This document shows, one piece after another, positions 1 through 64,000 of a stretch of 64,000 nucleotides of DNA. The translations under genes and the position numbers were made by a program. The stretch's first letter is position 1. Every line of letters begins with the position of its first letter. The DNA comes from Nitrosarchaeum sp. (GTDB lineage Archaea > Thermoproteota > Nitrososphaeria > Nitrososphaerales > Nitrosopumilaceae): NCBI GenBank assembly GCA_965223865.1, contig OZ245020.1, positions 896,001-960,000 of the forward strand, given 5' to 3'. Below the pieces are notes generated by a model. That model was not told the DNA's origin and made no database searches. It saw only the letters and a list, made by a program, of their open reading frames with translations.

Positions 1-1031
1 GGTGTGTATCTTAGGCCATCCATTTCATTAAAACCGCACATTACATTCATGTTTTGAATGGCTGAACCTGCTGCGCCTTTCATGAGGTTATCTGAGGCAG
101 ACAATGCAATCAATCTGTGATTGTCTTCATCAAGATCAAAACCAATATCACAAAAGTTTGAACCAACCAAAAATTTTGGATCTGGGAATTTGTACAAACC
201 TTTTTTATCTCGAATTAACCTGACAAATTTCTCCTCGCCATAATTTTGACGATAAATTTTCCACAATTCCTTTTCCTCAACTTCTTTTTTCATAAATGTG
301 TGATTCGTACACAATATTCCTCGAACTACGTCTACTGCATGAGGACTCATAGACACATGAATCTTCTTTCCTGCAATCTCGCTTAACTCTTGTTCTATCT
401 CACCAGTATGTCTATGCTTTGCTGGTTTATATGGTCGAATAACTCCTGCTCTCATTGCATGTGCTGTTCCTGAACCGGAACCTGCACCTGATGAACCAAT
501 CTTTGAATCAACTACAATGTGATCAGTATCAATAAGATCATTTTTGATTAATGGTGTAAGAGCAAGCATTGATGTTACTGCCATGCATCCTGGACAAGAA
601 ACTAGTTGAGTTTTTTTGATTTCTTCTCTGTGCAGTTCTGGTACTCCAAATACTGACTTTGAAAGGTAATCAGGATGTGGATGCTCCCATCCATACCATT
701 TTCCGTAATCCTCAGGATTGTGTAATCTGTAATCTGCGCTCAAATCAATAATTTTGATTCCTCTGTCATACAGGGCTTTTACAATCTCAGTTGCTGTTCC
801 ATGTGGGACAGCAGTAAAGACAAGATCGCATTGGTCTGAAATTTTATCATAATCTAATTCAGAAAATGTCAAATCTGTAAACCCCTTCAAACTTGGCTGA
901 ACTCTGTGAAGGTATTCTCCAACATGTTGCCTTGAGGTAACAGTTGTGATCTCAACATCGGGATGATTTACAAGTAAACGTAGTGTTTCTCCTCCTACAT
1001 ATCCTGATGCTCCAACAACACCTACTTTCAT
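1..1031 (-). CDS. argC: N-acetyl-gamma-glutamyl-phosphate / LysW-aminoadipyl-phosphate reductase (ArgC/LysY); 3' end runs off the window
   Basis: Not in the ORF track. Manual translation from ATG at 1031 gives MKVGVVGASGYVGGETLRLLVNHP..., with PGCMAV and DNLMKGAAG motifs. A GGAGGTG Shine-Dalgarno lies upstream, and the gene follows lysX. Confidence 0.95.
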   Translation of the reverse strand, partial: MKVGVVGASGYVGGETLRLLVNHPDVEITTVTSRQHVGEYLHRVQPSLKGFTDLTFSELDYDKISDQCDLVFTAVPHGTATEIVKALYDRGIKIIDLSADYRLHNPEDYGKWYGWEHPHPDYLSKSVFGVPELHREEIKKTQLVSCPGCMAVTSMLALTPLIKNDLIDTDHIVVDSKIGSSGAGSGSGTAHAMRAGVIRPYKPAKHRHTGEIEQELSEIAGKKIHVSMSPHAVDVVRGILCTNHTFMKKEVEEKELWKIYRQNYGEEKFVRLIRDKKGLYKFPDPKFLVGSNFCDIGFDLDEDNHRLIALSASDNLMKGAAGSAIQNMNVMCGFNEMDGLRYT

Positions 1032-1059
1032 GATACACCTCCTCGTAAAGGAGTATAAT

Positions 1060-1917
1060 TTATTTCCTAACGTGGTTTAGTGCAAATTCTACCATTTCTT
1101 TTGGAATATTTCTTTGAGCAACTCTGGCCAATCCTTTGAATTCAACAGTGTTGTTGACTTCGTGAACAACAAGACCATTTTCTTCATCTTCCATCATATC
1201 AATTCCTAAAATGCCTCCACCCATTGCTTTTGATGCCTTTGAGGCCATGTCCTCCATCTCTTTTGAAATATCACATAATTCAGGATCGGCACCTAATGCA
1301 ATGTTTGTTTTAAATCCTCCTGAAGACTTTCTATACATTGCTGCAATTGGTTGATCGCCTATTGTAATCACTCTAATGTCTCTTGGTGGTCTTTTTACTA
1401 ATTCTTGAAGGTAGTAAATTCTATCATGTGGACTATCGGTAATGTCTCTGATTTCAGATACTGCATCCATTGCATCCTTGTCTTTTATTGGCATTACTCC
1501 ACGGCCCCAACTGCCAATGACTGGTTTTATTACCATTGGATATCCTACTTTTTCTATATTCTTAGCTGCACTTTGACTTGAAAATGAAAAATATGTTTTG
1601 GGAGTCGGAATGTTATGTTTTTTCAAAAGTAATGTCATAAACATCTTGTTTCCACAAAGATTTGCGACATCAAATTTGTTAAAGACTGGAACATCCATAA
1701 ATTCTAGACTGGCGGTAAAATGAAGTCCTCTAAAATAGCTAATACATCTTTCTAGTACCACATCTCCAAAGTCAAAATCATCCTTCTTACTATCTGTGTT
1801 AATCTGGGTAATTTTTGCATCAAGCATCATTGTATCATGTCCAAGGTTAGATGCCTCTTTTTGAAGCATTTTTTCTTCCGTTCTAAGACGGTCAAACACA
1901 ATACAAACTTTGGACAT
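1060..1917 (-). CDS. lysX: LysX/ArgX ATP-grasp ligase (RimK family)
   Basis: KPVIGSWGRG, RDIRV, FKTNIALG and HEVNNTVEFKGL motifs; adjacent to lysW. Confidence 0.93.
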   Translation of the reverse strand: MSKVCIVFDRLRTEEKMLQKEASNLGHDTMMLDAKITQINTDSKKDDFDFGDVVLERCISYFRGLHFTASLEFMDVPVFNKFDVANLCGNKMFMTLLLKKHNIPTPKTYFSFSSQSAAKNIEKVGYPMVIKPVIGSWGRGVMPIKDKDAMDAVSEIRDITDSPHDRIYYLQELVKRPPRDIRVITIGDQPIAAMYRKSSGGFKTNIALGADPELCDISKEMEDMASKASKAMGGGILGIDMMEDEENGLVVHEVNNTVEFKGLARVAQRNIPKEMVEFALNHVRK

Positions 1918-2084
1918 TACTCTCCCCAGTCTTCGCCTACGCTTTCTGCTTGTTTTAGCTCAACATTTGATCCGTCTTTTTTGGCGATTTCAAAGTCAGC
2001 ACCACAATCAGGACAGGAAATAATTTCTCCTACTGAGGCATCGTCTGGGATGTTTAGTTTTGCGTCACATTCTGGGCAGTTCAT
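1917..2084 (-). CDS. lysW: LysW amino-group carrier protein (55 aa)
   Basis: Not in the ORF track. Translation is MNCPECDAKLNIPDDASVGEIISCPDCGADFEIAKKDGSNVELKQAESVGEDWGE: two CxxC pairs and the diagnostic C-terminal EDWGE. It overlaps the argG stop and the lysX start. Confidence 0.97.
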   Translation of the reverse strand: MNCPECDAKLNIPDDASVGEIISCPDCGADFEIAKKDGSNVELKQAESVGEDWGE

Positions 2085-3280
2085 GTTTTTGATGACCTCT
2101 TCTCTTGTAATTTATTAGCTTCTGTTGACTGCATTCCCCACAATTCAACAAATCCTTTGGCCAATCTTTGATCAAAAGTTGATTCTGTACCATAAGTTGC
2201 AATCTCATGGCTATACAATGAGTTCTTTGACTTTCTTCCAACCACTCGAATGCTTCCTTTGTATAGCTTGAGTTTTACTGTTCCTGAAACTGGTTTTTGG
2301 GATGTTTCAATGAATCCATCTAGATCTTTTCTTAATGGATCTTGCCATAATCCAGAATATACAAGATATGACCATTCATCGTCAATTATTGATTTAAACT
2401 TGTTTTGATGTTTTGTGTGGACCATCTTCTCCAAGTCAGTATGTGCCTCAATTAGGCATGTTGCTGCTGGAGTTTCGTAGACTTCACGTGATTTTATTCC
2501 TACTACTCTGTCTTCAATATGATCAACAATTCCTACTCCTGCATTTCCTGCCTTTTTGTTAAGGTATTCAATTAATTTTATGGATTCTAGTTTTTTATCA
2601 TCAACTTCTACTGGAACTCCTTTTTCAAATTTTATCTCCAGATATGTAGGTTTGTCAGGAAGATTTTTTGTTTTGACCCAAATGAATGCATCATCTGGAG
2701 GTTCATTGTAAGGATCTTCTAGTACTCCTCCTTCAATTGCTCGTCCCCATAGATTTTGATCAATGCTAAATTTTTTTGCAACAGTGTCAATTTGAATTCC
2801 ATGTTTTTCGGCAAACTTTAATTCAATAACTCTATCCAAATTTTTATCACGAATTGGTGCAATGATTGGGAGATTAGATCCTGAACGCAACGTGATGTCA
2901 AATCTTACTTGATCATTTCCTTTGCCAGAACATCCATGTGCAAGTGATGTTACTTTTTCTTTTCTTGCAATTTCTAATACTTTTTCAGCAATTAATGGTC
3001 TTGCAAGTGCGGTTGCAAGACAATATTTTTTCTGATAGAGTGCGTTTGCCTTTATTGATGGAAAAATGTAATCTCTTACAAACTCTTTTCTTGCATCAAT
3101 GTTGTAGTGTTTTTTTACTCCCAGTTTTTTTGCTTTCGCTGCAATCTTTTTATGATTATCTCCTTGTCCGACATCAACTGTAACTGTAATAACATCCATG
3201 TCATGCTCTTCTTGAAGATACTTTACAACGACTGATGTGTCTAATCCACCAGAAAATGCAAGAATTCCTTTTTGAGTCAT
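2081..3280 (-). CDS. argG: Argininosuccinate synthase
   Basis: LAFSGGLDTS, HGCSGKGNDQVRF and GIKSREVYETPA motifs. Confidence 0.97.
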   Translation of the reverse strand: MTQKGILAFSGGLDTSVVVKYLQEEHDMDVITVTVDVGQGDNHKKIAAKAKKLGVKKHYNIDARKEFVRDYIFPSIKANALYQKKYCLATALARPLIAEKVLEIARKEKVTSLAHGCSGKGNDQVRFDITLRSGSNLPIIAPIRDKNLDRVIELKFAEKHGIQIDTVAKKFSIDQNLWGRAIEGGVLEDPYNEPPDDAFIWVKTKNLPDKPTYLEIKFEKGVPVEVDDKKLESIKLIEYLNKKAGNAGVGIVDHIEDRVVGIKSREVYETPAATCLIEAHTDLEKMVHTKHQNKFKSIIDDEWSYLVYSGLWQDPLRKDLDGFIETSQKPVSGTVKLKLYKGSIRVVGRKSKNSLYSHEIATYGTESTFDQRLAKGFVELWGMQSTEANKLQEKRSSKT

Positions 3281-3405
3281 AAAACATATTTTCGGCTGTA
3301 TTTTGGAATTTATCTTTTGTGATAATACAAAAACAAACTATGATTTTTTGACTAGCTTAAGCTAAAATTCGGTGATTATTTAACCTCCTAATATAACGGT
3401 GTTTT

Positions 3406-4428
3406 ATGAAAATTAGATCAGCAATTTTTGGTGGAATTGCAGTAATAGTTGTTATTTCAATTGTCGGATTTGCTACTAGTTTTGATGAAAATAGGCATGA
3501 AAACAAGCTGCGAGTAGCGTATTTTCCAAACATAGGTCATGCTATTCCAATTGTTGGAATGGAAAAAGGGATCTTTAAAAACCAAATAGGGCCAGATACC
3601 CACATTGAACCAAGGCTATTTGATAGTGGCCCCCAAGTAATAGAATCTCTCTTTGCAGGTTCTGTTGATATTGCCTATGTTGGACCAGGTCCTGCAATCA
3701 ACGGATTTTTAAAATCTGAAAACAAAAATGTGAAAATTTTATCAGGTGCTGCAAGCGGTGGTGCAAGCTTTATTGTTCACCCGAATTCAAAAATTAATTC
3801 TGTTGCTGACTTTGTAGGAAAGCGAATTGCATCTCCGCAAATTGGAAATACACAGGATGTATCATTGCGAAACTATCTTAATGAAAATGGATTAAAGCCA
3901 GCAGAGAGAGGCGGCTCTGTTGTTGTACTAAATATCCCAAACCCAGACATTTACACTTTGTTTACAAAAGATGAGATTGATGCTGCATGGGTTCCTGAAC
4001 CTTGGGCATCACTTCTTGTGCAAGAACTAAATGGCAAAAGGTTGTTCTTTGAGGAAGATCTTTGGCCTGAAAAAAAATTTGCATCAGTTGTTTTGATCGG
4101 GAGAGATGAGTACGTCAAAGAAAATCCTTTGGTAATTCAAAACTGGCTAGAATCTCACACAAAAACAATCAACTGGATAAATGAAAATCCTGAAGATACT
4201 AGAATTATCTTTAATCAATTTATGAAAAACACGATGGGCCAGTCATTGTCTGATTCAGTTATTGATGAGTCCTTATCTAATTTAGAAATTACATCTGATC
4301 CTCTAAAAGAATCCATTTCTACAATTGCACAAAGAGCAGACTCTTTGGGTTACCTTGGACGAGATGGATATGACTTGGAGGGAATTTACTTTGAAATAAA
4401 TTCAAATGACCAACCAGGAGAGTTTTGA
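3406..4428 (+). CDS. ABC transporter substrate-binding protein, SsuA/TauA/NitT family
   Basis: N-terminal membrane anchor; YFPNIGHA, YVGPGPAIN, PQIGNTQDV and WVPEPWAS motifs; first gene of an ABC triad. Confidence 0.88.
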   Translation: MKIRSAIFGGIAVIVVISIVGFATSFDENRHENKLRVAYFPNIGHAIPIVGMEKGIFKNQIGPDTHIEPRLFDSGPQVIESLFAGSVDIAYVGPGPAINGFLKSENKNVKILSGAASGGASFIVHPNSKINSVADFVGKRIASPQIGNTQDVSLRNYLNENGLKPAERGGSVVVLNIPNPDIYTLFTKDEIDAAWVPEPWASLLVQELNGKRLFFEEDLWPEKKFASVVLIGRDEYVKENPLVIQNWLESHTKTINWINENPEDTRIIFNQFMKNTMGQSLSDSVIDESLSNLEITSDPLKESISTIAQRADSLGYLGRDGYDLEGIYFEINSNDQPGEF

Positions 4429-4434
4429 TAATTT

Positions 4435-5193
4435 ATGGCAACACTTGAAGCTAAAGACATTGTGAAATATTTCAAACATGACAGCCACAAGCTAAAGGCA
4501 CTTGGGGGCGTAAACCTCAAAGTCGAAGACGGTGAGTTTGTCTGTCTCGTGGGCCCATCTGGATGTGGAAAATCTACCTTTCTGAGAATTGTTGCAGGGC
4601 TTGAAAGCCCTGATGAGGGCCAAGTTCTATTTGATGGCAAGCCTGTAACGACTACTGGGCCTGAAAGAATAATGGTATTTCAGGAAGGAGCGTTGTTTCC
4701 ATGGCTCAAAGTGCAAGATAATGTAGAATTCGGCCTAAAGATGACAGGAATCCCACCTGAGGAGAGGACCCAAATTTCAAAAAGATACCTTGACATGATG
4801 CAGCTGACAAAATTTGCAGACTCTTACACATACCAACTCTCCACTGGAATGAAGCAGAGAGTGGCTATAGCTCGAGCGCTAGTGATGGATCCTGATGTGT
4901 TACTAATGGATGAACCATTTGCAGCACTTGATGCGCAGACACGAGACTTGCTCTTAGTTGAGATGCAGCTAATCTGGGAGAAAACAAAAAAGACAATATT
5001 GTTTGTAACACATAATGTTGCAGAAGCTGCAGTACTTGGAACCAAAGTTGCGGTGTTTAGTAACAGGCCATCTAAAATTAAAAAACTGATGCCAGTTGAC
5101 TATAAAAGACCAAGACTTGCAGAAGATGAAAATCTCTTACCATTACAGCAAGAAATCCTATCAGAACTACGACCTGAGGTAAAAAGGAGTTAA
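4435..5193 (+). CDS. ABC transporter ATP-binding protein, SsuB/TauB family
   Basis: Walker A GPSGCGKST, signature LSTGMKQR, Walker B LLMDEPF. Confidence 0.95.
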   Translation: MATLEAKDIVKYFKHDSHKLKALGGVNLKVEDGEFVCLVGPSGCGKSTFLRIVAGLESPDEGQVLFDGKPVTTTGPERIMVFQEGALFPWLKVQDNVEFGLKMTGIPPEERTQISKRYLDMMQLTKFADSYTYQLSTGMKQRVAIARALVMDPDVLLMDEPFAALDAQTRDLLLVEMQLIWEKTKKTILFVTHNVAEAAVLGTKVAVFSNRPSKIKKLMPVDYKRPRLAEDENLLPLQQEILSELRPEVKRS

Positions 5194-5197
5194 TGTT

Positions 5198-5956
5198 TTG
5201 AAGAAAAATATTTTGTTAAAGAAAATATTGTTTTACATTGTAATTGTTGCAGTATGGCAACTAGTTTCAATGTCGAACATTTGGCCCAACAATATATTTC
5301 CGTCCCCCTATGAGGTCGGCGAGGACTTAGTTTACACTGCAGCTGATGGAAGCTTGTTTTTTGGAATAGGGACTAGCATACTGAGACTTTTGGTTGGTCT
5401 TGCAATTGCAATTGGCGGAGGAATAGTTCTTGGAATCTTTATGGCAAGAGTTGAAGTTGTAAACCAAACTATAGGTTCTTTGGTTTTGGGGTTGCAATCA
5501 ATTCCCTCTGTTGCTTGGGTGCCGCTTGGAATACTTTGGTTTGGATTGACTGATGCTGGAATTATCTTTGTTACTGCAATTGGTGCAATCTTTGCAGTAA
5601 CTATCAATACGTATACTGGTGTCAAAAACATCAATCCTCACTTTATAGAGGCAGCAAGAAACATGGGTGCAAAGGGAACTCAGCTTATAACTAGTGTGTT
5701 GATTCCAGCTGCATTTCCATACATGATTTCAGGATTTAAGCAAGGTTGGGCATTTGCTTGGAGAGGGGTAATTGGAGCTGAACTCTTGTTTTCTTTCTTG
5801 GGATTGGGATTTTTGTTAAATGTTGGACGTCAGCTAAATGATGTTTCCCAGGTTATTGCGATAATGCTTGTAATCATGATAATTGGAGTTGTCGTTGATG
5901 GCGTAATATTTAAGAGACTAGAGGACAAGGTAATGTCTCGTTGGGGTTTGAGATAA
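5198..5956 (+). CDS. ABC transporter permease, SsuC/TauC family
   Basis: Hydrophobic protein with EAA loop EAARNMGA; LQSIPSVAWVP. Confidence 0.93.
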   Translation: MKKNILLKKILFYIVIVAVWQLVSMSNIWPNNIFPSPYEVGEDLVYTAADGSLFFGIGTSILRLLVGLAIAIGGGIVLGIFMARVEVVNQTIGSLVLGLQSIPSVAWVPLGILWFGLTDAGIIFVTAIGAIFAVTINTYTGVKNINPHFIEAARNMGAKGTQLITSVLIPAAFPYMISGFKQGWAFAWRGVIGAELLFSFLGLGFLLNVGRQLNDVSQVIAIMLVIMIIGVVVDGVIFKRLEDKVMSRWGLR

Positions 5957-6254
5957 CTCGTTTTTTTTGGTTCAAATTTTAATAGGAGCATGGAGTTTGC
6001 AAGGGTTTTGGCACCATACCTTCCAAGCAAGAAGCACTGAAAATAATCATCTAGCGATTTATCCTCTCAAAATTAGTGCAAATCGCCAACTGCTCTTATT
6101 TTCTATTTTTCCAGAAAAGTAACGATGAATATTCCTATTGCCGTAAGAATTCAAAGAATTATGGATCCATATTACTAGATAAGGAATTTGAGAACTAGTG
6201 AATTTTTGAATAAACAAAATAAGTTTTTTAATCTGATAAAAATTCAAAAACATA

Positions 6255-6440
6255 ATGGAAGAAGAATCAGCAATAAAGATCCTCTACGAAAATAAAGACG
6301 CCAAATGCAAAAATCCAAATTGCAGACATGTGATGGAATCGCATTTACATTTCAAAAAAATCAAAGATGACAGAGTCCCTCTGATATATTGTTCTGAATG
6401 CAGAGCACAAGGCACTGAATGCAACCTAACAAAATTTTGA
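6255..6440 (+). CDS. Small Cys/His-rich putative zinc-binding protein
   Basis: 61 aa with CKNPNCRH-x4-H and CSEC...C; similar motif in the ORF at 36276-36446. Confidence 0.65.
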   Translation: MEEESAIKILYENKDAKCKNPNCRHVMESHLHFKKIKDDRVPLIYCSECRAQGTECNLTKF

Positions 6441-6528
6441 CTAGATGATTCAAGCAATATCTGCAAATATGTTTCTTAGCGCATTCATGATGTCTCTAAA
6501 TTAATAGATGAATGCTCGTTTGTCTGAA

Positions 6529-7635
6529 CTATTTGCCTTTGCTTATCTTTAATGAAACTGCAAAAGCACAGATAATAATTGCAATTGCAAAGTACATCAC
6601 AGAAACATAGTCAAATGCAAATGCAATACTTCCTGCAATCACTGGGCCAATAACTGTTGCAATTGATAATGTCGAGCTAAAAATCCCTGTTGATGTTGAA
6701 CGTGGATTGTTCTCCATTAAATGGAAATTTCCACCAATAAACAAAAATGCCCAAGTAGCACCAACTAATGCCATAAAGGGCATTGCCATCCACCACTCAG
6801 TAACTACTGACAAACCCACAAAAACAAATGTTGTACTTCCAATTCCGATTTTGAATTTTGTAACATTTGATAAATTGATTCTAGTTGCCATCACATTCAT
6901 CAAAATAAATGCAGTTAGCGTGTTTGCAACATATACAATTGAAATGTGGTACAATTCTCCTCCCAACCTCTCCACTATCATTATTGGAAGAATGACCCAT
7001 ACTGCTGATGCTCCGATATGCCTGAGTAATAATGATAAGAAGAGAAACTTGTTTTTTGAAATTACCTTTTTTGTGGTACCTGGCTCTAGCTCTTTTTCTT
7101 GTTCTGGATTTGGCAATCTCATTGTAAAAATTAATCCAATGATAAATGATGCCGCACTGATTAGAAAAATGAGTTTAAGATCATTTGCAATTCCTGCAGC
7201 TGCAATTCCTGCAAGCCATCCTAATGCATGAAATGAAATTACAGTTGCTGCCCTTTTTTTCTCATGGTTTGCCTCATATGCATAAGCTATCATTGCAGGA
7301 ATCATTATGCCACTTGCAATTCCAGCTGCAATTCTAACCAGAAACAACAATCCAATATCATCTGCAAAATAATGCAAGCCAAATGCTGCAGCACATCCAA
7401 TGAAGCCTAACCTGATGAATTTGAGTCTGGTCCCTTTCTTGTCTGAATGTCTTCCAAAGTAGATTTCAGATAAAATCTGGGCAAAACTAAATGAGGCTAC
7501 AATTAACCCAATCTCAAAAACAGAATCTGTAACCCCTTTTGCAATGATGGGCATGAACACAAATACGATTGATATGCCAGCGTGTTGAAAAAAAGTAGCA
7601 CTACGAACTAAATTGTTTACTTGTAATTTTTGCAT
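6529..7635 (-). CDS. MFS transporter
   Basis: About 12 hydrophobic segments; motif-A-like FGRHSDKKG. Confidence 0.9.
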   Translation of the reverse strand: MQKLQVNNLVRSATFFQHAGISIVFVFMPIIAKGVTDSVFEIGLIVASFSFAQILSEIYFGRHSDKKGTRLKFIRLGFIGCAAAFGLHYFADDIGLLFLVRIAAGIASGIMIPAMIAYAYEANHEKKRAATVISFHALGWLAGIAAAGIANDLKLIFLISAASFIIGLIFTMRLPNPEQEKELEPGTTKKVISKNKFLFLSLLLRHIGASAVWVILPIMIVERLGGELYHISIVYVANTLTAFILMNVMATRINLSNVTKFKIGIGSTTFVFVGLSVVTEWWMAMPFMALVGATWAFLFIGGNFHLMENNPRSTSTGIFSSTLSIATVIGPVIAGSIAFAFDYVSVMYFAIAIIICAFAVSLKISKGK

Positions 7636-7732
7636 AAAGGTACAATCAAATCATCTTCTGCCTAATTTGAACATACGTATCAGTGCAAGTCTTCTCAAAA
7701 GAGTTAAACTCCCCTGAGATGTCTCAAAATAA

Positions 7733-8695
7733 TTGATAAAAAAAGAACCTTTCCTCGAAGCTCTCAAAAACAAAGTTCTACTTTTTGATGGTGCAATGGG
7801 TACTGAAATTCAAAAGTATAATCCAAAAACTGAAGACTTTCCAGACAACCAAGACGGATTTAATGATGGTCTGGTGTTGACACATCCTGAATGGATAAAA
7901 CAAATCCATAAAAATTATTTGGATGCAGGTTCGGACTGCATTGAGACAAACTCATTTGGTTCAAACAAAATCAAACTTGATGAGTATGGATTTGGCCGAC
8001 AGACAGTAGATTTTAACAAAAAAATTGCAGAGATAGCAGTTGAGGTTTGCTCAGAATATGAGGACAAACCAAGATATGTGATTGGCTCAATGGGACCTTC
8101 TGGATACCTTCCAAGCTCAAATGATCCAGATCTGGGACAAAAACCACTTGATGAAATCCAAGAAGCATTTGAGCTGCAGGCAGAAGGGCTTATTCTTGGC
8201 GGAGTAGACGCATTGCTAATTGAGACAAGCCAAGATATCTTAGAGGTAAAACTAGCCATTGAGGCATGTCACAATGCAATGAAGAAAGCTGGAAGAAAGG
8301 TTCCAGTCATTGCAAACACCACACTTGACCAATATGGGAAAATGCTTCTTGGAACAAACATTCAGGCTGCATACACAACTGTCTCAGATATGAGCATTGA
8401 TATCTTTGGTCTTAACTGCTCCACTGGCCCTGTTGAAATGACTCCAAGTGTAAGATGGCTTGATGAGCAGGATGATCACGACTTGTTGGTTGTACCAAAT
8501 GCTGGAATGCCAGAAAATGAAGGAGGACAAGCAGTCTATAATATGACTCCTGAGAAGATGGGTTCTGCACTTGGTGACTTTCTAAAACAATACAAAAAGA
8601 TCCGAATAATTGGCGGTTGCTGTGGAACAAACCCTCAGCACATAGCTGTCCTACGTAAAGTAATTGACGAAAAAACAAAATCTGTTGAGGGTTAA
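7733..8695 (+). CDS. Methionine synthase homocysteine-binding subunit (split MetH, N-terminal part)
   Basis: DGAMGT, GLNCS, PNAGMP and IIGGCCGT zinc-binding motifs. Confidence 0.93.
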   Translation: MIKKEPFLEALKNKVLLFDGAMGTEIQKYNPKTEDFPDNQDGFNDGLVLTHPEWIKQIHKNYLDAGSDCIETNSFGSNKIKLDEYGFGRQTVDFNKKIAEIAVEVCSEYEDKPRYVIGSMGPSGYLPSSNDPDLGQKPLDEIQEAFELQAEGLILGGVDALLIETSQDILEVKLAIEACHNAMKKAGRKVPVIANTTLDQYGKMLLGTNIQAAYTTVSDMSIDIFGLNCSTGPVEMTPSVRWLDEQDDHDLLVVPNAGMPENEGGQAVYNMTPEKMGSALGDFLKQYKKIRIIGGCCGTNPQHIAVLRKVIDEKTKSVEG

Positions 8696-8726
8696 GTATT
8701 TACAAAAACTCTGATATTTTACCACA

Positions 8727-11228
8727 TTGACTGTTCCAAGAGTTAGCTCTGCATTAAAAGCCGTAGACATCAAACAGCAGCCACCCCCCCTAATCATTGG
8801 AGAGAGAATCAACACACAGGGCTCAAGAAAAGCAAAACAATTGGTACTAAATGATGATTATGATGGATTAGTTGACTTGGGGCGAACTCAGGTTGAAGAC
8901 GGGGCACACTGCCTAGATGTATGTGTAGCTACAACTGAACGCTCAGACGAAAAAAAATTCATGTTAAACCTTGTAAAAAGACTCAGTCTGGAAATTGACG
9001 CACCTTTAGTAATTGACTCTACTGATCCTGACGTGATTGATGCAGCTGTTAGACAAATTCCTGGAAAACCGATAATCAACTCTATTAATCTTGAAGGTGA
9101 TGGAAGCAGATTTGAAAAACTTGCACCTGTCATGGCAAAGTATGGCCTTCCTGCAATTGCCTTGTGTATTGGACCAAAAGGAATGGCCAAGACTCCACAA
9201 GAAAAACTAGATACAGCAGAATTGCTCTATGAGACTGGAAAAAAATATGGTCTAAAGATTGAGCAATTTATTTTTGATGTTTTGACATTTACCCTTGCAA
9301 CAGGAGAAGATGAATTTCTTGATGCTGGAAAAAACACTCTGGAAGGAATCAGACTGGTAAAAGAAAAATTTCCAAACTCTTTTACAACTTTGGGACTGAG
9401 CAACATAAGTTTTGGCCTTGTCCCTTATGCAAGAAAGATCCTAAACTCTGTTTTTTTGTATCATGCAGTAAAATCAGGACTGGATACTGCAATAGTTAAT
9501 GCAAAAGAAATTATCCCATATGGGGAGATTGATGAAAAAGAAAAAAAACTTTCCGAAGACCTCATCTTTAATGTTCACTCCAATGCATTATCAGAACTGA
9601 TCTCTTATTTTGAAAAAGCAGGCCTTCAAAGTGTCAATTCTGCAAAAAAAGTAGATGTGGACCCGTCATGGACTGCTGGCAAACGTGCGTACTTTAGAAT
9701 AGTAAACAGGCTCAAAGACGGAATCACAAACGATGTAGTATGTGCAATTGCTGATAAAACTGGCAATAAAGAAATAATTGCAGACAATGATGGGGTATTG
9801 TCACTAGATGCACCACCAGAAATTACTCATGATGCTGCCATAAAAACACTAAATGAAAATTTGCTTCCTGCAATGAAAGAAGTAGGTGACAAGTTTGGTT
9901 CAGGAGAATTGATCCTTCCATTTGTTCTTAAATCGGCTGAATGCATGAAAGCTGCAGTAGGAGAGCTAGAAAAATATCTGATAAAAGAAGAAGGCTCTAG
10001 CAAAGGTAAACTTGTTCTTGGAACCGTTTACGGTGATGTTCATGATATTGGAAAGAATTTGGTAAAAACCATATTCCAAAATAACGGATATGCCGTATAT
10101 GACTTGGGAAAGCAAGTTCCCCTACAAAAATTCTTAGAAAAAATTGATGAGGTAAATCCTGATGCAATTGGTCTTTCTGCATTACTTGTATCGACATCAA
10201 AACAAATGCAGTTTTTTGTAGAGCATGCCAGAAAAAATAACATGAGTATTCCAATTTTGTGTGGTGGTGCTGCAATTAACAGCAATTACATAAACCGAAT
10301 AGCAAAACAAGATGGTATTTACGAACCTGGTGTATTTTATTGCAACACAATGTTTGAGGGATTAAAGACAATGGATGCTTTGGTTTCAGATGAAAAACCA
10401 AAACTATTGTCTGAATGGAGAACAAAATTAGAAAATTGGAAAGAAAAAAATGCACCTGTAGTTGATACTGCCAATCTTCCAAAAAGTGAAATCAAACCTG
10501 TTACTCCCCCCATACCTCCAGTAATTGGTGAGCCGATTCGACTAAAGGAAGGACAAATCAATATGGATGAAGTGTGGGGATTGATTGACAAAAAATCCCT
10601 ATTCAAATTATCATGGGGTCTAAGAGGCAAGGCAGGCTCTGAATCAGAGGCAGATCATGAAACTTTGCTTAATGAATGGAAAATTAGGATAATAAAAGAG
10701 AAACTCTTTGAGCCTGAAATTGTCTATGGATATTTTAGATGTCACAACAAAAATGGCAAACTAGTAGTTGAAGGCCAAACAGATGAGACGATAGAATTTG
10801 ATTTTCCGCGTTCCACAAAAACTCCTCATCTTTGCCTGACAGATTATTTTGGAGATGATGATGTAGTTGCATTTCAATCAGTTACGGTAGGAAGTAAGGT
10901 TGCAGAAATTATTGAAAACTGGAATAAAGAAGACAAGTATACTGATGCATATTATTTGCATGGACTAGCCGTAGAAGTTGCAGAAGCCCTAGCAAGTTGG
11001 ACTAACCAAAAAATAAAATCTGAATTAAAAATAGGTGATAAAGGTGGTTTGAGATACAGTTGGGGATTTCCTAGCTGCCCTGATGTTGCACAACATCATC
11101 TAGTTTGGAAACTGTTGGAACCCGAAAAATCTGGAATGACACTAACTGAATCAGGACAAATAATTCCAGAGCAATCAACTGCTGCAATTGTTATTCATCA
11201 TCCAGAAACCAAGTATTTTGTTCTCTAA
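8727..11228 (+). CDS. metH: Cobalamin-dependent methionine synthase: pterin-binding, B12-binding and activation domains
   Basis: IIGERIN, GDVHDIGKNLV (B12 DxHxxG) and RYSWGFPSCPD motifs. Confidence 0.93.
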   Translation: MTVPRVSSALKAVDIKQQPPPLIIGERINTQGSRKAKQLVLNDDYDGLVDLGRTQVEDGAHCLDVCVATTERSDEKKFMLNLVKRLSLEIDAPLVIDSTDPDVIDAAVRQIPGKPIINSINLEGDGSRFEKLAPVMAKYGLPAIALCIGPKGMAKTPQEKLDTAELLYETGKKYGLKIEQFIFDVLTFTLATGEDEFLDAGKNTLEGIRLVKEKFPNSFTTLGLSNISFGLVPYARKILNSVFLYHAVKSGLDTAIVNAKEIIPYGEIDEKEKKLSEDLIFNVHSNALSELISYFEKAGLQSVNSAKKVDVDPSWTAGKRAYFRIVNRLKDGITNDVVCAIADKTGNKEIIADNDGVLSLDAPPEITHDAAIKTLNENLLPAMKEVGDKFGSGELILPFVLKSAECMKAAVGELEKYLIKEEGSSKGKLVLGTVYGDVHDIGKNLVKTIFQNNGYAVYDLGKQVPLQKFLEKIDEVNPDAIGLSALLVSTSKQMQFFVEHARKNNMSIPILCGGAAINSNYINRIAKQDGIYEPGVFYCNTMFEGLKTMDALVSDEKPKLLSEWRTKLENWKEKNAPVVDTANLPKSEIKPVTPPIPPVIGEPIRLKEGQINMDEVWGLIDKKSLFKLSWGLRGKAGSESEADHETLLNEWKIRIIKEKLFEPEIVYGYFRCHNKNGKLVVEGQTDETIEFDFPRSTKTPHLCLTDYFGDDDVVAFQSVTVGSKVAEIIENWNKEDKYTDAYYLHGLAVEVAEALASWTNQKIKSELKIGDKGGLRYSWGFPSCPDVAQHHLVWKLLEPEKSGMTLTESGQIIPEQSTAAIVIHHPETKYFVL

Positions 11229-11977
11229 AGTTGCTTCATTGTTTCTTTTGCAAAGGCAAAATCACTTGGAGATGTGATTAGAACATCACCTGCTATTTTG
11301 TGGATTTCTTTGATAAAATTTGCAGGATCTTTTTTGTATTCTGACCAATCAAGCTCCAAAAATTTTGCAGAATTCTCATTTTTTTCAGAAGGCAACAAAA
11401 TACACGGAATAACTCGGAAACTCTGCGGTCTCAATTTTTCAGAAATTCTTCGTACTTGTTGTTCTGAATGAATTACTTGTGTCATAAAGCCTGCAGGATG
11501 TGCTCCAATTTTTTTTTGAATTTTTTCAAAGTTTGGATTACTGGGTAGAGATAGAAAAAAATCTGTCTTTCCTGCAAAATCTGATTCATTTAATTGCTTT
11601 ACTACTTGACTAGGAATCAATCCTGAATCGTATGGTTTATCTTTTGAAGGATCTCCCTTCAGTACAAGAATTCCATCCAAACCCATCTCAATTGATCTTT
11701 TGACTGTATCTTTAATTTCACTCATGTTTCTATCCCTTACCCGCATACTGATAGTTATTTTCAAATGAGGGTGATTCTTCTTGAGAATTTTTCCTGCAAT
11801 CAATGCAGAAACTCTTCTAGTTCCTAAAACCGAATCAGTAATGTGAATTCCATCACATAATGAATTAATGTCTGAGACTCTTTTTTCCAAATTTTCCAAT
11901 AATGTTTTGACTTTATCACTTGATTCGTCCTCTCCATCAGGAATCTTTGGCGGATTTATCTCATAGATTACAGTCAT
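11225..11977 (-). CDS. Methylenetetrahydrofolate reductase-like protein (MetF family)
   Basis: YEINPPK, ITDS, RDRN, LKGD and FMTQ motifs; convergent with metH. Confidence 0.8.
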   Translation of the reverse strand: MTVIYEINPPKIPDGEDESSDKVKTLLENLEKRVSDINSLCDGIHITDSVLGTRRVSALIAGKILKKNHPHLKITISMRVRDRNMSEIKDTVKRSIEMGLDGILVLKGDPSKDKPYDSGLIPSQVVKQLNESDFAGKTDFFLSLPSNPNFEKIQKKIGAHPAGFMTQVIHSEQQVRRISEKLRPQSFRVIPCILLPSEKNENSAKFLELDWSEYKKDPANFIKEIHKIAGDVLITSPSDFAFAKETMKQL

Positions 11978-12053
11978 AATGAATTTCCAAATTTACTTGG
12001 TTAAAACCTTTGAATGATTAAATTCAATAACAATAATTTAATTTACCATATTA

Positions 12054-12623
12054 TTGATTTTGGAAAAAATAAAATCAGTACTTACTACTCCTTTGGACCC
12101 TTTACCAAGAGTTGATGAAAACAACAGAATTGCATCTGTATTGATTTTGATTTATGGTGGTGACCCAAAAATTTTAATGACAAAAAAATCACACATACTA
12201 AAACTTCATGCAGGAGAAATTGCCTTTCCGGGAGGAAAACATGATCCTGAAGACAAGGACTTGCTTGAAACAGCATTAAGAGAAGCAAGAGAAGAGATCA
12301 ACTTGAGTATCAGAGATGAACACGTAATTGGACAGTTAAATCCTGTAACCACTTTAAACTCAAAATTTACTATTTATCCATTTATTGCAGTTGTAAATTT
12401 ATTGCCAAGACTCAAAGATAATTTGGAAGTTGAAACTATTTTGAATATTCCACTTTTTCCTTTATTAAAAACAATGTCGAATGATATAGATCCTGCACAT
12501 AGGTTAATCGAGGAGATGTATACTTTTACTTTCCAGGATCATCTAATCTGGGGCGCTTCAGCTAGAATGTTAAAACAGATTTATGATATTTTTTCAAAAA
12601 ACAATTTTTTAGAAACTAAATGA
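12054..12623 (+). CDS. Nudix hydrolase, CoA pyrophosphatase-like
   Basis: HAGEIAFPGG followed by Nudix box TALREAREEI; IWGASA. Confidence 0.9.
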   Translation: MILEKIKSVLTTPLDPLPRVDENNRIASVLILIYGGDPKILMTKKSHILKLHAGEIAFPGGKHDPEDKDLLETALREAREEINLSIRDEHVIGQLNPVTTLNSKFTIYPFIAVVNLLPRLKDNLEVETILNIPLFPLLKTMSNDIDPAHRLIEEMYTFTFQDHLIWGASARMLKQIYDIFSKNNFLETK

Positions 12624-12685
12624 TGGCTATAGATGACTTATTTAATGAGATTCATTTAAAAAGAGCTCTTCGTGCCTGAAACCTA

Positions 12686-12844
12686 ATGGCTGCACGTAAG
12701 TCGTCTCCAAGAAAAATCCGTTTGCTAAAGAAGACAAAACAAGCTTCTCCAGTACCGGCATGGATTATTCTCAAGACAAAGAGATCAGTTAGAACAAATC
12801 CAAAACGTAGAGCTTGGAGATCAACGGATGTGGAGGTCGGATAA
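12686..12844 (+). CDS. rpl39e: 50S ribosomal protein L39e
   Basis: Not in the ORF track. MAARKSSPRKIRLLKKTKQASPVPAWIILKTKRSVRTNPKRRAWRSTDVEVG; directly upstream of rpl31e. Confidence 0.95.
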   Translation: MAARKSSPRKIRLLKKTKQASPVPAWIILKTKRSVRTNPKRRAWRSTDVEVG

Positions 12845-13264
12845 ATGTCCCAGGATTTAGAAAGAGTTTATACTATCAATTTGGGCAAAGCATTGCTTTC
12901 ACAAAGCCAACACAGAGCAGTTAGGGCAATCAATATGATTAAAGAATTTGCTCGTCATCATATGAAAGTTGAAGACATAAAAATTGAAGAAGACCTTGCT
13001 CACCAAATTTGGTCAAAGGGAGTTCGAAGTCCTCCAAGAAAAGTCAGGGTTCGAATGAGTAAGACTGACGAAGGTTATGTTCTCGTATCCCCATATGAAG
13101 AAGAAATTGAAACTAAAGAACCACCCAAAGTAGAAGAACCACCTAAAGAACCACCCAAAGTAGAAGAACCACCTAAAGAACCACCCAAAGTAGAAGAACC
13201 ACCCAAAGTAGAAGAACCACCCAAAGAATCTTCAAAGAAAGAAACCAAACAAGATTCTAATTAA
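12845..13264 (+). CDS. rpl31e: 50S ribosomal protein L31e with repetitive C-terminal tail
   Basis: ERVYTINL, RAVRAI and IWSKGVRSPPRKVRV motifs. Confidence 0.95.
   Translation: MSQDLERVYTINLGKALLSQSQHRAVRAINMIKEFARHHMKVEDIKIEEDLAHQIWSKGVRSPPRKVRVRMSKTDEGYVLVSPYEEEIETKEPPKVEEPPKEPPKVEEPPKEPPKVEEPPKVEEPPKESSKKETKQDSN
13113..13228 (+). repeat. In-frame tandem repeat, 30-bp unit (KEPPKVEEPP), about 3 copies plus partial units
   Basis: aaagaaccacccaaagtagaagaaccacct repeated within the 3' end of rpl31e. Confidence 0.95.
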
Positions 13265-13314
13265 TCAAGAAAACAAAATTATTTCAACAATCAGTTTGCT
13301 ATTCTAAATGATTT

Positions 13315-14583
13315 CTATATCACTATGATTTTTCGTTTGATCAAATTCTCAAGTGAATTTAGAAAATCATCATCTGAAATTTTATCTTCAGCCCACCATC
13401 CAGCAGTTATCTTAATCCATGAAGGAATCTTCCAGTTAGATTCTGCAGTAACTCCTTTCAGAGGAGCTGATATGATCTCTTTTTCAAGTAAAAACTCCAC
13501 TCCTTCTAAAAATTCAGAATCTGATATTTGCTCTGTAGACCACCATTCTGAATTTGTTTTAACCCATTGGGGAACTTTGGGCATTTCTGGAGGCAATCCT
13601 TTCTCAAATCCCGTTATTTTTAGTACTCCTTGAGAGGTTGGGCCTACAGTGAATGCAACATGCCAAAATCCCATATCGTCTATGCTCTGAATAAATTCTA
13701 TTGGCTCATCATTTAGAGTTACATCAAATTTCTCTTCTCCTGAAATTGGGGGAAACTCAAAGTTTGCGTAAGTTTCTAATGGATAACTGTTGTATCCTCT
13801 TATGGTAAGCTCAGTTCCTTCTTCATTGAATTTTGCTGCAGAGTACCATGCACCAGAATCATATCTAAAATCAAAGTCACCCTCATTCTTCTTTGTGGTA
13901 ATTGGAATCACAGTAGTGTCAACTGGCGCAAAACAGCTATAGTAAAACACATCTTCAGTAATAGATGGGTCAGGATACATTGAAAATTCTCTAATTTCCC
14001 CAGGCTCTATTTTTTCAATGAATTCAATATTTTGAGCTATGTCAAGAACTCTTTCATATCCGTGAACTACTGCATAAATTTTCGGATAGTATACTGTCTC
14101 ATCTCCAGTATTTTGAATTCTTCCTGTAATGTGGCCATCCTTGTGTTTTACCAAAGTTTTGTCGTAGATGACTTCAATCGGGATTGAATTCTTTATTGTT
14201 TTCTCAAATTCCAGTTCTGGAGGCATTAGAATGGGAATATTGCCCACAACCTCTGGAAATTTGACCTTAAATGGAATTTCTTTTCCTGAACTCAATGGAA
14301 CATGTTCAATTGTTTTTGAGAGCAGCTCCGAATTATCCTTTACAGAAACAGTGATGACAGGAATAACCGAAAAGTCATTTTGGTTTTTTACGTTTCCAAC
14401 TACAGTGTAGATTCCATTTGAATCAAAGTATCCTAGATACTCATCATCTGGAATAATAATTTCGGCAAATGCTATTTGGGGAACAACTAACACTCCAAAA
14501 AGGACTAGGGTTAATGCAAAGTATTCTGATTTTATCCCATTACAAATTGCCAAAGCCCTAAAGCTTGTTTTAAAAAGTTTCAT
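13315..14583 (-). CDS. Secreted/surface protein with duplicated thaumarchaeal C-terminal domain
   Basis: Signal-like segment ending AFA; two PxWxK-x4-WW-x4-ISD-x2-FL units. The true start may be downstream of the listed one. Confidence 0.8.
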   Translation of the reverse strand: MKLFKTSFRALAICNGIKSEYFALTLVLFGVLVVPQIAFAEIIIPDDEYLGYFDSNGIYTVVGNVKNQNDFSVIPVITVSVKDNSELLSKTIEHVPLSSGKEIPFKVKFPEVVGNIPILMPPELEFEKTIKNSIPIEVIYDKTLVKHKDGHITGRIQNTGDETVYYPKIYAVVHGYERVLDIAQNIEFIEKIEPGEIREFSMYPDPSITEDVFYYSCFAPVDTTVIPITTKKNEGDFDFRYDSGAWYSAAKFNEEGTELTIRGYNSYPLETYANFEFPPISGEEKFDVTLNDEPIEFIQSIDDMGFWHVAFTVGPTSQGVLKITGFEKGLPPEMPKVPQWVKTNSEWWSTEQISDSEFLEGVEFLLEKEIISAPLKGVTAESNWKIPSWIKITAGWWAEDKISDDDFLNSLENLIKRKIIVI

Positions 14584-14756
14584 CTGTTATTACTTCCAAT
14601 TAATTGTACTTTTGTTGCTTTTCCTTAATATAATATATCTATAAAACTAGAGTTGATTTTTAGAAATAATAAAAAAGTATCTAATTATTGTGAATTGATT
14701 ATTTTGTAACTGAGAATATTGCAAAAATGCCTTTTTTTGTTAATTTGTTTCTGTAC

Positions 14757-15707
14757 TTATTCTAATTGATACAAATCAATCTTGCAGTCAATACTGCAAT
14801 CAGGATGTGACCAATCAAGTGTGTCTTCTTGTGGAATTATTCCAAGAGGATCATAGTTTTCAAATTTTGTCATTCCTTGAATAGATGATAACATAACAAC
14901 TTTAGATTCATCTGACGCCCCAGCTGATATGTCAATTTGTGATTCTTCATTTAAAATATCGCTTGTCAGATTTGTAATTGAATTTAATATTCCAACTGGA
15001 ATGTTGTCTCCTCCCACCACATAAAGTATTGAACGCTTTACAGAGTTCGAAGGAGCATTATTGTAAAGCATTTTCAGTGAATCTCTAAGCGATTCCTCGA
15101 TATCTTGACCTTCTTTGCTTGTTGTTAGAATACTGGTCTCTGATATAATTTCTGATGATCCTAAGGATTTCACAACGTGCATGATGGCATTGTTTGCTAT
15201 TTCGTAACACTGTTTTGGATTCAAATCTGGATTGCTCTCTAGCATGGAGTCATTATCTAACACAATAGTACAGTCTGAATCTTCTCTGATTCTTTTCAAA
15301 GCAATTCCAGAGTTGAAGATTCTGTCTTTTTCATATTTGAAAGGCATGATTGCAAATGAAATTAATCCCTTGCATGTTTCTTTGCAAATCTCTGAAATCA
15401 CTGGGGCTATTGCAGATCCTGCCTTTCCAGCCATATTTGTCATAAGAACAATTGTAGAATATCCTGAAATCTTTGATCTTATTTGGTCCGTCACCTTGTA
15501 TGTGGAGCCTCGAATTAGTTGGACAGATGGGTTAACTACTGAATCAGTTGAAACCTTGATGGATGTATAATTGGAAGGTAAATCCTTCTGATCATTGCTT
15601 ATAATTAGACAATCTGAATTTAGTATATTTCTTGCTTGAGTGGCCAATTTCAAACCCACTCCTCCTACACCTATAACCAAGATCGGTTCTTTTACTTGAA
15701 AACTCAA
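14757..15707 (-). CDS. ftsZ: Divergent thaumarchaeal FtsZ homolog
   Basis: VIGVGGVG, IMPFKYE and IVLDND motifs; tubulin signature degenerate (MAGKAGSA). Confidence 0.85.
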   Translation of the reverse strand: MSFQVKEPILVIGVGGVGLKLATQARNILNSDCLIISNDQKDLPSNYTSIKVSTDSVVNPSVQLIRGSTYKVTDQIRSKISGYSTIVLMTNMAGKAGSAIAPVISEICKETCKGLISFAIMPFKYEKDRIFNSGIALKRIREDSDCTIVLDNDSMLESNPDLNPKQCYEIANNAIMHVVKSLGSSEIISETSILTTSKEGQDIEESLRDSLKMLYNNAPSNSVKRSILYVVGGDNIPVGILNSITNLTSDILNEESQIDISAGASDESKVVMLSSIQGMTKFENYDPLGIIPQEDTLDWSHPDCSIDCKIDLYQLE

Positions 15708-15780
15708 TTCAAGTCTTATTCTATGATTTGGATAAAAAACCTTCTTACGTTATTTTAATCAAATTTTCGATCTAAAAAAA

Positions 15781-17049
15781 TTAGCTTACGACCTCTCCAA
15801 GCAAGATGTGGGTAGATGCATCTGTAATCTCAACAATACAATTTTGTCCGATCTTGACATTCTCTCTTACAAAGACTGGTTTGTAAGCAAAGTTTCTTCC
15901 CTTGATACCTTCATCTGTTTTTTCATTGAATAGAACTTTTCCTTTCCAACCTATCCATTTTTTGTTATTCTCCAATGTTATCTTGTCAATTAAATCAAAA
16001 ACTATCTTACTTCTTCTCTTGACCTCTGAAACCTCAATCTGCTTCCATTCTGCAGCCTCAGTTCCGGGCCTTGCACTATACTTTGAGAGGTTTACTACAT
16101 CTGGCCTTGTTTCTTCAAGTAATTTTACGGTCTTTTCAAAATCCTCTTCTTTTTCTGATGGAAATCCAACTATGATGTCAGTAGAAATCGTAAAATTCGA
16201 AAATTTATCTTTGACTTTTTTTACAATTTCTCTGTACGTTTCTGAAGTGTGACCTCTCTTCATGTCGTTAAGTACTTGGTTACTACCACTTTGTACTGGA
16301 ACGTGGAGAAATTTGTAGACTTTATCATTGTTGTATGATTCAATCAAGTTTTTCTTTATTCTGGGCATGTACATGGGATTCATCATTCCAACACGTATCA
16401 TGAAATCCTGTGGTATTTCTGAGACTGCATTTATCAATGATGGCAAATCAGTTCCGATCTCAAATCCATAACAACCATTGTCTGTTGATGTCAGCCAAAC
16501 CTCTTTGCATCCTTCTCTAATTTCATTTTCCACCTGCCTTACAATATCGCCAATCCTATAGCTGCTCAAATCTCCTTTTGATAATTTGGTTTGACAGAAT
16601 GTACATTCACTCATACACCCACTTGCAATCTCTACTATCCCGACAACTGGATTTAGTCTTACTTTGGGTAATCCTACCTTTGATAGGTCAGAATCTTCAA
16701 GTGCTACAACTTTTTTCCCCTTTAATGTAGAATCAATTACCTGTAATGTTTTTCCCAATGAATTTGGGCCAAGCAAGCTGGAGTTTTTTGTAAATTTCTC
16801 CACTGTTTCTTTTTCAGCTTTTGGAAGACATCCAGCAACAATGAGTGGTTTTGTTTTTAGTGATTTGATTCTGTGTATCATCTTATTTGCAGTGGCATCT
16901 TTTACTGAACATGTAACCACAATGTTTAGATCAGACTCTGCAGAATCTTCAGCTAAAGTATGTCCTCCATTTTTGATCAGCCCTGAAATCATTTCAGAGT
17001 CTGCAAAACTAGCAGAGCATCCATATGCTTCTACGAAAATCTTTGCCAT
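15781..17049 (-). CDS. Radical SAM tRNA methylthiotransferase (MiaB-like, probably e-MtaB)
   Basis: UPF0004 N-terminal YGC...TCSV...GC, CxxxCxxC (CMSECTFC), C-terminal TRAM domain. Confidence 0.92.
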   Translation of the reverse strand: MAKIFVEAYGCSASFADSEMISGLIKNGGHTLAEDSAESDLNIVVTCSVKDATANKMIHRIKSLKTKPLIVAGCLPKAEKETVEKFTKNSSLLGPNSLGKTLQVIDSTLKGKKVVALEDSDLSKVGLPKVRLNPVVGIVEIASGCMSECTFCQTKLSKGDLSSYRIGDIVRQVENEIREGCKEVWLTSTDNGCYGFEIGTDLPSLINAVSEIPQDFMIRVGMMNPMYMPRIKKNLIESYNNDKVYKFLHVPVQSGSNQVLNDMKRGHTSETYREIVKKVKDKFSNFTISTDIIVGFPSEKEEDFEKTVKLLEETRPDVVNLSKYSARPGTEAAEWKQIEVSEVKRRSKIVFDLIDKITLENNKKWIGWKGKVLFNEKTDEGIKGRNFAYKPVFVRENVKIGQNCIVEITDASTHILLGEVVS

Positions 17050-17051
17050 AT

Positions 17052-18413
17052 TTATCCAAAAAGAGAATCTATTTCTTTATTACTCATCAAGTTCTTAGAA
17101 ACAACCAATTCTCTAATTGTTTTTCCAGTCTTGAGTGATTCTTTGAATAACTCTGCTGATTTTAGATAACCAATTTTTGGAGTAAGTAGGGTTACAATTA
17201 CTGGGCTGTTTTCAATATCTTTTCTCAACTTTTCTTTGTTTGCAGTCAGTCCATCAATTAGGTTTGCAGAAAATATTGGAAAGAAATTCTTTATCATGTC
17301 TGTAGACTCTAAAACACATTTTAGCATTCCAGGCAGCATTACATTTAGCTCAAATTGCCCACTCTGAGCAGCATAAGATACTGCAGTGTCATTTCCAATT
17401 ATATTAAAGCAAATCATATTCATGCATTCAGCAAGTGATGGATTTACCTTACCGGGCATAATTGAAGAACCTGCATGAACTGCTGGAATTCCTAATTCAG
17501 CCAAGCCTGCAATGGGACCTGATGCCATTAATCTGATGTCATTTGAAAGTTTTCCAACTTCAAGGGCCAAATTTCTCAAAGCCCCTGAAAGATTTACAAC
17601 TGCAAATTTACTCTGCAAACCATGTTGCATGTCTTTTTCGGGTTTTAATGGAAGCTTTGAAATCTTTGCAAGTTCTGAAATTGCAATTTTTCTGTATCCT
17701 TTAGGTGTGTTAGCACCTGAACCAACTGCAGTTCCTCCTAATGCAACATTTTGTAGTTCTTTTTGAGCTAGTAAAATTGCATTTCTTGCTTTAGAAATTG
17801 AAGTAACATAAGCTTCAAACTCACTTCCTAATGTTACTGGAAGTGCATCCATCAGATGAGTTCTTCCAATTTTTTTAAATGATGAGAATTGCTTTGCCTT
17901 CTTGGTTAGTGACTTTATCAAAATATCTATAACTGGAATTGTCTCTTTGAGGTTCATCAAAATTGCAACATGCATTGCAGTGGGATATGTATCATTGCTT
18001 GACTGAGACATGTTGACATGGTCATTTGGGTGAAGATGCTGGTATTGTCCTTTCTTTTTATGAAGTACTTCTAGTGCAACATTTGCAATTACTTCATTCG
18101 AATTCATGTTAAAGGCAGTTCCTGCACCGGAGTTTATCATGTCTACAACAAACTGATCTACATATTTTCCTGCCAAAATTTTATCACATGCAGAAACAAT
18201 TGCCTTTCCACGTTTTGTATCAATTGCCTTTGCCTTCATATTGGCAATGGCAGCAGATCGTTTTATCATTACAAAAGACTTTATGAGATTTTCATGTGCT
18301 TTATTTCCCGTTACATGGTATTGCTTGATCGCCCTACCTGTGAATGCTCCATAATATGCGCTTGAAGGAATTTTGACTTTGCCAAGTGAATCTTCATCTA
18401 ATCGAAATTTCAT
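17052..18413 (-). CDS. Class II fumarate hydratase / aspartate ammonia-lyase
   Basis: HPNDHVNMSQSSND, KIGRTHLMDA and GSSIMPGKVNP motifs; the two activities cannot be separated by eye. Confidence 0.92.
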   Translation of the reverse strand: MKFRLDEDSLGKVKIPSSAYYGAFTGRAIKQYHVTGNKAHENLIKSFVMIKRSAAIANMKAKAIDTKRGKAIVSACDKILAGKYVDQFVVDMINSGAGTAFNMNSNEVIANVALEVLHKKKGQYQHLHPNDHVNMSQSSNDTYPTAMHVAILMNLKETIPVIDILIKSLTKKAKQFSSFKKIGRTHLMDALPVTLGSEFEAYVTSISKARNAILLAQKELQNVALGGTAVGSGANTPKGYRKIAISELAKISKLPLKPEKDMQHGLQSKFAVVNLSGALRNLALEVGKLSNDIRLMASGPIAGLAELGIPAVHAGSSIMPGKVNPSLAECMNMICFNIIGNDTAVSYAAQSGQFELNVMLPGMLKCVLESTDMIKNFFPIFSANLIDGLTANKEKLRKDIENSPVIVTLLTPKIGYLKSAELFKESLKTGKTIRELVVSKNLMSNKEIDSLFG

Positions 18414-18494
18414 GTCGTTTACTCTAATTTTTCCCCATTATTCATTCTTTTTCAAAAATTTTCATAAATTCATAATTCTCAGCAATGACAATTA

Positions 18495-18501
18495 TTATAT
18501 A
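18495..18501 (+). promoter_or_regulatory. TATA box of nirK (probably leaderless or short-leader transcript)
   Basis: TTATATA 24-30 nt upstream of the ATG at 18525. Confidence 0.6.
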
Positions 18502-18524
18502 GGATTCACTAGTCATCGTGCTTA

Positions 18525-19931
18525 ATGAATAAGCGTGTTAGTATGCTCTTTACTATCGCAGCAATAGCTGTAGTGGGAGCCTCCTTATTCGGAAGCACAT
18601 ACACACAAACCCAGATTACTGGACAATCTCTTGATGCATCAAAATTAGATGTTGATGTAATGGAGAAGATCCATCAAATGGGCGGTTTAGAGCTTGTAAT
18701 GCCTCAAGCATTTGCAGAAACTGATTGTGGCGTGTTAGAAAACTCTGGACGTACTGTTCATGAGTTCAATTTGGAAGGTTACAGTGTTGAGCTCCCAATT
18801 ATGGGTGGCAAGACTTACAATGCCATGACCTTTAATGGAATGGTCCCAGGACCAACATTAAGAGTCACACAAGGTGATGTTGTAAAGATGACACTTCACA
18901 TTCCAGATTGGGAAGTTACTGGTCACGGTAACGACATGCACGCATCACAAATGTCTGCTAGTCACTTCGAATCTGTAAATCCAGGTGAGACTAGTCAGTA
19001 CTGTTACATTGCTGAAGCTGCTGGTACCTTCAAGTACCATTGTTCTGGTGTCAAATTAGTTGGCATGGACCAACACGTACTTTCCGGCATGTACGGAATT
19101 GCAATTGTTGATCCTGCAAATGGATACAAGAAACTAATGGTAGAGAAGACTAGTGGTAGTGGTGTATTAGACAGACAATTCTACGATGCAGATGCATTAG
19201 AGTTCCAATTCCAATACAATCAGTTGTACCTAACACCTGAAGGCAACTATGATGCCGGAGCAATGTTCAAGCATCAAAACACTGCCACAGTTGTTAATGG
19301 AATGCAATTTGGTTATGTACCAAACATGGCACACAACTTACTTGTAAATGGTGATACCAAAAAGAACATCTTTGTTGCACAACCATGGAATGGACTTGAA
19401 CACAAGCAATACCAATCACAACTCTTGTTTGTTGAAAATGATCAACACGTGAGACTCTTTGTACACAACCAAGGTAACGAACCAGTATATTACCACATTG
19501 TTGGTGAAATCTTGGACAGAGTTACACAAGGTAACAGAGTACAATCCGCTGCAACTGAGACATGGTTGATTGGCGGTTCTCAAGGTGCAATCATTGATTT
19601 GGTATTTGATGAACCAGGTGCATACGCAGCAGTTAATCACGACTATGCAGCAATTTACACAGGTGCAGCTACAGTCTTTGTAGCAGGTGATCCATTTGGC
19701 TTGAACCCAGTTCTAGTTGAAAAAGGTGTCATTGAAGCACCAGTTGCCTCTTATGCTTATGCATTAGGTAACCCAAGTGATGCAGTCCCACCAATGGGAA
19801 TGAACAGTATTGCACATCCTGCAATTAACATTCATGGTCTATACACTGATGAAGTAGCTTCTGAAATGCAAGATAATGGCATGATTCCATTATGGGAAGT
19901 AATTCCTGTAGTGGCAGAAATGCTTTCTTGA
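18525..19931 (+). CDS. nirK: Copper-containing nitrite reductase, thaumarchaeal type
   Basis: N-terminal signal/anchor; PGPTLRV, HGNDMH, YHC-x10-H-x4-M copper ligands, YHIVGE and VNHD. Confidence 0.93.
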   Translation: MNKRVSMLFTIAAIAVVGASLFGSTYTQTQITGQSLDASKLDVDVMEKIHQMGGLELVMPQAFAETDCGVLENSGRTVHEFNLEGYSVELPIMGGKTYNAMTFNGMVPGPTLRVTQGDVVKMTLHIPDWEVTGHGNDMHASQMSASHFESVNPGETSQYCYIAEAAGTFKYHCSGVKLVGMDQHVLSGMYGIAIVDPANGYKKLMVEKTSGSGVLDRQFYDADALEFQFQYNQLYLTPEGNYDAGAMFKHQNTATVVNGMQFGYVPNMAHNLLVNGDTKKNIFVAQPWNGLEHKQYQSQLLFVENDQHVRLFVHNQGNEPVYYHIVGEILDRVTQGNRVQSAATETWLIGGSQGAIIDLVFDEPGAYAAVNHDYAAIYTGAATVFVAGDPFGLNPVLVEKGVIEAPVASYAYALGNPSDAVPPMGMNSIAHPAINIHGLYTDEVASEMQDNGMIPLWEVIPVVAEMLS

Positions 19932-19941
19932 TAATTTAACA

Positions 19942-19962
19942 TCTCTTTTTCTTTTTATTATT
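19942..19962 (+). terminator. U-rich archaeal terminator after nirK
   Basis: tctctttttctttttattatt about 10 nt after the stop codon. Confidence 0.5.
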
Positions 19963-19999
19963 TGAATGAATTATATTCTGTAGCTTTTTTTTCTAGTGT

Positions 20000-20932
20000 A
20001 TGGGATTTGATGACACAGTTTTAATTTGTGATGAAGTTGATCCACTTTTAAATAAAATTCTTGAAGATAATGGTTTGAGGGTTTCATACGAACCAGAAAT
20101 TACTCCCGAACAAATTCTTGAAAAAATTTCTAATTTCAATATTGTAATTGTTCGAAGTAGGACTACGATAACTAAAGAAATGATTGACAAAGCAGAAAAT
20201 TGTAAGGTTATTGCTCGTGTAGGTGTAGGTCTTGATAATATTGATCAAGAAGCTGCAAAAACCAAAAACATTCGTGTGATTAATGCAGTAGAGGGAGCAA
20301 TGAATGCAGTAGCTGAATTAGTTTTGGGACTGATGTTATCTTTGGCAAGACAAACTACTAGAGGAGATCGAGGAGTTAGAAATGGCCAATGGCTGAAAAA
20401 AGAATTGAAGGGAACAGAACTCAAAGGAAAATATCTTGGAATTATAGGCCTTGGCAATATTGGAAAAAGACTGGGCCGACTAGCAAGGGCATTAAACATG
20501 AACATTATTGGCTATGATGTCATTCCAATAGATGAAGAATTCTCAAAAGAAGTGGGCTTGATGAAAGCTGATTTAGACACTTTGTTGCAAAGCTCTGATT
20601 ATGTCTCAATTCATGTTCCACTACTTGATTCAACTTATCACTTGATTAATGCTCAAAAAATGAGTATGATGAAAAAGACTGCAAAAATTATCAATACATC
20701 TAGAGGTGGAGTAGTAGATGAGGAGGCCCTTTATGATGCCATTAAAAATGGAAATTTGGGTGGTGCTGCCTTAGATGTGTTTGAAAAAGAACCTGCAGTT
20801 GGCAACAAGCTTGCAGAATTAGACAATGTAATCCTAACACCGCATATTGGTGCTCAGACAAAAGAGGCTCAATCCTTGGCAGCAAATGTGATTGCCGAAA
20901 AAATTATCCAGATTCTCAGAGGCGTTATCTAA
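20000..20932 (+). CDS. D-3-phosphoglycerate dehydrogenase-like D-2-hydroxyacid dehydrogenase
   Basis: RVGVGLDNID, GLGNIG, INTSRG, LDVF and TPHIGA motifs. Confidence 0.92.
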   Translation: MGFDDTVLICDEVDPLLNKILEDNGLRVSYEPEITPEQILEKISNFNIVIVRSRTTITKEMIDKAENCKVIARVGVGLDNIDQEAAKTKNIRVINAVEGAMNAVAELVLGLMLSLARQTTRGDRGVRNGQWLKKELKGTELKGKYLGIIGLGNIGKRLGRLARALNMNIIGYDVIPIDEEFSKEVGLMKADLDTLLQSSDYVSIHVPLLDSTYHLINAQKMSMMKKTAKIINTSRGGVVDEEALYDAIKNGNLGGAALDVFEKEPAVGNKLAELDNVILTPHIGAQTKEAQSLAANVIAEKIIQILRGVI

Positions 20933-21031
20933 ACCATTTATTCTGCAAAAATAACTAAAAAAGCTTGACTCATACGTGATTTAATCTAGTCTAATTCTTT
21001 TTAAGATCAATCTAGAGGTTAACAATACATA

Positions 21032-21847
21032 TTGAAAAATCAGGGTTTAGAGGATATACAAAACGAACAAACAAAGTCCATTCCAAGTATTTCCTCATTG
21101 CTTAAAATTTCAATAGGGTTGGTTATTGTTGCAATAATTTCTACGTCTTTTGTATATGCTGATACAACATCTGTTTCTATTGATGGAATTTCTTATGATG
21201 TTGAATATACTGGAGAAGGTGTTTCTGTTACAGGAGTTGAGGCTGATTTGGATTTTATATCCCTAATTTTTTCTGTTGATGTTACAGGCTCACCTGGAAC
21301 GCTGAGTGTGACTCTTGATAGAGGTTTCTTTGACTCAAAATTTGAAGGAATTGATGAAGAATTTTTTGTAATAGTAGATGGAGTAGATATATCATTTGAT
21401 GAAGAAAAATCATCTGCTTCTAGAATTCTAACTATGGAATTACCTGAAGGAACCGAGGATATTGAAATTATTGGTTCTGTCTTTGGTTCACCTATTCAAG
21501 AACCTCCAGTTGTAGAAGAGCCACCTATAGTGGAAGAACCCATTGTAGAAGAACCTCCAGTCGAGGAACCCCCAGTAGTAGAGGAACCTATTGAAGAAAC
21601 TCCTAAACCTGAGAAGCCATCTACCCCAGTTGTAACTCCAGAGGAAACAAAACCAAGAACTGAATGTGGACCAGGAACTATTCTAAAAGATGGAGTATGT
21701 GTAGTCAAACCAGCACCTCCTGCCACCACTGACATCAGAGGTATGGGAGCTGAATTAGTAACTTCTATAATTGTGGGATTCATTATTGCAGGTGCAATCG
21801 GAATTATTATTGCCTTGATATCAAAAGCAGGAAAGCGTAGAGACTAA
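21032..21847 (+). CDS. Membrane-anchored surface protein with Glu/Pro-rich stalk
   Basis: Signal segment, beta-rich domain, EEPP(V/I)V repeats, CGPGT-x5-VC motif, C-terminal TM and basic tail. Confidence 0.8.
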   Translation: MKNQGLEDIQNEQTKSIPSISSLLKISIGLVIVAIISTSFVYADTTSVSIDGISYDVEYTGEGVSVTGVEADLDFISLIFSVDVTGSPGTLSVTLDRGFFDSKFEGIDEEFFVIVDGVDISFDEEKSSASRILTMELPEGTEDIEIIGSVFGSPIQEPPVVEEPPIVEEPIVEEPPVEEPPVVEEPIEETPKPEKPSTPVVTPEETKPRTECGPGTILKDGVCVVKPAPPATTDIRGMGAELVTSIIVGFIIAGAIGIIIALISKAGKRRD

Positions 21848-22356
21848 CATTTAGAATTTTCTTGATTCATTAATTGATCAAAATCAAAACCAGAATACTG
21901 TGTATTTACAGTATATGGAATAACACCTATGATAGGAGTGTCAATACTAACTAGGACAAATAGTTGTCTTGCATCAATTCTGTTATCTCCTCCATCAAAC
22001 TGAAAATCCATAATCATAAACAGACGCTGCGAATCCACATAATTCTCTGAAGAGAATTTTCCCTGGATTATCTTTGATTCAGAGCCATTAATTTCAAAAT
22101 TCTCTATTGTATATGTCCCTTTATCTTGCATTTGATAAAATGTAATTATATCAATATTCTTAAAATTTGCAGGAAATGATGATGTATTGCATATCTCTAT
22201 ACTTCTATTATTAGACATCTCAAAGAAACTAAATTTTCCTGGCTCAATCCATCTGTATTCTAATTGTTCTGCAGCATAGATGTTTAGTCCTGAATATGCA
22301 AAGGGAATGATTATAGCAATTATTGCAATTATTGTTATTACTGTGTGTTTGTTCAT
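21844..22356 (-). CDS. Hypothetical membrane-anchored protein
   Basis: 170 aa ORF with N-terminal TM; in an operon with 22365-22997. Confidence 0.75.
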   Translation of the reverse strand: MNKHTVITIIAIIAIIIPFAYSGLNIYAAEQLEYRWIEPGKFSFFEMSNNRSIEICNTSSFPANFKNIDIITFYQMQDKGTYTIENFEINGSESKIIQGKFSSENYVDSQRLFMIMDFQFDGGDNRIDARQLFVLVSIDTPIIGVIPYTVNTQYSGFDFDQLMNQENSKC

Positions 22357-22364
22357 TTTGCCTT

Positions 22365-22997
22365 CTAAATTACAATTATTCCTACTTTGATTAGATGTTG
22401 TAAAGCTTGCGCAAAATCGTTATCTGAGATTCTTTCTTCAATCCACCATGCAGCATTTATCTTTACCCAACTTGGAATTTCAGCTTCTGTTGTTTCTGTG
22501 TCTATTTGTGTTTCTGGAATCACAATGATCTCTTTTTCAATTAGAAATTCAATTCCATCACTAAATGAAAAATCTGAAATCTGATCAGTTACCCAATAGT
22601 ATGTTAGCTGCTTTATCCATGAAGGAATACAAACATTACCTGTGTCTACCAGTTCAAATTCTGCGGTGGTTTTGGTTCCAGAATATTCTACATCGATAAA
22701 GTATTTTCCTAACGGAAATACTTCTGCCTCAAATGGAGCTAAGGATGGAACTGGATTTTGTAAATTTGAAATTTGGATAGGAATCGCACTGCTGCCTTTT
22801 CCCGTCTCATCTCTAATATGAACAATTGCGGGATCCCCTGTTATTTCAGAAACTTCAATTGTATAGAATAATTTTTCACAGTAACTATAAGCAGTCTTTT
22901 CCATAATGATGCTAACAGTTGGTTCTGCATAGGAACTTGGGAAAATTGTAAAAATTAATGTAAAAATTATCACAACAATAGTTTGGATGCTTTTCAT
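22365..22997 (-). CDS. Secreted protein with duplicated thaumarchaeal C-terminal domain
   Basis: Signal peptide; two IPSW(I/V)K...WW/YW...ISD units, as in 13315-14583. Confidence 0.8.
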   Translation of the reverse strand: MKSIQTIVVIIFTLIFTIFPSSYAEPTVSIIMEKTAYSYCEKLFYTIEVSEITGDPAIVHIRDETGKGSSAIPIQISNLQNPVPSLAPFEAEVFPLGKYFIDVEYSGTKTTAEFELVDTGNVCIPSWIKQLTYYWVTDQISDFSFSDGIEFLIEKEIIVIPETQIDTETTEAEIPSWVKINAAWWIEERISDNDFAQALQHLIKVGIIVI

Positions 22998-23080
22998 CTT
23001 TCTGATTCCTTATTGGCTTAATAAAAGTCTCAAAGAATTACTCAGGAATACTTTTTAAGAACTGTGACTAGTTTTTAATA

Positions 23081-23210
23081 TCGAGTTTTCTGCGGATGCA
23101 ACTCTTTGAGTGTGTGGTTTGTGAAACCCACCTCATAGAGCATTTTAATCAGGAATATTGTCTGTGTTTGGCGATTTACAGTTATTAATGGGCATTTAAT
23201 TAATGCCGAT
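23081..23210 (+). promoter_or_regulatory. Putative structured 5' leader of rpl15e
   Basis: TATA-like TTTTTAAG at 23052-23059; irregular hairpin at 23094-23145 with a GTGA loop; hairpin GGCATT/AATGCC at 23191-23207 just before the ATG. Confidence 0.55.
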
Positions 23211-23666
23211 ATGCCTAGTCGACAAGACCAAGTTTGGATCCAGCTTTGGAGGGATAATGGTCCAAATATACGAGAACGAATAGTAGGATGGCGTAAGCAA
23301 AATGCCATCACTCGAATTGAAAAACCTAGCAGATTGCAAAGAGCAAGAAGATTAGGTTACAAGGCAAAACAAGGTATCATAGTAGTCAGAATGAGAGTAG
23401 GAACTGGTGGTATGAGAAAACCAAGACCTACTGGTGGCAGAAGGCCAAAACACCTTGGTGTTGTCAGAATAAAGGCAGATGATAACATGAAGACCGTTGC
23501 AGAAAGAAGAGTTCTTGAGAGATATCCAAACATGAAACTTTTGGGTTCATACTTTATCTATAAAGATGGTATGCACTACTGGTTTGAGGTAATTTTAGTA
23601 GATCCTGCACATCCCAGAATTGCTCAAGATAAAGAATTAAGAAAAAGACTAGCATTAGTTGCATAA
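23211..23666 (+). CDS. rpl15e: 50S ribosomal protein L15e
   Basis: RARRLGYKAKQG, GRRPKHLG and WFEVILVDP motifs. Confidence 0.96.
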   Translation: MPSRQDQVWIQLWRDNGPNIRERIVGWRKQNAITRIEKPSRLQRARRLGYKAKQGIIVVRMRVGTGGMRKPRPTGGRRPKHLGVVRIKADDNMKTVAERRVLERYPNMKLLGSYFIYKDGMHYWFEVILVDPAHPRIAQDKELRKRLALVA

Positions 23667-24483
23667 ATTGAAACCAACATTTTTGATTCCACTACTATTA
23701 CTTTTGATAATCACACCTGCGTTTGGTCAATTACTATCTGATAAAACTGGCCTTGTAACTCGTTTTGATGTTGAATCAGGTGGACATACATTTGAAGTTG
23801 AAACTGTTTCAAATTTTGATGTAATAGATCATGAATTCAATAAGGATGAAAAACGATTAACCCTTTTCATTAATAGTGGTTTGGAAAATAATTTGGGTGA
23901 AATGATTATTCCAAAATCACTCCTTAATGGCAATTTTACCTTTTATCTAAATGACTCAGAGTATAACCCAAAAATTAACTCAAATGATAAGATTTTATTT
24001 TTAACTCTAAATTTTACTGGAGTAGGTAATAACAAATTTGACATCATAGCAACTGATACTATTAACACCCTTGAAGAAAAATCTGAATCTGTTCTCACTG
24101 AAATTCCTCCATCTGAAGGCGGAGGTTGTCTTATTGCAACTGCAGCGTATGGAACAGAACTTGCTCCTCAAATACAACAACTCCGAGAAATACGTGATCA
24201 AAAGTTAATAAAAACAGAATATGGAAAATCATTTATAGATTCATTCAATAAATTTTATTATTCGTTTAGTCCTCAAATTGCTGATTATCAAAGAGAACAT
24301 CCTTTTTTCAAAGAATCGATAAAATTACTTTTAACTCCAATGGTTTCCTCTCTTTCAATTTTAAATTATGCTCAATTGGATAACGATTTACAGATTTTGA
24401 TAGCAGGAATTGGTGTTATTTCACTTAATGTGGGAATGTATCTTGCTGTACCTGCAATATTGATAGTGAGGTTGAAGAAATGA
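23659..24483 (+). CDS. CFI-box-CTERM domain surface protein
   Basis: Signal peptide; GGCLIATAAYGTELAPQIQQLREIRD...FYYSFSP; C-terminal TM. Confidence 0.88.
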   Translation: MHKLKPTFLIPLLLLLIITPAFGQLLSDKTGLVTRFDVESGGHTFEVETVSNFDVIDHEFNKDEKRLTLFINSGLENNLGEMIIPKSLLNGNFTFYLNDSEYNPKINSNDKILFLTLNFTGVGNNKFDIIATDTINTLEEKSESVLTEIPPSEGGGCLIATAAYGTELAPQIQQLREIRDQKLIKTEYGKSFIDSFNKFYYSFSPQIADYQREHPFFKESIKLLLTPMVSSLSILNYAQLDNDLQILIAGIGVISLNVGMYLAVPAILIVRLKK

Positions 24484-24566
24484 AAAAATCCATAATTGGC
24501 GCCATTGCAATAATTGCAAGCGTTATTATCTACTATTCCGTATGGTCTCTTTTGTTTAGCATCTAA
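24480..24566 (+). CDS. Putative 28-aa single-TM microprotein
   Basis: MKKSIIGAIAIIASVIIYYSVWSLLFSI; the ATG overlaps the upstream TGA (ATGA coupling). Confidence 0.5.
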   Translation: MKKSIIGAIAIIASVIIYYSVWSLLFSI

Positions 24567-24622
24567 TATTGGGTTTTAAAATCGGTCCGATTATTTTTAT
24601 TTTATTTTGGTTACAATAATTT

Positions 24623-24703
24623 ATGGATAATGCCAAAATTGCTTTGATTGGTGGATTTTGTATTGTTGTGGCATTGTCAGTTTCAATTGTATTTGTTAGA
24701 TAA
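24623..24703 (+). CDS. Putative 26-aa single-TM microprotein
   Basis: MDNAKIALIGGFCIVVALSVSIVFVR; a continuous hydrophobic helix ending in Arg. Confidence 0.45.
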   Translation: MDNAKIALIGGFCIVVALSVSIVFVR

Positions 24704-24746
24704 TTTTTGATAATTCCTAAAATATTAGTACAAAAAATCATGAATT

Positions 24747-24992
24747 GTGGGCAAAAAAGAAGCACTAGAATTTTTGAAAAAAAGTAATAAATCAATAATT
24801 AAGGCATGGGAAAACTATAAGCTTGAAATCGGGCGTACTGAAAACACTAAACTTGATGATGTATTCAAACAGATGTTCAAAGCCTGGACTCTCTCAAATC
24901 AAAGAGCAATAGACCTTCTGGAAAACAGATCAAAGAAAAGTCAAAAAACCAAAACAAATAGAGGCAAAAAAGTTACAAAACCTAACAGCTAA
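24747..24992 (+). CDS. Hypothetical basic protein
   Basis: 81 aa ORF; TATA-like AATATTA about 25 nt upstream; fills the gap before a convergent gene. Confidence 0.6.
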   Translation: MGKKEALEFLKKSNKSIIKAWENYKLEIGRTENTKLDDVFKQMFKAWTLSNQRAIDLLENRSKKSQKTKTNRGKKVTKPNS

Positions 24993-24995
24993 ATA

Positions 24996-25658
24996 CTATT
25001 CTTCAATTAACTTTTGAATCATTGCCTCGACGTTTGTAGATTGTCCAAAAGATACATCTCTTAGAATCCCTTTTCTATCCACCAAAATGGTAGATGGGGT
25101 CCCCTGAAGGGCAAACTTTTCAAATGTTTCAGCAGAATATTCTTTTGATTTCATATAGTCCTTTACTCTTTGTATGATTTGCTTCTTGTATTCTTCTGGT
25201 TGTGAGTCAAAGTCTGGAATCTGTGGATAAATAAATTGAAGGATTTTTTCTTGGCTTACTTCTCCTGTAGTTTTTGTCAGTTTATCCATTGCAAGAGGAA
25301 ATGGTATCTTATATGGCATCTTATTTCCTGCTTGTAATTGCCCATATGTAGATAATGCCTTTTGAGTTTCGCCAATAACCTCTCCTGTCTCGGCAAGCAT
25401 TTTCAAATTATCTAATGTATTTTTATCAAAATCCTCAAATGCTGTAGCAACTCCTAATACTCGGACTCCTTCGCCTTTGTATTTGTTGTAAATATTGATT
25501 GCCTCAGGAATTCCATAAAGAAAACATCCAGGACAATTCACCTGAAAAACTTCTACTAAGACAATGTGGTCTTTTTCCTGATCAAAATTTGTCGGTGCTC
25601 CTTGAACCCATTCAGATACACCAAAATTTGGGGCTTTTTGTCCTATTACTGCACTCAT
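24996..25658 (-). CDS. Thioredoxin-fold redoxin (TlpA/AhpC-TSA-like)
   Basis: IGQKAPNF, FQVNCPGC (CxxC) and GTPSTILVDRKG motifs. Confidence 0.88.
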   Translation of the reverse strand: MSAVIGQKAPNFGVSEWVQGAPTNFDQEKDHIVLVEVFQVNCPGCFLYGIPEAINIYNKYKGEGVRVLGVATAFEDFDKNTLDNLKMLAETGEVIGETQKALSTYGQLQAGNKMPYKIPFPLAMDKLTKTTGEVSQEKILQFIYPQIPDFDSQPEEYKKQIIQRVKDYMKSKEYSAETFEKFALQGTPSTILVDRKGILRDVSFGQSTNVEAMIQKLIEE

Positions 25659-25897
25659 AATGTTCGATAATTTTTTTCTATTAAATACATAACTGGTATA
25701 GCAAATATGACATTAAATAACAGATTCATGAAACAAACAGGTAACTTCTCTTAGAACTTATTTCAAATAGGGAAAAAATCCTGATAGTCTAGAATTTAAT
25801 CAAATTCGTCAAAAAAGACATCCCTGTCTCTTTCTTCATCTAATATTAGTAAATGATAGAGAATACTTCTTCTACGAGACAGGTTATATTCAGTCAT

Positions 25898-26119
25898 TCA
25901 ATCTTGAGGGTTTTGTCTCAGAAAAATTGATGATTGGTTTGTGATCCTTTGATTCCAGAATGTACACAGCTTCTGAAATTCTTCAATATTGTTATTCATG
26001 AACCAAATAAAATATCTAGATAATACTTCATTAACTCTTACATCTTCTGATTTGTTTTCTCTACTTTCTATATTTACATCAGAAAGTTCCTTTTTTCGTT
26101 GCTGTAATACTGTTTTCAT
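25898..26119 (-). CDS. Hypothetical protein
   Basis: 73 aa ATG-initiated ORF divergent from 26213; no recognisable motif. Confidence 0.5.
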   Translation of the reverse strand: MKTVLQQRKKELSDVNIESRENKSEDVRVNEVLSRYFIWFMNNNIEEFQKLCTFWNQRITNQSSIFLRQNPQD

Positions 26120-26212
26120 GACGGAATTTACAAATTAGTAGTATATGGGCTCTCTGATAACAAGATTAACAAATGTTAACAAATGATAAATAATTGTTTG
26201 TACCAATAAAAA

Positions 26213-26731
26213 ATGATGTCTAATCTTATCGGAGTAAGACTAAACAAAGAAGATCACGATGAATATCTAAAGATAGTAAAGGAAAATGGAACAAATCCTT
26301 CTGCAATGACTGCCAAAATTGTACATGATTGGTTACGTTTTCAGCGAACTAAACAATATCGAGGTGATATCACTCTTTCAGGTGAGATTCTTAAAAAAAG
26401 ACACGATGCGATAAAGAAAAATGAAATTGGCAAAATCGTGGATCACAATGCTAAGGTTATCATATCTGAAATGGAGTTTCAGGTGGATGACCTTGACTTT
26501 ACAGAATTGAGCAGAAGGATATTGGAATGGAATAGGGAAAATGGAATTGCAATGATTATGCGAGACAGAAAAGACAATACTGTATTCATGCAAAAACATT
26601 CTCTTGGTGCAATTTGGTCTGAGATCCAATGCAGGATGTATTGCAAAATGTTTGAAATCATTGGCGAGACTATCCGATCTTTCAAGTATGATTCCAGCTC
26701 ATTTAGTTTTGAAGTAATTAGATATAACTAG
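26213..26731 (+). CDS. Putative transcription regulator: N-terminal ribbon-helix-helix-like region plus C-terminal ligand-binding-like domain
   Basis: LIGVRL-helix-NPSAMTAKIVHDWL pattern; C-terminal KHSLGAIWS motif resembling a thaumarchaeal paralog family. Confidence 0.6.
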   Translation: MMSNLIGVRLNKEDHDEYLKIVKENGTNPSAMTAKIVHDWLRFQRTKQYRGDITLSGEILKKRHDAIKKNEIGKIVDHNAKVIISEMEFQVDDLDFTELSRRILEWNRENGIAMIMRDRKDNTVFMQKHSLGAIWSEIQCRMYCKMFEIIGETIRSFKYDSSSFSFEVIRYN

Positions 26732-27009
26732 ATAGAAAAAATTTAAAACAAAATTACTTGTGAAAAAATCAAAAATAATTTTCCATCGTGATTATGGCTA
26801 ATTACATTCAAATATTTTAATACCCTGAATATCTAGTTTTTCTAAATTTTTTAATCTTAATGTTTACTTGATTTTAATCTTCCTTTATATCTAATCTCAA
26901 AACCTATGTTAATTAGAATCTGACTATGTTGATTTGTAACTCATATCAAACCTTTCCATCATTTAGTATGTCATTTGTCACAAACTTATTCTGACTAGAT
27001 TATTTTATA

Positions 27010-27090
27010 TCAATATCTATCTTCATTCAATTCGTCTTCATCGTTTTCTCTTCTAGATGGCCGTATGGGAATGTAAATGATTGACAACAA
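27010..27090 (-). CDS. Putative 26-aa microprotein
   Basis: TTG-initiated MLSIIYIPIRPSRRENDEDELNEDRY; a TAAATA box begins 25 nt upstream. Confidence 0.3.
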   Translation of the reverse strand: MLSIIYIPIRPSRRENDEDELNEDRY

Positions 27091-27223
27091 GATCTACTTT
27101 CCAGTTTAGTATTTAGATCTGACTGATAAATCATTAGTGACTGTTTTAAGCAAACCTCAGAATTTTCATATGTGCTGCCAATAGAACTCATGCCTGTTTA
27201 TCTATTGACTGACATTTGCGTCC

Positions 27224-27252
27224 AAAAGATGGGCGATTAGCCCATCTTTTTT
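27224..27252 (+). terminator. Perfect 11-bp stem-loop followed by a T tract
   Basis: AAAAGATGGGC-gatta-GCCCATCTTTT-TT; no annotated gene immediately upstream. Confidence 0.6.
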
Positions 27253-27363
27253 AAAATAACACTACTTTTAAAATTTCTTCATATACTCTTACTTAATTGA
27301 GGAAGCATTTGACTATCTTAACCAATTTCAGTTAATGTAGAGTCTAAATTTGATTCAAAATTA

Positions 27364-27422
27364 GAAAAAAATTGGAACTTAAGATCAATAACGACAAATT
27401 ATTTGATGACAGTTCCAATTAC
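27364..27422 (-). ncRNA. Candidate small hairpin RNA
   Basis: Inverted repeat AATTGGAACT (27370-27379) / AGTTCCAATT (27411-27420) with a partial inner stem. On the minus strand it starts about 25 nt after a TAAATA box and ends in a U7 run. Confidence 0.3.
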
Positions 27423-27625
27423 CTTGGATGTGATCATTTAGTATTTAGATGGTGCTCATGATTTCTATGAACGAATCATTCATGAATTTTTTTAAACAAA
27501 ATTTTCCATTTTTATCTATGGAAAATCGCAATAACCAGAATCAATCATGGGAAGAAGTTAGAGGATTATCTTGGATATTTTTTGAAGAATAATTCTATAA
27601 TTTGTACATCCTACTTTGATTTTAA

Positions 27626-28108
27626 TTATTTTATTGGAAAACAAATAACAAAATCTAGTTTGTTTACATAATATCTTGTGATTGGTTTTTTAAAATTAGG
27701 TGTAATGAAAGTAATTCCTTTGTAACTTTGAAATTTTTTCAAAAGATAATTAATTTCAATGTTTGCATATCTGTCGTGAGAATTGATTTTACTTCGTTTA
27801 CCAAATAAAGCATCTGCCTCATCAAAAAATACAACACCATACATGCCTTTTGCTCTTTCAAGTATTGTGTTAAGGTTTTTTTCTGTCTCACCAATATATT
27901 TTGATGAAACATTAGGAAGTTCAAATATGTAAAGCAATTTATCTTTGGAGTTATTTTTTTGATTTTGTTTGTTCTTCAAATAGTCTTGATCTTCTCTTAG
28001 ATTTTCTGAATTTAGTAACTTGTCCGACAAATAAACTATTTTTCTTTTTGACGTGTTCTTAGGGTTTGTCTTGCTTTTCACAGTTTTTCTAGTATACTTT
28101 GAGATCAA
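27626..28108 (-). CDS. Degenerate AAA+ ATPase domain protein (Afp15/Pvc15-like subfamily), Walker A absent
   Basis: SKYIGETEKNL, FFDEADALFGKRS and HDRYANIEINYLL motifs; no GxxGxGKT in the ORF. Confidence 0.75.
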   Translation of the reverse strand: MISKYTRKTVKSKTNPKNTSKRKIVYLSDKLLNSENLREDQDYLKNKQNQKNNSKDKLLYIFELPNVSSKYIGETEKNLNTILERAKGMYGVVFFDEADALFGKRSKINSHDRYANIEINYLLKKFQSYKGITFITPNFKKPITRYYVNKLDFVICFPIK

Positions 28109-28268
28109 CTATGTCTCTGTTAATTCCTTGATAAATTTAGAATTTACTAATCTTCATAATTGAATTCAATTCTAATGAAAATTGGTAAATGTTAATCATA
28201 AATCAATTTCAAAATATTTGGGTTATTTTGAGTAACCTAATATAGGACACAGAAAACCTCAAAATTAA

Positions 28269-28757
28269 ATGCAAGTAGTAACTGATGACAGACTTCAACT
28301 GTTTGCCAAAATGGAATCAAAATACGAGGAAAAAGATACTGAATATTTCGTGAAACTTTTAGATCATCCTGATTATGTCGTAAGGACAAGAGCAACTTGT
28401 ATTTTAGTTGATTTTGGAGGAGAGGACAAAGTTCCTTACATTGCCAAAGTTCTAAAAAATGATGAAAATGAACTCGTAAGGCATGAAGCAGCTTTTTCTC
28501 TTGGCCAAATGTGCTATTCTAGTGCAATTGAGCCCTTAGCAGATGCAACACTTCATGATCCTAGTATGTTTGTGAGACACGAAGCTGCAATTGCACTTGG
28601 TGTGGTAGGCTCCAAAGAGGCAAAAGAAACTCTAGAAAAGGCACTGAATGATACCGATAAGCCAGTCGTGGAGTCAGCTATTGTTGCATTGTCTAATATT
28701 CAGTTTATGGAAAAGTTAAGTAAGAACGAAAAGTTTGCAAAGTTAACGGGTGGATAA
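28269..28757 (+). CDS. HEAT-repeat protein resembling one half of deoxyhypusine hydroxylase
   Basis: LVRHEAAFSLGQM and FVRHEAAIALG repeats. Confidence 0.85.
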   Translation: MQVVTDDRLQLFAKMESKYEEKDTEYFVKLLDHPDYVVRTRATCILVDFGGEDKVPYIAKVLKNDENELVRHEAAFSLGQMCYSSAIEPLADATLHDPSMFVRHEAAIALGVVGSKEAKETLEKALNDTDKPVVESAIVALSNIQFMEKLSKNEKFAKLTGG

Positions 28758-29558
28758 ATGAATTTTTCAGTTGGTATTATTGCTGCGGTTGGTATGCTTG
28801 TAGCAATAAGCTTAGCCATGATATCCTCAGATCCTGATTTTGTTATAAAACCGACATCTGAGCCAATTACAATACCTGAAGAAAAACCAACTATCTGTAC
28901 AATGGAATATGATCCAGTTTGTGGAGTTGATGGTGTGACTTATGGAAACCAGTGTATGCTTGATGCTGCTGAAATTAAACTAGATTATCAAGGAGAATGT
29001 GTGATGGCTCAACCAGAACCAGAACCAACTCCAGAACCAGAACCAACTCCAGAACCAGAACCAACTCCAGAACCAGAACCAACTCCAGAACCAGAACCAA
29101 CTCCAGAACCAGAACCAACTCCAGAACCAGAACCAACTCCAGAACCAGAACCAACTCCAGAACCAGAACCAACTCCAGAACCAGAACCAACTCCAGAACC
29201 AGAACCAACTCCAGAACCAGAAATATCTCCTTCCTCATCCAAATTATCGGCATCGCCGATAGACTATACAGTTGACATTGCAATAGGTTCCGGAGTTCCT
29301 GGATGTGAAGAAACCCTTGAATGTTATCTTCCATATTCTCTAAATGTTCAAGTTGGTGATACTGTAATTTGGGACAATATTGATACTGCAGCACATACCG
29401 TAACTTCAGGTAGTCCTACTGAAGGTGCTGATGGGTTCTTTGATTCTAGTCTTTTTATGTCTGGCAATACTTTTGAGGTTACTTTTGATGATTCTGGAAC
29501 TTATCCTTACTTCTGTATGGTTCATCCTTGGATGACTGGAAAAGTAATTGTTGAATAA
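28758..29558 (+). CDS. Membrane-anchored Kazal domain plus plastocyanin-like blue copper protein
   Basis: Kazal [20 protein letters not shown]...GEC; PEPEPT linker; type-1 Cu ligands HTVTSG...YFCMVHPWM. Confidence 0.92.
29013..29222 (+). repeat. Perfect 18-bp tandem repeat, 11 full copies plus a partial (PEPEPT)
   Basis: ccagaaccagaaccaact repeated with no substitutions. Confidence 0.98.
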
Positions 29559-29560
29559 TT

Positions 29561-31639
29561 CTAAAGTGCTGTAACTTTACTGCCATTTTCATTTGCTTCA
29601 AATTTGTAAATTCTTTCTACATTGGAGTCTTCGAAAATTTCAGCATCATGGGTAATTATAATAAATTGCATTGGAGTTACAGAATTTGTTATGTCCGATA
29701 ATTGTGACAATACTCCAACCAATGATTTTTTTCGTTCTACATCAAGATGGATTGTAGGCTCGTCCATAATCATCAAATTGAGATTAGATGCTCCAAGAAG
29801 ACTAGCCATGCCTAATCTTAATGCTAATGCCACACTTACTTGTTCTCCTCCACTAAGTGATTCTAAATCTAACATTTCGTTTTTAGAAAAACAGGCAATT
29901 GAAATTTCTCTTGTTTTCTCTGATAATTGTATTCGGTGAATTTTTGTATTAAGTAGTATAAGATATTCTGACGCTTTTGTAGATATTGTATTTAATGCCC
30001 ACGAACGAAGACTTGTTGCAACTGGCCCATCTCTACTAAAAATATTAGTTTGAATACTGTCTAATCTATTAACATATTCTTTGACAAATTTTACTTCTTT
30101 AATGGCCTCCTGCGTTGATTTAATTTGTTCTTCACCTTGCATAATTTTTTCTGAAATTGCTCCTATCTGTTGATCAATTTGTGATAAAGTGACTTGTTTT
30201 TCATTAATTTCTGTTCTTAGATTTTGAAATTTATTTTCATCAAAATTTTTTGTCTCTGATTCGAGTTTTAAAATATTTTCAAAAATCATTTTTGCATGAG
30301 AGTCTATCTCTGAAATTTCTAATAGATTGTAACTAGCTGACAATGGAATATTTTGAACATTTTGTTTTTTTATTTTGATTTCTTCTTGGATTTTTATAAT
30401 ATCTTCTTTAGTGTTAATAGCATGGGCTCTTAGTGTTGCTTCTGCCTCCTTTGCACTTTGTAATTTCTCAGAGAATTCACTTCTTTTTTTATTGTATATA
30501 GTATACTCTTTTTGGGTATCAAAAATTTGCTGTTGAATTTTTTTTAATTCTTGTTTTAGATGCTCTTCTTGAAATAATGGATTTAGCTTTTCTACTTTAG
30601 AGTCACAAACAGGGCATTTGTTATTCTTTAACTGTAATTTTGTAGCAAGATTTTGTTTTTCTTTTAATGATCCTACTTGACTTGTCATCTCTTGAATTTT
30701 CTTTTGTGTTTCCTGTAATGCTTCCTCTATTTTTTGTATTTTTAATTCCAAGTCATTTCTTAGGCCTGAGTACTCAAAACACCCTTCACAATCGCTAATT
30801 TTACGTTCTTTTTCGTTAATTTCATGCTGAATTTCATGAATTGCTCTTTTTGCATATTCTTGTAGCTCTTTCTTTCTCTGTTCTAGTTGACTGATTTTTT
30901 CAATTTTTGGAGTATCTTTCTCTAATCTCTCCCTTAATTTTGATAATATATTTTGAAGTTGATTTTGTTTTGAAATTAAGTTTTCTTTTTGTGGTTTTGC
31001 ATCTTCTATTTCTTTTTGATATTTTTCTAAATCTCTTTGTAAAATATCAATATGTGTATCATCATAACCAATACTTTCTCTGATCTTTTCACGAAAATCT
31101 TTGTATGCTACTTTCATTGCTTCAGATGCAATGTCAAGCTTGTCTATTCCAATTATTGCATTTAGTAGTTCTTTGAATTCTTTTGGTTTTGCTTTGATGA
31201 TTGAATTTAATTCTCCTTGCTGAACAATTGATGCTATTTTCAGTTTTTCAAAATCCAAACCTATTGTTTTTTCTATTTCACGAGTCATGGACTCTCCGAA
31301 CTGTTTTCTTTCTCCTACAGCAATTTCAACAATCTCTCCGTTGATTATCTCAGAAAATTTAGCTGCCAAACTTCCTTTACTGTCAATTTTTCTTGTACTC
31401 TGATATTGTCTGCCATTTACCGAAAACTCTACTTTGGCAAATCCTTGATTAGAGCCACGTTTGATAAGTCCTTTATTTGATTTTCTGGTGTGTTGTCCAA
31501 ATAAAGCAAAAGTTATTGCATCAATGATGCTAGATTTTCCTGCACCATTGTTTCCCACAAATACTGTTACTCCATTATCAAAATCTAATTTGGTTTCAGA
31601 ATGTGACAAAAAATCTCCTAATTCGATTGATGTAATCAA
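29561..31639 (-). CDS. rad50: DNA double-strand break repair ATPase Rad50
   Basis: GNNGAGKSS, coiled coil, zinc hook CPVC, LSGGE, MDEPT. Confidence 0.95.
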   Translation of the reverse strand: MITSIELGDFLSHSETKLDFDNGVTVFVGNNGAGKSSIIDAITFALFGQHTRKSNKGLIKRGSNQGFAKVEFSVNGRQYQSTRKIDSKGSLAAKFSEIINGEIVEIAVGERKQFGESMTREIEKTIGLDFEKLKIASIVQQGELNSIIKAKPKEFKELLNAIIGIDKLDIASEAMKVAYKDFREKIRESIGYDDTHIDILQRDLEKYQKEIEDAKPQKENLISKQNQLQNILSKLRERLEKDTPKIEKISQLEQRKKELQEYAKRAIHEIQHEINEKERKISDCEGCFEYSGLRNDLELKIQKIEEALQETQKKIQEMTSQVGSLKEKQNLATKLQLKNNKCPVCDSKVEKLNPLFQEEHLKQELKKIQQQIFDTQKEYTIYNKKRSEFSEKLQSAKEAEATLRAHAINTKEDIIKIQEEIKIKKQNVQNIPLSASYNLLEISEIDSHAKMIFENILKLESETKNFDENKFQNLRTEINEKQVTLSQIDQQIGAISEKIMQGEEQIKSTQEAIKEVKFVKEYVNRLDSIQTNIFSRDGPVATSLRSWALNTISTKASEYLILLNTKIHRIQLSEKTREISIACFSKNEMLDLESLSGGEQVSVALALRLGMASLLGASNLNLMIMDEPTIHLDVERKKSLVGVLSQLSDITNSVTPMQFIIITHDAEIFEDSNVERIYKFEANENGSKVTAL

Positions 31640-32778
31640 TTTTCTTTCTCCTTTTTGAATCTCTGAAAATTTTCTACAATGATTTGTACTGCATCCTTTG
31701 TTTGACCTGTTGATAAAAGTGGGAGTAATTCTTTTATGGCAAAATTTGCTGCTTGTTGTGATCCGAGTATTTCTGTTGATAATCTAAACACCTCATCATC
31801 AATCAGATTAGGCCTATCTAGAAAGACTGAAGACTCTGATGCCTTTTTTGAGGATATTCTCCAAAAACATCTCAGAGTAAGTGCCTGCAGGCGTGAAATT
31901 TGTGCCTGAATTTGGTCTATTTCGATTTTTTCACCTTGGATTTTTAACTCAACTATTGGCTTTCTTTGAATTCCTGAAATTTTCTCAGAAATCTCATCAA
32001 TTGATTTTGTTATTTCATCATATTCTGTGTTAAATGAAAATTGAGGCCTTGTATCCAACTTAATCCACTTGGTTCTAGCATCTTGAGATGAGATGTCTAC
32101 TTGGAAAAAACCTTTCTTTGCTTCTTTGATACCCTCACTGGTTGTAAGCTCTATGGATCCTGGATATGCAATTGGTCCATTTAGATGATTAAATTGTTTG
32201 ATGTCTTTGTCATGTAAATGTCCCATGGCATAATATGTAAAATTCTTTGGAAGATCAGTTGATTGTAATTCTCCTGCAAACTTGTTAAATTCTGTAATCC
32301 CTTGATGCATTACTAAGATTTTATGTCCTGTATGATTTTTTACAGCATTATCTATCTCTTTGAACTTGTCTTCATATTGAGTAATCTCTGCTTTTCTTAT
32401 CTTGTCAAATCCAGCTAAGAGAATTCCTTTGTATTCAATAGGTTTTCCTTGACCAATATATTTTGAAAATTCTAAATTGTGATAAACATAGGGAATGGGT
32501 GTAGTACGTATTCTGCTAATATCATGTTCTCCTAAAATGAAAAAAGAATCCACGTTGTTTTGTTTTAGTCTTTTTAGAGCATTTGCCATTTGAACAATTG
32601 CAGTTCCATTTGGGTTTGGGACATGAAAAATATCCCCAGCAAATATTACAAAATCTACATGATCCTTAATTGATGTGTCAATTGCTTGATTAAAAACATG
32701 ATAAACATCTTGCTCTCGCTCTTCAGAGCCATACTGAACTAATCCTAAATGGGTATCTGAGATATGTGAAAATAACAT
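31636..32778 (-). CDS. mre11: DNA repair nuclease Mre11
   Basis: SDTHLG, AGDIFH, GEHD, GHLH and YPGS phosphoesterase motifs. Confidence 0.95.
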   Translation of the reverse strand: MLFSHISDTHLGLVQYGSEEREQDVYHVFNQAIDTSIKDHVDFVIFAGDIFHVPNPNGTAIVQMANALKRLKQNNVDSFFILGEHDISRIRTTPIPYVYHNLEFSKYIGQGKPIEYKGILLAGFDKIRKAEITQYEDKFKEIDNAVKNHTGHKILVMHQGITEFNKFAGELQSTDLPKNFTYYAMGHLHDKDIKQFNHLNGPIAYPGSIELTTSEGIKEAKKGFFQVDISSQDARTKWIKLDTRPQFSFNTEYDEITKSIDEISEKISGIQRKPIVELKIQGEKIEIDQIQAQISRLQALTLRCFWRISSKKASESSVFLDRPNLIDDEVFRLSTEILGSQQAANFAIKELLPLLSTGQTKDAVQIIVENFQRFKKEKEN

Positions 32779-34311
32779 TTAATCTAACAACAAATCTTTC
32801 CGAACTAATCCCTGTGTAGATTCTACTGCAACTTCTGCCATTTTATTTGCATTTGCCCATGCACTTACAGCACTCTGATCTGCTCCCATTGTCTTTTCTT
32901 TGACTTCATCAACATGAACTAGTGATGGCAAATTGGTCCATTGTCCTACTAAAACTGCATCACCTACATTCAGAGATGTTAACTGTGAGATTAACTCACG
33001 ACTGGTAGATTCGGTGGCCGAAGCTATTTGTCTTTGATCATCCTCTTGAATAATTTTCATAATTGCAAAAGAGCCCATTTGACTCAAAACATTAAGATCT
33101 ACGCTTCTTGGTCTCTGAGATACGATGCCGAGACCCAACCCAAACTTTCTTCCTTCTCTTGCAATTTTTGCTGCCCAATACTTTGCACTGGTATCGTGAT
33201 CTTTTGGAATAAACACATGTGCCTCTTCTATAATTACAAAAATTGGAGAATTGAATCTGTATTTTCTCTCTCTCTTTGTCCTTCCATGTCTGGCAATACT
33301 TGCATCCTTTCTGTCTTTTAGAAGTTGTTGCAAATAAAATGCTACTGCAACATTTGCTTGTTTTTCTGATAATTCTGAAATGTTTAGAATATTTGTTCTA
33401 CCCTCCTTGATAAAACTGATAGGATCACCCATATCAGGATCCAAAATATCTTCAAACCTTCTTTGTGCTTCTTCAATAATGTCTTGAACTCTGTACGCCG
33501 ATGTCCTGATCTCTTTTAATTTTTTGTCCTCTGAATTTACAATAAAATCTACTTCATTTTCTAACTTTTTCCAAAATTCTTTTGATTCTTTGACATGTCT
33601 TGTAAAGGACATTCGTAATACGCGCTGTTGAACATTTGCGCCGTCTCTAATCTCTAAAACCTCTGATAATTGATCTGCATCCAAAAGTCTTGGATTAATT
33701 TTTGCATCAATAACATTGATTCGTGGAATGTTTAACGTTGTATAGTCATTGTGATAATCAAAAATTATTACTGTTCCTTTTAGATTTCCAATCTGCTTTG
33801 TGACAAGAGATACTAGATTGCTTTTTCCCATCCCTGTCATAGCTAAAATTCCCAAATGTCTCGAAACTATTTTGTCAAGATTTACTTTCGCATCTATAGT
33901 TTTATTTCTTAATAACTTTCCAATTTTTACCCACCCTTCTTGTGATGAACTAAATATTTCTTCAAGTTCTTCTTTTGTAGGCTGTGTGATTTCTGTGCCT
34001 GGAATCGGAGGTATTGCGGGAATTATCGATTGTCCTTTTTGCAATTTTTCCAAAAATCCTAAAATTCCAATATTTGCAGTAAATGTTTTATCTCTTCTGT
34101 TAATTTCGGCAATTTCTGTTGATTCTTCTGCTTCATCAAAATTTTTTACATCTGCAAAGGCTGCACTTGATACTTTGGATTTTTCAACCAATCCGAGAAT
34201 TTTTCCTTCATCAGTATCAATAATGATGTATTCGCCAACTGATAATGGTCTTGATGTTAATGCAGTGACAAATGTGGGCTTTGATTCTCCAATTACATAA
34301 CCTAAACTCAT
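32779..34311 (-). CDS. herA: HerA helicase/translocase
   Basis: HAS-barrel N-terminus; AMTGMGKS, IEEAH, REGRKFG and SQRP motifs. Confidence 0.95.
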   Translation of the reverse strand: MSLGYVIGESKPTFVTALTSRPLSVGEYIIIDTDEGKILGLVEKSKVSSAAFADVKNFDEAEESTEIAEINRRDKTFTANIGILGFLEKLQKGQSIIPAIPPIPGTEITQPTKEELEEIFSSSQEGWVKIGKLLRNKTIDAKVNLDKIVSRHLGILAMTGMGKSNLVSLVTKQIGNLKGTVIIFDYHNDYTTLNIPRINVIDAKINPRLLDADQLSEVLEIRDGANVQQRVLRMSFTRHVKESKEFWKKLENEVDFIVNSEDKKLKEIRTSAYRVQDIIEEAQRRFEDILDPDMGDPISFIKEGRTNILNISELSEKQANVAVAFYLQQLLKDRKDASIARHGRTKRERKYRFNSPIFVIIEEAHVFIPKDHDTSAKYWAAKIAREGRKFGLGLGIVSQRPRSVDLNVLSQMGSFAIMKIIQEDDQRQIASATESTSRELISQLTSLNVGDAVLVGQWTNLPSLVHVDEVKEKTMGADQSAVSAWANANKMAEVAVESTQGLVRKDLLLD

Positions 34312-35144
34312 CCTAATACCTCTCTTGAACCAATCTCATTACTTAAGCCTAACAAACTAACCATTTTTGCAAGCTCTTTGTCTGATATTTTACAGTTATT
34401 ATGTGCAAGCTTGAGTGCATAAGGATATCCTCCTACACTACTTTTGTAAAGTTTGTTTAATGTTGTTTTGATCTCTTCTTCTGAACGATCTTGTCCTAAA
34501 AATTCTAATTTGATAATTGGAGTTGAATCACTTAATCTTACAAATGTTGATGCGATAACTTTGTCTTGTCCGTATTTTTTTTCTATAAATAATTTTGAAA
34601 ACCCAGAACCTTTTGTCACATGATTGTAATAGAAAATATCTCCTGCTAGTGAACCTAGACTCTCAAATTGTTTTTTGGTGTTTGATGTTTTGGCAATAAA
34701 AATCACGTTGTCTCTTTTTTTCATAGTTCTGACCACTGCTGCATCCAGTGCTGATTGTCTTGTCATAAATTGAGAATGTAGAGAACCATCCATTAATACC
34801 AAATCTGCCTGATCTATGGTTTTCTCACATGCCTCTATCTCCATTCTGCTTGCAATTCTTGAAAGATCTATATCTGAGCCAAGACCTGAATCGTGTAAAT
34901 CTACTAACACCTCCCCATCAGCCTTTATCGCAACTGCAGTGGTTGCCCATAACTCAATTCCTTGAAATTTTGTGTTATTAAAACTCGAATCAATCCCTGC
35001 AGTTATCGCCTCTTCTTTTTTAGGCTCAAATTCTATCCAATTTTCTCTAGCTTTTTGCAAAATTTGCTCAAATTTAGGTCCTTTTAGGATGGAGAGCATC
35101 TTGTCCCTCTTCAAAATTGCATCTTTATAGACAGTATTGAGCAC
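34308..35144 (-). CDS. nurA: NurA nuclease
   Basis: GIDSS, MDGS and GYPYALKLAH motifs; first gene of the nurA-herA-mre11-rad50 operon. Confidence 0.93.
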   Translation of the reverse strand: MLNTVYKDAILKRDKMLSILKGPKFEQILQKARENWIEFEPKKEEAITAGIDSSFNNTKFQGIELWATTAVAIKADGEVLVDLHDSGLGSDIDLSRIASRMEIEACEKTIDQADLVLMDGSLHSQFMTRQSALDAAVVRTMKKRDNVIFIAKTSNTKKQFESLGSLAGDIFYYNHVTKGSGFSKLFIEKKYGQDKVIASTFVRLSDSTPIIKLEFLGQDRSEEEIKTTLNKLYKSSVGGYPYALKLAHNNCKISDKELAKMVSLLGLSNEIGSREVLG

Positions 35145-35370
35145 AAAAATACTTCGTTGGTTTGAATAAAATCTTTAGGTTATACTGATGATTAACCAAT
35201 AAAGAACAGAAATTATGTAATTCAAAGCAAAATTTTATTTAAAAATAATTTATCCACAAAAATTGTTTGCATTTTTTATCTTAAATAGATTAATGACAGA
35301 TCATATTATAATTGTCCCAATTAGCATCTTGGACTAGAATTAATTAAGTGATATTTTCTAGTATTGTTGG

Positions 35371-36189
35371 TTGAAAAGAATTGGGTTGTTAGGATGTGGT
35401 GCCATAGGTACTCAAATTGCACTTGCAATTGAATCAGGAAAAATTCCTGCCAATTTAACTCATGTTTATGATGGTTCCAAAGAATCTTCTGCCTCTTTGG
35501 TTGAAAAACTAAAAAACAAACCTGTAATTGTTGAAAATTCTCATCTCTTATCTTCTCATCCAATTGATATTGTAGTAGAGGCAGCATCACAAGAAGCAGT
35601 CAAAGATGTAGCACTAAGTGTTTTACAAAACAAGCGAGATTTGATGATAATGAGTGTTGGTGCATTGCTTGATGAATCAATCTATGATATTTTGTCTGAT
35701 GCATGCAAAGATTTCAAAAAAACAATATATCTTCCATCTGGTGCAATTGCAGGTTTAGATGGAATAAAATCAATCAAAGAGGAGATTGAATCATTAACTA
35801 TTACAACTACAAAACATCCTCGCTCTCTAAAAGGCGCAAAGTTTTTTGAAAATTCGGAGATTAATTTGGATTTAGTAAATTCTAAAACTACAATTTTTCA
35901 AGGAACTGCCAAAGAAGCTGTCTCTTTGTTTCCTGCAAACATCAACGTTGCAGCATTGTTGTCTTTATGTGGTATTGGAAGTGAAAAGACTCAAGTAACA
36001 ATTGTTGCAGATCCTGCAACCAACAAAAATACTCATCATATTGTAACTAGTGGGAAATTTGGAAAGATGACTTTTACAATTGAGAATTTTCCAGATCCAA
36101 ACAATCCAAAAACTAGCAGATTGGCAATATTATCGGCCATTGAAACTCTGAGAAAATATTGTTCTGATGAGATTCAAATTGGTACGTAA
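35371..36189 (+). CDS. nadX: L-aspartate dehydrogenase (NAD biosynthesis)
   Basis: GCGAIG, VEAAS, SGAIAGLD, FPANINVAA and NPKTS motifs. Confidence 0.93.
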   Translation: MKRIGLLGCGAIGTQIALAIESGKIPANLTHVYDGSKESSASLVEKLKNKPVIVENSHLLSSHPIDIVVEAASQEAVKDVALSVLQNKRDLMIMSVGALLDESIYDILSDACKDFKKTIYLPSGAIAGLDGIKSIKEEIESLTITTTKHPRSLKGAKFFENSEINLDLVNSKTTIFQGTAKEAVSLFPANINVAALLSLCGIGSEKTQVTIVADPATNKNTHHIVTSGKFGKMTFTIENFPDPNNPKTSRLAILSAIETLRKYCSDEIQIGT

Positions 36190-36275
36190 TTTGACAATAA
36201 TTGCCAGAATCGAACTACCCAACTAATAATATCACTTTGGAGATTTAGATGAACAATTAATGGATTTTCATAAAC

Positions 36276-36446
36276 TTAGATAGGATGAACCTCTTCGGGA
36301 TCCCATTTTTTGCATGAGCATCTTTCATCATTAGGCAATACTTTTGTACATCTTGGTTTTGAAACGTTGTTTTGCAGGAACTCCAAGTGGTGTTCAGCAA
36401 AATGTTTGCATTTTTTACATCTTTTGAGAGGTTTTACTTGAGACAA
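36276..36446 (-). CDS. Small Cys/His-rich putative zinc-binding protein (56 aa)
   Basis: Not in the ORF track. TTG-start MSQVKPLKRCKKCKHFAEHHLEFLQNNVSKPRCTKVLPNDERCSCKKWDPEEVHPI. Confidence 0.65.
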   Translation of the reverse strand: MSQVKPLKRCKKCKHFAEHHLEFLQNNVSKPRCTKVLPNDERCSCKKWDPEEVHPI

Positions 36447-36684
36447 TCTTAATACTTATCATGACAAGACCATGTTAAAATATTCTATCATTTCTTGCAG
36501 TCAAGACTTCATAAATTTGGATAGAATTAATCTAAAATAATTCAATAGATTATTTTCACTTTCAAAATTCATACAATACCTTGCATCCTTTGACCATATA
36601 CTATTAAGTCATTTTCTTATCTAGGATTTTCAAATTTGAATATAATATAGACGCTTAAGTATTTCATAATGTAACTGAAATAAA

Positions 36685-37527
36685 GTGATAAACAAAAGAA
36701 TTTTTTTGTTAGTGTCTCTTTTAGTTTTATTTTCTGTAGGTTATAGTTCTGAAAACTATTCTGTATTTGCTCAGTATTCTGATTATACATTAGAAGAATC
36801 TTTAGAACAACAAAGAGAAAGAATTGATCAAGCAGAGTCAAGCCCTGTATTGATCAATGAGCATATGGGAATCATTGAAAGTTCTAGATATGAGTTTTCT
36901 TTTGAGGCTCCTACAAGCTGGAGATATCAAGAAGGTGTTTCTATTGATGGAGAAACAACTTATCAAGTCTTGATGTATCCTGTTGAGTTTAGTTTAGAAA
37001 ATATAGATCAAGAAGATGCGAATTTAGTTGATTTATCAACAGCATTTGTAGGATTGGGTTTTCAGATCGAATCTCCATTAATCGGGATTTCATTTGCAAA
37101 TATATCTACGTCTGAAGTTCCCAGATTAAATCCAAATGAACTAAAAGAATCTGTATTGGATACTATTAGAATTGGGACGCCTGCAGCTAAAATTCTTGAT
37201 TCTTATGTCAAAACTGAACCTTGGGGATGGGAAGTATCAGTAGTTTATGCATTTGATTTGAACTTGGGATATGGTTCAGGTTTGCCATATATAGCTCAAG
37301 AAAACACGTATTTCTTCAAAGATAGAGAAGCTTATACTATTTTTTACATGGCTCATGAAAATTACTATGATTATTACCGACCAGTATTTGATCATGCACT
37401 TGATACTCTGGTAATCAGAGGAGTTGTGGTTCCAGAGTTTCAAGAAGTAGCTTTAGTTGTTCTAGCTAGCTCAATAGTTATGGTAGTTGTATTTTCAAGG
37501 AAATTTAATTTCCAAGTTTTGAAATAA
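36685..37527 (+). CDS. Surface protein with PEF-CTERM-like sorting signal
   Basis: Signal peptide; C-terminal VVPEF + TM + SRK. Confidence 0.82.
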   Translation: MINKRIFLLVSLLVLFSVGYSSENYSVFAQYSDYTLEESLEQQRERIDQAESSPVLINEHMGIIESSRYEFSFEAPTSWRYQEGVSIDGETTYQVLMYPVEFSLENIDQEDANLVDLSTAFVGLGFQIESPLIGISFANISTSEVPRLNPNELKESVLDTIRIGTPAAKILDSYVKTEPWGWEVSVVYAFDLNLGYGSGLPYIAQENTYFFKDREAYTIFYMAHENYYDYYRPVFDHALDTLVIRGVVVPEFQEVALVVLASSIVMVVVFSRKFNFQVLK

Positions 37528-37596
37528 ACTTTCTTCCTAAACAATTCTCATTAGTAATTTCACATAATTCAAACTATTTGGTTTGAAACTTGTTAA

Positions 37597-38511
37597 TCAA
37601 GAGGAATCAGATAATGTGGCAAATATGTGTCCATTTGCATGATCTTTGTTTTCATAAAGTATGTCACGTTCTTTGACTGAAACCTGATACCCTGCATTTT
37701 TTAGAAGATTTATGATATAGTCTCGATTAGAATAACTATGATACTCAATCATCATATTCTGAATTATCTTTTTCTTTAATGTCTGGTGAGCTCCTTTTAG
37801 AGCCAATACTTCTGCTCCTTCAATATCTATCTTACAAAAAAGAACTATGTTTGCACTCTCATTTTTTATTAGAGTATCTATTGTGATTGTTTTTGTTTTC
37901 TCGTTTTTAATATGACTTTGAGGAATTCTCCAATCCCTTAACGTCTTTTTGTCAATTGTAGACATTGAATCATGTGTGTAAAAATTAATTTCATCATCAT
38001 CTTTGTCTGTTACTGCACGGTTGTACAGTACAACATTTGAAAATTTATTTAATTCACAATTTTGGTGAAGTATATCAAATATGCTTGGAGATGCTTCAAC
38101 TGATATTACTTTTGAATTTTGATATTTTTTAGCAAGTATACAAGTGTAGTGACCAACATTAGATCCTATATCTAAAATTAATCCTTCATTTTTGGGTTGT
38201 TTTAATGCAAATTCTTTCTCTTCTTTTTCCCAATCCAGTTTCACAAAAACCATATAATCTATTACAGTGGGAACTGATAACAAAATTTCATCGCGTTTTA
38301 TTATTACTTTTTTTGCTTGGATCCAATTGAGTAGATTTGGTTTATTTAGTACAATCTTTCCTGTGTTTTCTTTTCCTAGTATGATGTACAGTAGAGTTAG
38401 AATTATAATTCCATTTAGAATGTAACTTAAGAGAATTATCTTGTCTTTTATTGTATAACCAAATCTGTATCCTTTAATCCAATCTACAATCTCACTTCTA
38501 ATTGATTTCAA
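37597..38511 (-). CDS. FkbM-family methyltransferase
   Basis: LDIGSNVG, VEAS and KIDIEGAE motifs; N-terminal TM. Confidence 0.9.
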   Translation of the reverse strand: MKSIRSEIVDWIKGYRFGYTIKDKIILLSYILNGIIILTLLYIILGKENTGKIVLNKPNLLNWIQAKKVIIKRDEILLSVPTVIDYMVFVKLDWEKEEKEFALKQPKNEGLILDIGSNVGHYTCILAKKYQNSKVISVEASPSIFDILHQNCELNKFSNVVLYNRAVTDKDDDEINFYTHDSMSTIDKKTLRDWRIPQSHIKNEKTKTITIDTLIKNESANIVLFCKIDIEGAEVLALKGAHQTLKKKIIQNMMIEYHSYSNRDYIINLLKNAGYQVSVKERDILYENKDHANGHIFATLSDSS

Positions 38512-38563
38512 TCACTCTTCTATTCTTGATATCAATATCACTCTTGATAAAATTATTATAAAA

Positions 38564-39467
38564 TCAACATTTCATGATTTGTGTTCTTAAAAATTTGGCA
38601 GAGTTTTGTAATGAGTCGTATTCTGATTTTTCAAGGTCAATTTCCTGAATACTTGTTTTATCTTCTCTAATTACTAATGGCACTCCAATGCAAACATCTG
38701 ATATCCCATATTCACCTTTCAGTAAAACAGAAGCTGTTGTGGATAATTTTTTTCCTTTGATAATTGCATCAATCACATCAAATGCAATCTTTGATATTCC
38801 AAATACTGAAGATACCTCTTTCATATCAACAATTTTTGCCCAATATTGCTTCAAGTCATTTGTTATCTTTTCTTTCTGAATAGAATCTATTGATTTTAAA
38901 ATTGATTTTTGTCCCTGTTTTGCTCTTGAAAATATAGGTACCATTGTATCTCCATGTTCTCCTAAAACCAAAGAATCGTGAATATCTGATTGTTTGGTAC
39001 CAAGTTCTTTGGCAAGAATATAGCGTAGCCTGTTGGAATCAAGGCTTGAGCCCAATCCAATCACATTTTCTCTTGGTAATTTTGACTCTTTTTGTATAAA
39101 GTAGTGATGATATCAACAGGATTTGTTATGACTAGAATTTTAGCATCTTGGGCATATTTTTGAATATTCTTTACAAAATCTCTTGCAATCAACAAGTTAT
39201 TTTTTAGAAGATCCATCCTGCCTATTTTGATCTTGCCATTATTTGCTGCAATTACAATAACTTTGGAATCTTTAATTTTGGATATATCATCAGTGCCAAC
39301 TACAGAAAATGATGAATCTTCAGGAATTGCATTTGATATGTCTAATTCCTCTCCAACTGCTTTGTTTTTGTGATCATTGATTAAAATTACATCATCAATA
39401 TTATGAGATGCCACAAGAAAACCTATTGTTAGCCTACTCTGCCACTTCCTATTATAGAAATCGTCAA
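38564..39467 (-). pseudogene. Malate/lactate dehydrogenase-family gene with two single-base frameshifts
   Basis: TTG at 39467 gives MTISIIGSGRVG, then a shift near 39430. The second piece contains ITNPVD, then a shift near 39102 restores YFIQKESKLPRENVIGLGSSLDSNR...GEHGD. Confidence 0.85.
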
Positions 39468-39786
39468 ATCATCCCTCGAAAATATAATTAATTTTCAGCA
39501 AAATCAAGGAATATTAGTTTATAGGAAAATATACTAGAGCTTTATTAGAACTATTTCTAGATTTATCAAATTATCTCAAAATATCTCATTTAGTGCAAGA
39601 GAATCCTTGAAGAATAACTCTGACATATTCCAATCCTGAGAAATCAAAAACTTTACGATCAAGCATTTCTCATAATTACTATGAATCCCAAAAAGGGGAA
39701 ATTCTTGCCACTAATGCCAATTTAGATGAAAATTCTAGGCAATATCCCATTCTTTAAATTCCCACAGCAACAATTTTCTGTGGTTT

Positions 39787-40743
39787 ATGCTCGTTCAACA
39801 AACTTCCAAACTAAAAGAGGAGATTCTAAGACTAAAAAAAGAAAAAGATGTTGTTATTCTTGCTCATAACTATCAGATTCCTGATGTTCAGGATGTAGCT
39901 GACTTTACAGGTGACTCTTTGGGTTTGTCAAGACAAGCAGCAAAAGTTGATCAAAAAACAATTTTGTTTTGTGGTGTACATTTTATGGCAGAGACTGCAG
40001 CAATTATCAGCCCTCAAAAAAGAGTCTTAATTCCGGATTTAGAGGCAGGATGTTCATTATCTGATTCTATTACTGTTGATGAATTGAGAAATTGGAAGAA
40101 ACAACATCCTGGAGCAGTCGCAGTAGGTTATGTCAATACAACAGCCGAAATAAAGTCTGAGCTGGATTATTGTTGTACTTCTTCAAACGCAGTAAACGTA
40201 GTAAAGGCGATTCCTGAAAACAAAGAGATATTATTCTTACCTGATATGTTTTTGGGGTCTTATGTTGCAAAGATGACAGGAAGAAAAAATATGCACATTT
40301 GGGCTGGTGAATGTCATGTTCATGCTGGGATTACTCCAGAAGATGTTACAAAAAAATTAGATTCTCTGAAAGATGCTGAATTTGTAATTCATCCTGAATG
40401 TAGTTGTACAACACCTATGATGTATGATGTTGCCGATGGAAGTTATGATGATAGAAAAGTTTCAATTTTATCTACCGAAGGTATGTTAAATCATGTAAGT
40501 GACTCAAAGGCAAAGAACTTTGTTGTTGCTACCGAAACTGGAATATTGTATAGGATGAGACAACAAAATCCTGACAAAAATTTTATTCCAGCATCGGAGA
40601 AAGCAGAATGTCAATATATGAAGATGATTACACTTGAAAAAGTATATGATGCTTTAGTAAATGAAAAGAATATAGTTACTGTGCCAAAAGAAATTGCTGA
40701 CAAGGCTAGGTTGGCCATTGATAGAATGCTTACAATCAGTTAA
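39787..40743 (+). CDS. nadA: Quinolinate synthase
   Basis: LAHNYQ, GDSL, FCGVHFMAE, HPEC and CQYMK motifs. Confidence 0.96.
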   Translation: MLVQQTSKLKEEILRLKKEKDVVILAHNYQIPDVQDVADFTGDSLGLSRQAAKVDQKTILFCGVHFMAETAAIISPQKRVLIPDLEAGCSLSDSITVDELRNWKKQHPGAVAVGYVNTTAEIKSELDYCCTSSNAVNVVKAIPENKEILFLPDMFLGSYVAKMTGRKNMHIWAGECHVHAGITPEDVTKKLDSLKDAEFVIHPECSCTTPMMYDVADGSYDDRKVSILSTEGMLNHVSDSKAKNFVVATETGILYRMRQQNPDKNFIPASEKAECQYMKMITLEKVYDALVNEKNIVTVPKEIADKARLAIDRMLTIS

Positions 40744-40752
40744 ACTAATTTT

Positions 40753-41159
40753 GTGACTACTTTGATTGGTTTGTTTAATAGAGGATCAAAAGATCCTCAA
40801 AAGAAAAAAAATATTGAAAAACTCAAAGAAATACGAAATCTAGCCAAAGAAAAAAAATATGATCAGGCTCTCAAATCAGGCATGGAATACCTCCAAAAGG
40901 TTCCAGAAAGCCATGATATCTTGTTTATTGTCGGAAGCATTTACTATATGAAAAAAAGTACAAAACTGCTATTTCTTATTTTGAAAAGGCACTAAAAATT
41001 GGAGAATATGATATCGAAGTGTTAATTCTAAAAGCAAATGCTCACTATGTTCTAGGTGAACAAAAACGTGCAATCCAATGCTGTGATAAAGTAAAGGAAA
41101 TTGATCCAAAAAACAAAGGAGTTACAGAGTTATTAGAAAAGATAGAGTCATCAAACTAA
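40753..41159 (+). pseudogene. TPR-repeat protein frameshifted at an A7 run (or sequencing error)
   Basis: Adding one A at 40951-40957 joins ...GSIYYMKK to KYKTAISYFEKALKI...KANAHYVLGEQKRAIQCCDKVKEIDP, ending at TAA 41157-41159. Confidence 0.8.
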
Positions 41160-41977
41160 ATCTCTAGACTCATATCAATTCCCTTAACTGAATTTGTTAT
41201 GCTTCCAACTGAAATAATATCTACTCCGGTTTTTCCATATTTTGAAATATTTTTTGATGTTATTCCGCCAGATGCTTCAAGCATGACTTTGCCTCGTAAT
41301 TTTTGTTTTTTTAGAACCTGAATGGTTTTTTTAATTTGATTTGGCGTAAAATTATCGAGCATAATAATAGTTGCCCCTTCCTTTGCAGCTAAAACTGCAT
41401 CGTTAGTATTTTCTACTTCTACTTCGAACTTTTGATATCTCTTCTTTGCCTTTTTTATTAGAGATAAAAGAGACTCACTTACTGCAATATGATTATCTTT
41501 TATCATGACCATTTCATCTAGTCTCAATCTGTGCTTTTTTCCTCCTCCAATTTCAACTGCTTCTTTGTCAAATATTCGAAGTCCTGGTGCAGTCTTTCTT
41601 GTAGCATATAGTTTTGTTTTTTTATTTGGGATTTTCTTTACTAAATAGCTGGTCTGAGTTGCAATCCCACTCATTCTTGTTAGTAAATTTAATGCGGTTC
41701 TCTCACAAGTTAGAATTTTTCCAGCTTCTCCTATTATCTGCACTATTGTTTGATTTGGTTTTATAATACTTCCATCTTTTTTTATAATCTTCACACTGCA
41801 TCCTTTAATTTCAAAAATTTTTTTTGCATACTTTACACCTGCAATTATAGCATTTTCTCTTGAAATTATTCGAGCAGAAATTTTTCTCTTCGGCAAAAGA
41901 GAACTTGTAATATCCCCTTTCCCTATGTCTTCTGCTAAAAATTGTAACAAAATTTTTTTTGAATTATAAGAGGACAT
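41156..41977 (-). CDS. nadC: Nicotinate-nucleotide pyrophosphorylase (carboxylating)
   Basis: ATRKTAPG, MIKDNH, EVEVE, IMLDN and EASGGI motifs. Confidence 0.96.
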   Translation of the reverse strand: MSSYNSKKILLQFLAEDIGKGDITSSLLPKRKISARIISRENAIIAGVKYAKKIFEIKGCSVKIIKKDGSIIKPNQTIVQIIGEAGKILTCERTALNLLTRMSGIATQTSYLVKKIPNKKTKLYATRKTAPGLRIFDKEAVEIGGGKKHRLRLDEMVMIKDNHIAVSESLLSLIKKAKKRYQKFEVEVENTNDAVLAAKEGATIIMLDNFTPNQIKKTIQVLKKQKLRGKVMLEASGGITSKNISKYGKTGVDIISVGSITNSVKGIDMSLEI

Positions 41978-42017
41978 TTCGTTTCGCTTAAATGTAACTT
42001 TAAAGATTTAATTTTTC

Positions 42018-42206
42018 CTAGATTACTTTGATTGCATATTTGCCCTTTTGAGTAATTCCTAGAGTCTTTGAAATTTGAGAGTTTGTTGGATCAACTACTA
42101 AAACAATTCCACTCCAATCGGGTGTCAAGTCGGAGGATTTACAAACTGGACATACTTTTCCTGTAGTTACAAACTTGCATTTTCTACAAGCCATTTCTCG
42201 AGCCAT
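42018..42206 (-). CDS. spt4: Transcription elongation factor Spt4 (RpoE'')
   Basis: ACRKCK...CPVC...WSG...GKYAIKV. Confidence 0.93.
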   Translation of the reverse strand: MAREMACRKCKFVTTGKVCPVCKSSDLTPDWSGIVLVVDPTNSQISKTLGITQKGKYAIKVI

Positions 42207-42803
42207 CTAACTTGCCTCTACTTTTGCTTCTTTTCCTGAGTCATCTGATTCGCCACCAGCTTTTTTGATTTCTTCTGCAATCCATTCATCTGCACCAAGG
42301 AATGGTTGTCTACATGTAATTCCAATCTTTCCCATGGCAGCTGCTTTTCCTAATGATACTGCAGTAATTCTTGCACGTAGAGTTGAACTCACCTTTAGAG
42401 TTCTTCCGCTTTGATTAGCTAAAATCATTCCTGATTTTACATCGCTTTTTAGATAGTCATCCATGACTTGTGACAAATGAAGTAAAGCATCTGTTGGTCC
42501 AATTCTAACAAATGCACCAAAGTCTGTAATGTCTACAATTTCTCCTTGAACTATTTCTTGGAGCTTCGGATAAAATGTCAATGCTTCAAATTCGACTTTG
42601 TGAAATGTTCCACCATCTCCGGCAATCATTTTTCCCATCTCGTCTACTTTGGCATCTAAAATCATAATGATGTATCCCAAATCAGCATTAATCATACTCT
42701 CATACTTTTCTTTGAGGATATTTACTGCGGCCTTTTTGAGGGTGGTTCCAAATAAGCTTGGAGGAATCCTAACAACATCAACTAGGGTAGATATAGAAAA
42801 CAA
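42207..42803 (-). CDS. rpo7: RNA polymerase subunit Rpo7 (E')
   Basis: VRIPP, GDGG and S1 domain FGAFVRIGP...LLHLSQ; CRQPFLG. Confidence 0.95.
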   Translation of the reverse strand: MFSISTLVDVVRIPPSLFGTTLKKAAVNILKEKYESMINADLGYIIMILDAKVDEMGKMIAGDGGTFHKVEFEALTFYPKLQEIVQGEIVDITDFGAFVRIGPTDALLHLSQVMDDYLKSDVKSGMILANQSGRTLKVSSTLRARITAVSLGKAAAMGKIGITCRQPFLGADEWIAEEIKKAGGESDDSGKEAKVEAS

Positions 42804-42940
42804 CTGTGCTGTTTTTCTTAAATCTCAATTTATGAATCTTTGGGTAATTTACGCTTGCATTATCAGTAATAATTTCTCAAAAATTTACAAAATTCTTTAG
42901 ATACTTACCCCCTCTTTGAGGACAAACAATACTTTGATTA

Positions 42941-43135
42941 TTATGCTGCTATTTTTTTGACGTTTGTAGCATTGGGTCCTTTTTGGCCTTCTCCTACTTC
43001 AAATTCGACTTTATCTCCTTCGTTGAGAAATCCATCTACATTTGATTTGTGAACAAAAAGATCGTCACCAGATTCTCTTTCTATAAAGCCAAATCCTTTT
43101 GTGCGATTAAACCATTTTACAGTGCCTTGTTCCAT
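42941..43135 (-). CDS. Cold-shock domain protein (CspA-like)
   Basis: [10 protein letters not shown]1 KGFGFI, RNP2 [12 protein letters not shown]. Confidence 0.95.
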
Positions 43136-43301
43136 TTGATTTGAGGTATATCCACCCGTATATTAACTAGGAAATAGAATTGATTTTGGTAAATCTTCTT
43201 CAAAAAATAAAATTTTGATGCAAAAAATCTCATCAAATTTTAGATAACTCGTGAAGTTTTGTCGCCTATGTTTAAATAATGTAAGAGGCCTTCGTGACCC
43301 A

Positions 43302-44414
43302 ATGGTTGGAATCGATCAAGTTCTAGAAAAACTTAGTACTGTTATTGATCCTGACTTGAAAAAAGACATTGTCTCTATGGGGATGATCAAAGACCTTGAA
43401 TTAAATGATGGCAACCTAAAATTTACTTTAGAACTTACAACTCCAGCATGTCCATTCAATGTCGAAATTGAAGATGATGTTAGAAAAGTAATCAGCGAAA
43501 TTGATGGCCTCAAAAATTTTGATATGAATGTAACTGCTAAAGTAATGGAAGGTCGTTCTCTTGATGCCGATACTGGAATGGCCACTGTCAAAAATATTAT
43601 TGGTGTTGCAAGCGGTAAGGGAGGAGTAGGAAAATCTACTGTCTCTCTGAATCTAGCTTTAGCATTATCTCAAACAGGAGCAAAAGTTGGTTTGCTTGAT
43701 GCCGATATCTATGGCCCAAGTATTCCTTTGATGCTTGGAATGAAAGATGGATACATGGAAGTTGAAGATAACAAATTACAACCTGCAGAATCTAATGGAC
43801 TTAAAGTCGTTTCATTTGGTTTCTTTGCTGAACAATCTCATCAGGCAGCAATCTATAGAGGTCCAATTATTTCTGGAATCTTAAAACAATTTTTAGTTGA
43901 TACAAACTGGTCTGACTTGGATTATCTTATTGTAGACTTACCCCCCGGAACTGGAGATATTCCGTTGACACTTGCACAAACAATTCCAATCACTGGAATT
44001 CTAGTAGTTACAACTCCACAAGATGTTGCAAGTAATGTTGCTGTCAAAGCAATTGGCATGTTTGAAAAACTAAACGTTCCAATTATAGGTGTGGTAGAAA
44101 ATATGAGCCATTTTATCTGTCCTAGTTGTAATGATAAACATTACATCTTTGGTGATGGTGGAGCAAAAAAGATCTCTGAACAATTCAATATCCCATTTTT
44201 AGGTGAAATTCCACTAAATTCTGGTATTATGTCTGGTTCTGATTTAGGTAAACCAATAATGATTTCAAGTCCTGATTCTCCAAGTGCAGAAGCGTTTAGA
44301 GTAAGTGCAAAAAATATTGCTGCTCAATGTAGTATTCTTGCTGCAAAATTACAACAAGAAATGGCTTCTGAAGAAAATACCGAATCTGCACCTGAAGCAA
44401 GCACCTCGAATTAA
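43302..44414 (+). CDS. Mrp/ApbC/NBP35 Fe-S carrier ATPase with N-terminal DUF59-like domain
   Basis: DP...LTTPACP, GKGGVGKST, DLPPGTGD and CPSC motifs; start placed at ATG 43302, after TTTAAATA. Confidence 0.93.
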   Translation: MVGIDQVLEKLSTVIDPDLKKDIVSMGMIKDLELNDGNLKFTLELTTPACPFNVEIEDDVRKVISEIDGLKNFDMNVTAKVMEGRSLDADTGMATVKNIIGVASGKGGVGKSTVSLNLALALSQTGAKVGLLDADIYGPSIPLMLGMKDGYMEVEDNKLQPAESNGLKVVSFGFFAEQSHQAAIYRGPIISGILKQFLVDTNWSDLDYLIVDLPPGTGDIPLTLAQTIPITGILVVTTPQDVASNVAVKAIGMFEKLNVPIIGVVENMSHFICPSCNDKHYIFGDGGAKKISEQFNIPFLGEIPLNSGIMSGSDLGKPIMISSPDSPSAEAFRVSAKNIAAQCSILAAKLQQEMASEENTESAPEASTSN

Positions 44415-44425
44415 TTCTGATTCTT

Positions 44426-44923
44426 GTGAAGTTACCTGATTCTCTCAGAGAACAACTGAAAATTCCCTTGGGTGATTTATTGCTAGAAAAAGATGTGACA
44501 AAACAAAATATCATACAATACCTTTCAAACAATTCATTTGTAATTACTGTTGGAGATAGAACCACTGAAAAAATGATTAACTTTGGTCTCACACCATCAG
44601 TACAAATTATTGACAACCAAGAAAAGAGAATAAAGCGAGATTCACCAAAGGACGAACATATCTCAATAGAATTAAAATGTAACAACCCTGCAGCAGAAAT
44701 TACTGAACAAAGTATTGATACTATCAAAAAGGCATTTTCATTAAAACCTCCTGTAAGAATTGTTGTACACGGAGAAGAAGATCTTTTAGTTATTCCAGTT
44801 TGTATTCATGCTCCTAAAGATTCTGTGGTGTTGTATGGGCAACCTGATGAAGGACTAGTTATAGTCCAAATAACTCCTGAAATAAGAATTAAAACACAAA
44901 GGTTACTTGATTCAATGGAATGA
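44426..44923 (+). CDS. GTP-dependent dephospho-CoA kinase family (DUF359)
   Basis: VGDRTT, NPAAEIT, GEEDLL and YGQPDEG motifs. Confidence 0.9.
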   Translation: MKLPDSLREQLKIPLGDLLLEKDVTKQNIIQYLSNNSFVITVGDRTTEKMINFGLTPSVQIIDNQEKRIKRDSPKDEHISIELKCNNPAAEITEQSIDTIKKAFSLKPPVRIVVHGEEDLLVIPVCIHAPKDSVVLYGQPDEGLVIVQITPEIRIKTQRLLDSME

Positions 44924-44924
44924 T

Positions 44925-44986
44925 TGGGGTATGATGAGACGGTGGCTGTATGACTCGTGATTACACTACTAAAAACTCTGACCCTA
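44925..44986 (+). ncRNA. C/D-box sRNA (2'-O-methylation guide)
   Basis: C box ATGATGA 44931-44937, D' ATGA 44950-44953, C' GTGATTA 44957-44963, D CTGA 44978-44981; guides of 12 and 14 nt; terminal TGGGG/CCCTA stem. Confidence 0.8.
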
Positions 44987-45076
44987 TTAATTCATAATTT
45001 TAAAGAATCAAAATAAACCAAATTTTATACAACAATTGACATTTTAAGATAAACACAAATTGATGCAAAGACAACT

Positions 45077-45454
45077 GTGAAACTTGATCTTGATCTTAGA
45101 TTGCAAATTCTAGAAAAAGTTGGCATATACTCTAATCGTTTCTCAATTTCTGAACCTCAAATTCTCTTAACAACCAAGGAAGTTCTAGATGCTCCAAAAG
45201 AAATGACTGAAGGTAGACGTACATCTGCCTACAAGTATTATGGGGTCTCTTATCTTCAACATGATCTTGTCTTCATTAATGTTAGAAAAATCCCTGATGA
45301 AAAGACTCTTGAAAACACAATAGTACATGAATTAATCCATCTGAGATTTCCCTATCTTGCTCACGGAAAGAGATTCAACAAACTTGTTCGTCAGGGTCTT
45401 CGCGGGAAAACATTTTTGCCATATAGAAAAAGAAGTAAAATTTCTGCTATTTGA
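45077..45454 (+). CDS. Small HExxH metallopeptidase-like protein
   Basis: TIVHELIHL...HGKRF zincin-type motif. Confidence 0.78.
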   Translation: MKLDLDLRLQILEKVGIYSNRFSISEPQILLTTKEVLDAPKEMTEGRRTSAYKYYGVSYLQHDLVFINVRKIPDEKTLENTIVHELIHLRFPYLAHGKRFNKLVRQGLRGKTFLPYRKRSKISAI

Positions 45455-45490
45455 TTTATATTTCCAAGAATAAGGCAAGCTGAGTATAAC

Positions 45491-47527
45491 ATGGAAATCC
45501 AGGAATTGTTGCCCATAGGGGCCGGCATTGCTTCCTTTCTAGTTGCAGCAGGACTAGTGGCCTGGATTACAAAACAACCATCTGGAACAAAAGAAATGAT
45601 GGAAATCTCAAATGCTGTCAAAGTCGGAGCAGCTGCATTTCTAAAAAGAGAGATGAAAATTATTGTTCCAGTTGCCGTAGCATTATCAGTAATAATTGGT
45701 GCATTTCTTCAACCCTCAAATGGAATTGCATTTGCAGTTGGAGCAACATTATCTGCAGTAGCAGGATTAATCTCATTAAAAATTACAGTAAAAGCTGCAG
45801 TCAGGGCTGCAAATCTAAGTAGCAGTGGTCTTGGAAAGACTTTTGCTATGGCCTTTAGAGGTGGTGCCACAGTTGGTTTAGCAGTTCCTGCAATGGCTCT
45901 TTTGGCAATTACTGGTTTGTACCTGATTTATCCAGATCCCATCACAATTGCAGGAGTTGGTATTGGAGCAAGCCTTATTGCATTATTCATAAGAATCGGT
46001 GGTGGTATATTTACAAAGGCTGCCGATATGGGTGCAGACTTGGTAGGAAAAGTTGAGGCAAACATTCCTGAAGATGATCCAAGAAATCCTGCCACCATTG
46101 CAGATAATGTAGGTGATAATGTTGGTGATGCTGCAGGGATGGGTTCTGATGTTTATGAATCTTATATAGTTACTATCCTTGCTGCATTGTTAATTGCAGC
46201 ACTAATTGGAGCTCCTGATTTATTCTTGTATCCAATCTTAATTGGAGCATCAGGAATGATTGCATCGATTATCGGTGTGGTTATTGTTGGTTCTAAAGAT
46301 ATTAAAGATGTAATGCAGCCTCTTAATCGTTCATTTTATGTTTCAGCAGCAATTGCAATTGGGTTAAACTATGTGTTTACAACTCAGTTTATTGATTCAT
46401 CAGCATCTTATGCATTATTTGGCACAACGGTAATTGGAGTCATTCTTGTACCCGTGATACAAAAAATTACTGATAGATATACAAATTACAAATATGGTCC
46501 TGTTAATGAAATTGCAGATTCTGCAAAATGGGGATACGCATCATTAACTCTTATGGGAATTATCAAAGGATTACAATCTACAGGACCATTTATGATTGCA
46601 CTTGTAGTGGCAATTATTGTCTCATTTAGCATTTCGTCAGCTGCAGCACCAGAAGGCGCTGATCCAATACTATATGGAATCTTTGGAACTTCATTGACTG
46701 CGATGGCAATGCTTAGTCTTGCAGGAATTGTTCTAAGTATTGATGCCTTTGGCCCCATTGCTGATAATGCAGGAGGAATTGTAGAGATGACAGGAATGGG
46801 TGAAGAAAATCGTAAAGTTACTGATGAAATAGATGCAGTAGGTAATACTACCAAAGCAGTAACCAAAGGATTTGCAATTGCTAGTGCTGCACTGGCTGCT
46901 TTGGCTATGATTCAAGCATTTCAGTTTGAAGCAGAGCATGTATTTGAAGGAATTTTGGCATTAGATTATAGCTTGACAAACCCTGCCGTAGTAATTGGCT
47001 TACTTGTGGGCGGATTGATTCCATTTATTATCACAGGCCAATTGATTAATGGTGTATCTAGAGCTGCAGGAAAAATGGTAGATGAGGTCAGGAGACAATT
47101 CAAGGCAGATCCTGAAATTCTTACCGGTAAATCAAAACCCGATTATGCAAAATGTGTAGATATTGCAACGGTTGCATCAATTAAAGAACTTTGGAAACCT
47201 GCACTCATTGCAATTATTGCTCCTATTATTCTTGGAATCCTTTTAGGTCCAACTGCAGTAGCAGGATTACTTATGGGCTCAGTTGTAACTGGAATCTTTT
47301 TGGCATACCATCTGGCAAATACTGGCGGTGCATGGGATAATGCAAAGAAACTAGTAGAAATGAAAGGGCAAAAGGGTTCAGAAGTGCATAAAGTTGCAGT
47401 AGTTGGTGATATTATCGGTGATCCTTACAAAGACACTGCAGGTCCGGCATTAAACACTGTGATCAAGTTGTTAAACACCATTGCAATTGTCTTTGTATCT
47501 GCATTTGTAGCAATTATTGCAATCTAG
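45491..47527 (+). CDS. hppA: Membrane H+-translocating pyrophosphatase, K+-independent type
   Basis: DMGADLVGKVE, DNVGDNVGD, GNTTKA (Lys variant), GGAWDNAKK. Confidence 0.95.
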   Translation: MEIQELLPIGAGIASFLVAAGLVAWITKQPSGTKEMMEISNAVKVGAAAFLKREMKIIVPVAVALSVIIGAFLQPSNGIAFAVGATLSAVAGLISLKITVKAAVRAANLSSSGLGKTFAMAFRGGATVGLAVPAMALLAITGLYLIYPDPITIAGVGIGASLIALFIRIGGGIFTKAADMGADLVGKVEANIPEDDPRNPATIADNVGDNVGDAAGMGSDVYESYIVTILAALLIAALIGAPDLFLYPILIGASGMIASIIGVVIVGSKDIKDVMQPLNRSFYVSAAIAIGLNYVFTTQFIDSSASYALFGTTVIGVILVPVIQKITDRYTNYKYGPVNEIADSAKWGYASLTLMGIIKGLQSTGPFMIALVVAIIVSFSISSAAAPEGADPILYGIFGTSLTAMAMLSLAGIVLSIDAFGPIADNAGGIVEMTGMGEENRKVTDEIDAVGNTTKAVTKGFAIASAALAALAMIQAFQFEAEHVFEGILALDYSLTNPAVVIGLLVGGLIPFIITGQLINGVSRAAGKMVDEVRRQFKADPEILTGKSKPDYAKCVDIATVASIKELWKPALIAIIAPIILGILLGPTAVAGLLMGSVVTGIFLAYHLANTGGAWDNAKKLVEMKGQKGSEVHKVAVVGDIIGDPYKDTAGPALNTVIKLLNTIAIVFVSAFVAIIAI

Positions 47528-47712
47528 TTTTTCTCTTCTATTACTAGTGTCAAATCTAATTCGTCTATTTGAGCTTGAATTGCCTTTTTCAAAGTTTCAT
47601 TGTGTTTGTCACAAAATTTGAAATAATCGTCTGCAGTTTGAAAACAACCACAAATCCACCTTGTTTTTTTGTCTCCTTCAACTGTCCACTTTGAATACTT
47701 TTGTTCTGCCAT
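47524..47712 (-). CDS. Small Cys/His protein
   Basis: 62 aa containing WICGCFQT...FCDKH. Confidence 0.7.
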   Translation of the reverse strand: MAEQKYSKWTVEGDKKTRWICGCFQTADDYFKFCDKHNETLKKAIQAQIDELDLTLVIEEKN

Positions 47713-47775
47713 AACTTAAAAAAAATAGAGTCATAAAAAAATCTAGTTTTTCTAAATAGAAAAAGGAAAAAGTGC

Positions 47776-48033
47776 TTAAGGACAGCCTTCCATTTTCTGG
47801 ATAAAGTAACCGTTTTCCTTAATTGCCTGCTCAACAGGTTCTGGTGCACCTTGAGAATGGCAGAACTGACATTCATTTTGTGTCATAACTGCATTTTCTT
47901 CCCCAATTGATTTTAACCACTCTTTGCCATAGTTGATGGCTTTATCGTGGTCTTTTTCTCCGGTAATTACATCAAAGTGCATAGTATGACCATCTGCTGC
48001 TTTGACATACGTATCGTATACGTGAATTTCCAT
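47776..48033 (-). CDS. DUF2024-family protein
   Basis: MEIHVYDTYV...MHFDV...CQFCH...KMEGCP. Confidence 0.85.
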   Translation of the reverse strand: MEIHVYDTYVKAADGHTMHFDVITGEKDHDKAINYGKEWLKSIGEENAVMTQNECQFCHSQGAPEPVEQAIKENGYFIQKMEGCP

Positions 48034-48081
48034 ACATGTAATCAAGCGAAGGGATATTTAATTCAAAGATCATCGGATTTT

Positions 48082-48471
48082 ATGACTTATACTGTTCAGG
48101 TTGAAATTGTAAACTCTCCCATCATAACTTTTGAATTAGAGGGATATAGTTCACCTGAAACTGTCAAACAATTCGTACGTAATCTTCCTTTTTCTCTTTC
48201 TCTCAATGTATGGGGTGAGGAGATTTACACAAGTGAATCTCCAATAGACATACCAGAAGAAAATGCCAAACCTCTTGTCAATCTTTATGATGTCGCTTAT
48301 TGGCCAACAGGAAAAGCAATTTGTTTGTTTTTTGGTCCAACCCCAATAGGAAAAAAAGGAGAGATAACACCTGCATCACCAGTAAATGTAATTGGAAAAA
48401 TCATTACGCCTGACAAATCTGTTCTAAACATTGCTGATGGCAAAACCGCAATCTTCAGGCTAAAATCATAG
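48082..48471 (+). CDS. Cyclophilin-like fold protein (DUF369-like)
   Basis: LPF...WGEEIY...VAYWPTGKAICLFFGPTP...PVNVIG; start moved to ATG 48082. Confidence 0.85.
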   Translation: MTYTVQVEIVNSPIITFELEGYSSPETVKQFVRNLPFSLSLNVWGEEIYTSESPIDIPEENAKPLVNLYDVAYWPTGKAICLFFGPTPIGKKGEITPASPVNVIGKIITPDKSVLNIADGKTAIFRLKS

Positions 48472-48870
48472 AAATTCAATAGGAATTTCTATGATGTCTG
48501 TTTCAAGAACATATGATCTGAATTCTCTTGAAATCCCTGAATAAATTATCCACACTACTGGATTTGTAAGCATGAATTGTTTGTCCTTATTGGAAGGATA
48601 TGCAACTGAATCTGGGTGTGAGTGAAAAATTCCTATTACTTCTATTTTTTTTTCTTCAGCCAATTTGTAGCCTTCAATTAATTGATCATTTGATATGGTA
48701 AAGTTTACTGGTGACTCTTCAATATTTTTTGTCAGAAATACCTCACTTACAAGACTGTTTTCATTTTTGACTGTACCAAATAATATTGCACATGATTCAT
48801 TTGGTTTTTCATTTTCAGCATGTTCTAAAAGTAGTCTTTTTTGGGATTTTTTTAATACTATTTTTTTCAA
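48466..48870 (-). CDS. JAB/MPN+ (M67) metalloprotease
   Basis: PNESC and FHSHP-x5-PS-x2-D JAMM motif; probable TTG start at 48870. Confidence 0.9.
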   Translation of the reverse strand: MKKIVLKKSQKRLLLEHAENEKPNESCAILFGTVKNENSLVSEVFLTKNIEESPVNFTISNDQLIEGYKLAEEKKIEVIGIFHSHPDSVAYPSNKDKQFMLTNPVVWIIYSGISREFRSYVLETDIIEIPIEFL

Positions 48871-48872
48871 AT

Positions 48873-49970
48873 TTATTCTACTTCTACTATTCCTACCATC
48901 CAAGGATGAACAATACAATAGTAATCTACTGTTCCGGAATTGGTAAATGTATATTCAAACGAATCTCCAGCATTCATTAAATCTGAATCAAATAATCCAT
49001 CTGGTCCTTCATTAGGGGTTCCAGATGTAACAGTATGAATTGTACTGTCGTTATTTTCCCAAATAACTTTGGTCCCAGATACAATTTGAATTAATTCTGG
49101 ATCATAATAGATTTGTCCCATCTGCTGAATTCCTGCACCTTCTGGCATTGATACTATTACATCTTCTTTTGGCTCTTCAATTATTAATGTAGAGACCATC
49201 CAAGGGTGAACAACACATAGATATTCATATTCTCCAATTGCTAATTCGCTTGTATCTAATGTGAATTTCTCACCAGCTCCCATTAGACTAGAGTCAAATG
49301 TTTCTCCAAAGTCTACCGAACTAGTTACAGTATGTGCAACAGAATCTACATTTATCCATTCGACAATGTGTCCTTGAGGTACTTTAGCTATGTCTGGTTC
49401 ATAATCTGGCATTCCTTGCTCGGCAGATCCTTCTAGTATTTCAATTGTAAATATTGGACCTGATGGTTCTATCTCTGCATCTGATGGCTCTTCAATTTCT
49501 AGAGCTGATTCATCTATCATGTAGGTATCTGGAGTAATAAATCCAAATGCTATCCAAACTATAATTCCAGTTGCTCCTGCCATTCCAGCTATTGCTCCTA
49601 TTGGTTTTGCAAATTGAGGGTGTTTCATTGCAAGATATGCTATCATTATTGAAGGAAATGCAATTGCAAGCAAAATTCCGGCTATTGTAACAGTATAATT
49701 TGATGTGTTCATAGTAAATGCAAAAGCACCAAATCCTAATGCAATTGAGATTACTACCAAAGCTGTAGCTTTTGCTCTGTTACTAGTTGATACTCCTCCA
49801 TCAAGAATTCCTGCTGAAAGAAAAATTAACCCGATAAACATGGTCAGGCCTGTCAAAGCATGCATTCCGTCTATGAAAGTGTGGGCAATCCCAGAGTAGG
49901 AAAGTGTCACACCAGCTAAACCTATGGATGTTAATCCCATACCTGGCATCATGAGGTCCCAGTTACTCAT
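48873..49970 (-). CDS. Multi-TM protein with two plastocyanin-like domains
   Basis: Hydrophobic N-terminal ~145 aa; two HTVTS...CxVHPWM type-1 Cu sites. Confidence 0.92.
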   Translation of the reverse strand: MSNWDLMMPGMGLTSIGLAGVTLSYSGIAHTFIDGMHALTGLTMFIGLIFLSAGILDGGVSTSNRAKATALVVISIALGFGAFAFTMNTSNYTVTIAGILLAIAFPSIMIAYLAMKHPQFAKPIGAIAGMAGATGIIVWIAFGFITPDTYMIDESALEIEEPSDAEIEPSGPIFTIEILEGSAEQGMPDYEPDIAKVPQGHIVEWINVDSVAHTVTSSVDFGETFDSSLMGAGEKFTLDTSELAIGEYEYLCVVHPWMVSTLIIEEPKEDVIVSMPEGAGIQQMGQIYYDPELIQIVSGTKVIWENNDSTIHTVTSGTPNEGPDGLFDSDLMNAGDSFEYTFTNSGTVDYYCIVHPWMVGIVEVE

Positions 49971-50063
49971 TCATGCTAGCTGGTAGAACTGAGATACTTA
50001 TTCCTTTTGAAATTGGGGGGATCATCAAAGAAATTAAATGGCTTCAGAATGGTATAGAGTAGA

Positions 50064-50942
50064 TTGGGCTTTAATGAAGTAGTAGAGATATCCAAACCAA
50101 GGATAGTGGTACTTTTGGTGATTACTGCTGTAACATCGATGTACGCCGCTAGTAAACTGGTTGAAGGAACTCCTGAATTAAATTATTGGGCATATTTGCA
50201 TATTATTATTGCAGGAGCTTTAGCATCTGCTGGTTCTAGTGCCCTAAATCACTATTATGACAAAGACATTGACCCAAAAATGAGCAGAACTAGTAAAAGG
50301 CCTATTCCCTCAGGTAGAATGGCTGCATCACATGTCTTGATTTATGGATTGGCAGTAAGTTGTATTTCCGTAATCTATGGGTTCTTTGCTCTAAATGCTG
50401 TATCTGCATTTTTTATTGCTTTAGGAATTTTTTCATATGTGATCATCTATACTGTTTGGCTCAAACGTCTAAATACATCAAATATTGTTGTTGGTGGAAT
50501 TGCAGGAAGTGCGGCAGCTTGGGCTGGATGGGCAGCAGCAACAGGAAGTATGGATATACTTGGCTTCTTGGTAGGCTTTTTGGTATTTGTCTGGACTCCT
50601 TCTCACTTTTGGTGTCTTGCAATGAAAATTAAAGATGAATATGCTCAAGCTGAAGTTCCAATGCTTCCTGTAGTTATTGGAATGCAAAAAACTTCAAAGT
50701 ATATTTTAGCAAATACTATAATTTTACTTCCATATTCGCTAGTGCTTTACGCATTTGGAATGGGAGTCGTGTACACTGTAATTGCTGCAGTTTCAGGTGG
50801 CTTGATGCTAGCTTATCACTACAAATTAACAAAAACACCTACTTCTGAATTTGCGTGGAAAGCATACAAAGTTACTGCACCTTATCTTACAATAATTTTT
50901 GTTGCAGTTGCATTAGATGCAGCATTTCATTTTAGGTTTTAG
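50064..50942 (+). CDS. ctaB: Protoheme IX farnesyltransferase (heme O synthase)
   Basis: KPRIV, DKDIDPKMSRTSKRPIPSG, YTVWLKR and WTPSHFW motifs. Confidence 0.95.
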   Translation: MGFNEVVEISKPRIVVLLVITAVTSMYAASKLVEGTPELNYWAYLHIIIAGALASAGSSALNHYYDKDIDPKMSRTSKRPIPSGRMAASHVLIYGLAVSCISVIYGFFALNAVSAFFIALGIFSYVIIYTVWLKRLNTSNIVVGGIAGSAAAWAGWAAATGSMDILGFLVGFLVFVWTPSHFWCLAMKIKDEYAQAEVPMLPVVIGMQKTSKYILANTIILLPYSLVLYAFGMGVVYTVIAAVSGGLMLAYHYKLTKTPTSEFAWKAYKVTAPYLTIIFVAVALDAAFHFRF

Positions 50943-51239
50943 CTATTTTTCAAATCCAGGAAAACTAGCTTCATAATCTTTTTCCATCATTTCTTGGTTT
51001 TGCTGCTCAACCTCATCTATCTCTTCTTTTATTGAATATACTTCGATTCTTCGATCGTCTTTAGTTATCCACGCTACTTTGATCAGACCCAAAATTTCCA
51101 AGTCCAATAAAAGTTTGTTAAACCTATCTTCAGAAATCACAAATCCATCTTTAGATAACATCTTGAATAGTTCTGAATCTGTCAGTGATCCTGATTCTGT
51201 TATTTTATCCAATACTGTATTTTTTAGTGGAATTGCCAT
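50943..51239 (-). CDS. Small winged-helix-like protein downstream of cdc48
   Basis: SLTDSELF...FNKLLLDLEILGLIKV pattern; acidic tail. Confidence 0.75.
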   Translation of the reverse strand: MAIPLKNTVLDKITESGSLTDSELFKMLSKDGFVISEDRFNKLLLDLEILGLIKVAWITKDDRRIEVYSIKEEIDEVEQQNQEMMEKDYEASFPGFEK

Positions 51240-51241
51240 AT

Positions 51242-53410
51242 CTATCCATAAAACGATTTATCTTCTGTCTTGGGTACCACATTAGATATACTTTCTCTTA
51301 CACTGTTATACCACTGATCTATATCTTTAGTGATTGATGGTTTTACTTGCTTCAAACTATTTGCAAAATCAGCACTAGTAATTTTTGTGGCGTTTTTTCT
51401 CATTGCATGTACTGCAGATTCTCTGCAAAGTGCTGACAAATCAGCTCCTGTATAGTTTTGCGTTGCAACGGCAATCTCTTGTAATTTTACATCGTTTGCC
51501 AGAGGCATTTTCTTTGTAAGTATTCTGATAATCTCTAATCTTCCTTTTTCATCAGGAGGTGGGACATACAAAACCAAATCTAGTCTGCCTGTTCGTAATA
51601 ATGAATTATCTAAAACATCTGGTCTATTTGTGATTCCTATTACTACTACTCGTGAGGAAATTCCTTCTTCAATTTCTGTTAGTAATTGACTTAGTACTGT
51701 CTCGCTTACTCCTCCTTCTCCTGATTTGTATCTTGCAAGAGAATCAAGCTCATCAAAAATTACAACGCAAGGCGATGATGCCTTTGCTTTTCTAAAGATT
51801 TCCCTCACTGCCTTTTCTGATTCTCCAATCCATTTTGAAAGAATTTCTGGACCTCTGACCAAAATCATATTTGCTCCTGTTTCTGTAGCAAGAGCTCTTG
51901 CCACAAGAGTTTTTCCACATCCTGGTGGTCCATAAATTAATGCTCCCTTTGGTGGTCTAATTCCCATCTTGGTGAATTTCATTGGTTCTTTCATTGCAAG
52001 GATGAGATTATCTGTTAATGCATTTTTGATATTGTCTAATCCTCCAACGTCTTTCCACCAAATTTTTGGTCTTTCGACATAAAACTCCCTCATTGCAGTA
52101 GGGATTACTTCTTGCATTGCATCGTAAAAATCAATTAATTTAATCTGCATTGATTGTAATACTTCTGATGGAATTTTTTCAGTTTCAAGATCAATTTCTG
52201 GAAGATATCTTCTGATTGATTTCATTGCGGCTTCTCTACAAAGTGATTTAATGTCTGCACCGGTATATCCATGCAGTTCTGATGCCAAATCCTTTAGGTC
52301 TACATCTTCTGCAACTGGCATTCCTCTGGTATGAATTAATAAAATTTCGAGTCTCCCATCTTCATTTGGAACGGAAATCTCAAACTCTCTATCAAATCTT
52401 CCTGGTCTTCTAAGTGCCGGATCAACACTGTCTGGTCTATTAGTTGCTCCCAGAACAATTACATTTCCTCTATCAGTTAGTCCATCCATTAATGCTAAGA
52501 GCTGAGCTACTACTCTTTTTTCTACATCTCCATATGCCTCCTCTCTCTTTGGAGCAATGGCATCTATTTCGTCAATGAAAATTATGCTAGGAGAATTGTC
52601 TTTTGCTTCCTTGAAAATATCTCTAAGTTTTGCTTCTGTTTCCCCGTAGTACTTGTTCATGATTTCTGGCCCATTAATTGAATACATATTGGCCTCTGAC
52701 TCACTGGCAAGCACTTTGGCAATGAGTGTTTTTCCACAGCCTGGAGGACCATAGAGCAAAATTCCACTGTGGGGCTCCACTCCTAACCTTGTAAATAATT
52801 CTGGATGCCGTAAAGGAAGCTCCACAATTTCCCTCATTGCTTTTACTTCTTGTCTCAGTCCTCCTACTTCTTCATAGGTCACTCTAACTTTTCTATCTAC
52901 AGTCGTCTCAGTTGATATTGTGAGGTTTGTAGAACGGTCAATCTTTACTACGTGTTTTGGAGTTGTTTTTGTAATCTTAAAATCCATTGAATTTCCTAGA
53001 ATCATTACCGAAATTTCATCTCCATGTATGATGGGCAATCCTTTCAATCTGTTTTTTACAAAATCTGTGAATTCTTTGTCAACTGTAACTGCATCATTTA
53101 CAGGAATTAATGAAACAGATTTTGCAATCTTGGATGTTACTTTTTTTATTTTTACGATGTCATTTAATGATGCACCAACATTTTTTCTTGTCTGTCCGTC
53201 GATTCTAATTATGTCTGGAAACTTTTCATCCTCATCTACTGGCCAGACAACTGCACAACTTGATCTAGATCCCATAATTTCAATGATATCTCCAGGTGTA
53301 ACTTTCAGATAATCCATAGCTTCTGGACCCACTCTGGCTCTCTTCTTACCTACATCTCTTTGTTTAGCTTCTCCGATTCTCATCTGCAAAGGTTCTTCTT
53401 TGCGTCCCAA
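51242..53410 (-). CDS. cdc48: Cdc48/VCP-family double AAA ATPase
   Basis: N domain, two GPPGCGKT Walker A motifs, RRPGRFDRE; C-terminal FYG. Confidence 0.96.
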
Positions 53411-53418
53411 AAAACCAC

Positions 53419-53700
53419 CTATTTCATGTCAACTGACATTCTGCTCATGTTGAGGACTTCAAATTCACTTACTCCCTCAACAGATTTCACTGCATTTTCT
53501 AAAGAATCCATCTGGCCTTCTTTGTCATCTAAGATGAACTCTGCTTTTATGAATTCCAATCCAAAAGCTAATGGTTCTTTTGCATGTCTTTTCATAACAA
53601 TCCCTTCTGCCAGTTTATTCTGAATAGTTTCTGCCAATTTGTCTAGATCGATCTCCGTTCCTGTGGGAAGAATTTTTGTAACTAATAGTAATTGAGCCAT
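53419..53700 (-). CDS. ef1b: Elongation factor 1-beta
   Basis: KILP...EPLAFGL...VEGVSE. Confidence 0.92.
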
Positions 53701-53703
53701 TTT

Positions 53704-53883
53704 CTAAGGTCCTTGAAAGTTACATGAACTGCAAATATAGTTTCTTGCGGCTTCTCTGCAACTTTCACATCTCCAAATTAGATCAGCACCACAGTTTGGA
53801 CAATTAAATTTCACACATTTATCATTTGGCATGATATGTCTGTGGCAACAACTACATGTTGGTAATGAAATCGTAGATGACAT
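53704..53883 (-). CDS. Zinc-ribbon protein (DUF1610 family)
   Basis: Four CxxC pairs and C-terminal GP; upstream of ef1b. Confidence 0.9.
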   Translation of the reverse strand: MSSTISLPTCSCCHRHIMPNDKCVKFNCPNCGADLIWRCESCREAARNYICSSCNFQGP

Positions 53884-53936
53884 ACCAAAAAGTTCTGTAA
53901 ACATCATTTATACCTTGCTTAGAATTTGTGCACAGA

Positions 53937-55073
53937 TTAACTTAGGAGTTTTCTAAGTTCGCCGGTGATCAAGATCTGAGCAGTTTTGATTGATTCCTTT
54001 CTTCCAAGTAATTTTACAATAGATGCTGTGTGAAAATCAAAGTCTTCTTTTTCTGAAATTTCTTTTGTAATCTCAGGTGTTATGGAATCAAATAACTTGT
54101 TTACAGTGTTATTGTCTAGTCGTTCCAAAATTTTTCTTGCAAATGATTGTTTTTCAAACTCTTTTCCAAATTTTTGAGTCCATTTTTTTTGATATTCTTC
54201 CAAATCTTCTAGGTTGTTAGATTTGAGAAATTTTGAAATCGCTTTACCTGCAAACAATCCTCCCATGCCACTTGTATAAATTCCTCCTGCAGTTGTAGGT
54301 TTTGCTTGTCCTGCTGCATCTCCAATTGTAACAGTTTTACCATCGACAAATTTCTTTATAGGTCCTTTAATCCATATTGGAGCAAAAATTTTCCTTATGA
54401 CTGAATATTTATCTCGTGAATTAAGAAATTTTTCTATTGTTACTGCAGCGTTAATTCCCTTGCCTGCAACACCTACTTTCCCTTTTCCTTCTTCTGATGG
54501 AATAACCCATGCAAAAAATCCTGGATATTGTTTTTGATCAAAAAATACTTGTACTTTTCCTTTTTTTATCCAATCTGCATAAATTTCATACTGAGCTGAA
54601 GACAGAATCCCAGATCTGTCTGTTTGAACCAGAGACGATACTCCTCTGGCATCAACAAAAATTTTGCATTTTATTTCCCCCTCATTTGTCCTTACTCCGT
54701 CTTTTATGATCTCTTGGAAGCTTGTTCTTACTTTGATCGTTGCACCATTTTTTTGAGCTTGATGTGCTATTTGTTTATCTAATTCTCTTCTGTTTATCTC
54801 TGCAACTTTTTGTTTTTCAGAATTTATTGAAAAACTGTTGCCATTAGGTGCATAAATTTCTGCAGATTCAATGAAATTTTCAAAAGTTTTTCTAAATGGA
54901 ATTACTCCTAATTCTTCTAAACCTCTTGTACTTACTAAACCACCACAATGCTCAGGTGTTCCAATTTCAAAATCTTCTTCAATTACTAGAACGGTATTTT
55001 TGTCCTTTGCAATTTCTCTTGCACATATCAAGCCAGAAACGCTGCCGCCTGCAACCACTACATCAAAGTACAC
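53937..55073 (-). CDS. Geranylgeranyl reductase-family FAD oxidoreductase
   Basis: PEHCGG, PGFFAWVIP and GDAAGQAKPTTAGGI motifs. Confidence 0.9.
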   Translation of the reverse strand: MYFDVVVAGGSVSGLICAREIAKDKNTVLVIEEDFEIGTPEHCGGLVSTRGLEELGVIPFRKTFENFIESAEIYAPNGNSFSINSEKQKVAEINRRELDKQIAHQAQKNGATIKVRTSFQEIIKDGVRTNEGEIKCKIFVDARGVSSLVQTDRSGILSSAQYEIYADWIKKGKVQVFFDQKQYPGFFAWVIPSEEGKGKVGVAGKGINAAVTIEKFLNSRDKYSVIRKIFAPIWIKGPIKKFVDGKTVTIGDAAGQAKPTTAGGIYTSGMGGLFAGKAISKFLKSNNLEDLEEYQKKWTQKFGKEFEKQSFARKILERLDNNTVNKLFDSITPEITKEISEKEDFDFHTASIVKLLGRKESIKTAQILITGELRKLLS

Positions 55074-55326
55074 ATTTTTTTTAAATTTGTCAAATATTTA
55101 ATTTAAAAGATGTTGGTAATAAACTACAAAATAGAATTGCCTGTGGAAATGAAAATAATAAAAAATTTCTAACAATATACATTGTATTTCTACTTGAATT
55201 TATTAAAAGTTGATAAATCAAAAAAATTAAAAGTGATATTTTCTCAGTATAAAATACATTAAAGCTTTTACTGAGAAATCGCACTCAAAACCAAGTCATT
55301 GCATTAGTTTTATTGTAAATTTTCTC

Positions 55327-55566
55327 CTAACACTGTCCTTCTATTCCCATAAGAGTTTTCGTTGAACGAATTTTATCGATCTTTCTAATTTTCCAAATGA
55401 TCATCTGTCTTAATTCTTCTAGTCGTTCACATTCTAAACTTGTTAGAATGTCATACGCTCCAAATACTCCGTATACATTTTTAACACAATCAATGGCTTT
55501 TAAATCTGAAATAACTTGTTCTTCAGAACCTAGCTCGCAATTTATTAAAACAAATGCTTTAGTCAT
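55327..55566 (-). CDS. Stand-alone Lrp/AsnC ligand-binding (RAM) domain protein
   Basis: AFVLIN...GVFGAYDI...IRKIDKIRSTKTL; start at ATG 55566. Confidence 0.88.
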   Translation of the reverse strand: MTKAFVLINCELGSEEQVISDLKAIDCVKNVYGVFGAYDILTSLECERLEELRQMIIWKIRKIDKIRSTKTLMGIEGQC

Positions 55567-55608
55567 AATTTTATTGTAAATTATTTCCTCCAAGTATTAC
55601 AAATTTAA

Positions 55609-55866
55609 TTATGAAAAATTTTTTCTGCCTATTTGCCACTTTTCTAAACGCCACCAATCTTTATAGTCCTCTCTAAATAATTTGTCTTTAAACGATTTTT
55701 CTAAATCTTGATTATTTGATAGAATTTGTTTGTAATCTTCTGAAATTTTAAGATTGCAATTGCAGTTTTTTAATTTGTTTTCCCCACAATAAGGACAATA
55801 ACAAAAACAATAAGTTGCAAAATTTTTACATTTACCACAAATCCTCGTTTCCTGTTCAATATTCAT
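55609..55866 (-). CDS. Small Cys-rich hypothetical protein
   Basis: CGKC, CFCYCPYCG and CNC; Trp-rich C-terminus. Confidence 0.7.
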   Translation of the reverse strand: MNIEQETRICGKCKNFATYCFCYCPYCGENKLKNCNCNLKISEDYKQILSNNQDLEKSFKDKLFREDYKDWWRLEKWQIGRKNFS

Positions 55867-56290
55867 TGTCTGTATTTTTCAAAAAAGATACTTTAGTTAT
55901 TGGAATAAATTTCTAAACATTTATTCTATTTTTTGTATTTATTTGAATGATTGTAAATATCATCTAGAATATCCTTATTTTTTAAATTGATTTTATTGTA
56001 TGAAAGTGACAGAAAACAATGAGAAATTTAAACAAATATGCTACAAACAAAGCAAAAATTTTGAATGATATTTCAAAAAAATCTTACAATTCTTGTGATG
56101 TGATACTTGAGTATCTCTAATAAATTAAATGATATTTTACACTTTGGCAAAAAATATTAAAATTTCATATTTTGTTTGACAATGATTATGGGTTGGATTT
56201 TTGGATTCATGAGATGCTGTTTTTTAAAGATCTGTTTTACCTATTTGCTAACTCAAAAGTTTTTCATTAGGCATGTTTTTTGATATCAAT

Positions 56291-56644
56291 ATGGGAGATA
56301 TTAAACAAGTAATTGTTGTTAGGACTGATCTTGAGATGGGAAAAGGAAAGATCGCAGCTCAGGTAGGGCATGCTTGTGTATTGGGTGCAGAACATGTCCG
56401 AAAATCTCATCCTGAATGGTTTAATCATTGGTGGGGAGGACAAGAAAAAGTTGTAGTAAAAGTTTCAGGAATCAAGGAATTACAAGAAATAAAACGACAC
56501 GCAATTGATTTGAACTTGCCTTGGTCTGAGGTTACAGATGCTGGTCATACTCAAATTACTCCTGGTACAATCACATGTATTTCAATTGGTCCTGCGCCAG
56601 AAAATCTAATTGATAAGATTACTGGAGATTTGAAATTATTGTGA
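56291..56644 (+). CDS. pth2: Peptidyl-tRNA hydrolase 2
   Basis: VRTDLEMGKGKIAAQVGHA, DAGHTQI, ITGDLKLL. Confidence 0.96.
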   Translation: MGDIKQVIVVRTDLEMGKGKIAAQVGHACVLGAEHVRKSHPEWFNHWWGGQEKVVVKVSGIKELQEIKRHAIDLNLPWSEVTDAGHTQITPGTITCISIGPAPENLIDKITGDLKLL

Positions 56645-56696
56645 AATTAAAATAAATCCTAGAAGAGATATAATGAGGTTACCAAATTCTTAATTC

Positions 56697-58280
56697 GTGA
56701 AGAAAAAAGGAGTTATTGTTACTGTTTTCTTTGGTGTCATTTTACTTACTTCTACTGTTGCAATTGCTATTCCAAACATTGTTCCTGAAGATGAAGAATC
56801 AGAAATTACTCTAACTGGAACTCCTGCAGATAATTTTCCTGATGAACAGCGTGCACAATTTTGTGGTTCTGGAGATGCAAAATCTACTCCTTATGTTAAA
56901 GAATATACAATTCCAACTGAATGTACGAATCCTTTAGCTATAGTTGCTGACTATGAGGGTATTGTTTGGTTTGCACAAACTAATACTGGAAAATTAGCAA
57001 AGTTCGATCCTCAAACAGAATCTTTCTCAGAATTTGATAATCCTTCCTGGCCCAAAGGGGGTCGTTCAATGATGTGGGGTATTGATTATTCCCCTGATGG
57101 CACTGTTTGGTTTACTGATGAAACATATGATTCTCTATGGAGATTTTCTCCTGACACTCAAAAGTATCAACGAGTAGCTTATCCTTCTGAAGGAAATTCC
57201 TTACCACAACGTCTGAAAGTAGAAGGTTCTCAAATAATTGTTAATGACTTTACTGGAAACAAAATCACTTTTTTGGACCCAACTCAAACTGGTGATGAAC
57301 TTAATTATCTCAGCCTTCCTTCTCCTGTAGATAACTCTGTAACAAGTGACTTTGCAGTTGATGCTGATGATAATATTTGGTATACGAATTGGTTATTCCA
57401 GGAAAGTGGGGTTTTGGTTAAATATGATCAAAGAGGTTTCCAAGAATCTGTAATTAGCTCGGGAGAAGACACTCTTCCATTATTCGATTTTATTGAAGTA
57501 TTTGAGTTACCGACTGACCTACTTACCCCTAATGGTGCTGTGGTTACTGAAGATGGAAAAATCTGGATTGCAGATACATCTAGTTCTCACTTTTTCAGTT
57601 TCGATCCTGAATCTGAGTTATTCACACAATATGTGACATCTGAACCTCAACTATTGACCTATGGAAATTCTACTGGAATAATTAAAACTCCAATATCTAG
57701 ACCCTATTGGATTGATGTTGATTCTATGGGAAAATTGGTTTTCAATGAACAAACTTCTAACAGCATTGCAGTTATGAATCCTGCCAAAGAATCCCTTGTT
57801 GAATATTCTATTCCTTCAAGAAATCCAAATTGGGGTGATTGTGGCAATTTGCAAAACTGTGGATTGGCCCAAATTTTCGATTTTGCCATTTATGAAGACA
57901 AAATTTGGTTTACTGAATGGGTGGAAAATAATATTGGAGTAGTTGATACTTCGGTAGAGTTACCTCTAAGTGTAGAATTAGACACTGACACCATTTCAAT
58001 AAAATCGGGCGAATCTGAAAATCTTAACTTTGCAATTTATCCCCAATCTGATGAGGATTTACTTGGAGTGTCATTGGTAATTTCTACCACTCATGACTTT
58101 TTGAATGTGAGTACAAATTCTCCACGAACATTCCAATTAGATTTTGATGGTCCAAGACCAATTGATGTAACAATTTCTGCAAATGAAGAAGCAGTTTCAG
58201 GAACCTACAAAGTTCTATTAGGTGCCCAAACAGAGGATGTTTCAATTAGCAAATTTGTTACACTCACAATAGAGTCGTGA
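56697..58280 (+). CDS. Secreted Vgb-lyase-like beta-propeller protein
   Basis: Signal/anchor; repeated G-x-(V/I)WF(T/A) blades; C-terminal Ig-like domain. Confidence 0.8.
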   Translation: MKKKGVIVTVFFGVILLTSTVAIAIPNIVPEDEESEITLTGTPADNFPDEQRAQFCGSGDAKSTPYVKEYTIPTECTNPLAIVADYEGIVWFAQTNTGKLAKFDPQTESFSEFDNPSWPKGGRSMMWGIDYSPDGTVWFTDETYDSLWRFSPDTQKYQRVAYPSEGNSLPQRLKVEGSQIIVNDFTGNKITFLDPTQTGDELNYLSLPSPVDNSVTSDFAVDADDNIWYTNWLFQESGVLVKYDQRGFQESVISSGEDTLPLFDFIEVFELPTDLLTPNGAVVTEDGKIWIADTSSSHFFSFDPESELFTQYVTSEPQLLTYGNSTGIIKTPISRPYWIDVDSMGKLVFNEQTSNSIAVMNPAKESLVEYSIPSRNPNWGDCGNLQNCGLAQIFDFAIYEDKIWFTEWVENNIGVVDTSVELPLSVELDTDTISIKSGESENLNFAIYPQSDEDLLGVSLVISTTHDFLNVSTNSPRTFQLDFDGPRPIDVTISANEEAVSGTYKVLLGAQTEDVSISKFVTLTIES

Positions 58281-59473
58281 TACCAAAAATAGATTCTCAA
58301 ATTGGCATTTTAGTTTACAGTACCTCCTTTAATGGAATTGGAGGAAGAATCAAGAATAATCCTGAAGATTTTGAAGTATTTGAGATAATTTCTGACAGAT
58401 CATTAAAATCAATAAAAGAGCAAGAAGGTTATGCTGTATTCAAACTTAAAAAGAAAAATATTGATACAAATCATGCACTTTCGGATATATTTAGAAAAAA
58501 AGGAATTAGACTAAAGGCGCTTGGACTCAAAGATGCTTCCGCTGTTACGGTTCAGTTTGTTTGTTCAAATAACAAAGGTAAATCTATTAATAGTTTTCTT
58601 TCTGAAAAATATTCTCTTCAAAAAGTTGGATATGTAAAAAAACCCTTATCAAAAAAAGATATGATTGCAAATCACTTTAAAATCAACATCTCTAATTGCA
58701 ACAATCAGTTAGAAGAATTTCATGAATATGAAAAAGTTTTGAATTTCTATGGATATCAAAGATTCGGCTCAAAAAGACCTGTTACGCATCTTATCGGAAA
58801 GGCGATTTTACAGAAAAATTTCAAACAAGCTATTGATTTGATACTCTCATTTACATCATCGTACGATTTTACAGAAAACACTGAGATTAGAGAAAAACTT
58901 ATAGACAAATCAAATTATGCCCGATATTTTAGAGATGTTCCTCATCAAATGGATATAGAACGGATTGTTCTTCGAGAAATGATTGAACATGATAATGAAA
59001 AAAAGGCAATACGTGCAATTCCTCTTTCTTTAAGAAGATTTTACATTCAAGCATATCAATCCTATTTGTTTAATCACTCATTGAGCTCTGCATTTTCTGA
59101 TGGGGAGAATATGTTTAAAATTCAGGAGGGCGATGTATGTTTTGACTCAAACGGAAAGATTGGAAAGTATGTTAAAGATGGGGAACAAAACCTTTCATTA
59201 CCTTTTGTTGGGTACTCATATTACAAAAAAACCCGTTTTGATTATTATATTTCTAAAATTTTAAAAAATGAAGAAATATCTCCTAAGGACTTTTTCATAA
59301 AAGAGATGCAAGAAGTAAGCAGTGAAGGTGGATTTAGACAAGCTACAATACATTGTACAAATTATTCGTCATTTGATAATTCCGTAGAGTTTTCATTATC
59401 ACGTGGATCTTTTGCAACCATTTTACTACGTGAAATAATGAAACCTAAAGACCCTATAGGAGCAGGTTTTTGA
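58277..59473 (+). CDS. truD: tRNA pseudouridine(13) synthase
   Basis: PEDFEV, GLKDA, NFYGYQRFG, AYQSYLFN and GSFATILLRE motifs. Confidence 0.95.
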   Translation: MIPKIDSQIGILVYSTSFNGIGGRIKNNPEDFEVFEIISDRSLKSIKEQEGYAVFKLKKKNIDTNHALSDIFRKKGIRLKALGLKDASAVTVQFVCSNNKGKSINSFLSEKYSLQKVGYVKKPLSKKDMIANHFKINISNCNNQLEEFHEYEKVLNFYGYQRFGSKRPVTHLIGKAILQKNFKQAIDLILSFTSSYDFTENTEIREKLIDKSNYARYFRDVPHQMDIERIVLREMIEHDNEKKAIRAIPLSLRRFYIQAYQSYLFNHSLSSAFSDGENMFKIQEGDVCFDSNGKIGKYVKDGEQNLSLPFVGYSYYKKTRFDYYISKILKNEEISPKDFFIKEMQEVSSEGGFRQATIHCTNYSSFDNSVEFSLSRGSFATILLREIMKPKDPIGAGF

Positions 59474-59515
59474 GATAAAATTTGTGAATAATTTATCCTC
59501 TGATTATTTATCAGG

Positions 59516-59734
59516 TTATAATCTGATTTTTTTTATAATGAATAATCCAATACCAGATCCTGTCACTATTATGCCAAATATTAAAATCTGCAACCCATAG
59601 TTTATCCACTCTGGATTTGAATACATAAATGACGATTCAGGACCTATTATTGATTGGCCTTGAAGATGAAATATTCCTCCTAGAATCGTAATTATCACTC
59701 CTAAAATAATTACAACTGTTCCTTTTACCATCAA
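59516..59734 (-). CDS. Small two-TM membrane protein
   Basis: Two hydrophobic helices flanking LQGQSIIGPESSFMYSNPEW. Confidence 0.75.
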   Translation of the reverse strand: MMVKGTVVIILGVIITILGGIFHLQGQSIIGPESSFMYSNPEWINYGLQILIFGIIVTGSGIGLFIIKKIRL

Positions 59735-59884
59735 CTGTAACGCAAACTTTACTAGTAAAAAGGGTAAACAGAGTAATTTCTAAAAAATAGTATGCAAAAA
59801 CCATGTTTCTCTAAATATTCAAATTTCAAACAATTTGAGTCTGCATCAAATAAACTCTACATAGATTCAGATGTTCTTCTTACA

Positions 59885-59910
59885 TGTTAACTATATTAAT
59901 ATTGTTAACA
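59885..59910. promoter_or_regulatory. 26-bp near-perfect palindrome, putative operator
   Basis: TGTTAACtATATTAATATtGTTAACA with one mismatched pair, ending 35 nt upstream of the cyclase ATG. Confidence 0.55.
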
Positions 59911-59944
59911 GTATGTTTATCTCAAATAAATTCTAATTTAATTT

Positions 59945-60613
59945 ATGAATCAAGAAATAAAATTGGCACAAACAAATCAAGCCTGTGAAAAACAAAAATT
60001 GGAACATAATGAGAATTTTTCTGACAAAAAGAATGGTGATGTGATTACTACGGTTGGTGCCCCGCAATATTTTTGCGTTGGAATAGTTGACATAATTAAT
60101 TTCACAAAAACTGTAGCTAAAATAGAAACAAATAAGGTACCACAATACTATGAAATTTTTCTAAATAATATGGCAAAAATAGTAAATAGTCAGTATGGAG
60201 AAATTCTAAAAATTATGGGAGATAGTCTTTTATTTTATTTTCCAGAGACTTGTCACTCTCACAAGTCTAGTTTCTTAAATGCTGTAGACTGTGGTTTTTC
60301 CATGATGGTAATACATGAAAAATTAAATCAAATTCTAGAAAAATATGACCTCCCTCAAATTGATTTTAGGATTAGTTTTGATTATGGGAATGTGACTGTG
60401 ATGAGGACTAGAAACGGATTGATTGATCTTGTTGGACCTACAATTAACACCTGTGCAAAAATCAATGATCTGGCCTCAACCAATGGTATGGTTATTGGGC
60501 GTAATCTCTATGAAAAATTAAAACATTTTAATGAATACAGCTTTAAAAAAATAAAAAATTTTTGTATTGATTTAAAATATGAATATCCTGTTTTTATTAT
60601 TTATAAAAAATAA
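59945..60613 (+). CDS. Class III adenylate/guanylate cyclase catalytic-domain protein
   Basis: VDIINFT, LKIMGDS, FRIS and DLVGPTINTCAKI motifs. Confidence 0.9.
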   Translation: MNQEIKLAQTNQACEKQKLEHNENFSDKKNGDVITTVGAPQYFCVGIVDIINFTKTVAKIETNKVPQYYEIFLNNMAKIVNSQYGEILKIMGDSLLFYFPETCHSHKSSFLNAVDCGFSMMVIHEKLNQILEKYDLPQIDFRISFDYGNVTVMRTRNGLIDLVGPTINTCAKINDLASTNGMVIGRNLYEKLKHFNEYSFKKIKNFCIDLKYEYPVFIIYKK

Positions 60614-60655
60614 AAATTGTTAAAAGCATAAACGTTTTTTAAAAAAATAACTTAA

Positions 60656-61708
60656 ATGATGACCAAAGTTTTCCTATTCTCAATCGTTGTGATAATTTCA
60701 CTGTTCATTAGTGCAGGATTTTCGGATTTGTCTTTTGGAGAAACTATTGATTCCCCTAGAAAGCAATTGCAAAATGGGGTGTCTTCTTCGGATATAATCT
60801 GTAAACCTGGATTATCATTAGTAATATTCCATTCTGAAAAACCTGCTTGTTTGAGTCCGACTACTCTCTTAAAATTGGAAGAGCGTGGTTACATTAAATC
60901 TATTTTACGCGAATTTGTGCAAGAAACTCCTGAAATCAAAATTGATGATATTAAACCAACAGTTAGTACTGAATCAACTATTACCGGAAATACTGGCTCT
61001 GCTTCCACACCTCAAATAGAAAACATTCCTGCCTCTGGAGGCTCTGTAGTGAATTTCTATATCACAGATGATGATTTGAATATTAATCGAGGTGGAGTAG
61101 ATATTGTCGAAACAGAAGGTCTGTTAGAATTTTTGATTAATGGTGTCCCAATTGAAGGTCCAGATAGGATGATTGAAACTGGGCCTACTACTGGCCAATT
61201 CTATGTCAAATTACAACTTCCAGAGTCAATAAATGGAAAGGCTATTGATCAGGATGATGTAGTTGAGATTAGATATTTAGACGAATCTGATGCTGGAGGA
61301 GAACAGCGAATAAGCACAAAATCAATACCGTTGTCAAAAACCTATGCTCAAGTACAAACCTCTGGAGGAGGTAAAACAAGAATAGGGCATGAATTTACTG
61401 TGAGAATATATGAGCCTGATGCCAATCTTGATTCAAAGGATGTAAACAAAATTTCCTTAAACCAAATAGAATACCGAGGCGAAGGAGGAATCAGAACAAC
61501 TTTGGCTAACCCTGTATTTGATGCAAATGCTTCATTCCTAAGAGAAACCGGAGAAAATACTGGTATTTTTGAAGTAATAATTAAAATTCCACGAATCATA
61601 GATGGGGATCCAGTTCACATTGGTGACTGGTATGAACTTAGATATATTGACGTATCTACACCTTCCAATACATCTGAAGAAATTAAACTTCAAGGAAGAA
61701 TAGGATGA
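60656..61708 (+). CDS. Secreted protein with S-layer-like repeats
   Basis: Signal peptide; SPRKQ...CKPG...PAC domain; two units containing DxN and ETGxxTGxF motifs. Confidence 0.75.
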   Translation: MMTKVFLFSIVVIISLFISAGFSDLSFGETIDSPRKQLQNGVSSSDIICKPGLSLVIFHSEKPACLSPTTLLKLEERGYIKSILREFVQETPEIKIDDIKPTVSTESTITGNTGSASTPQIENIPASGGSVVNFYITDDDLNINRGGVDIVETEGLLEFLINGVPIEGPDRMIETGPTTGQFYVKLQLPESINGKAIDQDDVVEIRYLDESDAGGEQRISTKSIPLSKTYAQVQTSGGGKTRIGHEFTVRIYEPDANLDSKDVNKISLNQIEYRGEGGIRTTLANPVFDANASFLRETGENTGIFEVIIKIPRIIDGDPVHIGDWYELRYIDVSTPSNTSEEIKLQGRIG

Positions 61709-61823
61709 AAAATTAATTGATGCAAAGCCTAAACCAATAATTTTAATAAAATTTAGTAAACTAATACAAAATAATATTTACCATTTTTGGTATCCTTTTT
61801 CTCCTTTTACTGATGTTGTTGAT

Positions 61824-62030
61824 TCATCTTGGAATTTCAATTTGTTCGTCTTGCCAAAGGTAATCAAAGCTGGTATACATAGACATTCTGCCACAGTTTG
61901 GGCATTTCCACATATTCTCAAAAAGCTCAGATTTTTCTTTTGCCTTAACAAATTCCTGATGTGTGGTAACTGATTGTATGGGTGAATCATGAATTGTCTT
62001 GCAACTCTTACATCTTACTACCGCTGTCAT
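61824..62030 (-). CDS. Small zinc-ribbon protein
   Basis: RCKSC...KCPNCG. Confidence 0.7.
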   Translation of the reverse strand: MTAVVRCKSCKTIHDSPIQSVTTHQEFVKAKEKSELFENMWKCPNCGRMSMYTSFDYLWQDEQIEIPR

Positions 62031-62287
62031 CTTAAGTGATGTTCTTCAAAATAGCAAAAAATAACAAAAATCAAAATTTTTTCACAACAAGACTAGAAAT
62101 CAGAGCAATCTAATTTGAAAAATCCTAGAGACTCATTTTAGACATAAAAATTCATTATTTTAGAATACTTTGGCTTGAGCATATAGGACACCCCCAAGAA
62201 ACCCTTGTTTAGGCATAGTAAAAATTGATAATTTGAACAAATGATTTTTTGACCTATTCTTTAATCATTTTTCTCTTATTCAAAAAA

Positions 62288-62977
62288 ATGTATAACTGGG
62301 AATATGGCGAATCTGAATCTAACTCTCACAAATATCTTAACCTAATTCTATTTACTTTGTCTGCAACTTCGGCAATTACTGTTTTTATGATTTTTCATCC
62401 TCAAATTGAAGCAATTAACCGTGAATCCCCTATTTTGATAAATATTATGTTTGCCCCTGCAATGGCGGTGGGTTTTCTCTATGGAGTGCGTATTACTGAA
62501 AGAGCAGTCAAACCTTCCGAAACACGTAGTCCATTTAAAAGATCTATTGTAAAGATATTCTTATTCTTTTTTGTAATTGGTGGAATGTTTAGCTCTGTAA
62601 ATTTTGCAATTAATGGAGGTAGCATAATGCCTGAAATGACTATACTTGAAAATGGTTTACTGACCTGGCTAACAGAGTTTGTGACTGCAAATGGAGGTGC
62701 AACGTTCCTTATCATATCCAGTATTGCACTAATGGCAGCTGCAACAAAGCGAATTGTGGGAATGAATACGGGAATTCTTAATAGAATTGTCACCTTTGTA
62801 GGAACTTTTGTATTCTTTACATTGTTAGTTCTCAGTTTTACAAAATCTGATCCTACTTCATCAGGGGTATTTTTGTATACTTTCTATCAAGCAGGAATTG
62901 TAGGTGGAGCATTTTATGCGATGAATAAGCTAACTAGAAATCTTAATACTATGGAAGACTTTGCTAACGGGTTTTAA
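62288..62977 (+). CDS. Hypothetical multi-pass membrane protein
   Basis: About 6 hydrophobic segments; ATG 62288 preferred over TTG 62249. Confidence 0.8.
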   Translation: MYNWEYGESESNSHKYLNLILFTLSATSAITVFMIFHPQIEAINRESPILINIMFAPAMAVGFLYGVRITERAVKPSETRSPFKRSIVKIFLFFFVIGGMFSSVNFAINGGSIMPEMTILENGLLTWLTEFVTANGGATFLIISSIALMAAATKRIVGMNTGILNRIVTFVGTFVFFTLLVLSFTKSDPTSSGVFLYTFYQAGIVGGAFYAMNKLTRNLNTMEDFANGF

Positions 62978-62979
62978 AA

Positions 62980-63228
62980 TTACTCTTCTAAATCAACGTA
63001 AATTCCGGAAATATCGTTGTTGATTCTATCCCAATATTTCTCACACCCATCGGATTTGAAATCATTTGCCTTGCATTCATTAAAGTGGGCTGTGTTGTCT
63101 CTTTGAATAGTATCTGCATACAAGACATCTGCGCCTATGGCAAGTGTCAGTAATGCAACTGCTGTAAGACTGGCTGAAACTACGATCATCGCATAACCTA
63201 CTTTTGCATGATTATGAGGCTCTTTCAT
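62980..63228 (-). CDS. Hypothetical single-TM protein
   Basis: 82 aa with one TM and a Cys pair. Confidence 0.7.
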   Translation of the reverse strand: MKEPHNHAKVGYAMIVVSASLTAVALLTLAIGADVLYADTIQRDNTAHFNECKANDFKSDGCEKYWDRINNDISGIYVDLEE

Positions 63229-63348
63229 TTGATCAAAAACCCTTCTTCCTTGAATTTAATCTTTTCAAGAATGTTATCTACTAGAAAATATTGGCACTAT
63301 TCCATCTTGATAAGAAAATAGAAAAGTTAGTAAGTAAATCTATACTTA

Positions 63349-63867
63349 TTGAGCATTCAAATCATGCAATATGAGTTCCTAGGACCAATAAATCTTGATG
63401 AATGGGGACCTCCTATGGAAAAAGTAGTATATCTAATACTATCTCGCGAAAAAGACACCTTCAAAATTCTTTATGCTAATGAATGTGAAAAAACCAGTGA
63501 AAATGGGTTTTTTATAAAAAATCCAAACTTCAAGTGTTGGGTTGAAAAGTCTGGTTCTGAAAAATTTCTATATTTGGCCATACTTCCAATGTTTGAATCT
63601 GGGTCTGAGCAGAGAAAGCGTACATTATCCAAAATCATTGCCAGATATCAACCAATATGCAACATAGAAAGTATGCCTGAAGAAAAACTTGATTATGCTG
63701 TTCGCTCAAAACCCACCTCCGAAAGCAAGAATACTGAGAAATCAGAATCTGAAAGAATTATTTGTCCTTGCTGTGGTTCTGAAATGAACATTGAAAAAGT
63801 TTTAGAGAAATCAAGCATTTTCAAGTGTTCTGAATGTGGCCTGAGTGATACTAAACTTAACTCTTAA
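63349..63867 (+). CDS. Hypothetical protein with GIY-YIG-like N-terminus and C-terminal zinc ribbon
   Basis: VVYLIL...ILYANE...YQPICN; CPCC...CSEC. Confidence 0.7.
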   Translation: MSIQIMQYEFLGPINLDEWGPPMEKVVYLILSREKDTFKILYANECEKTSENGFFIKNPNFKCWVEKSGSEKFLYLAILPMFESGSEQRKRTLSKIIARYQPICNIESMPEEKLDYAVRSKPTSESKNTEKSESERIICPCCGSEMNIEKVLEKSSIFKCSECGLSDTKLNS

Positions 63868-64000
63868 TTTTGTTTTGGACTTCAAATAACTGCAATGTTA
63901 ACAGGTCAATTGCTTTTTTCAAATGCTCAAATTCGTTAATTGAATGGATTTGGCCTTCAACCAGTGCTCTTAATATCTTCGTTTCTCCTTTTTGAAATTC
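63857..64000 (-). CDS. 3' end of a hypothetical protein (start outside the window)
   Basis: Open frame EFQKGETKILRALVEGQIHSINEFEHLKKAIDLLTLQLFEVQNKIKS, stop at 63857-63859. Confidence 0.6.
   Translation of the reverse strand, partial: EFQKGETKILRALVEGQIHSINEFEHLKKAIDLLTLQLFEVQNKIKS

What the first reader, a model, noticed from the sequence alone, without database searches (positions are those of the whole stretch)
28269..28757. Half-length deoxyhypusine hydroxylase-like protein: candidate homodimeric archaeal DOHH
Seen: a 162-aa protein of about four HEAT repeats with two His-Glu motifs, LVRHEAAFSLGQM (H72/E73) and FVRHEAAIALG (H104/E105). These are flanked by RTRATCILVDFGG and VVESAIVAL. 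Established: eukaryotic DOHH is a pseudo-dimer of two four-HEAT halves, each carrying two HE motifs about 33 residues apart (recalled as ..KHELAYCLGQM and VRHEAGEALG), and the halves together bind a diiron centre. Hypusine occurs on aIF5A in some archaea, but to my knowledge no archaeal DOHH has been characterised. Inference: this ORF matches one half, including the non-generic LGQM ending, and a homodimer could rebuild the diiron site in this aerobic archaeon. Caveats: the Glu three residues after the second HE is Ile here, and HEAT repeats resemble each other generically.
Basis: partly seen in the sequence, partly recalled or inferred. Interest (0 to 1): 0.8.

Follow-up and report, generated by a model that had tools for sequence, protein, structure and literature searches.

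The report
Half-size archaeal deoxyhypusine hydroxylase homologue
This ammonia-oxidising archaeon encodes a small, strongly conserved protein that equals one lobe of the two-lobed iron enzyme eukaryotes use to finish the hypusine modification of translation factor 5A, making it a concrete but untested candidate for an enzyme that hypusine papers say archaea lack.

Summary
Window 28269-28757 (+) encodes a 162-aa four-HEAT-repeat protein with His-Glu motifs at H72/E73 and H104/E105.

Both motifs are intact in 19 of 19 diverse orthologous loci. They are rare in generic HEAT repeats: 13 of 2122 repeats, and 2 of 949 adjacent pairs.

A profile of eukaryotic DOHH halves scores the family at 72-88 bits; the best of 2322 generic domains scores 54.9. 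Trees give three clades: DOHH, this family, generic.

A homodimer model scores ipSAE 0.91 against a best control of 0.00, with H72, E73 and H104 in the interface.

The gene was found only in genomes that also have a haem-copper oxidase. In one related lineage it abuts two deoxyhypusine synthase genes.

Against: the substrate is untested. A closer Marine Group II half-size relative abuts a menaquinone gene. Several aerobic families lack the gene.

JGI pipelines already label some orthologues "deoxyhypusine monooxygenase". This scan has flagged the same family before on other DNA.

Verdict: real DOHH-lobe homologue, probably a homodimeric diiron enzyme; acting on aIF5A is plausible, about 50%.

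The parts
28269..28757 (+). Gene for the 162-aa half-size DOHH-like HEAT protein (stop codon included)
   Evidence: ORF and translation; Pfam HEAT_2 and HEAT_PBS; orthologues in 151 of 153 sampled genomes of the same order
28284..28328 (+). N-terminal helix (residues 6-20; M15 and E16 invariant); predicted dimer contact
   Evidence: Model helix H6-20; invariant columns; residues 3-20 lie in the predicted interface and touch the partner's tail
28338..28415 (+). HEAT repeat 1 (residues 24-49, VRTRATCIL); aligns with the ERYRAMFRL repeat of yeast DOHH
   Evidence: BLASTP alignment to P0137; R39 invariant; model helices
28422..28511 (+). HEAT repeat 2 (residues 52-81) with the first His-Glu motif (H72/E73, nt 28482-28487) and invariant G79-Q80 (nt 28503-28508)
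   Evidence: G79 is His+7, as G214 is to H207 in human DOHH, a residue the Park 2021 review passage lists as binding the deoxyhypusine side chain. Residues 72-73 lie in the predicted dimer interface
28518..28607 (+). HEAT repeat 3 (residues 84-113) with the second His-Glu motif (H104/E105, nt 28578-28583)
   Evidence: Equivalent to H89-E90 and H240-E241 of human DOHH, listed as diiron anchors. H104 lies in the predicted interface
28614..28715 (+). HEAT repeat 4 (residues 116-149, VVESAIVALSN); S136, A137 and N143 invariant
   Evidence: Aligns with VVRDSAIVALD of yeast DOHH; invariants; packs on repeat 1 of the partner in the dimer model
28731..28754 (+). Conserved C-terminal tail KFAKLTGG (residues 155-162), ending the protein in Gly-Gly; absent from eukaryotic DOHH and from the Marine Group II type
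   Evidence: F156, G161 and G162 conserved in 90% or more of 22 sequences. Low pLDDT in the monomer model but part of the predicted dimer interface (159-162). No such tail in the MGII-type sequences

Best explanation
The gene encodes a homologue of one four-repeat lobe of deoxyhypusine hydroxylase (DOHH).

Inferred mechanism: two copies pair face to face, clasped by the N-terminal helix and the conserved C-terminal tail. Each chain supplies H72, H104 and E105 to one iron, so the dimer rebuilds the diiron centre that eukaryotic DOHH forms between its two covalently linked lobes. E73 and G79 line the substrate pocket. With O2, the enzyme hydroxylates the deoxyhypusine side chain that deoxyhypusine synthase places on aIF5A, giving hypusine.

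Shown here: homology to DOHH lobes beyond the HE motifs; strict conservation of the ligand residues; a predicted dimer; restriction to genomes that also have a haem-copper oxidase; and the presence of DHS and aIF5A in the genome.

Inferred only: iron binding, catalysis, and the identity of the substrate.
For: 1. Similarity. Human DOHH is the best-scoring natural protein in the PDB (4d4z, E 3.5e-21, 78.9 bits); the next natural protein, 26S proteasome subunit 1, scores 35.8 bits. BLASTP gives 36% identity over 133 residues to the C-half of a yeast DOHH, spanning all four repeats with both HE motifs in register.

2. Profile test. On a profile of 14 eukaryotic DOHH halves, 22 of 22 family members score 72-88 bits, and 0 of 2322 domains in 213 generic HEAT proteins reach 72 (maximum 54.9). 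With the HE residues masked, the family scores 58-75 and 1 of 2451 generic domains reaches 58.

3. Trees. The split generic | (this family + DOHH halves) has SH-aLRT 96. With the four His/Glu columns removed it has UFBoot 94 and SH-aLRT 91.

4. Conservation. H72, E73, G79, Q80, H104 and E105 are invariant in 22 of 22 sequences reaching down to 39% identity. Both HE motifs are present in 19 of 19 diverse loci.

5. Dimer. Homodimer model: ipSAE 0.91 in each of three runs, best of three controls 0.00, 136-138 contacts, runs agreeing in at least 97% of contacts, pLDDT 94. The calibration mark was reached by 20 of 30 solved homo-pairs and 1 of 23 single chains. The interface holds 72-73, 76, 101 and 104.

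6. Fused form. A natural single-chain tandem form (P0202, 363 aa, four HE motifs) models with its two units packed as in human DOHH: TMq 0.63 and TMt 0.78, against TMq 0.40 or less for every other listed chain.

7. Pathway. The genome has two DHS genes and one aIF5A carrying the KPGKHG site.

8. Gene neighbourhood. In named records L157 and L158, and in handle G366, the order is DHS, DHS, then this gene, which diverges from the second DHS (75 bp apart in L157). In G222 a DHS gene lies 5 kb away.

9. Distribution. All 75 genomes with the gene among 401 sampled in the phylum belong to families in which every sampled genome has haem-copper oxidase subunit I. None of the 247 oxidase-negative genomes has the gene.
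Against: 1. No biochemical data exist. A search for 'hypusine' with 'Thaumarchaeota' found 0 papers, so it is not known whether these archaea carry hypusine or only deoxyhypusine.

2. The family is a clade of its own. It is sister to DOHH only if the root lies among generic HEAT proteins. It scores about half as high as the Marine Group II type on the DOHH profile.

3. In the window's own genome the DHS genes lie about 388 kb and 751 kb away and aIF5A about 870 kb away. DHS adjacency was seen in one lineage only, out of 233 context loci.

4. The closest prokaryotic relatives of eukaryotic DOHH, the Marine Group II half-size type, abut an MqnA/MqnD-family gene in 4 of 5 loci sampled. Members of the wider family may therefore act on other substrates.

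5. Several oxidase-positive families lack the gene: f31 0/16, f23 0/23, f25 0/13. The paper passages read report hypusine in some Crenarchaea, and even without oxygen, with no DOHH homologue. Archaeal hydroxylation therefore need not use this fold.

6. The dimer and fused-form models may reflect the programs' memory of the solved DOHH structure (caveat printed).

7. P0202 is a singleton seen on one contig.

8. The second DHS paralogue does not track the gene: families f9 and f11 mostly have two or more DHS copies and no match.
Confidence: 0.5

Rival explanations
1. It is a homodimeric diiron (or other dimetal) HEAT-fold oxygenase descended from the same stock as DOHH, but it acts on a different substrate: a small molecule such as a quinone or polyamine, or another protein.
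For: The ligand residues, the dimer prediction and the aerobe-only distribution fit any O2-dependent dimetal enzyme. The family is a separate clade from DOHH. The Marine Group II half-size relatives abut an MqnA/MqnD-family menaquinone gene in 4 of 5 loci sampled, and 74 of 80 such loci have a co-oriented upstream ORF ending within 400 nt. The window gene has no translation-related neighbours.
Against: E73 and G79, the equivalents of residues the Park review passage lists as binding the deoxyhypusine side chain, are invariant. The only informative neighbourhood for this type is with DHS. The window genome's single MqnA/MqnD-family gene lies about 555 kb away. DOHH is the only enzyme known with this fold and site (recalled; consistent with the review passage).
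Confidence: 0.3
2. It is a non-catalytic HEAT_PBS scaffold or adaptor protein whose His-Glu pairs serve protein binding or metal sensing, and its likeness to DOHH is convergent or generic.
For: The best PDB sequence hits overall are consensus-designed alphaRep binders (179 bits). The monomer fold matches them as well as it matches DOHH (TMq about 0.70 against 0.72). Archaeal-profile scores for the best generic windows (up to 86.7 bits) overlap those for DOHH C-halves (70-89 bits).
Against: HE at this position is rare in generic repeats (0.6%; paired in 0.2% of adjacent repeats), yet invariant here across orthologues down to 39% identity. The DOHH-profile separation survives masking of HE. A specific two-fold dimer with the HE residues at its centre is predicted.
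Confidence: 0.12
3. It is an assembly or accessory factor for the membrane-tethered blue-copper protein encoded directly downstream, by analogy with HEAT-repeat lyases that load cofactors.
For: The stop codon at 28755-28757 directly abuts the ATG of the Kazal-linker-cupredoxin gene at 28758. That gene follows within 1.5 kb in 62 of the 63 close Nitrosopumilaceae loci that have enough downstream sequence.
Against: The pairing disappears in more distant members. None of 19 diverse loci and none of 13 Caldarchaeum-type loci has the cupredoxin gene, and in L142 and L145 the HEAT gene abuts Rad50 directly. The HEAT protein has no signal peptide, whereas the cupredoxin protein is membrane-anchored (sequence).
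Confidence: 0.03

Closest known systems
Eukaryotic deoxyhypusine hydroxylase (human DOHH, PDB 4D4Z; yeast Lia1; EC 1.14.99.29)
   Same: HEAT_PBS-type repeats. A His-Glu motif on repeats 2 and 3 of a four-repeat lobe, 32-33 residues apart. The G-Q pair after the first motif. The R-x-R-A repeat 1 and the S-A-I-V-A-L repeat 4. Predicted face-to-face packing of two lobes around the His residues.
   Different: Half the length (162 aa against about 300) and encoded as a single lobe, so it must act as a homodimer. It has its own N-terminal helix and a C-terminal KFAKLTGG tail in place of the inter-lobe linker. About 36% identity. It forms a separate clade. No activity has been shown.
Half-size DOHH-like proteins of Marine Group II / Poseidoniales archaea (found; not found described in the papers searched)
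   Same: Also a single four-repeat lobe of about 150-175 aa with two HE motifs, found in aerobic marine archaea.
   Different: The MGII type is much closer to eukaryotic DOHH: 42-52% identity in the best segment, 142-170 bits on the DOHH profile, and placement beside the eukaryotic C-halves. It carries the eukaryotic linker motif SVDPAPP, lacks the TGG tail, and abuts an MqnA/MqnD-family gene.
Generic PBS-lyase-type HEAT proteins (Pfam PF03130 and PF13646; MTH187, YibA; designed alphaRep proteins)
   Same: The same repeat family and monomer fold.
   Different: These lack the paired HE motifs (0.6% of repeats) and score 54.9 bits or less on the DOHH profile. They are open solenoids, not face-to-face dimers (TMq 0.40 or less to the fused form).
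Phycobilin lyases CpcE/CpcF and NblB
   Same: HEAT_PBS repeats. Some database records name orthologues 'PBS lyase'.
   Different: Scores are far below the curated cut-offs: NblB 37.3 against 300, CpcE 25.5 against 330, CpcF 18.6 against 220. Archaea have no phycobiliproteins (established knowledge).

Membership tests
Deoxyhypusine hydroxylase (DOHH) | Lobe of four HEAT_PBS-type repeats | tested here: met
   Pfam HEAT_2 at E 7.4e-33; model with four hairpins, pLDDT 93.3; 4d4z_A TMq 0.72, rmsd 4.2 over 140 columns
Deoxyhypusine hydroxylase (DOHH) | Two strictly conserved His-Glu motifs per lobe, on consecutive repeats about 33 residues apart (human H56-E57/H89-E90 and H207-E208/H240-E241, per the review passage) | tested here: met
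   H72-E73 and H104-E105, in register with yeast DOHH; invariant in 22 of 22 sequences; present in 19 of 19 loci
Deoxyhypusine hydroxylase (DOHH) | Eight repeats in one chain, forming a symmetrical dyad of two lobes | tested here: not met
   The gene encodes 162 aa, a single lobe. A homodimer is predicted instead (ipSAE 0.91 against a best control of 0.00). A fused 363-aa form exists, but only as a singleton
Deoxyhypusine hydroxylase (DOHH) | Substrate-binding Gly at His+7 (human G214) and the Glu of each HE motif | tested here: met
   G79, E73 and E105 are invariant; the residue list comes from the Park 2021 passage
Deoxyhypusine hydroxylase (DOHH) | Scores on a DOHH profile above other HEAT proteins | tested here: met
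   72-88 bits against a generic maximum of 54.9 (0 of 2322 domains). With HE masked, 58-75 bits, and 1 of 2451 generic domains reaches 58
Deoxyhypusine hydroxylase (DOHH) | Falls inside the DOHH clade in a tree | tested here: inconclusive
   Three clades: DOHH plus the MGII type (97), this family (94), generic (92). This family is sister to DOHH only if the root lies among the generic proteins
Deoxyhypusine hydroxylase (DOHH) | Binds two irons and forms a peroxo-diiron(III) species | not testable with these tools
   Needs purified protein. The complex model included two Fe atoms, but small molecules were not scored
Deoxyhypusine hydroxylase (DOHH) | Hydroxylates deoxyhypusine on (a/e)IF5A | not testable with these tools
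   Only the pathway context could be checked: two DHS genes and one aIF5A with KPGKHG are present, and DHS is adjacent in L157, L158 and G366
Phycobilin lyase (CpcE/CpcF, NblB) | Reaches the NCBIfam equivalog cut-off | tested here: not met
   37.3 against 300 (NblB), 25.5 against 330 (CpcE), 18.6 against 220 (CpcF)
HEAT_PBS / HEAT_2 repeat superfamily (Pfam PF03130, PF13646) | Reaches the Pfam gathering score | tested here: met
   HEAT_2 113.1 bits (cut-off 27.7); HEAT_PBS 50.9 bits (cut-off 20.9)

The most novel reading that the evidence does not exclude
Ammonia-oxidising archaea and the Caldarchaeum lineage make true hypusine with a homodimeric, single-lobe DOHH. This single-lobe form would preserve the state before the internal duplication that produced the eight-repeat eukaryotic enzyme. 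If so, an O2-dependent hypusine hydroxylase already existed in aerobic archaea, and the statement that archaea lack DOHH is wrong for some of the most abundant archaea on Earth.
Probability: 0.4. Interest if true: 0.8.

Novelty: new variant of a known kind. Interest (0 to 1): 0.62.

Why it matters
Hypusine on translation factor 5A is one of the most specific protein modifications known. The papers read here state, from 2012 to 2021, that no archaeal homologue of its hydroxylase has been found, which leaves the archaeal pathway open.

A conserved, single-copy, half-size homologue in nearly every sampled ammonia-oxidising archaeon (151 of 153 genomes of the order) makes that question directly testable in cultivable organisms.

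It also offers the simplest version of the only known HEAT-fold diiron oxygenase. As a symmetric homodimer it is useful both for mechanistic work and for working out how the eukaryotic enzyme arose by duplication.

If the substrate turns out to be something else, the result is still of interest: it would show that this unusual oxygenase fold is used beyond hypusine.

Tried and rejected
Expression. The look-up of sequencing runs listed no RNA holder (5 runs, none on record as RNA).

Neighbourhood in the window. The neighbours are an AAA fragment and an unnamed ORF upstream, a Kazal-cupredoxin gene downstream, and a Rad50-Mre11-HerA-NurA operon on the other strand. The cupredoxin link holds only among close relatives, so that reading was rejected.

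Second DHS paralogue as a co-occurrence marker. It does not track the gene. Families f9 and f11 mostly have two or more DHS copies and no HEAT match, while f7 and f10 have one copy in every sampled genome.

Monomer fold search. It does not discriminate: designed alphaRep proteins and DOHH match equally well.

Archaeal-profile scores. Taken alone they do not separate DOHH halves from the best generic windows, so the reverse test with a DOHH profile was used instead.

Representative search. The list is swamped by giant multi-repeat HEAT proteins whose scores are summed over many stretches. Only 5 of the 150 listed were useful orthologues or variants.

Papers not held in the library. PMC1324997 (the DOHH cloning paper), PMC2572820 (a PMC id recalled as that of an evolutionary review of hypusine synthesis) and PMC1868894 (the iron-ligand mutagenesis paper) could not be read. 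They may already mention prokaryotic relatives. Supplementary files were not consulted.

Loose literature queries. Searches returned irrelevant lists and were replaced by stricter ones. The one paper holding both 'PBS lyase' and 'Nitrosopumilus' concerns a different, sponge-symbiont-specific HEAT protein.

Not done.

Full report
**Observation**

Window 28269-28757 (+) is an ATG-started ORF of 162 aa.

Pfam calls HEAT_2 (E 7.4e-33) and HEAT_PBS. The AlphaFold model, built from a 22-row alignment, has pLDDT 93.3 and shows an N-terminal helix, four helical hairpins and a short C-terminal helix.

Close orthologues carry names from Nitrosopumilus and Nitrosarchaeum records.

**Are the His-Glu motifs more than chance?**

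I used 209 large HEAT proteins as background. These had themselves been retrieved because they resemble this protein, so the control is conservative. 'HE' sits at the equivalent repeat position in 13 of 2122 repeats (0.6%), and in both members of an adjacent pair in 2 of 949 pairs.

In the family itself both motifs are present in 19 of 19 diverse loci. H72, E73, G79, Q80, H104 and E105 are invariant in 22 of 22 aligned sequences, reaching down to 39% identity.

**Is the likeness to DOHH specific?**

By raw similarity, the best PDB hits are consensus-designed alphaRep proteins. Human DOHH (4d4z, E 3.5e-21) is the best natural protein, well ahead of the 26S proteasome subunit 1, YibA and MTH187. 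NCBIfam phycobilin-lyase models score far below their cut-offs.

BLASTP against a yeast DOHH (P0137) gives 36% identity over 133 residues to the C-terminal half. The match covers all four repeats, with both HE motifs, the G-Q pair, repeat 1 (R-x-R-A) and repeat 4 (S-A-I-V-A-L) in register.

A profile built from 14 halves of 7 eukaryotic DOHHs gave these scores:

| Set scored | n | Bits | Bits with HE masked |
|---|---|---|---|
| This family | 22 | 72-88 | 58-75 |
| Generic domains in 213 proteins | 2322 (2451 masked) | max 54.9 | max 59.3 (1 reaches 58) |
| Marine Group II type | 63 | 142-170 | not run |

The converse test is weaker. On the archaeal profile, DOHH C-halves score 70-89 bits, which overlaps the best generic windows (up to 86.7 bits).

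**Trees**

With 22 family members, 14 DOHH halves and 35 generic windows, the split generic | (family + DOHH) has SH-aLRT 96. With the four His/Glu columns removed and a careful search, it has UFBoot 94 and SH-aLRT 91; the bootstrap had not fully settled.

A second tree used a neutral alignment and added 18 Marine Group II sequences and a bacterial full-length protein. It gives three clades: DOHH + MGII type + bacterial (97), this family (94) and generic (92).

The family is therefore a lineage of its own. It is sister to DOHH only if the root lies among the generic HEAT proteins. That is plausible, but it is not shown.

**A second archaeal half-size type**

Querying prokaryotic genomes with the eukaryotic DOHH alignment returned 390 relatives among 443 pattern hits. 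The search patterns could not match the window's type. The best 80 were:
- one full-length, four-HE protein in a Bacteroidota MAG (L159);
- one fragment in an Acidobacteria MAG (L178);
- 78 records, mostly Poseidoniales / Marine Group II.

Of the 80 ORFs, 79 have two HE motifs and one has four. After start-trimming, 63 are 150-175 aa long. They carry the eukaryotic linker motif SVDPAPP and lack the TGG tail.

These are much nearer to eukaryotic DOHH than the window's family is, and they sit beside the eukaryotic C-halves in the tree.

**Predicted quaternary structure**

The homodimer, modelled with two Fe atoms riding along, scored ipSAE 0.91 in each of three runs, with a best control of 0.00 among three. 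There were 136-138 contacts, the runs agreed in at least 97% of their contacts, and pLDDT was 94. In the tool's calibration the mark was reached by 20 of 30 solved homo-pairs and by 1 of 23 single chains. Those counts hold only roughly here, because my own alignment and a ligand were used.

The symmetric interface contains residues 72-73, 76, 101 and 104, repeat 1 against repeat 4 of the partner, the N-terminal helix (3-20) and the C-terminal tail (149-162). The tail has low confidence in the monomer model. I infer that the tail and the N-terminal helix form a clasp that replaces the covalent linker of eukaryotic DOHH.

A natural tandem-fused form, P0202 (363 aa, four HE motifs), was modelled without an alignment (pLDDT 74.3). 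It matches human DOHH with TMq 0.63 and TMt 0.78, whereas every other listed chain has TMq 0.40 or less. P0202 is a singleton on one contig.

Both results may partly reflect the programs' memory of the solved DOHH structure.

**Distribution**

Within the class, 201 genomes were sampled (one of them, G115, is unpublished and counts as 1 of the 126 f1 genomes). The gene was found at these rates:

| Group | Genomes with the gene |
|---|---|
| Own order: f1 | 125/126 |
| f2 | 6/6 |
| f3 | 16/17 |
| f4 | 1/1 |
| f5 | 3/3 |
| Other families of the class: f6 (no TGG tail) | 5/8 |
| f8 | 1/1 |
| f10 (weak match) | 1/6 |
| f7, f9, f11-f14 | 0/32 |

In 401 genomes of the phylum at E <= 1e-12, only two families outside the class have it: f22 (10/16) and f41 (2/16). 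Among 13 named records of that type, 7 are 'Candidatus Caldarchaeum' MAGs.

Haem-copper oxidase subunit I is present in every sampled genome of every family that has the gene (f1 61/61, f2 1/1, f3 2/2, f22 16/16, f41 16/16). None of the 247 oxidase-negative genomes has the gene. Several oxidase-positive families lack it, however: f31 0/16, f23 0/23, f25 0/13.

This fits an O2-dependent enzyme. The evidence rests on only a few independent lineages.

**Pathway and neighbourhood**

The genome encodes two DHS paralogues and one aIF5A with the KPGKHG site. All lie far from this gene.

Across 233 context loci, DHS lies beside the gene only in named records L157 and L158 and in handle G366. I count these as one lineage. 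In L157 the order is DHS (+), DHS (-), then the HEAT gene (+) 75 bp from the second DHS and diverging from it, then a SLOG-family gene and a ferritin-like gene.

In G222 a DHS gene lies 5 kb away, and in G003 19 kb away. In G431 and G042 DHS is on a different contig.

By contrast, the Marine Group II type abuts an MqnA/MqnD-family gene in 4 of 5 loci sampled. The window genome's only such gene is about 555 kb away.

In the window itself, the abutting downstream Kazal-linker-cupredoxin gene is conserved only among close relatives (62 of 63 loci with enough downstream sequence). It is missing in more distant ones.

**Literature**

I read passages only, not whole papers.
- Prunetti 2016 (PMC5178350), Bassani 2018 (PMC6105217), a 2020 DHS structure paper (PMC7432094), a 2021 review (PMC8153317) and a 2012 Leishmania paper (PMC3306375) all state that no archaeal DOHH homologue has been found.
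- The Park 2021 review (PMC9117371) gave the list of ligand and substrate-binding residues.
- 'Hypusine' with 'Thaumarchaeota' found 0 papers.
- 'Deoxyhypusine monooxygenase' with 'archaea' found one paper, judged unrelated from its title and abstract start (search listing only).
- The DOHH cloning paper and two related ids are not held. Supplements were not seen. An earlier mention of prokaryotic relatives therefore cannot be excluded.

JGI automatic annotation already names 8 of the 120 listed orthologues 'deoxyhypusine monooxygenase'. This scan has flagged the same family before on other DNA: 19 notes, covering ammonia oxidisers, Caldarchaeum and Marine Group II. I treated those notes as leads and re-tested the DHS and mqnD neighbourhoods myself.

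**Verdict**

The protein is a genuine relative of a DOHH lobe with the metal-ligand set intact, and it very probably works as a homodimer.

That it hydroxylates deoxyhypusine on aIF5A is the best single reading, at about 50%. A related dimetal oxygenase acting on another substrate is the main rival, at about 30%.

I class it as a new variant of a known kind. It is of real interest because it makes a long-standing gap in the archaeal hypusine pathway directly testable.

Noticed in passing
window 28758-29558 (+): The gene abutting the HEAT gene encodes an N-terminal membrane anchor, a Kazal-type domain, a linker of more than ten PEPEPT repeats (18-nt DNA repeat) and a plastocyanin-like cupredoxin. 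It follows the HEAT gene in 62 of 63 close relatives with enough downstream sequence, but not in distant ones. An earlier scan note describes a larger mosaic relative.
   Followed up: partly
window 26213-28108: An unnamed 172-aa ORF (+) and a 160-aa AAA-ATPase fragment (-) lie between the AhpC-like gene and the HEAT gene. They were found in only 1 of 80 and 0 of 80 related Nitrosopumilaceae loci, whereas the AhpC-like gene was found in 77 of 80. This stretch looks like a strain-specific insertion.
   Followed up: partly
window 29561-35144 (-): A complete Rad50 - Mre11 - HerA - NurA DNA-end-resection operon runs convergent to the HEAT/cupredoxin pair.
   Followed up: no
own genome G000:C1:1674980-1675834 and C1:1312683-1313576 (L001, L002): Two deoxyhypusine synthase paralogues (316 and 363 aa). 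Nearly every sampled genome of the order has two. Families f7 and f10 have one, and f9 has up to three. In L157 and G431 the two genes are adjacent. Whether they form a hetero-oligomer or have different substrates is open.
   Followed up: partly
L159:1992-2930 (Putridiphycobacter sp. MAG, Bacteroidota): A full-length, 313-aa, four-HE DOHH-like gene in a bacterial MAG chromosome of 6.9 Mb. Its halves fall among the eukaryotic N and C halves in the tree. Bacteria have EF-P rather than IF5A, so this is either a transfer from a eukaryote or a protein with another role.
   Followed up: partly
L178:1992-2309 (Acidobacteria MAG, 9.8-kb contig): A DOHH-like fragment with fungal-looking motifs (LLKHELAYVLGQTRNLHA). 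The match extends beyond the single open frame, which suggests possible eukaryotic contamination of the bin or an interrupted gene.
   Followed up: no
L160-L238 (Marine Group II / Poseidoniales loci): The half-size DOHH-like gene usually follows a co-oriented ORF, with gaps from -8 to +13 nt in most loci. In 4 of 5 loci sampled that ORF is an MqnA/MqnD-family menaquinone gene.
   Followed up: partly
P0271 (1029 aa, unnamed representative): A long HEAT protein with five VRHEAA-type repeats, the only background protein with a run of HE repeats. It may be a multi-site metal-binding HEAT protein.
   Followed up: no
L134, L135, L136 (handles G001, G042, G033; family f6): Orthologues in this family keep both HE motifs but end in ...APRP instead of the KF-x-K-x-TGG tail found in the other sampled families. 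If the tail is a dimer clasp, these must pair in some other way.
   Followed up: no
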